Part shown: positions 1 through 64,000 of the stretch, one piece after another
Numbering within the stretch: the first letter of the stretch is position 1
Layout of the letters: every line of letters begins with the position of its first letter
From: Podarcis pityusensis
Lineage: Eukaryota
Length of the DNA stretch: 64,000 nucleotides
NCBI GenBank assembly: GCA_964106645.2
Contig: OZ067042.1
Reading direction: 5' to 3' (one strand)
Program-made: the position numbers and the translations under genes
Notes under the pieces: generated by a model
Databases searched by the model: none
What the model was told of the DNA's origin: nothing
What the model saw: the letters and a program-made list of their open reading frames with translations, nothing else

Positions 1-539
1 GGCATTGCAGCAGCAATTAAGGGGGTATCTGTAGGAGTTGTGGCATCCGCAGGGAGCAGTATGACTTTAGCCACTGGCGTGCCAGATGAAAAACCTAAGA
101 GGGGGGCTGCTTGTTTAATTGCAGTCCCCAGTGGCGTCGGCGGAGGCTGATAATCTGGTGGTCGTGGCGGAGTAAAAGGTGGTGGTAGAAGCGGTGCAGC
201 CGGATATATGAAAGGCATATTCACGACTGTTTTTTGTTGTGGTTGCAACGAAGCCAAGAGGATGTTTTTGGGCGTAAGAGTTGCCATGCAGCCACGGACT
301 TTAGCCCAGGCACTAAGGACGTGAACATTTATGCGGCTATGGCCATGAAAGTGGTCGCCAATTCTGTCCCAGTCCGGAATTTCCCATGTCCCATCCTCAG
401 GAAACCATGGACAATGTTCATCTATGGCCAGAATCAATGCAATTAGATCACCTTCAGGTACTTGCTGTTTATTTTCCCGAAGGAGGTGCTGCATGTCTTT
501 TAAAAATTGTTTCTGAGGGTTGGAGAGCGTAGAACCCAT
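1..539 (-). CDS. gag: Endogenous retrovirus Gag, N-terminal 179 aa (matrix plus proline-rich late-domain region), class II/betaretrovirus-like; ORF open to the window edge
   Basis: Manual translation from ATG at 539-537 with no stop to position 1: MGSTLSNPQKQFLKDMQHLLRENKQQVPEGDLIALILAIDEHCPWFPEDGTWEIPDWDRIGDHFHGHSRINVHVLSAWAKVRGCMATL...YPAAPLLPPPFTPPRPPDYQPPP.... MGxxxS myristoylation consensus; CPWFPxxGT...W..IG is the hallmark of betaretroviral (HERV-K/MMTV/MPMV-type) matrix; PPDY late motif. Lies downstream of a PBS and LTR. Confidence 0.92.
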   Translation of the reverse strand, partial: MGSTLSNPQKQFLKDMQHLLRENKQQVPEGDLIALILAIDEHCPWFPEDGTWEIPDWDRIGDHFHGHSRINVHVLSAWAKVRGCMATLTPKNILLASLQPQQKTVVNMPFIYPAAPLLPPPFTPPRPPDYQPPPTPLGTAIKQAAPLLGFSSGTPVAKVILLPADATTPTDTPLIAAAM

Positions 540-557
540 GATAAAAATAGAAAAATA

Positions 558-570
558 GCTACTCACCGGG
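558..570 (-). promoter_or_regulatory. ERV major 5' splice donor (CCG|GTGAGT) in the leader just upstream of gag
   Basis: Minus strand CCCG|GTGAGTAGC with GT at 566-565, about 25 nt before the gag ATG; this is the usual position of the retroviral major donor. Confidence 0.7.
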
Positions 571-665
571 GATCCGAAGATGAGAAGGCGCCTTGAGCCA
601 CAGCCGGGCGGGTGAGTAGCAGGGAGGACCGTCTTTGACAGCACGCGTCCTGGAAGCCGTTCAGG

Positions 666-683
666 CAATCACACGAGGCACCA
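666..683 (-). promoter_or_regulatory. Retroviral primer-binding site, TGGTGCCTCGTGTGATTG (best match elongator tRNA-Met)
   Basis: Starts TGG 2 nt after the LTR-terminal CA. The first 15 nt are complementary to the recalled 3' end of vertebrate elongator tRNA-Met (..UCACACGGGGCACCA) with one G:U pair. Confidence 0.75.
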
Positions 684-685
684 TT

Positions 686-1037
686 TGTCGGGGAACCAGC
701 CCACCAGGTGCGGAGGAAAATGACGAGGAGTCATGGGTGAAGGTTTAAGCAAGGAGTGAGCTCTCTCTCCCAGCAGCCTTGCATGTTTATTAGCCTTGCG
801 CACATTACATCATGTTGCATATACACGTGTAGCACTCGGGTGGAAAACAGCTAGGGTATGCATTTCTTAGAATAACTATTCTCTACCAGGACATAACTCC
901 AGACAGCATGACAGCCGCGTAAGCTTTGTGGTTAGGCAGCTTGTCAGTGACCCAGGCGTGTGGGGGGAACAAGTCAGCAGATGCTTCCTCTTGCACAATC
1001 TTGCACAAGGGTGCTATTTTTCTATTGCATCCCCACA
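686..1037 (-). mobile_element. 5' LTR of the class II ERV (352 bp)
   Basis: Minus strand begins TGTGGGGA (1037) and ends TCCCCGACA (686), i.e. TG...CA with imperfect terminal inverted repeats. It is followed after 2 nt (AA) by a TGG-initiated PBS. Contains a TATA-like TATATG (823-818), AATAAA (791-786), E-box CACGTG (824-829) and tandem TCTTGCACAA x2 (989-1008). Confidence 0.85.
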
Positions 1038-1094
1038 ACCCTGTTATTCCATGACTCTTGGGAGCTGACTCTTGCTTCCACCGCTCTCTTTCAG

Positions 1095-4000
1095 TGCTGA
1101 AGTACCGGAAGACTGATGACGACAGCCTCATTGAGAAGATCTCCAAGCTCAACTTCCATTCCATCATCAAGAAATCGAATCGCGTCAGCAGCCACCTCAA
1201 GCACCTCACAGGTTTTGCACCGCAGGTAAATGCTGACTCTGGCTACATGTCTATGGGGATCCATCACAAGCTCCACGGTACCTATCAAGTCTCCTCCTCC
1301 TTCCTGTTACAGCTCAAAGATGAGGCTTTTGAAGAGACCGAGAAGAACTTCCGAATGCAGGAGCGGCTGATTAAATCTTTCATCCGGGACCTTTCTCTCT
1401 ACCTTCAGCATGTCCGGGTGAATAAACATATTTGTAGGGGATGGGACAGAACCTTGTAAAGAACTGGGGACTGAGGGGATGGAGTGACTAGCAAACTTGA
1501 GGGTCCTGCCTTGGCTAGCTTTGGGCAGAAGTTTCTGCGTCACAATCTTGGCTCTGGTTGTGGCCAGACTTGCAGGGGTTGCAAACTGCTTTAGCCCCGC
1601 TGACGTCTGTGTCTCTCTGCCCTCAGGAGTCCGCCTGTGTTAAAGTGACAGCAGCACTGAGTATGTGGGACCTGTGCATGGAGAAAGGCAGTGCTGAGTT
1701 GGAACAGTTCCAGAAGGTCCACCGTCTCATCAGCGACCAGCTCTTCTCTGATTTCGTGAGTGAGGTCTTTGCTTCCTTCCTGGGTCAGGTGTTTCCTCCT
1801 CCTTCTGGGCACAGAGTCAGTTGGCTGCAGAAACAGAAGGAAAAGAAGTTTGGAAGAGGCTAGAAAAATATTTCAGGATGAGGGAAAAGCATAGCAGGAG
1901 GTGGGGAGGAGGAAGCCTTTCAGGGTCATGAAGCCATTGGTTGTTGGAGGAGAGCTTGTGGCAAGGAGCTGGGATAGAAGAGATATTGCAAAATGGGCTT
2001 TCTCCTGAAAATACATATGGAGTGGTACTGGGCAGAGCAGGTGCCCTTCTGCCTTTGTTGACACTACAAACAAATGTGTATTGTCTTCCTCTCCTCTTCC
2101 TCCTCCCAATGAATTTTCTGCAGCAAGATAGAAACAAAATCCTTCCTTCCTTCAGTACAGCTTGTACTGAAACTATAACGAAATAATGATTTGCTACAGA
2201 AACGTGTGGGGGAAAAAGCATGCTATTTTGGTGTCCTTGTGCCCCTTGCAGAAGGAGCGCACAGAGCGGCTGGTGTTCTCCCCTCTGAATCAACTGCTGA
2301 ACATGTTTGCCGGGCCTCACAAACTCGTGCAGAAACGTTTCGACAAGCTCCTGGACTTCCACACATGCACGGAGCGGGCCGAAAGGCTGAAGGACAAGCG
2401 GACCTTGGAAGAACTGCAGTCGGCTCGCAACAATTACGAGGCCTTGAACACGCAGCTGCTGGATGAGTTGCCCAAATTCCAGTGCTGTGCCAAGGAGCTC
2501 TTCACCAGCTGCCTGCGCGGCTATGCAGAGGCCCACTGTGACTTTGTGCATCTGGCGTTGCAGGAGCTGCAGCCTCTGCTTTCCGTAAGTGTGCAAGTGA
2601 GGCCAGGACTGTGCAGGCTGCCCATCCTGATTGGAGACTAGCGAGGGTCAGAAGGAAAGAGCATATAGGGCTGCCTCATTTGCTCTATATTTTCGACGAA
2701 TGCACTTTCCAGTTGGCGTGGAGGAGGAAAAGGCACACACTAGGTCAGCACAGTGCTCTTTAAAAGTTGCCTTCTGTGCCGGGATTTCATATTGGCTGTT
2801 GCTTTCTCTCTCTGGTGCCTTCTGACCTTCTATCCTCAAATCCCCTCCGCTAGTCCGATGGTTGTGAGTGACCGTTGTGCCTTATACAATCTCTGAATTC
2901 CCGTGAGTTTATTCTTTGCCCCAGGCTGTAAATGCCACTGGGGGAAATGGCAACAGGAAGGCACTGTTGAGCAAAGGAAGCTGCCTTTTATACTGAGTCA
3001 GACCCATCGGTCCATCTAGCTCAGTATTATCTGCGTTGACTGGCAGTGGCCCTCAAGGGTTTTAGGCTGGAGCCCTTCTCAGCGCTACCTGGAGATGTTA
3101 GGGATTGAACCTGTGACCCTTTGCATCCGAAGCATGTACTCTGCCCCTGAACTATAGCCCCTCTGAAATGGAAGACTCCTTGGGATGACGATCTTGATAC
3201 AGGACATAACTGTTGATAATGGGCTCTATTAGTAAGGAAAAGAAGGCACCAGGTCCTGGGTTTCTAGAGCTGTCTCTGTGTCTTCCCTTCCTGGAGCAAG
3301 GCTTCATAGTGGCCTGTCTCTTGTGCCTAGCCGGGCTGCCCGTTTCCACTGTTCTGATGGCCCTGCCGCTCTCCTCTCTCCTAGCTGCTGCAGGTGGTTG
3401 GCAAAGAGGGCAATCTGGTTGCCATCTTCCAGGAAGAGCATAGCCGCGTCCTCCAGCAGCTGCAGGTCTTCACTTTCTTCCCCGAGAGCACCCCCGCTGC
3501 CAAAAAGCCCTTTGAGAGGAAAAGCCTGGAGCGCCAGTCAGCACGGAGGCAGCCGCTTCTGGGAATGGTGAGCAACTGTGGGGGCAACGATGGGCAGGGG
3601 ACTCCTCATTCAACATAGCACTGTCCAGTGGTGGGCGGCCTTGGCTTGAGGAACCAGGGCCAGGCATAGAGCACTGTGTGTCACTGCATCGCCTTCCCCA
3701 TCACTGTTTGGTGCTGTCGCTTCCCTTGCAGCCCAGCTACATGCTGCAGTCAGACGACCTCCGCGCCGCCTTGCTATCTCGGTACCCCCCAGACAAGCTC
3801 TTCCAGGCTGAGCGCAACGTCAACGCCGCTCAAGAGTTGGACATTTCATTGCTGGAGGGTGACCTGGTGGGAGTCCTTAAGAAGAAGGACCCCATGGGCA
3901 GTCAGAACCGCTGGCTTATTGACAATGGAGGTGAGTGGAGGCCTCTCTTGGGCTCCAGGCAAACCATGGGACACCTCCTGTCCGGAGGAGCTTGTTCTGT

Positions 4001-5653
4001 ATCTATTCTTTAATTTGTGCGGGTTCCACACTCCCACCCAATCTGGCGCTAAGTGCACTTATTTTAATTTCTAAAGGAACCACCTGTTCTTTCCAGATAT
4101 CAATCAAAGTCATTCTGGTAGAGCTTCAAATTCCTCTTTTATTGACAGCTGCTTATCACTCTCACTGGTGGCCTCAGGAGCTGTATTTACTGCTAAGCAG
4201 GCTGCTGAGTCCCTACAGGCCCCAGTTCTTTTCCTTTCACATGGCTTTAAAAATGCCACAAGTATTTTCCTTTTTATGTGCGCACAGCAGCAGTGCACAT
4301 TCTCCACCTCCCCAGTTCAGTGTTGGTCCAGTGTCCGCAATGATACAGAAATCTGGTGTTGGGAGACACCTTATGCAGCTGTTTCCCAGCACACTGGCCA
4401 TGCCCTGTCTGTGCTTCTGATTTCCGACCTTCCCTCCACAGTGACCAAGGGCTTTGTGTACAGCTCCTTCCTGAAGCCATACAACCCACGATGCAGCCAC
4501 TCCAATGTTTCTGTGGGCAGCCATTCCTCGAGTGAATCCGAGCACAGCGGCTCCTCCTCTCGTGGCAGCAGCACGCCAAGCAGCATAGTGAGCAACGCAT
4601 CTGCAAACAGCCCTCAGAAACCTCCGCAGGACTCGGGCTTCCAAGGGGATTTAATGAGCTCCCTGCAGGCCCTTTCAGAGGTGGATGCTGCTGAACAACC
4701 TAAGACTGGTCCTGTAGACTCTGCTCAGCCACCCCGGGCCATTCCGGCATCTCGCCGATACAGTAACCCCGACCCACACAATGGGCTTCCGGCCCGGCCC
4801 AAGGCCAGGGCGACACCTTCGCTGGAGAATGGCAACTTGAGGCCGAGGACCAGCGAGTCTAAGGGGAACCAGGTGAGTGGCGAAGAGGCATATTTCTGTC
4901 TCTGTTAATGGGCCATTTCTAATTCGACTGGCTAGCTGGCACAACCAAGGCTTCCTCTGAAAATGAGCATACAGTGGTACCTCAGGTTAAGAACGTAATT
5001 CGTTCTGGAGGTCTGTTCTTTACCTGAAACTGTTCTTAACCTGAAGCACCACTTTAGCTAATGGGGCCTTCCACTGCCGCCGTGTGATTTCTGTTCTCAT
5101 CCTGAAGCAAAGTTCTTAACCCAAGGTACTATTTCTGGGTTAGCGGAGTCTGTAACCTGAAGCGTATGTAAACTGAAGCGTATGTAAACTGAAGTACCAC
5201 TGTATTGGAAGCCCAGAGTGAGTTCTGTTTCATCTAATTCAGTACAGCTAATTCTTGGGACTTTATATATTCATATTGTATGGGCTAAGATATTTTTAGC
5301 CCGCTTTTCAATTTGACAACAAAATTCCCAAAGCAGGTGCTCTCAGTGTTAAAAAAAAGGGGGGGGCGGGAGGAACAGCCTGGGACTTGTTCTGTGGGGC
5401 TTTGAATGGTGCAGCATGTTTCTTCCTGCTTTTCCACTGACCTCCTCCCCGTTCTTTCTACTTTGAGGTCTACTATGCTGTTTACACTTTTACGGGACGG
5501 AACTCAAATGAACTGAGTGTCACCGCCAATCAGAGACTAAGGATTCTGCAGTTCGAAGACATCACGGGGAACCAGGAGTGGTGGTTGGCAGAGGCACATG
5601 GGAAGAGGGGCTACGTGCCGTCCAGCTACATTCGGAAGACTGAGTACACGTGA
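1095..5653 (+). CDS. DNMBP: Dynamin-binding protein (Tuba), last 8 coding exons: BAR domain and two C-terminal SH3 domains; 5' part outside the window
   Basis: Exons 1095-1225, 1313-1417, 1627-1755, 2252-2584, 3385-3567, 3732-3930, 4442-4872, 5468-5653 (TGA). All have AG/GT boundaries and consistent phases. Peptides [89 protein letters not shown] and VYYAVYTF...[28 protein letters not shown]. Synteny with ABCC2. Confidence 0.96.
2975..3162 (-). mobile_element. tRNA-derived squamate SINE (Squam3-like)
   Basis: Reverse complement has a tRNA-like head (GGGGCTATAGTTCAG... box B GGTTCAATCC) and body CTGAGCTAGATGGACCGATGGGTCTGACTCAGTATAAAAGGCAGC; related copy at 47617-47800. Confidence 0.7.
4972..5202. 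mobile_element. Tc1/mariner (Tigger-like) MITE
   Basis: TA|CAGTGGTACCTC ... GAAGTACCACTG|TA: terminal inverted repeats with TA duplications and internal AACCTGAAG repeats; second copy at 37270-37495 in the opposite orientation. Confidence 0.85.
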
Positions 5654-6596
5654 AGGATGTTTGTCTGGAGTTGCCAGAAACTGCTGCCTTAATCGCTGTT
5701 GGAACCATGCTGAAGAGGGAGGCCTTGTGCTCTCCATCCCCTTCCCCTATGGTTTCAATTGGATACATTTTGGGGGAGCCAAACCAGGTTTCCCGTGAAG
5801 TTGAATGAAGTGCTTCCACAGGGTTCTGCTGGTTTACCCTAATGAGACTGAACCTCTCTGTGCCTGGTCCTGAGGGGCAGTGCCCCTCGCCTCAAGCATT
5901 GCCGTGTGGAGTTTATTCCCCCTTGAAGTAGGTGTTTAGTCTCCTTTGACTAACAAGTTTCAGACTAGCGGCTGATTGTGCAACTGTGAGGCATCTGGCA
6001 AATGGTAACCCAGGGGACTGGGTGTGCCCTGTCAGATCAGTCTAAGGATCCATCTTACCTGCTTCCCAGTAACCATCCTCACGCTTCTAGGAGCCCACTA
6101 GCAGAGCCTGCAGGCAATGGCCCCCCATTTGTCCCCCAGCAATTGGTATGCAAAAGTCTGCGCTGTCTCTGAACTTAGATGTCCCATTAAGCTATCATGG
6201 CATGAAACAGTTGCAAGACTGAAGATCCACTACAGGCTGGCCTCTTGTTCAGTAGTGGATCTAATACAAAGACAGGTTGCAATTTTGTTTTCCTACAGAC
6301 TGCAATGTTGTATGCAAGGGTGCTGGAGATTAGCTACTGAAAACGAGAACGCTTCCTTTCTCTCAGTGTTACTTGGCATTGGCTGTTGCAAAGTGCATAA
6401 GGGCTCCTTCACGCAGCTTCAGGTGGGGTCTGGTGGCACACCTTGGATGCTGCTGCTGTGTGTGTGTGTGTGTACATATGGCTAGGACCATCTTGCCCCA
6501 AGTCAAGGGTTTTTTTTGGGGGGGGGGTATTCCTGCTCCAAGATAAAAGAGCAGAGAATAACAGCTGCATTGTGCCTCCTGAGCTGCTGTTTTGTA

Positions 6597-6602
6597 AATA
6601 AA
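6597..6602 (+). terminator. Probable DNMBP polyadenylation signal (AATAAA)
   Basis: Canonical AATAAA about 950 nt after the DNMBP stop, followed by a T-rich tract. Confidence 0.55.
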
Positions 6603-6998
6603 AACTTTTTCTGACGTATCTTGAATGATTCATGCACAGCCCCCCCTTTTGCGTTACCCCTTCTCCTTGTGACAGCAAGCAGCTTCCCTCAACTCGAGCA
6701 CACAAACACCAAGATTGTCAGGAACAATTAAATATTATGATGGTCCAGGGATGAATGGTAACAGTACTGGCAAAAATGGGAGATTGACCTATAAGAGTAA
6801 GAGCCACTTATGCCCAGCTTTCCTTTGTGCCAAGGAAAATCCTTCTGGAATATTGGGAAGGGTGGGAACACCCAATAGCAAGAAAAGCAAACTTGTATTT
6901 TCATACTTTGCTTCTCCAGTGCCTGCTGCATCTGGGGGAAAGTCTAGGGCCAGGAACATGCAAGAAACGTTTGTCCCGCTTCAGTGATTATTGTCCGT

Positions 6999-7004
6999 TT
7001 TATT
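6999..7004 (-). terminator. Probable ABCC2 polyadenylation signal (AATAAA on minus strand)
   Basis: TTTATT on plus, about 780 nt beyond the ABCC2 stop. Confidence 0.5.
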
Positions 7005-7779
7005 GTATTTTAAATACAGCGTAAGATGCCTAAGGAACTTTGGTCAGTAGACAGGGTATGAAAACTTTTTTTAAAAAACCCAGTGCACCCCACATTTGAA
7101 ACACCTTGTGACAGCAAATTTAAAAGAAGGGTACAGAGACTTCACTGTTTGGGACAAGATTCCCAAATAGTTATTAGTCAGCACCTTTCCAGCACTTCTC
7201 CGTGTACTAAGTGTTGTGAAGTTCTAATTTGTCACCTAAATCCTCTCTCCACCCCACCTCCAGATGAAGGTGTGAAACCCCATGCAAGGAGGAGGAAACA
7301 AAAGCTGCCGGTATCCCCAAAGAAACATGAATCTGGAAGGTGACGCGTTTTGGGGGCAGGGGGGCAATAAACGGAACCAGTTAAGACTAAACACCACCAG
7401 CTTGTTTTTGCCTACTTCATAGCACGGAGAATTGTATGGGAACTTCTGCGCTGTGTCTTGAAACAAAGGAGTGGTAGAGCTTCCGTTGATCTTTTCTATC
7501 TTGGAGGGTGATAGTAAAAGTGCACCCCTTCTGCAGAACCATGGTTGGCTTATAGGCAGTGCTTGAGTTCAGGGCCAAAGAAAATATCAGGTAGCTGTCT
7601 GTGAAGATACAAGCTGGTTGAGTGCAGCGTGCCCAGAAACTGTATGATGATACAATCTGTGCTTCAGGCATAATATCACTGCTGGTACAGACAGTGTTGG
7701 CACCCAGTCAAAGGTAAAAGTCCAGGAAAAACTACCACAGGGATGCGTGAAGCTGGCCTTGGTCTTGCTGCCCTTGCCT

Positions 7780-38097
<30,318 letters not shown>

Positions 38098-38218
38098 GGC
38101 AAGGCACTTCTTCCTCCTGCCTTTGTCCGACCTATGTATCAGCCCGAGAGGCTGAGCAGGACGAAAGTCTCACAGGTTCAACGGAGGGGCGTTGGGCACA
38201 GCCTCTCAACAACAGATC

Positions 38219-38231
38219 ATTAATCGTTAAC
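38219..38231 (-). promoter_or_regulatory. Candidate HNF1 site in the ABCC2 proximal promoter
   Basis: GTTAACGATTAAT on minus versus the HNF1 consensus GTTAATNATTAAY (one mismatch), about 120 nt upstream of the ATG; fits a liver/intestine/kidney apical transporter. Confidence 0.55.
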
Positions 38232-40860
38232 TCCTGGTGTGCAGTCAGCCCCATGGATCAAATTCATGAACCTTGGATGGCATAGGCAGAGGAGCTGCCT
38301 GGGTATAGCCAGAGACACTGCAGGAGAGGTGGCGGCGTGGATTCTGGTGGGCAGCAACATGTGCTGTCTTGGATGAGATCCCTCAAGTTGACTCACCACT
38401 AGTCTAAGACCCCCTTCCCCAGTGGTGATAAAGTTGAATAATGCCTGGGAAGAAAGCGTGGGAAGACAACCATCACCCCTTTTCCACACCAGGGAATTTC
38501 CTATGCTACTCTCCACCTCCACGGATTTCCAGGACAGTCTCGGTCTGATTCTGCCCCATTATTCTTCTGCATCATGATTTCTGTGGGCAAGGGGTTTCTG
38601 AAAGTATGCAGCAGGGTCTTCCCCATTCCAGCAGCTAGATATCCCCATTGTGTAATCCTACACAGCCAGTCAAGCGTCACGGAGTGTTCTAGTGTCCCAT
38701 CAGATTGGTACTGCACTGGGGGATCCATAGATCTTAACTGGGAAGTACTGAATCACAAAAAGTGGTCTGAGAGGGGGGTGGGGGGTGGGAAATATGAAAG
38801 TACTACTCGGGATGAAAGACAAAAACTGAACCTGTCCCTAGCTACCAGCAGTAGTACTGACATCATTGTGTCCCCCCCCCCCTTGCCCAAAGTGCTCCTG
38901 AAACAAACTGAAAAAAGCCAAGAAATTCTGCTGTCTCATTCTTTATACAATCAATAAACCCAGAACCGACTGTGATTCATAGTCCTGACAAAAGGGTCCA
39001 ATGTCCATGGAACAAGCAATTTAAATCCCTCGTGGTTAATTATTAGATAGTTAATCAAATCTCATCATATTATAAACAATGTCCCTATCTGGATGGCAGC
39101 GGTCTGTTAAAATTCAGGAGCACACAACCTTAGGAAATGGGAAGTGAAGACCACCTTTCCACAATGGACAACTTTCTAACTCCCAATTCTGCCTTACACT
39201 GAGACACAGGGAAGGGCCAATGTGTGGTTCTACCACAGGGTGAAATAATTCCTTTCCTGCAAATTGGTGTTAATGGTAGGCTGTTGCAACAGTGTTCCCC
39301 TTTCTCAGGGTACTTTTATTTGTAAAGGTGGAGGGGGGCAGAGTTGAATTTCATAGATCAGTGCAGACACACAGGTTCTCAGAATTCACATCTGCTTTTG
39401 CTCCTTATCTAGTCCTGCTAAAGTAAGCCTAAGCTCATGGTTTGTCTTGCTTCAGACATGGGCCCAAGCTTAGCTTGAAGCAGCAGGCCCAGAGGAGCAA
39501 TCACAGTCTCTCCTCCTCTGTATGCCAAAGCATTTGTGCCAAGTCATGATTTGGCTTAGCTTTACTTGCGAGTCATTGTGTGAGATCCACAATGGCCTTT
39601 AGCAGCAGAAACAACATGACTATCTCTTACACAACCTCTGAATCTCTAAACTCCCCTTACCAGAGTCAGATAAAACCTCAAACGTTTTCTGAACTTCTGC
39701 TCCTCCTCAAGATACTGATTATTTTGGAAGGTTAACTTACCTGAGGAGCTGCCCTGCTTGTCATGAAGCTATGCAAATGGAGGCAAATGCCATAAGGGCA
39801 AGAAAATGATGCCCTTATGGCAACCTTGCAGCCTGGCCACTGTAGTCCATGTATTGATAAACGTGAGGTTGGATTACTGCAATGTGCTCTGTGTGGGGCT
39901 TCCCTTGGCCTCGTTCCGCCTGAACCCTTATAATCCCAGCTCAGTCACTAAGATCATTTGCAGGAGCGTTGTTGGTCATTCCCCAAATTGGTGGAGATCT
40001 GACAATAAGCATCTAAGCCTTTAGCGTCATCAGTCCAGCACTGTGGAATGTTCTGCCAATAAGGATTAACAGGTTCATGCAGGAAATCAAGAATACATCT
40101 TTCCGTAAAAGTTACCTCATTTCTGATTTTAACTTTTCACTATGGTTTTCGTTGTATGGTTTTATGTATAATTGTTGCAAACCACTCTGGTATATAATTT
40201 TTTTATATAAATTAATTACATAGAAACTTCACCCACTCTAATGACTTCTGTAGGACAGGATCCAGAACCTGACAACAATGAAATTTTGCTGTCAGGTGTA
40301 CGGAACTGCAGTGCTTGGTCACCTTGTGGTCGCTCTCTTAACCCCTGTTCTCAGAGATCCCTCCTGCCGCAATTGCAATATTGCTTTACCACTTTCCTCT
40401 ATGTACTTCAAAGAGGTAGTCTTCCACTCCAATCAAACTGAGGTGGGGTGAAGGGAGCCTGCAACACCCAATGTGCTCTCCCCCCCCCCCCGGCCCATTT
40501 CCTTTGGGAGCAGTTCAAAGTCTTGCCATGGCCTCTACAGGAAGAAGAGCCACAGTGATACGGAGTGGCTTCAGGGTTTATTTGAGAAGAGACCTTAACA
40601 GGGAGAGTGTTGCCCGATGGTGAGTGCCCCTTTAATTAAGCCCCTCCCCATCATTTGCTCCCCACAGACAAAACGGCATTACGACATCTGAGGAAAAAAC
40701 GCTGTGGAGCAAGTGGGAATAGGAGAAAAACAAGCAGAGGCTTCTTCATTTGATTGACCCATGTCCTTTAAGCGCTGGCAAGGATGCTGTTGCAATGTCT
40801 AAGTCTATGGATTGCGCAGGTCACAGGGCTCTGGGTCTTCCTGGCCCACAGTAGCTTGTT

Positions 40861-43800
40861 CTACAGGATATTCTTTGCAATTGCATTCAGGGTCCTCACT
40901 TTAGCCACATCGGCCACCTTGATGGAATATTCAGGTGTGGAGAGGTAGGCCCCCATGGTAGTGTAAGGGTTTCTAAAAGAATACCAACAAGTCTTTGGTT
41001 ACTGTCTGGAACCTGGACCTAGAAGAGCCGGAAAAAGAACCATCCTAAGTCCTACCCACTGGGCCATAATCTGCTGTCATGTTGCCATTTGGGCGCTACC
41101 TTAACCCATTGCATCTGCAACTATGAACTACAGACACAAGTCCATCCCTAATGCAACAATGCCTTGCTCCCAGCTAAATGCACCTGTCAGGTTCCAGTGC
41201 CCCAGATGTTCTTAGTCAAGTTACTACCCCAAACGGTGGAGATGGAAGCAAGGCTTGGGCCCCTCAGTAAGTCAGGACAGAAACTTGCTCAGTTACCTGA
41301 ACTTCATTCCTGAGTCTTTGACTGAGCGCGCTGAGCAGTGAAACTCAGAGGCGCCAGAGCCTTCTAAGATTCTCTGCAGGTTTCTCTCGGTTATGCCTCC
41401 CCCTGGTGAAGAGAACCCATCACTCAGTCACAAACATGAAGTTAAGCAGGAATAGACAGAGCTACATTCTGGGTCATTAAATAGATGGGGGAAATCCCTT
41501 TGCTCTGAACCAGGGGCTAATCTTTAGGGTCAATGCAGGCTGCACTCGCAGCTCTGAAGCAGGTAGAGCTCCTAAATATGCCTCTGGAAGGGAGCAGATG
41601 CCCATCAGGTATTATCTTATCAGTTTAGCTGCTGATTAGCACAAATGGCCCACTGCTTTTGTTTTGCCTGACAGTTAGTGATCACTCAGGAACACGATAA
41701 GGGAACATTAGTTAATGTTCCTTGATGCCTGGAAATCTTTGCCTTCATAATGCCATACCTATAAGACTTTAAGGAAAGGACAGATAGCTAGAAGCAAATT
41801 GAATTTGGATTGACAGAGGCAAAGAGTCTACAGCAGCAAGTTAAGCAGGTAGGAGTTGTGCGTGGGTGTCCACACTATTCCTTTAACCTAATGCAGTTTC
41901 AGCAGTTGTGACGTCCATCTATTTCTACTACACTCTGTCTGTTTTTATATCTGCAAATAAATAAATATTATAAAGATTAAATCTTTCATGCACTCTCATC
42001 CAAAGGGAATTGCACCCTAAAGCTCTGTTCCTGGACTTCTTGCCACTTGGGCAAGTGGGGCTGCCTAACAACATGCTTGGTTGGTGCTACAGTTCTGATC
42101 TACGCCAACAAGTGGTACTCACTGCAGAGTCTTACCTGGCACTACAACAATCCTGCCCTTAGCCTGAAAAGGAAGAGAAAAGGGGTTTAGTGGTCTTGCT
42201 TATTGCACAAAACACACCAAATGGGTAGCACATATATTCTGTTAAGGAAGATGTAGAATGTATTTATTTGCAATATTTAATTTCATTTTTTTATGCTGCT
42301 TTTCAAAGGGTTTGCTCCAAGTAATACTGTTACATTGAGTTTCTTACATGCTCCTCTAGGAAAGTATGCTCCCACACTTGTCTATCATTGTGTATATTTC
42401 ACCTCTGCAAAGTCAAACAACTGAGGATCTACCAAGTTTCACCTCCATCCTGGGACTGTTGAACTTCAGAAACTATATGCTGTCATATCAGTATCAGCAG
42501 GACTGCTTCAACTTCACCCCAGTTTTAGAGACTGGAAGCAACTTTAAAATAACTGAGTGACTCCTTCGTTGACTTTTTTGTCTGTTGTGAATTCTGCTGG
42601 ACAGGTGTGAGATATGGGTGTGCCATGCACATATTGTGTACTTAACAGAGAAGAAGGGAGCTAATTTATTGCAGTAGCCTAGGGGAATTCATGCAATACT
42701 GAAAGAAGCTATTGAATCAGAAGGTGCAAGGCACAGTTTCTGTATATTCAATGGGGAGGCCAGTTTTTACCCTTAATCGTTGAAAAACCCTCACCCATCT
42801 GAAGACCATGAAAGACTGCTAGCTGGCATTTCTCTGTCCCCACCACACTCTGTCCAGTTCCTTGGATAGCCCATTCTTAAGTAGGCAAGAAAAGTGTATC
42901 AGAGTTACAAATTTGGTAGAGATGACACCTCACCTGTTCTGTCAGTCGTTTTATCAAGGGCAGCCCCTCTAGAACAGAGCTGTCACAGCCACTAGTCAGG
43001 ACCCGTTCAAAGCCCATCGATATTAGCGTTTCCAAGGCTGCCAAAGGGTCATAGACCATGTCAAAAGCTGCTGAGAAAAATGGAGCATGTCAGTCTTTAC
43101 TGCCAAATCTTCTGGAAAGCAAATCTACTGACATATTCCAGGCTTTAGCCTAGTCCCAAATCCCTGGTAGACAGACCTAATATGCGCAATTCCCAGAGAA
43201 CATTCTCATAGTTCCCCCCACCAAGGTAAGGCCATTGTGCCTGAGCCTACGTCCTGCAAGTAGGCAGTCCGGCTTTCATTCCCCACTCCAAGCTCTGTAA
43301 GAAGAGTCTGCTGGATCTGTCCAATGGCCTATCCAGTCCAGCATCATGTTCTCACAGTGGCCAACCAGATGCCTGTGGGAAACCAGCAAGCAGAAACTCA
43401 CCTCTGTGGAAGGTGACTGGCAGAGGGCGGGAAGCAGCTGCAAAAAGAACAGATCCCGGATGGTTAGTATACCTTTGCTTAGGGATTGTCTTTGTGAAGG
43501 CAATGCTTCTGCTACTGGCCCTGGAAAGAAAGGAAACTTCTCCAGATGGTTCAACCAAGGTGGCTGTAGTCATCTGACACCATTTCTGAAATATGGATTC
43601 ATCATCCTTTCTCATTTCCACTAAGACTGCCCACTAGCTAGCTCTTCGAATGGCATTTCTTTTCACATTTTGTGTATCAAACCCCTCACACATGTTGGGC
43701 TTATGCACTTATTTAAAAAAGTAATCCTGGAGTAGACTGAAGATGTATCCACTCTTCCCTAGGTAGCCTGTGGAATAATCAGCCATGGAGTGAATGGATA

Positions 43801-46800
43801 TTGGCTTCTGGTTAAAACAGTTTAGCTGCTGTATTTCAGCTTGCCTCACAGAACTTTTGCCACCTTTCCTCCTCCTGTGTGCTGTTCTGGGGGGGGGGAC
43901 ATGTAGGAAGAGGACAGGCTTCACCCAGCTAGAGCCAATTTTGGGGGGGCATGCAGGGAGAAGACAGACTCCTCCTAGCAAGACTAATTCTTCTTCAGAA
44001 GATATACTGTCAGTTTCAGTTAAATAGAGAAAATAGCTAGTAATTATTTTCTTTGCATTTTTGAGGGTCCAGAAAAACCATACAATTATCATTCTTTCAA
44101 TAAAGTTTCCTATTCTTCTGGATAATTCTTCCTTCTGTGCAGAATTTATGGCTACCTATCACTCTCTCCATCAGATCTGCACAGTGCCCCTCCTTACACA
44201 CAAAGGTCATTCATCTCAACCATTACAGCATTTGGCTCCTGCTTTATCTGAATAATTCATTCATTTATGGAATGACCTATGGAATGTCCTCCCTCTAGAG
44301 CAGCCTTTGTCAAATTAGCTAGGGCTAATGGGAGTTATAGCCCCAAACATCTGGAGGATACCAGCTTGGTGTAGACTGCCCTAGGAGCACGACTGGTGCT
44401 AAAGCGCTGTTGTCATTTTGGCGTCAGGTGAAACTTCAATATTTCCCCAGCCTCTTTTTTGGGAGTGGGGAGTCAGAAGTTCCGTCACTTCTGCAACTGA
44501 AGCGACTGTAGCACCATGGCCGTTTCCCCCCTAATAAGCTCCATTTATATATGTTGTTATAAATTGTGCTGCATTGTTTTTATTCTGCTGTAACCCACCC
44601 TGGGATCATATGATGAAGGGTGGATTAGATGTTCTCCTATACTGTAAATTAATGAATGAATAGCTCAATATAGTGAGGCAGGCTCTAGTATCTCGTGGAT
44701 CTTGCCTCTTGCCTGTAGGAAATATTTCTTAATTTGAACCAAGGAATTATTAGCTGGTGGCACTGTACGACAATCACTACTCAAGCACCAAATAAGCCCT
44801 ATGAAAAGTAAAGCCTGCTCACCCAGCAGTGCTGTGCAGAGCTCTGTATCCACACGTCCATCCTCAGTCAAGGCTCCAAACACCAACCCATCAGCCCCAT
44901 GTTGCTTGGCAAGTCGGATGTCTGCCTTCATCACCTCCACTTCTCGGTCAGAATAGAGGAAATCCCCCCCACGGGGGCGGATCATCACAAATACAGGCAC
45001 CCTTGTACACTGCTTCACCACTTGCAAAAGGCCTGCAGACAAACATGTTTGGGACATGGTGTCAGCTATGTACTGGATTGTTCTATGAGATGGACAAGAA
45101 GTGAAACCTAGAACATGGTACGGAGGAACTTAGGAACATAGCAAGATGCCTTATACAAAGGGAGAACACTGAGCCATCTAGCTCAGTTCTGCCTATGTCT
45201 GGAGTAGCCAACAAGATGCCTTCCAGATGTTGGTGAACTACAACTCCAATCAACTGACTACTGACCATTTAGGCTGAGGCGAGTTGGAGTCCAACAACAC
45301 CTGGAGAGCCACACGTTCCCCATCCCAGAGCTAGACCATCAGCACTGGGTCTAGGAGAAGCAAGGGAGAAGAGAACAGGGCAGATGTCAAACCCTTTTTG
45401 CAGAATTTAGGAGAAGGGGCTGCTGAAGAAAGGAAGGTGAAATAGGGTGATTAAATAACAGCCTGTCTTGCAAAAAGACCAGGAGGTGCTGATGACACAG
45501 AAGAACACAAAAAGAGCAAGCAGAACAACAGGTATTTTCTTTCTGTTCCAGGAGCAGAGGGCCTAGAGGGCAGAGGTCCAAACATTTCTCCACATTGCTT
45601 GGCTGCTTAGTACTGCTACATCTTGCAAAGAAATGGTGGATTGGATCTTGGCTTGTATGTGCCAACTCACCTATAGTAGGTGTTGTTCCTCCTTCCATGA
45701 GGTTGGCACACAGTTCAAGGCGGCCAGCACCTGCAACAGGGTCACACATTAAACCTCTGAATATAAGTGGTTTGCAAGATTTTAACAGAGATCTACATTA
45801 TGAAGAAACCATGTGGGCCTTGCTATAATACAACAAGGGAAGTTCGCCCAGCTCCATCATTATATGTCTTTAGCTGCCAGGCAAAAACCTTCCTCTATAA
45901 GCAGGCCTTTGGCCTTTATCTGCGGCCATTTAGAAGTGGCTGGGATGTTTTTTAAAGTATTCCCTCCCTCCTCCCCTTGGTTTTAATGTATCTATGTTGG
46001 GTGTGTTAAGGTATGGGGGTGCTGTTTGTTTGTAAGTAGCAACTAACAAATTTAAGTAATAAATAAAATAAACCAATGGGTATGAGTGCTGGAAATTTTC
46101 GAGCCAAGAGTGAGATCGGTCACCTGTATTTAGCTTATCCACATAGACTTCAACCCCTACTCAGGCAGTAACTAAGAAAGAAAATCAATTAATAGGTGAT
46201 TTGTTTTATAAACAGAGCAGGACAACTTAAGTAGTTAAAGCAGCTAAAGACAAGGCAATTTGACATTTATTCATTTAAATTTGCAGTTTGCCCTACTCTC
46301 AAAGGCTAGAGTAATTGGGTTGCAGGCAATTAAAATATATAAATGCATATCCTGAATATATGTGTCACTAACCTAGATCAGAACTTTGGAAGTCTTTACT
46401 TATTGACCAATTTATAACATTTAATATCCTACCTTTCAAGCCTAAAAGGGTTCATAAAACAGTTTCACACTGCTTGGGGAAGTAAGTGTGCCTCTCTTTT
46501 CAATACATATAGCATGTGTACCCAGGTGTCCTGGCCTAGAAAGACCCCTCAATGATCCTTAAGTATTTTCATCTTCCATCTTTTATATGGAATTACCTCC
46601 TCTCTCTGCATTCACAGCAGACTCCACAGAATCAACACATACTTCCATGAGAAAGCCATTGGCCATTCCTAGAAGAGAAACACAACCAGAGGTTATGGGG
46701 CAATCAGGCTCTGTCTCAGAGAAAAGGGACAGACAGTGATTGAGAGAGGCATTTCCTTCCACCTCAAGCTCCAGCGCTTGTTTTGTCTTTTAACTGGCTT

Positions 46801-48680
46801 CTTTCATCTTGCTCACCCAAGCACATCCAGCTCTCAGAAACAGAAGCTTCATAGATTCCCCATCACCAGTAACCTTACAAAGCCTTAACCTGTCAGCAGC
46901 TGCTTTAAAGGGTACACACAATAAGAACAGAAAACTTGTATCACCATGCAAATTTAAAGAAGAAATCAAGCTTGATCTGTATCAGCTCAAAACAGGTACA
47001 GAAAAAACACATGGGAAGTTGAATGCTACTTTTGCTGTAACTTCTGATCCCCTTGCCTTCTTGCTCTCCCTGGATCTTGTTCTCTGTGTTGCATTGTCTG
47101 AACAGATCTGCCTGTCTATGTGTTTATATGTTTGTTTATTACCAAATAAGTCACTTTTCAGCCTTGTCTCCCAGAGTAGTATACAAAATTAAACAATAAA
47201 TACAGAATACCAAATAATTAACAAAAAAGCAACTGTGAAAGTGGCACATACAAAAATCAGCAGACTAAAAACCTGAAAATTCTAAAATATTTTAAAAGAC
47301 CTGTGCAATTAAAAAGTGTTTATCTGGCACCAAAAAAAAAAAAAAAAAAAAATCAGCACTAGGTGAACCTTCCAATGGAGAATTATAAACCTCCGCTATC
47401 CCAACACTTCATCAGCTTCATTACTTACAGGGGCACAGGAGAAATTACTTAAAGGGGCACAGGAGAAATTAATACACTGGCAAGTTTATTCAGTAGGTGG
47501 TCCTTAATGTAACTGCATCATTAAAAGAGACTCTTGAACCCGATTTCTGCAGATTAGCACAAATCTAAAGTGGAATAAGGGTTTGAAGGGGGGGGCTCCA
47601 ATTTGGAGGATTCAAGGATGGGTCACAGCTCAGTGGTAGTGCTTTGTATTCAGAAGGCCACAGGTTCATTTCCCAGTAAATCCAAGTAGGGCTACGTTGT
47701 TCCGTTTGAAACCCTGGAGAACTGCTGTCAAGTCAGTGCAAACAATACTGAACTAGATGGCTCTATGGTCTGACTCACTTTAAAGTAGCATTCTACCTTC
47801 CGAATAAAAAGCCTGCGCTGGTGATCCAGATTTTTTCTCCTTTCAGAATACTAAATTGAGTACGGCTGACTTCCCTTCCACCTTTCTCCAGATATTTCAG
47901 GATTCAGGTTCTCCAGCAGGAAGATGAAGTTGAGATGCATGGGAACAGCTGACAGCAAGACCAGCCTGTAACCTGCAGAGTCTCCCTTAGGCAAATGCAG
48001 AACTTACTCTAAAAACTCCAACAACAGATGGAACTTTGGCCAGTAACATAGTGCATTAAATGTGCATTCTGTAGTTGACGTCCTTTGTAATGTTTTGTTT
48101 TGAAATCTTCTAAGGTAAACTATGTCGCTTTGAAGGTACACTTTGTCTTTATTCTGTAATGTTTTACTCAGGATTGCTCTATTTGATGCTTCAATGTAGC
48201 TTGTAAAGCGCTTCAACTGCCCCCCCCTAAAAATTAAATAGAAATTAAAAAAATAAATACGCAAGCAAGCAAGCCCCACTGAGTGCAGGCAAGATTGCAG
48301 TCCTCAGGCCTATAGCTACAACCCTGCAGACGCTCACCTGAGAATAAGGACCCCTTTGGGCTCAAAGGCGTTTTACGCCTTAAACACATAAAGGCCTGAG
48401 CTGTAAAAATGCCAATAAAATCTTTCCCACTTGGTTTTGCTGAATGCACATAGCGGTCTTGAGTGTGCACAGGGCACCCCCCAGAACAACCCCATTAAAA
48501 TTTCTGGCTCCTCTTACACCTGTGGAGGGGGGAAAGGAGGGCTTGAAGCCGCCCGGATTTCCGGCCCCGGCCCCGCCCTCGGGATTCCTCGGGATCCCTG
48601 GCGCTTCCTTCCGGTCGTCCCTCCGCCCACTCACCCTCACACCCTTCTGCCAGGCCCTGCTTCCGGTCCCATCTCCTCAT
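40861..48680 (-). CDS. CUTC: Copper homeostasis protein CutC homolog, complete, 9 exons, 267 aa
   Basis: Exons 48635-48680, 46597-46668, 45671-45730, 44823-45032, 43402-43437, 42934-43067, 42136-42163, 41297-41402, 40861-40972 (TAG); sum 804 nt. Peptides GFLMEVCVDSVESAVNAERGGAGRLELC, VPVFVMIRPRGGDFLYSDRE, PVTFHRAFDMV, GFERVLTSG and VAKVRTLNAIAKNIL*. Exon 1 (MRRWDRKQGLAEGCE) is the least certain, although its phase matches exon 2. Confidence 0.95.
47617..47800 (+). mobile_element. Squam3-like SINE, degenerate
   Basis: CAGCTCAGTGGTAG head, CAGAAGGCCACAGGTTCA, and body ACAATACTGAACTAGATGGCTCTATGGTCTGACTC. Confidence 0.65.
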
Positions 48681-48939
48681 TCCGCCTCGGGGCCGCTCCG
48701 GAGGCGCGGCGGATGTCGGCAGTTCTGCGCCAAACCAGCCCTGAGGCGAGGAGAAAGCCCCGCCCACCCCTTGGGCCTCGGCTTCCGCGCGGCGGCGGCG
48801 CACACGCGAGAGGAGGCGCCGTCCTACCTGTCACGTGGCGTCGCGGTCACCAAGTGAGCGGCCGCGGCGTTTCCGGAAATAGCTCGGATTCCTTTCCGTG
48901 TCAAGAGCGAGTTGCTTCCGGGTTGCGGCTTGAGGAGCG
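48681..48939. promoter_or_regulatory. CUTC/COX15 bidirectional CpG-island promoter
   Basis: 259 bp between divergent ATGs; GC/CpG-rich. USF/CLEAR-like GTCACGTGGC at 48830-48839; ETS/GABP cores TTCCGGAA at 48871-48878 and CTTCCGG at 48915-48921. Confidence 0.85.
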
Positions 48940-51900
48940 ATGCTCTTGCGCGCGGCACTAAGAGGGTCTCGGCTGTTGCTGGCCCCACGAGGAACGGGGT
49001 CCCCCGGCCAGGTACTCTAGGGGCGGCGCTTGGTTTCCATAGCAACGGGGACCGGGTCAAAGATGCCTCTTTATCGGCCGAGGGTTGCAAAACGAAGCGA
49101 CCCCCTGCGGCTCCTCCTTTCTTAGCCTTGCGAGCAGGCTGAGTACCTGCCATCACGCTCTCTAAGAGACGCTGCTGGGGGAAATGCCAAGAGTTTCCGC
49201 CCTTATGTATCCTTTGCACTGTGGGAGGTGCTAATCAGTGCTACCTCATTTCCCCATAGAGTGGGGAACTCTAATTATGGGTGGATATTCAAGAAAACTA
49301 CAGACTCCATTGTCTGCACCTGTCACAACCAGGCACGTTAAAGGGAGCGGACTGAAGACTTGTTTCTCTAGGAGTTTCGGTGACTGCCAAAATATTTCGC
49401 TTGTATACCTACAGCAAGCCCTCAGCCTATGCGGGATTACATTCTGGGAATCATGCCTAAATCAAAATTCACATATAGTCAAAACACATTAGGTTCAATG
49501 GCAGGTGGCATTGCCAAAGTCTTTTTCCCTGGACGCTTGGCCTCTTTTTAATTATTTTTTATATTGCCAAGCGCGTATAGCTAAATGTGCACCAGTTAAA
49601 TGTGTAAGTTGCAGGCTTTCTCTCTCTTTATATATAACTTTAACAATAGGTGTAATGTTTCATAGTTTTAAGTATTTTAGTATAGGATTTTTTTTTAAAG
49701 GTTCTATACCATGAACTACTCTGATTCCACCTAGATGAAGAGTAGTGTATACATGTTTTAAACAAATAAAATAACGATTATGAATATAACATCACATTTT
49801 ATTACATGGTCACAGGCCCTGTAAAAACATGAACACTTTCTCCTCCATATGCTTTTAGTGTTTAAATAACATACTGGATCACACTTAGAGTCCATGGAGT
49901 TCAACCTCTTTTTGCTAATGGTGGCCAGCCAAATGCTTCTGCAGATTCCACAAGCAGGACACATAAGAACATATTGAAAATAAAAATAAGTTTTGCTGAG
50001 CATTTCAGTGAATAGCTGTTGACATTCCTGTTGTCCAGTTTTTTTGTGCTTGCACCACTGATGATCTGTTCCTTTATCCTTCTCCTTGTATTTTGTAGAA
50101 TAATGTCTGGCACTGAATACAACCTTTCTGATGTAGTGAACACAGGTGTGAACTCTTTACAGTAAAGAAAGTTCATTCATCTTGAGTAATGCTCCTCTTG
50201 CAAATATACGTTTAGTGGAGTGGCACTAATTATAAATAGCCTCCTCGCTACCTTCTCTGTCCTCAGCAATGTCAACGGTGGTGGCAGCTCCCACAGAGAT
50301 GGTCACAACACAGCGTAGTGTCAGAAGTTGCTTCCCATCCCAGAGTGGTGGTACCACCTGTCCCCAGTGCTGTGACCAACCGGGCTGTAGGGCGCTGGCT
50401 TCTAATATGCAGTGGTACTGTGGCCGGAGCTGTGGTGCTGGGTGGTGTCACTAGGTAAGGAAAATTAGCACCTCCTCTTCAAGCCTTTACTATATTTTAT
50501 TTACCCTTGACACTATGGTTCTCCAACTGTCATAGATTGTATCTTTCTGCAACCAGCAGAGATCTTCCTAGGGGCATTGCTTCCTCTTGCTCATGCCAGT
50601 GTGTGGGCCTAAACTAACTTCTGGTATCTCTCTGCCCTTTGAATGCCTGTGTCTACCCTTATTTTATAAATGCATTGTAGATAAACAATGCAGGCAGTAA
50701 AAGAAAGGTGGGATTAAAGGGTAACAAATAAAAAAGTTTTGTACTTACTGTCATAACAACCTTTTGAGGTATGGTAGTTAATTTAGACTGCTTCAGAATT
50801 TAAAAGGTGTGATTACATATATATTTGCATCTAATTGATCATCGGTATGTTTGTGTGTAGTCAGACTTTGCATCTGCATTGCCTCCAGTGTCTGAATTTT
50901 CCCATTGTGGCTTCATTCTGCTTTTTTAGATAGATGGATACACATGCACACACCATTATATCCCACATTGATAGCATCTTCCCTCAGTGGTGTGTCATTG
51001 CTGTTCTTTCCTTCTCAGGCTGACAGAGTCTGGGCTTTCAATGGTTGACTGGCATCTCGTGCGGGAGATGAAGCCTCCTCGGACACAGCAGGAGTGGGAA
51101 GCAGAATTCCAAAACTACCAGCAATTCCCAGAATTTAAAATGTAGGCATGGGTTGAGCTAAAGTTCCTAGAGACTAAATTTAAATTGGTGGTGGTGGGGG
51201 AAGCCTATTCTACTATCCCAGCAAAAGGGAAATGAGAAAAAAAAGAGTATCTTGGATGCTACTTCTTGATAGAACTTGTCATGGAAAGAGGGGAATGGGC
51301 AACTACACCTTACTGCAGGGTTTGTTGTTGTTTTATAAACCTTCTCTCTGAATCTAACAGCCTGAACCACAACATGACGCTGACAGAGTTCAAATTCATC
51401 TGGTACATGGAGTATTCACACCGAATGTGGGGACGGCTTGTTGGACTGGCTTACATCCTTCCAGCAGCTTACTTCTGGAGGAAGGGTTACCTCAACCGGT
51501 CCCTGAAGGGTCGTGTCGTTGCCCTCTGTGGACTTGTCTGCTTCCAGGTGGGAAAGATCACTGGGACCTTGAAATTGTTAAATGAATCATTAAATTACTC
51601 TGCCCAAGATAGCTGAGATAGAACATGAAAGGCATTGATCCTTTGCACGCTCCAGGAACTGATTTGTATGTGATCTTAGGTCTCTGGTGCACAGAAGCCC
51701 AGCAGAAGCTTCAGATCATGGTCCTTGGAGTGTTGTTAGATCTTAGTTCCTTGGAAGAGAATGTACATGGTATTGGCAGGAGCAAAAGTGGTCTTAGTTT
51801 CATGCCTCTATGGTACTTTTTCTTTGTTTTGGCAGGGCCTATTGGGCTGGTATATGGTAAAAAGTGGATTAGAGGAAAAGCCAGACTCTCATGACATCCC

Positions 51901-54843
51901 ACGGGTCAGTCAGTACCGTCTAGCCGCACATCTGGGCTCTGCACTTGTTCTTTACTGCTACAGCCTGTGGACAGGACTCTCATTACTGCTGCCGCAGCAC
52001 AAGGTAAGCAAAAAGTGAGCCAGACCGGGGGCATGTATTGAGTCCCAGTTGGGCCAAGAAAGCCTGTACACCAATTGTGCCTTTGGAGGGAGGCACACTG
52101 CCACCGTGCAGACCAAACTGCCACTGTATCCTATATGTGCTCAGCCTGGAAGAGGAAAATTACTAATCTTGGGAAATGTCAAAGAGATAACGTTCCTGGA
52201 AGCACCACCAAAGCTTACCAGTCAAGAACTCTGTTAGCACTGACACTCCCATGCATAGAGGGAGCCAGTGAACTTGCAGTGGGAGGCACACACTCCTGCA
52301 TCACATGCAAAACTAGCGCCTGTTGCCAATTCTCAGGCAACCCTTCAGGTAGGGTTTCAAATCCCTTTATGGTGATCACAGCCACTGCTTTGGAGCATCA
52401 CACGAAAAGGGAAAAAAGGAGAGCCCACACAACACTGCACCCTTATAGTTCACTTGGTAGGATGGCCTCTTAAGAGGGTAGTTATTTAAGAAAGCATAGC
52501 AGGAGAAATGCAGACTGAGAAGAATTCAACCTGGCATGAGCTATTCCGTTTCTTACAGTGCAGTCTGCCACAACTTCCCCAGCTCTAGCAAGGCCGCATC
52601 CTTGCCACAGAAGATATTGCCATGCACTTTTGCCCTACACATCCAGGCAGTAGATGCTTCTGGGGCCTGTGGATCTGGTCTTGGGTATGGTGACTTGACA
52701 GCAGGATTAAATCAAGCATGCAGATGCTATCTGACTGCTTCCAAGAACGCCTGGTGATTTCTATAAAATTTGGTAGATTTGGGTTCATAGATATAATTGG
52801 ATGTAAGCCATGTCCATTAAGGGCCGTGCAGCATAACAGCTGAGTGAGAAGAGCAGAAGTCCTTGCTGCCTTAGCCATTGAGAGTGAAATAAATACGTTC
52901 CTCTTCTGTCAGGAGTCTTATTGGAAACGTGTATATATGCTGAGCCTATGGAACACTAGTTTCCTTTGCACATACTCCCTTTAGAATATATAAAAAGGCC
53001 ATTGCATATTCTTGTGATCCTCCTCCTGTTTTGACAGTTACCAGAAACCCGTCAACTCCTGCGCCTAAGAAGGTTTGCTCATGGAACATCAGGCCTGATC
53101 TTTCTCACTGCCCTCTCAGGTAAAAGTCCCTGTCACTTTTGCACCAATCTCTTTCTTTTGAGAAGCAATAGACAGCATGGTCATGGATGTGTGTTTCTTG
53201 CTTCATTTCCCATTGGGAGGGTCTAGACTTTTTCAATTCCAGGTTACTGAAATGCTTCCTCTTCATGCTGGTCAGATAACATCACTGGGAACTGTTTTGT
53301 GGCCTTGAGGGAAGGACCTAAAACTCTCACCGTGATGGTTTTTAGGTGGCTTGTTCTATTACATTCATACTTCCAAGTGTGACAGACTCTCTTCTCTGGA
53401 ACTCTAGGGGCATTTGTGGCAGGACTGGATGCTGGTCTTGTATACAATTCATTTCCCAAGATGGGGGAACGCTGGATCCCTGATGATCTCCTTGCCTTTT
53501 CCCCAAAGTTGAAGAACATATTTGAGAATCCCACAACCGTGCAGTTTGATCACAGGATTCTGGTATGTTTCTTCCTCTTTATGCTCTTAGATAACACCTC
53601 TTTTTTAATTGGTTGCCGTTCTTGGGTTTGTGTTCATTCCAGGTGGCAGTGTAACTGGGAATGTGGGAATGCAGGCCCCTTAACTCAGAGTAGAGCACTT
53701 GTTTGCATGCCTAAAGTACTGGTTTCCATCTCCACTGTCTTTAATTAAAGGGTGCAAGTTACAAGGGGGGGGGGGTTAGTCTAAACATTAAGGAGAACAT
53801 CATGATGACATGAGTTTTTTGAAAGAGGAGCAGACTGCCCCAGAAGTGATGGACTCTTTTTCAGAGGCTGGATTTTCAGGGATGCTGTAGTAGTGAGGTT
53901 CCTGCATTGCCTTTGGACTAGATGACCTTTTAAGATCCCTTCCAACTCCACTTCTAAGCCCTTTGTTGTCATTGCAAAGCTTCTCTGGTTCCCTCACTGG
54001 ATATTTACTCTTTTCCCTTTAGGGAGTTTCCTCTGTTGCAGCCATTACAGGTCTGTACCTGTTTTCCAGGAAGATTCCTCTCCCACGGAGGACAAGGATG
54101 GCAGTTGCTTCCTTACTGGCTGTGGCATACCTCCAGGTATTATCTATGCCCTTTAAAACACCCTTTTAATTGTAACTTAGTAGTGTCCTCTGATGGAATG
54201 GCAAGTTTCCCCTTCCTTCCAGGTAGGTGCCTGCCTTCTCATCACTGATAATGCTCTCTTGGTTGCTGGTCTCAGGCATTTAAAACTGAAATTGGTGGGG
54301 ACCAATTTTTATTTATTTATTTATTTATTTGGCTTTGAAGGACAAAGGGGGGAAATAGAGCTGCAGTCGTGCTCTTCTGTGGAAATATTGCACAGTGCTA
54401 TGGTCACTGCCCTTCTCTGCCTTCTGGGTTTAAACTGAGAAGGCAAAGGGGGAACATCAGTGCAGTTTCATTAGCATTGTATCATGAAGCACTATGACAG
54501 CTACCTCATCCTGTAGCAGGTTATTTACACTGGGAGAGAGACAGAACATATAAAAATCCCCATACCAATTGCTTATGAAGCTTCTTGTGTATAATTCTGT
54601 GCTATAAGAATACGATGCAGATGTATTTGCACATACTTCTACATTTCAGCTATACTGGTAAGCAAACTTTGCTTATGCCTGAAACTTCATTTTATTCTTG
54701 CTCCTCTGCAGGTTACCCTGGGCATCAGCACACTTCTCCTGTATGTCCCAACTCCTTTAGCAGCCACTCATCAATCAGGTTCCCTGGTATTGCTCAGTGT
54801 GGCGTTGTGGCTGATGCATGAACTGAAGCGGATCCCGAAATAA
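48940..54843 (+). CDS. COX15: Heme A synthase COX15, complete, 9 exons, 406 aa
   Basis: Exons 48940-49011, 50267-50454, 51019-51141, 51361-51547, 51836-52003, 53038-53119, 53408-53562, 54023-54136, 54712-54843 (TAA); sum 1221 nt. Motifs [76 protein letters not shown] and LAATHQSG. Arg/Leu-rich N-terminus resembles a mitochondrial presequence. AATAAA at 55375-55380. Confidence 0.96.
53780..53960 (+). mobile_element. CR1 LINE 3' fragment
   Basis: CTAAACATTAAGGAGAAC...TTGGACTAGATGACCTTTAAGATCCCTTCCAACTC, a typical CR1 3' end. Confidence 0.6.
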
Positions 54844-56739
54844 CCCTGCTTCCCTATTTAGCCAGCCTCTTTGCTAGTGCTGAAGGTTCACGGTTGCTGC
54901 CTTTGCCCCACGTGTTGTATGCTCCTCTTCCTGAAAGCCTTAATTTGAACAGAAGGCGAGGCTGAGCAGCACCTTGATGTCATGAGTTGAAGTGCTTTGT
55001 TGCAAAACTTGGTGAACATGAATCACCATCCTTTGCTTAAGGTGTGAGGTTGATAAGGTGGGCTCTGGCAAGAATGATGGTCGTTTGAGGTGTGTCTTGC
55101 TTCCTGCTGAGCTGTCTGTATGAGGCTACAGCCATGAGCCTTTTACATTCTGTGTCGGATGGATATAGAGAATGGATTATGGGGTGAGTGGGCCTAGAAA
55201 TTTGGATGAACAGCAAATGAAGGCATTTCAAAACTGTATTATAAGGGTGATGGGTGGCATAGTTTGTGGATTTTCTTTAGCAGAATGGGGTTTGAGTGCA
55301 ATTTTTTGCATTAGAATATTGAAATGTGCACTGTAATTTAACCATGCAGAAGACCCACAGTCCTTTCCTTATTTAATAAAAAAAGTTTCTCAATATTTCT
55401 CAGTATCTCAGTATTTTAAAACTGACTGTTCTTACAATGTCCCTATGCAATGTACCTTCATAAGAAACTCTGCTGCAGCAAATCAAAGGCCCCATCAAGT
55501 CCATCATCTTGTTCTCAGTGGCCAACCAGATGCCTGTGGCAGCTTTCAAGCAGGCACATGAGTGGGTTGATTTGGAACACGTTTCATTAACATCAGTATC
55601 CACAAAGGATTTTTTCTGGGGAGGGGAGGGGGAGAGTAAATGCTGCAAATGAGTAAATAAACATAATTAGCAGCAGAGAACAAATCTAACAATTCTGGTG
55701 GATCAGGTGACTTCCTAGACTTGGGTAGACCCCTGAGAAACTTGTATTACACATTTATCCCTTTCCTTCTCAGTGGGTTGACCTGCTACAATGGGTAGAT
55801 GGCTTTTCACTCATTGCTGAAGCCCTTAATTCTTTCCTGGGCAGTGCTGCTACACTCAACTTCACAGTCTCCCACTTTGCTTCATTTCCCTAAAAAGCCC
55901 TATCATGTACCCTACAATTCAGAGTTGTACTACACTACTGCAGTTCCCTACCACTGCCTCTCGGCAAAATGAGCCTAACATGAAATCAGCCCCAGCCCAG
56001 CCTGCTTCAGTATTGGTATAATTATGGCAGGTTGGCAGCAGAGTATCTTTTAAAGTGTTTGCAGATGGGGGGGGGGTTGCTATGAAATGTGACTTTGAAA
56101 GATGATGGACTACTTACTGTCTTTGCTGCTACATTTTTCTTTTATACATTACTTGCCAGTATTGGATACCTGAATTGTTTTCAGTGGGGTAGCATTCACT
56201 TCACCAGCAGTGAAGACCGGCATAAAAGGCTTTAAACCAAACCCAAGAGTGGAGACACAGGTGTTTCACTCAAGTATTAAATTGGCTAGATCTAGTTTCC
56301 TTAATGTCATCCATTGCTTCATTCATTAGCTAGAAACCAATGAATGCGCTTAGTGAGAGCCCGGATACTGAGAGGGGATGGGTGTCAGAAGGAGAAGGAA
56401 CTGATACTGGTTTCTGTGTATTATGTTGCAGTAATGCAACATTTTTATACATAACATCATATTTGTAAAATTTTCTGATCAGCTTGTTTTCTGTACACCA
56501 CTTAGAGGAATTTTTTGTATATTTTAAGTGTTATAGAAATGCCCTAAAATGGATAGAAACCCTGAAAGGTTGGAGGGGTAAGTCTTCTCACAAAATAAAG
56601 GTGGAGATTGGTGCCTGCACATTTTTGTTCATATCTGGGTCTACAAATTCTATAACCTTTCTGTAGAGCGGGGTGAGGGGGAGGGGGAGAGTAGAAACCT
56701 GTAAATGTGGTGATCATGGCTCATTAGAGGGAGCAACTA

Positions 56740-57240
56740 CCCCAACCCCGGCGGACGCCTATACGATGCCCTTGCCTGCAACGACTCGAGTAAGATTCGA
56801 CCTGCCTTCTCCGCTCCTCGCAATACACCCTCCGAGGCAGCAGGGGGCGGTACGAAACAGCTCCATTCGGAACCGAGGCTCCAAAATACGGGGTGGCGAA
56901 GGGGGAAAAACACCGGGAGGGTGCACGGAGTTCCAATTGGTTGCGGACCGGGCCAGAAGCGAAGGAAGCGAGAGGCGGAGACTCACTCTTCTTGCGGTCT
57001 CGGCGGCGGCGGCTTCTTGTCCTTCATCCCGTCGGTCGCTCCCAACCTGCCTCGCTATGACGGCGCACAGCTTCGCGCTGCCGATCATCCTCTTCTCGGT
57101 CTTCTGGGGGCTCGTGGGAATCGCCGGGCCGTGGCTCGTGCCCAAGGGGCCCAACCGCGGGTGAGGCTCCCCGCCCGCGCAGCCTCCGCCCGCCCGATCC
57201 ATCGCCGGGTCTCCCGGTCATCGCCATCGCCAAATAGATC
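56740..57240 (+). promoter_or_regulatory. CpG island/promoter of ATP6V0E2
   Basis: Dense CpG around exon 1; overlapping CCAAT/ATTGG palindrome CCAATTGG at 56933-56940. Confidence 0.7.
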
Positions 57241-57406
57241 AATATATACATTGTGATCTAGAATTGCGAGGGAAGGGTGATGGTGGTCCCTGCTAAAGGC
57301 TTTGAGAATATCTATATCTAGATAGATGATTGATTGATAATGTGAGAATGACCTATATATCCAAAAAGATCACTATATAGAGATATTGATATATTGGGAG
57401 ATGACA

Positions 57407-57444
<38 letters not shown>

Positions 57445-58789
57445 CCTTTAGCAGGGACCAGCACCCGCTTCCCCCGCAAGTGCGACACTCGCAGGCTTTC
57501 CTTCTCCGCAGCCGCCTTTGGCCTTGAAGGAGGCCCGATCCACGGATGCTGTGAACGGGACTCCGCATCGCTTCAGACTGCCAAGTTGGGGGGAATCACA
57601 TTTATGAGTGCAACCTCGCGTTGGAAACACCAGCGACCCTGCAAATAGCAAACTAGTATAGCAGCCAAAGGGCTGGGCTAGGGTATTTTTCTCTTATGAA
57701 CATGGTATATAGGAGCCCGGGGTGTGGGAGCAGGGAGGAAGAGCGTTGAGTAGTGCCTGATCTGGGAATCCTTTCTCCTGTGTGACCCCCTTGACTGTTT
57801 CAGTAACAGCACAATGCTAGCCATGTCTACTCAGAAGTAATTCCTAATATATTCAGTGGGGTTTACTCCCAGGTAAGTAGGGTTAGGGTTGCAGCTTTAC
57901 TCAATCTTTTTTCTTTTTCATTTTTTCACTTCACAGAGTGATTATTACCATGTTGGTGACCACAGCCATTTCCTGCTATCTCTTGTGAGTATTGCGTAGG
58001 GGAGATGGGTTGTGGGTGTAGGTTGTGGGTGTAGGGCTGGGTTGTACCCAGCAGGAAACCAACCACCCTCATAACTTTATTTAACTGGCTGCTTCCTGAA
58101 TATTGGGAATCTAGGAAGGAATCCCAAATAGCAGCAGCTCTCCTGTATGCACCACCTTGGAGATGCTCAAGTTTCTTCATGGTTGCCAGGTCCTTATTCT
58201 ACACATAGGTGCATAAACAGCCTGCCTCTCTTTCATAAAATAAGCTTTTGGGTAATCTTGGATCATGGTACACTGTCTCTTCCAATATGTCTTGGCATCA
58301 TTCATGCATGATGCTCCCAGGACCCCATATACGAACAAGGAGTGGATTTTGCATCCCATAACAAGCCTTAGACCATCTCTGATCATACACCAAAGCACTA
58401 GACTGTTCTAGCTGCCCTAACATCCTGTCTGGCTCAGCTGTTATGCTAAGCTAGACACTCTCAGGCATAATGCACCAGGGCAGATCTTCTTGTAGTACAT
58501 TTAAAGAACTAGAAGACTTTGCTTCCTATATTATATATCCCTCCTACAGTGATACTGTCCTCTTTATAAGAATAACTGTTACTTACAAAAATGACCTAGC
58601 AGTTACTTGCAAAATATGACTTTTTGTATTTCAGCACTAGTGCAAAAGGAGTTGTGATCCAGTTTATATGTCTCCTTCCTATCTTTCCCTTGCAGCTGGC
58701 TTATAGCACTCCTGGCCCAGGCCAACCCGCTGTTTGGACCCCAGCTGAAGAATGAGACCATCTGGTATGTGCGCTTCCTGTGGGAGTGA
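57057..58789 (+). CDS. ATP6V0E2: V-type proton ATPase subunit e2, 81 aa, 3 coding exons plus a non-coding last exon
   Basis: Exons 57057-57160, 57937-57984, 58696-58789 (TGA). Exon 3 continues to a donor after 58817; probable UTR exon from 59312 with AATAAA at 59812-59817. Protein [81 protein letters not shown]. The MTAHSFALP and WYVRFLWE termini match e2 rather than e1. CpG island over exon 1. Confidence 0.93.
57408..57443. repeat. (CA)18 microsatellite in ATP6V0E2 intron 1
   Basis: Uninterrupted CA run read directly from the sequence. Confidence 0.95.
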
Positions 58790-61058
58790 ACTGGACCACT
58801 ATCAACCAATTCAACAGGTACTTGCTCTGTCCAGCACTACCTAACCTACCTTACTAACACACAAATACATTACATGCAACTCATTAATAGCTTGTAAGAA
58901 AAAGGAATCTATTTGCTTCCAGTTTACAAAGATTCCCTTCCTTGGTTCCTTGCCTGACTCACCTGTCAATGGCATAGCCCAGGGATGGGGAACTTATGGT
59001 TCTCTAGATGTTATTGGATTCTGACTCCTATTAGCCCAATCCAATATAGCCAGTCAGGGATCATAGTCCAGCCACATGAGAATCATAGGTCCCATCCCTG
59101 GCTTAACCAATAGAACCAGAAAGGTACCTGTAATCTGTCTCCAATAGGGTTGCCACTCTGTGGTTCTATAGGACAGGTCACTTTCTCATTGTCTGTAAAA
59201 GGTAGCTATAGTAAATCTCACTGAAAGGGCAACAGGTTGATTGTTCCCAGATATCTTCTTATCCTGCTGGGGTAAGGTCAATACTAAGAAATCTTTTTCT
59301 CTTTTTCCTAGGCTTCCTTCTGATGCTAGATAACAGCTCCACCCCTTGTCCCTTCCAGTACTAACTCAACGGATCTTTTGCTTGCACTCTAAATTTCCCC
59401 ACAGCAGTAGGGCCAAGACCCAAACATATGAAGGGACCATTTCACTTGTTTAACCATCTCCCACCTGTTTTAATTGATGCATCTTGGTGGCATCTGCTCT
59501 TGGGTTTGATGTTGTAACTAAATGTCCCTCTCGTGGCAGTTAGGGGAAATGTTTGCATTTTGAAAGTCCTGTAACAAACGCTAAGTTTGAATAATTGCTG
59601 ATGGAGCTCTGGAACACACTCTTGGGCAAGAGACAAGACACCTTCCTTACTTTTACATGCGATGCTCACCCAATCAATCTGTTCTCTCCCTATCTTTGTC
59701 CATTAGCAGTGAAGCTGCTGCACTAGGATGCATTTGCCTAGAATTCCCCCTTCCACTATTATTTATAATGTTGCGTATTTGTATTTATTGAGTGTAAACT
59801 GGTATTGTGAAAATAAATTTTTTTAGTATGTGAGCTTTCTTTGTCTTCTGTTAAAGAGATCTGATATGGGGCCCAGAAGTGCTTGAAATTCAGCCAGGGT
59901 AATACTCCAGCCTCCATCCATAGCATCTAATTGGTATTGGGCTGAAATCAAAATTGGTGTTTCCTGACAAGGAGCACTTCAGTAAACTATCCGGGTGGTG
60001 TAAGCAACTAAGCCACTGCAAATTTCCAGACTAGGATTTATGATAGTAACCCTATTGTGTTCAGGACCATACAGCAATAAAGCAAGTTCTTTTCCTTAGG
60101 CCTACAATTGTAGATTGGTTCTCATTCTTGAGCACAGGTGAGAAATTATGGTTTTTACAGCTAGTAGTGATCTACACCAACCAACAAGCTTCCAGCACAA
60201 CTAGCATCAAGAAACTCTGCTTACACAGTTCAGCATAATTTATTGCTACAGTAACTGGAGTTCAAGTATGAAAACAAATTCATAATTTAACTTAGCCCAT
60301 AGCTGATTGAGTTTATGGGCTAGGTGTTGTTAAAACAAGTACCAGGGACAGCGTTCCACAGTTCAAGGTGGTCTTCTGTGAAACTTGGAACTGCTGGAAG
60401 CCCCAGTGCCGGGACAACAGCACTGAGACACACTGAATGAAGGGTAAATGTGGGATTTGAAAGGAGGGTGTGCAAAATGTATTTGTGGGGAGGAGTGTGA
60501 AGGAAGGCAGCAAATTATCTGCCTTGGTTTTTTTAAAAGGTTATTTCTTGCCCTCAAGGAATCCTGTTTGCACGACTCCTTTTTTGGTCCTATCACAGAC
60601 ATCAACAGAAGTGGGGGGGGGGGCTTGCTCATAGTAAAGCATCAGAAAGAACCACTTTCTTTCCTTTTGTGGGAGAGCTGTCCAGTTCTTGGCCACACAA
60701 GGTCCTTCTCCCTCCCTTCCTGAGTAAATCAAGTTTCTTTGGTCACTTTCAGCTATGCTGCCTTTTGCCCACTGTCAAGGGTAACAGAGATCAGCTTCCC
60801 TTGCCTCATAACACCTGCGGTGTGATTCTCCCACAGTGGCTGGGGATTTCAGCCATGGAGGAAAATCCAGAGTCCATTAGGGTTGAGCGGCTTGGGTTAG
60901 GGGGCAAGTCTGAGCAGACACTGTTTAGGCCCTGGGGTTGGGCTGGAGTCCTACAGAATTCCGGACTAGCCCGCAAGAGAATCACAGCTTCTGGCCCATT
61001 AAAAGCCACTGCCAATAGGGCAGACATGGAGAGAGTTCACTGAGAGGTAGTTCTTTTG

Positions 61059-63508
61059 TCAGGAGGCTGCCTCCTGTGCTGGCAGCGGCACCACTTCTGC
61101 TAGCCACAGCAGGTCCAGCTGTGCCACGTGCAACTGCTTCTGGTGGATGCGGCGCAGACGGAAGAGGTAGAGTCCAATTGCAAGCATCACCACAAGAATG
61201 CACACAAAGAAAAGGTAGTGGTTATAAACAAAGGAGAGACGGAGCCAAGGGCTGCGAGGTTGGTGGATGCTCTCCTGGCGGAGATCCCTGAAAAACAAAG
61301 AAAAATCAGTCTGAAGTTAAAATGTGAAGCTGCGCTAAGCTTGAATTTCTTGCAACTAGCAGACAAAGAAGCATTCCAGATACTGGAGTAAGTATGATTC
61401 CCAAATACCTGGCTTTTCTCAGGCCTATGCCCTACAGACCATTTGTAAATAGATGAGAGGTGTCAAAAACATAGGTTTAGTTTTTTAACATTTAAGACAC
61501 CATGTTGCCTACTGATAAAGGATCAACTTCCTTTTCATGCAGGCTCTGTGCTTCATTGAGAGTGCATTTGATGTCTCTCCCTTAGGTACCTCTTAAAAAC
61601 ATACCAGGTCTCTACATGTGTCTGCTTTCTCCTTTTCTGTTTTTTCAGAAAAGCACTGCTGGCAGATCAGTTGCTTTCTCAAGTTTAAAAAATGAAACTT
61701 CAGACTTTAAACACAGAGTACTGAACTCTTCCATGTCTCAAGCTCAATTCTATGCATGCTTATTGAGAGTAAGCCCTCCTCATCTTGAACTCTGTGAGGC
61801 TTACTCCCAAGTTGACATATTAAGATGACTGAACACTCTAATTAGGGCTAGAAAACCAGCATTTTACTCCTAGTCAAATGCCATGGTCCAGTTCTTTACT
61901 GAAGACCTTGTTTGAAACACTGATTCTGAAGTAACCCAAAGAACTCTACCACTCTTAAGATGAGAAAACATGCAGTGGGCAGCAATTTAGGTTACCTGAG
62001 TGGCAGAAAGCGAGTTTTATAGAGAATGGCTCCCAGTGTCCATTGTACCTCACGATCATACACCAACTGGGCTGTGCGCAGACCAGAATAATCCTTGGGG
62101 AAATGAAAGCCTTCATGCAGGACTTGGTGCATCCATGCTGATTTGAAGCACTGGTACCTGCAAGCAGAGCATAGAGACTCCATCACAAATACGCTGGACT
62201 GAGGCTCATCAGTTGAGAAGACTGTTGGGAGGCAATCTTACCCCCACCCCTTCACCGTCCATGGAAGAAGAGTTAAGGACCAAGCACATTCTCTGTGAAA
62301 GGGAAGAATGGATTCTTACTTGACACGGTGCAGATCTGCATGTGCTGAGTATAGGTGGTCTCGGAACCTCTGGGTCAGTAAGGACCAGCTCAGGCTGCAA
62401 TAATCCTGGAAGGAGGCAAAAGACATGAGTGGGCACAGAAACAACACCCCCTATCCTGGCAAAGTGATCACATACTTTAGAGTCACCTGGGCAGCACGTG
62501 TGAACGTGGGCATGTGGTACAGTCCTCCCAGGCGCAGCACATCTTCGGTGCAGTAGTAGAATTCAGAGAACCCATAGAATTCGCTGTTAACAAAGTCAAT
62601 TGGTGCCTGATAGGTGTTGCGCAGAGAGACCATGGTTCTGTTGTCTCCCGCCAGCAGGAGGCGCACTTGCTTCACACACGACTGCCAGTCCCCCTGGCCC
62701 TTGATGTGCAGGGTCTGGCCGCCATGCTCCACAACATCCTCCAGTCCCACAGGCAGGCAGGGGTCCAAGACGGGCACACCAGCATTTGTGCCAAGCTGCT
62801 CACCCTGCAACCTGCAACGAGAGCCTAAGCTTCAGGGTTGGGAAAACACAGACATCCCCAGTGGCAAGTTATGATCAGTGAGTTCTTCCATGCCACCCCG
62901 AAACAGGCTAGAGGTATGCATGTGGACCATCAAAAACTTCTCCCATTGATCTCATCACTCAGGGAGCCTGCCTCCTACAAATAAACACACACCCTCTCCC
63001 AGGATGCCACACCTTGAACTCCTGGGGGCAGTGGAATCCAGAGCTGCCTTTAGCCAGACCTTTTGAAACCTGGCAGCATGAGGACATCACCTGTTGCGGG
63101 TGGTGGTCTGATTCAGCACCAGCTCTTCATAGCGCTGTCGGGCGTAGTTGCCCCCAAAGCCCAGGAAGGTGCTGACATAGACTCGGTACACATGCTTCGT
63201 GTGTTGCATGTCACAGCCAAGGTTGAAATCAGCAAGCAGGCTCTTGGCAGCTTCCTCCTGTCGGTAGCAGAGGGGAGGGTGGCAGGGGGAGGGAGAGAGG
63301 GAGTAAGAAACAGTGCCCAACCTGGACCATAGCACATATTTCCTTCCCAAGCTACACACCTCCTGCGGGGAAGAGAAGGACGTGGAAGTCGGCACCTCAT
63401 AGGCGATTTGCAGAGAGGCACCTCCCATGTCAAGGATCCCAACGGTCCTCTTTCGCACCAGGGTTTCTTCCTGGCCAGCCGGGGTCACAGAAATCACTGC
63501 ATCTTCCT
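61059..63508 (-). CDS. ENTPD7: Ectonucleoside triphosphate diphosphohydrolase 7, last 6 exons; 5' part outside the window
   Basis: Exons 63360-63508, 63091-63257, 62487-62811, 62320-62405, 61996-62157, 61059-61287 (TGA). Apyrase conserved regions ILDMGGASLQI and VQWTLGAILY, plus YVSTFLGFGGNYARQRY, FYGFSEFYYCTEDVLR and a C-terminal TM segment. Synteny with COX15 favours ENTPD7 over ENTPD4. Confidence 0.93.
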
Positions 63509-64000
63509 CTACAATCCCAGAGGGAGGGAGAGAAAGAGAAAGAGAGAGTTTCCAAAGCAATGGAAAATGGAGGTGGAAGATGGCACATCCTCATACCTCT
63601 TGGGCTGAACACTAGAAATGTCTAGGGTTTGAGGGGGCAGAAATTAGGGAAGAAGTGGGGATCAGCTCTAGTCTCTCTTGCTCACCTTCACTCCTGCTAA
63701 ACTGCAGAATGGGAAGGGGCCTTAGGTCAGGTCATGTGGGGAAGCCAAATCTCCATTCCTGCTGGGAATCGAGCAAACTGTGCTGGAGATTCCCTCCCTT
63801 AAGATGGAACTGAGCCAAAAGAGAAAACTTCTACCTACCCATTCAACTCCACCGTCCCTTTCCCGCAGTCTCACCTTCTTCGTGGTCAAATCTTCCCAAT
63901 ACAAAGTTGATGCCTATCCAAGAATAGACTCCTGGGAAATTGGGGGTGGGGAAAGAAAGAGAATCAAGAGCAGTGTTGGGTTCCTTGAAGGTACAGGACT

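Follow-up and report, generated by a model that had tools for sequence, protein, structure and literature searches.

The first bases of a 64,000-nucleotide stretch of the Podarcis pityusensis genome (contig OZ067042.1 of assembly GCA_964106645.2; G000:C5:41478001-41542000, hereafter the window) hold the 5' part of a provirus whose gag frame is still open where the window ends. The question raised by this locus is whether the provirus is young, intact and coding-competent, as the first-pass annotation supposed from the letters alone, and, if it is not, how it came to be where it is. We found a very recent, unfixed insertion of an internally deleted class II endogenous retrovirus (ERV). It was probably moved by the proteins of full-length relatives, with its fused reading frame a likely passenger.

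On the minus strand, the 5' LTR, primer-binding site (PBS), donor-like site, gag ATG and the 179 stop-free codons that run from this ATG to the window edge all lay where the first-pass annotation had placed them. The reported excess of CpG was reproduced: observed/expected ratios were 0.90 for the leader and 0.60 for the coding sequence inside the window, compared with 0.18-0.40 in 16 host bins. The proposed class II matrix was recovered as a Pfam Gag_p10 match to residues 9-85 of the open frame (E 6.5e-16), and the best solved-structure matches of the in-window Gag were M-PMV matrix chains, that is, a betaretroviral matrix. The assignment of all 179 codons to gag held for residues 1-154; residues 155-179 (window 77-3) lie past deletion junction 1 and belong to pro. 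A second LTR, predicted to the left of the window, was found 3.3 kb away, followed by the predicted duplicate of ACCCTG. The element thus has the two TG...CA LTRs, PBS, polypurine tract and short target-site duplication of a class II provirus, together with a Gag_p10-type matrix, an RT thumb (PF06817) and an HHCC integrase; a class II RT that groups with beta-like sequences is present in unfused relatives, with YMDD at 23 sites, and the motif was lost at junction 2 here.

Table 1. Provirus and host features; positions are those of the window unless a contig is named.
Feature	Position	Strand	Description
Provirus portion in window	1-1037	minus	5' 1,037 bp of the 3,654-bp internally deleted class II provirus
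5' LTR	1037-686	minus	352 bp, TG...CA; 3 positions differ from 3' LTR
TATA-like TATAT	823-819	minus	within 5' LTR
AATAAA	791-786	minus	within 5' LTR
PBS	683-666	minus	14/18 bases complementary to the 3' terminus of tRNA-Met(CAT) from this genome
Splice-donor-like GTGAGT	566-561	minus	leader sequence, context CCG/GTGAGT
Gag_p10 matrix domain	539-270	minus	ATG at 539, starts Met-Gly
Proline-rich spacer	206-150	minus	late-domain-like YPx3L (206-189) and PPxY (161-150)
Deletion junction 1	88-79	minus	10-bp direct repeat common to gag (immediately before capsid) and pro
pro-derived sequence	78-1	minus	tail of degenerate dUTPase-like region, then protease
Target-site duplication ACCCTG	1038-1043	plus	second copy at the element's far end
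Host intron remainder, 3' end	1044-1093	plus	pyrimidine tract and AG
Host DNMBP exon after insertion	1094-1221	plus	
Whole element	G000:C5:41475384-41479037 (locus L031:5384-9037)	minus	3,654 bp
Element part left of window		minus	2,617 bp: protease piece remainder, junction 2, RT thumb/connection, RNase H, integrase, env-deletion junction, polypurine tract, 3' LTR

From the gag ATG a single 798-codon frame runs through matrix, proline-rich spacer, part of the protease, RT thumb, RNase H and integrase. Pfam matched it to Gag_p10, a partial RVP (profile 2-71 of 101), RVT_thumb, RNase_H, Integrase_Zn and rve, with no match to Gag_p24, a zinc knuckle or RVT_1; an unfused relative gave Gag_p24, Gag_p24_C and zf-CCHC_5. 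Measured against a natural full-length copy, junction 1 cost the element 1,304 bp (capsid, nucleocapsid and most of a dUTPase-like region), junction 2 cost 680 bp (the end of the protease and RT up to YMDD) and the env deletion 1,897 bp. The repeat at junction 1 is among the three longest direct repeats of gag and pro, and about 5 bases are shared at junction 2. Both junctions are in frame, with the gag frame joined to the pro frame at junction 1. Assembly collapse of about 3.9 kb was rejected as the cause of the short form, being very unlikely in view of 29 matching short elements. The capsid/zinc-knuckle gag and the env that had been expected to the left are both missing from this copy, and so 'intact' and 'coding-competent' had to be given up. 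A disrupted pol, named beforehand as refuting a young and intact provirus, was also found, in the loss of the RT catalytic core and a frameshift of the integrase near codon 797. Given the lost parts and established retroviral biology, this copy is unable to make particles or to reverse-transcribe alone.

The same form recurs across the genome. A search with the LTR gave 141 candidates, 40 of which were scored; pattern searches located the junction-1 fusion at 31 sites (up to 3 mismatches) and unfused relatives at 22 (exact match only), a two-part family of at least 53 sites. Junction 2 was present at 30 of the 31 junction-1 sites, and YMDD was kept at 23 sites. Among 63 loci examined, 52 were two-LTR elements and the other 11 single LTRs or partial copies; 48 of the 52 were flanked by 6-bp duplications, nearly all different. 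One junction-1 site, L078, was left out, as its 3' LTR fell outside the stretch analysed. Unfused elements came as full-length (about 7.5 kb) and env-less (5.6 kb) forms, and fused elements as forms of 5.4-5.5 kb with env (3/29) and of about 3.6 kb without it (26/29, one with a nested insertion). By length and motif criteria, gag, pro, pol and env were all open in 9 of 22 unfused copies, and Gly2 was kept in every fused (29/29) and unfused (22/22) copy. LTRs of about 352 bp were seen in 19/29 fused elements and LTRs of about 337 bp in 18/22 unfused elements.

The order of the deletions can be read from their distribution. Every junction-2 site also carries junction 1, and one copy (L079) carries junction 1 without junction 2, suggesting that junction 1 is the earlier. 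PPxY, YPx3L and PSAP are read as late-domain motifs. A PPxY spacer was present in all 30 junction-1 elements, compared with PSAP in 20 of 22 unfused elements and a PPxY-type spacer in one unfused copy (L058); this pattern points to a probable single founder for the fused lineage. The env-deletion junction was identical in 26/29 fused and 4/22 unfused elements. Four fused copies nested among unfused copies in the pol tree (support 99/95 and 100/99), a copy tree built without rows L044, L071, L077 and L061 in which 11 of 45 inner branches are well supported.

We propose the following history for this family. Junction 1 would have arisen once, in a gag variant with PPxY and YPx3L motifs, and junction 2 would have followed; the env deletion may have been shuffled in and out by recombination, and all these deletions may have been RT template switches at short direct repeats. 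The 3.6-kb RNA would retain LTRs, PBS, leader and polypurine tract and would most likely be packaged by helper Gag, primed by tRNA-Met, and reverse-transcribed and integrated by helper enzymes. The env-deletion junction common to both classes and the four fused copies with unfused-clade pol argue for such co-packaging. Since the helpers keep Gly2 and env, spread by reinfection in particles that bear env is possible; movement within the cell would be the alternative route.

Whether the fused frame is used was assessed from its breaks and its variants. Over codons 245-920 the frame was broken in 22/29 fused copies vs 4/21 unfused copies (Fisher p 0.00013), an excess due in part to the slightly greater age of the fused copies (mean LTR mismatches 1.1 vs 0.7); the whole frame was open in 7/29 fused copies. 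Breaks near codons 452, 797, 845 and 848 were common to 4, 9, 6 and 4 fused copies, respectively, and the integrase frameshift of the present copy occurred in 9/29 fused and 1/21 unfused copies. These shared frameshifts sit in short base runs and are scattered over a poorly resolved tree, and some may be recurrent slips or assembly errors, not inherited changes. Ten checked catalytic or zinc-binding codons were unchanged in all 29 fused copies. All four multi-copy breaks lay beyond codon 450 (p about 0.07), and codons 1-242 contained just 3 of the 23 distinct breaks (p 0.11).

Nonsynonymous:synonymous ratios, from small counts in which two of three copies with a common insertion site were dropped, were 32:20 for fused-only shared variants vs 89:47 for fused singletons (p 0.61), and 3:9 for unfused shared variants vs 48:25 for unfused singletons (p 0.011); shared-variant classes differed between fused and unfused copies (p 0.028). 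Within the fused-only shared variants, integrase alone gave 7:8, a hint of constraint there, and codons 1-242 gave 12:6, with no sign of it. The shared variants of fused copies look neutral on these comparisons. From breaks and variants together we conclude that the C-terminal half is probably not needed in cis; a role in cis for the N-terminal half is possible. Repeats of at least 10 bp between these genes were in codon phase in 19 of 35 cases. In-phase repeats being this common, selection was rejected as a needed cause of the two in-frame junctions.

These results bear on a reading in which the fused frame does help: its translation, through the N-terminal half with its myristoylated matrix, PPxY/YPx3L spacer, protease piece and RT thumb, or through a long open frame that stabilises the RNA, would put the deleted RNA at an advantage in helper particles. 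We hold this to be unlikely, with a chance still large enough to be taken seriously. Cis action has been reported for the mouse IAP 1-Delta-1 fusion protein in the available parts of two reports (PMC7411935, PMC6466679), and fused sites outnumber their unfused parent here (31 to 22); however, the usual routes of co-assembly and RNA binding are, on established retroviral biology, gone with capsid and nucleocapsid. Both junctions keep the frame, but so would many of the available repeats. All multi-copy breaks lie after codon 450, but the deficit of early breaks is not significant by either test given above, and codons 1-242 gave no hint of constraint. The PPxY spacer that sets junction-1 copies apart from PSAP-bearing unfused ones also exists in one unfused copy, and is therefore inheritable from the founder.

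The other readings fared worse than passage by helpers. Defective Gag proteins can restrict related viruses, and Gly2 and the matrix frame were open in all fused copies checked, so that the host might have kept a capsid-less fusion, perhaps to block the parent virus in a dominant-negative way; this is very improbable for a locus that is broken, is missing from an allele in each of three other DNA runs (below) and belongs to a class without purifying selection. Multiplication of the short copies as DNA, by segmental duplication or gene conversion in place of reverse transcription, has slightly less to recommend it: three copies on G000:C19 (L037, L038 and L045) do have one target site and flanks, but flanks and 6-bp duplications are separate in the other copies, and the clean empty site with one ACCCTG refutes it here, leaving it standing for the C19 triplet alone. 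The earlier picture of a young, intact and autonomous provirus drew on LTRs that barely differ, on CpGs still present and on a long stretch without stops, all of which are real; with capsid, nucleocapsid, the RT catalytic core and env all lost, the protease truncated and the integrase frameshifted, we give it practically no credence.

The insertion is young by two measures. The LTRs of this copy show 3 differences in 352 bases, in agreement with the youth claimed for it. Of the three differing states, two are each found in 20 of 102 other family LTRs and one is unique; because two recur, LTR distance overstates age, and a reading of all three differences as age was rejected. For 352 bases, a single difference at an assumed rate of 2e-9 changes per site per year implies an age of less than about a million years, with zero also compatible. 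LTR mismatches were zero in 13/29 fused and 13/22 unfused elements.

Empty-site contigs were recovered in 3 of 3 DNA runs examined (two organism labels), as the first-pass annotation had anticipated in calling the insertion possibly polymorphic. In these contigs, which show the presence of an allele and not the absence of another, the flanks were joined and 3,660 bases skipped, corresponding to the element plus one duplication, with a single ACCCTG at the pre-insertion site. In run X1, possibly not independent of the assembly, a contig breaks at the right junction; this fits a second, filled allele without proving it. The insertion is unfixed, or absent in the runs examined. Unfixed insertions are clean population markers.

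The affinities of the family were mixed. The label 'betaretrovirus-like' fits loosely, in view of a tRNA-Met primer, a gamma-type family env and an RT in a reptile clade of the quick tree described below. The PBS of one other family copy matches tRNA-Met(CAT) at 18/18 bases; a tRNA-Lys primer is typical of betaretroviruses. The family env matches TLV_coat (E 2.2e-11) and has CXXC, an immunosuppressive-domain-like stretch and CX6CC, as in a gamma-type envelope. The closest Pol proteins were from turtle, monitor and cobra (46-55% identical), compared with 40-41% identity to SRV-1 and SRV-4 and 40% to hamster IAP. In a quick RT tree (47 rows, SH-aLRT only, unreliable root, no row named as alpharetrovirus, lentivirus, MMTV or JSRV) the family RT fell in a 10-row clade (SH-aLRT 100) in which the five named rows come from turtles, monitor and cobra; SRV-1, SRV-4 and hamster IAP lay apart from it. 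Alpharetrovirus and lentivirus rows are missing because viral contigs, when searched with the RT region, yielded a single weak match (26%) and no reference retrovirus; P0052 was removed for having no YxDD match.

In their layout the unfused relatives resemble betaretroviruses. Read from the sequence only, gag, pro and pol lie in three overlapping frames, and the Gag of L033 has two zinc knuckles with a zf-CCHC_5 match, a region deleted in the present copy. Pfam gave no dUTPase match at the start of pro at E 1; the dUTPase-like region and protease aligned through the dUTPase part of P0071 (27% over 164 residues), and this region would be at most a degenerate remnant. Gag_p10, two zinc knuckles, three frames, YMDD and the 6-bp duplication are common to the family and to betaretroviruses including type D (M-PMV, SRV-1, SRV-4), and the type D viruses also have a gamma-type env. 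The differences are the low Pol identity to SRV-1 and SRV-4, tRNA-Lys in place of tRNA-Met, an RT outside the reptile clade of the quick tree and, on the lizard side, the degenerate dUTPase region. To judge by these features, the family is a reptile class II element with a beta-like layout, failing two usual betaretrovirus features, the tRNA-Lys primer and the beta-type env.

Named relatives were sought among reptile proteins and in the literature. The nearest to the family env and to pieces of the frame were from Podarcis and Zootoca. 'ERV group K-like' proteins of Podarcis lilfordi, P. raffonei, P. muralis, Zootoca vivipara, Varanus, Naja and turtles are gene models with borrowed names; three P. 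lilfordi fragments (P0169, P0198, P0243) were 96-100% identical to the fused frame. No unbroken matrix-to-integrase stretch was found among the 150 best database protein representatives, and a search for homologs of the first 300 residues of the fused frame gave 3 proteins (438-1397 residues), none with the same domain order. In gene models from Zootoca, Varanus and Emys (P0128, P0268 and P0006), capsid is joined directly to RT or integrase, and P0128 joins directly after the YMDD position, resembling junction 2; these joins may be genomic deletions or predicted introns. A Zootoca-type gag-pol join was not seen in this genome, where none of 150 scored matches (of 423 candidates) passed residue 51 of 87. 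The python element PyERV is likewise a reptile element that combines class II, beta-like gag-pol with a gamma-type env, a likeness drawn from its description, and the passages on PyERV in that source mention no fused non-autonomous form (PMC3758190). Retroviral envelopes are reported to be widespread in reptiles, in a source whose available part does not describe the lizard family (PMC13568524). Among titles and the starts of abstracts, we found no description of this family or its fusion; supplements of reptile ERV screens may list its loci.

The closest working model is mouse IAP 1-Delta-1, to which the lizard form is unrelated by descent: hamster IAP, at the Pol identity given above, falls in another RT clade of the quick tree, and the lizard helpers keep env. 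By anatomy, the lizard form likewise has a single gag-pol fusion frame at many sites, lacks its own capsid and RT and has helpers present. According to the available parts of two reports, IAP 1-Delta-1 is a non-autonomous class II element in which a 1.9-kb internal deletion produced one gag-pol fusion frame, without env, abundant beside full-length helpers and reported to act in cis (PMC7411935, PMC6466679). In contrast to that one deletion, as these sources give it, the lizard element has two serial ones (1,304 and 680 bp) involving three frames and removing all of capsid; in contrast to the reported cis action, 22/29 lizard copies are broken, with no selection seen. The lizard element keeps 2.7 kb of fused coding sequence, unlike mouse ETn, which is non-coding. 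ETn is described, in the part of the source available, as non-autonomous, present in more copies than its class II helper MusD and inserting more often (PMC6466679).

A bolder version of the cis reading would have this wall-lizard class II family, still inserting, independently evolve a more extreme form of the IAP 1-Delta-1 strategy, in which a translated, capsid-less and myristoylated matrix-protease-RT-thumb fusion, with late-domain motifs of its own, aids its RNA over the helper. We think this doubtful, at about the same level as cis help in general. If it is true, the in-frame gag-pol joins of the Zootoca, Varanus and Emys gene models are further independent cases. The family is in any event a useful result: a very young reptile class II retrovirus with a gamma-type env and open-frame full-length members, offering a stepwise deletion series and signs of helper-passenger recombination. 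It provides a non-mammalian case for the question, addressed mostly in mouse IAP, of why proviruses with in-frame deletions multiply more than their parents.

Several other copies were observed in the genome. Five solo LTRs (L046-L050), each flanked by 6-bp duplications, were 98% identical to the LTR of this copy. A single 3,789-bp family copy with identical LTRs (L061, G000:C5:11885600-11894600) carries a 3,744-bp deletion by which gag, with its matrix and part of its capsid, runs on in frame into env as one 982-codon frame. In the fused copy L032 (G000:C16:19921018-19930423), a 5.75-kb Gypsy-type LTR element with RT, integrase and chromodomain and with 685-bp repeats 99.6% alike is inserted directly after the PBS. 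The triplet L037, L038 and L045 (G000:C19:1.37, 2.22 and 3.90 Mb), with its common target site and flanks, appears to be a duplicated segment that already held the provirus. G000:C19 (38 Mb, 2.5% of the genome) holds 12 of 51 independent family sites (p 4e-9); our guess is that it is the W chromosome. Other class II families also fill the genome. One sister family is represented by ten equal-scoring sites (L098-L107) with Gag frames of 593-680 codons; its search gave at least 150 capsid-like matches genome-wide, in which G000:C19 was also rich.

The placement of the insertion in a DNMBP intron was upheld. Host exons in the window matched RhoGEF, BAR and SH3 domains, and the SH3 matched PDB 1ug1, 'KIAA1010 protein' (E 1.5e-28), which we take to be DNMBP. 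The element lies in antisense orientation to the host gene, with 56 bases between its end and the next exon, and contains three AATAAA sites on the host strand; RNA reads from a related organism are spliced across the insertion site, linking the exons that flank it. One raw RNA run of that related organism, which may not carry the element (about 12% of the run read, 40 reads aligned), showed host splicing, with hardly any reads on the element. As one unfixed, defective, antisense intronic insertion, the locus alone is minor; at 56 bases from a DNMBP splice acceptor, its effect on splicing is testable in carriers. At window 9393-16144 the minus strand carries exons of an ABCC-type transporter, arranged tail to tail with the host gene; this is presumably the DNMBP-ABCC2 neighbourhood.
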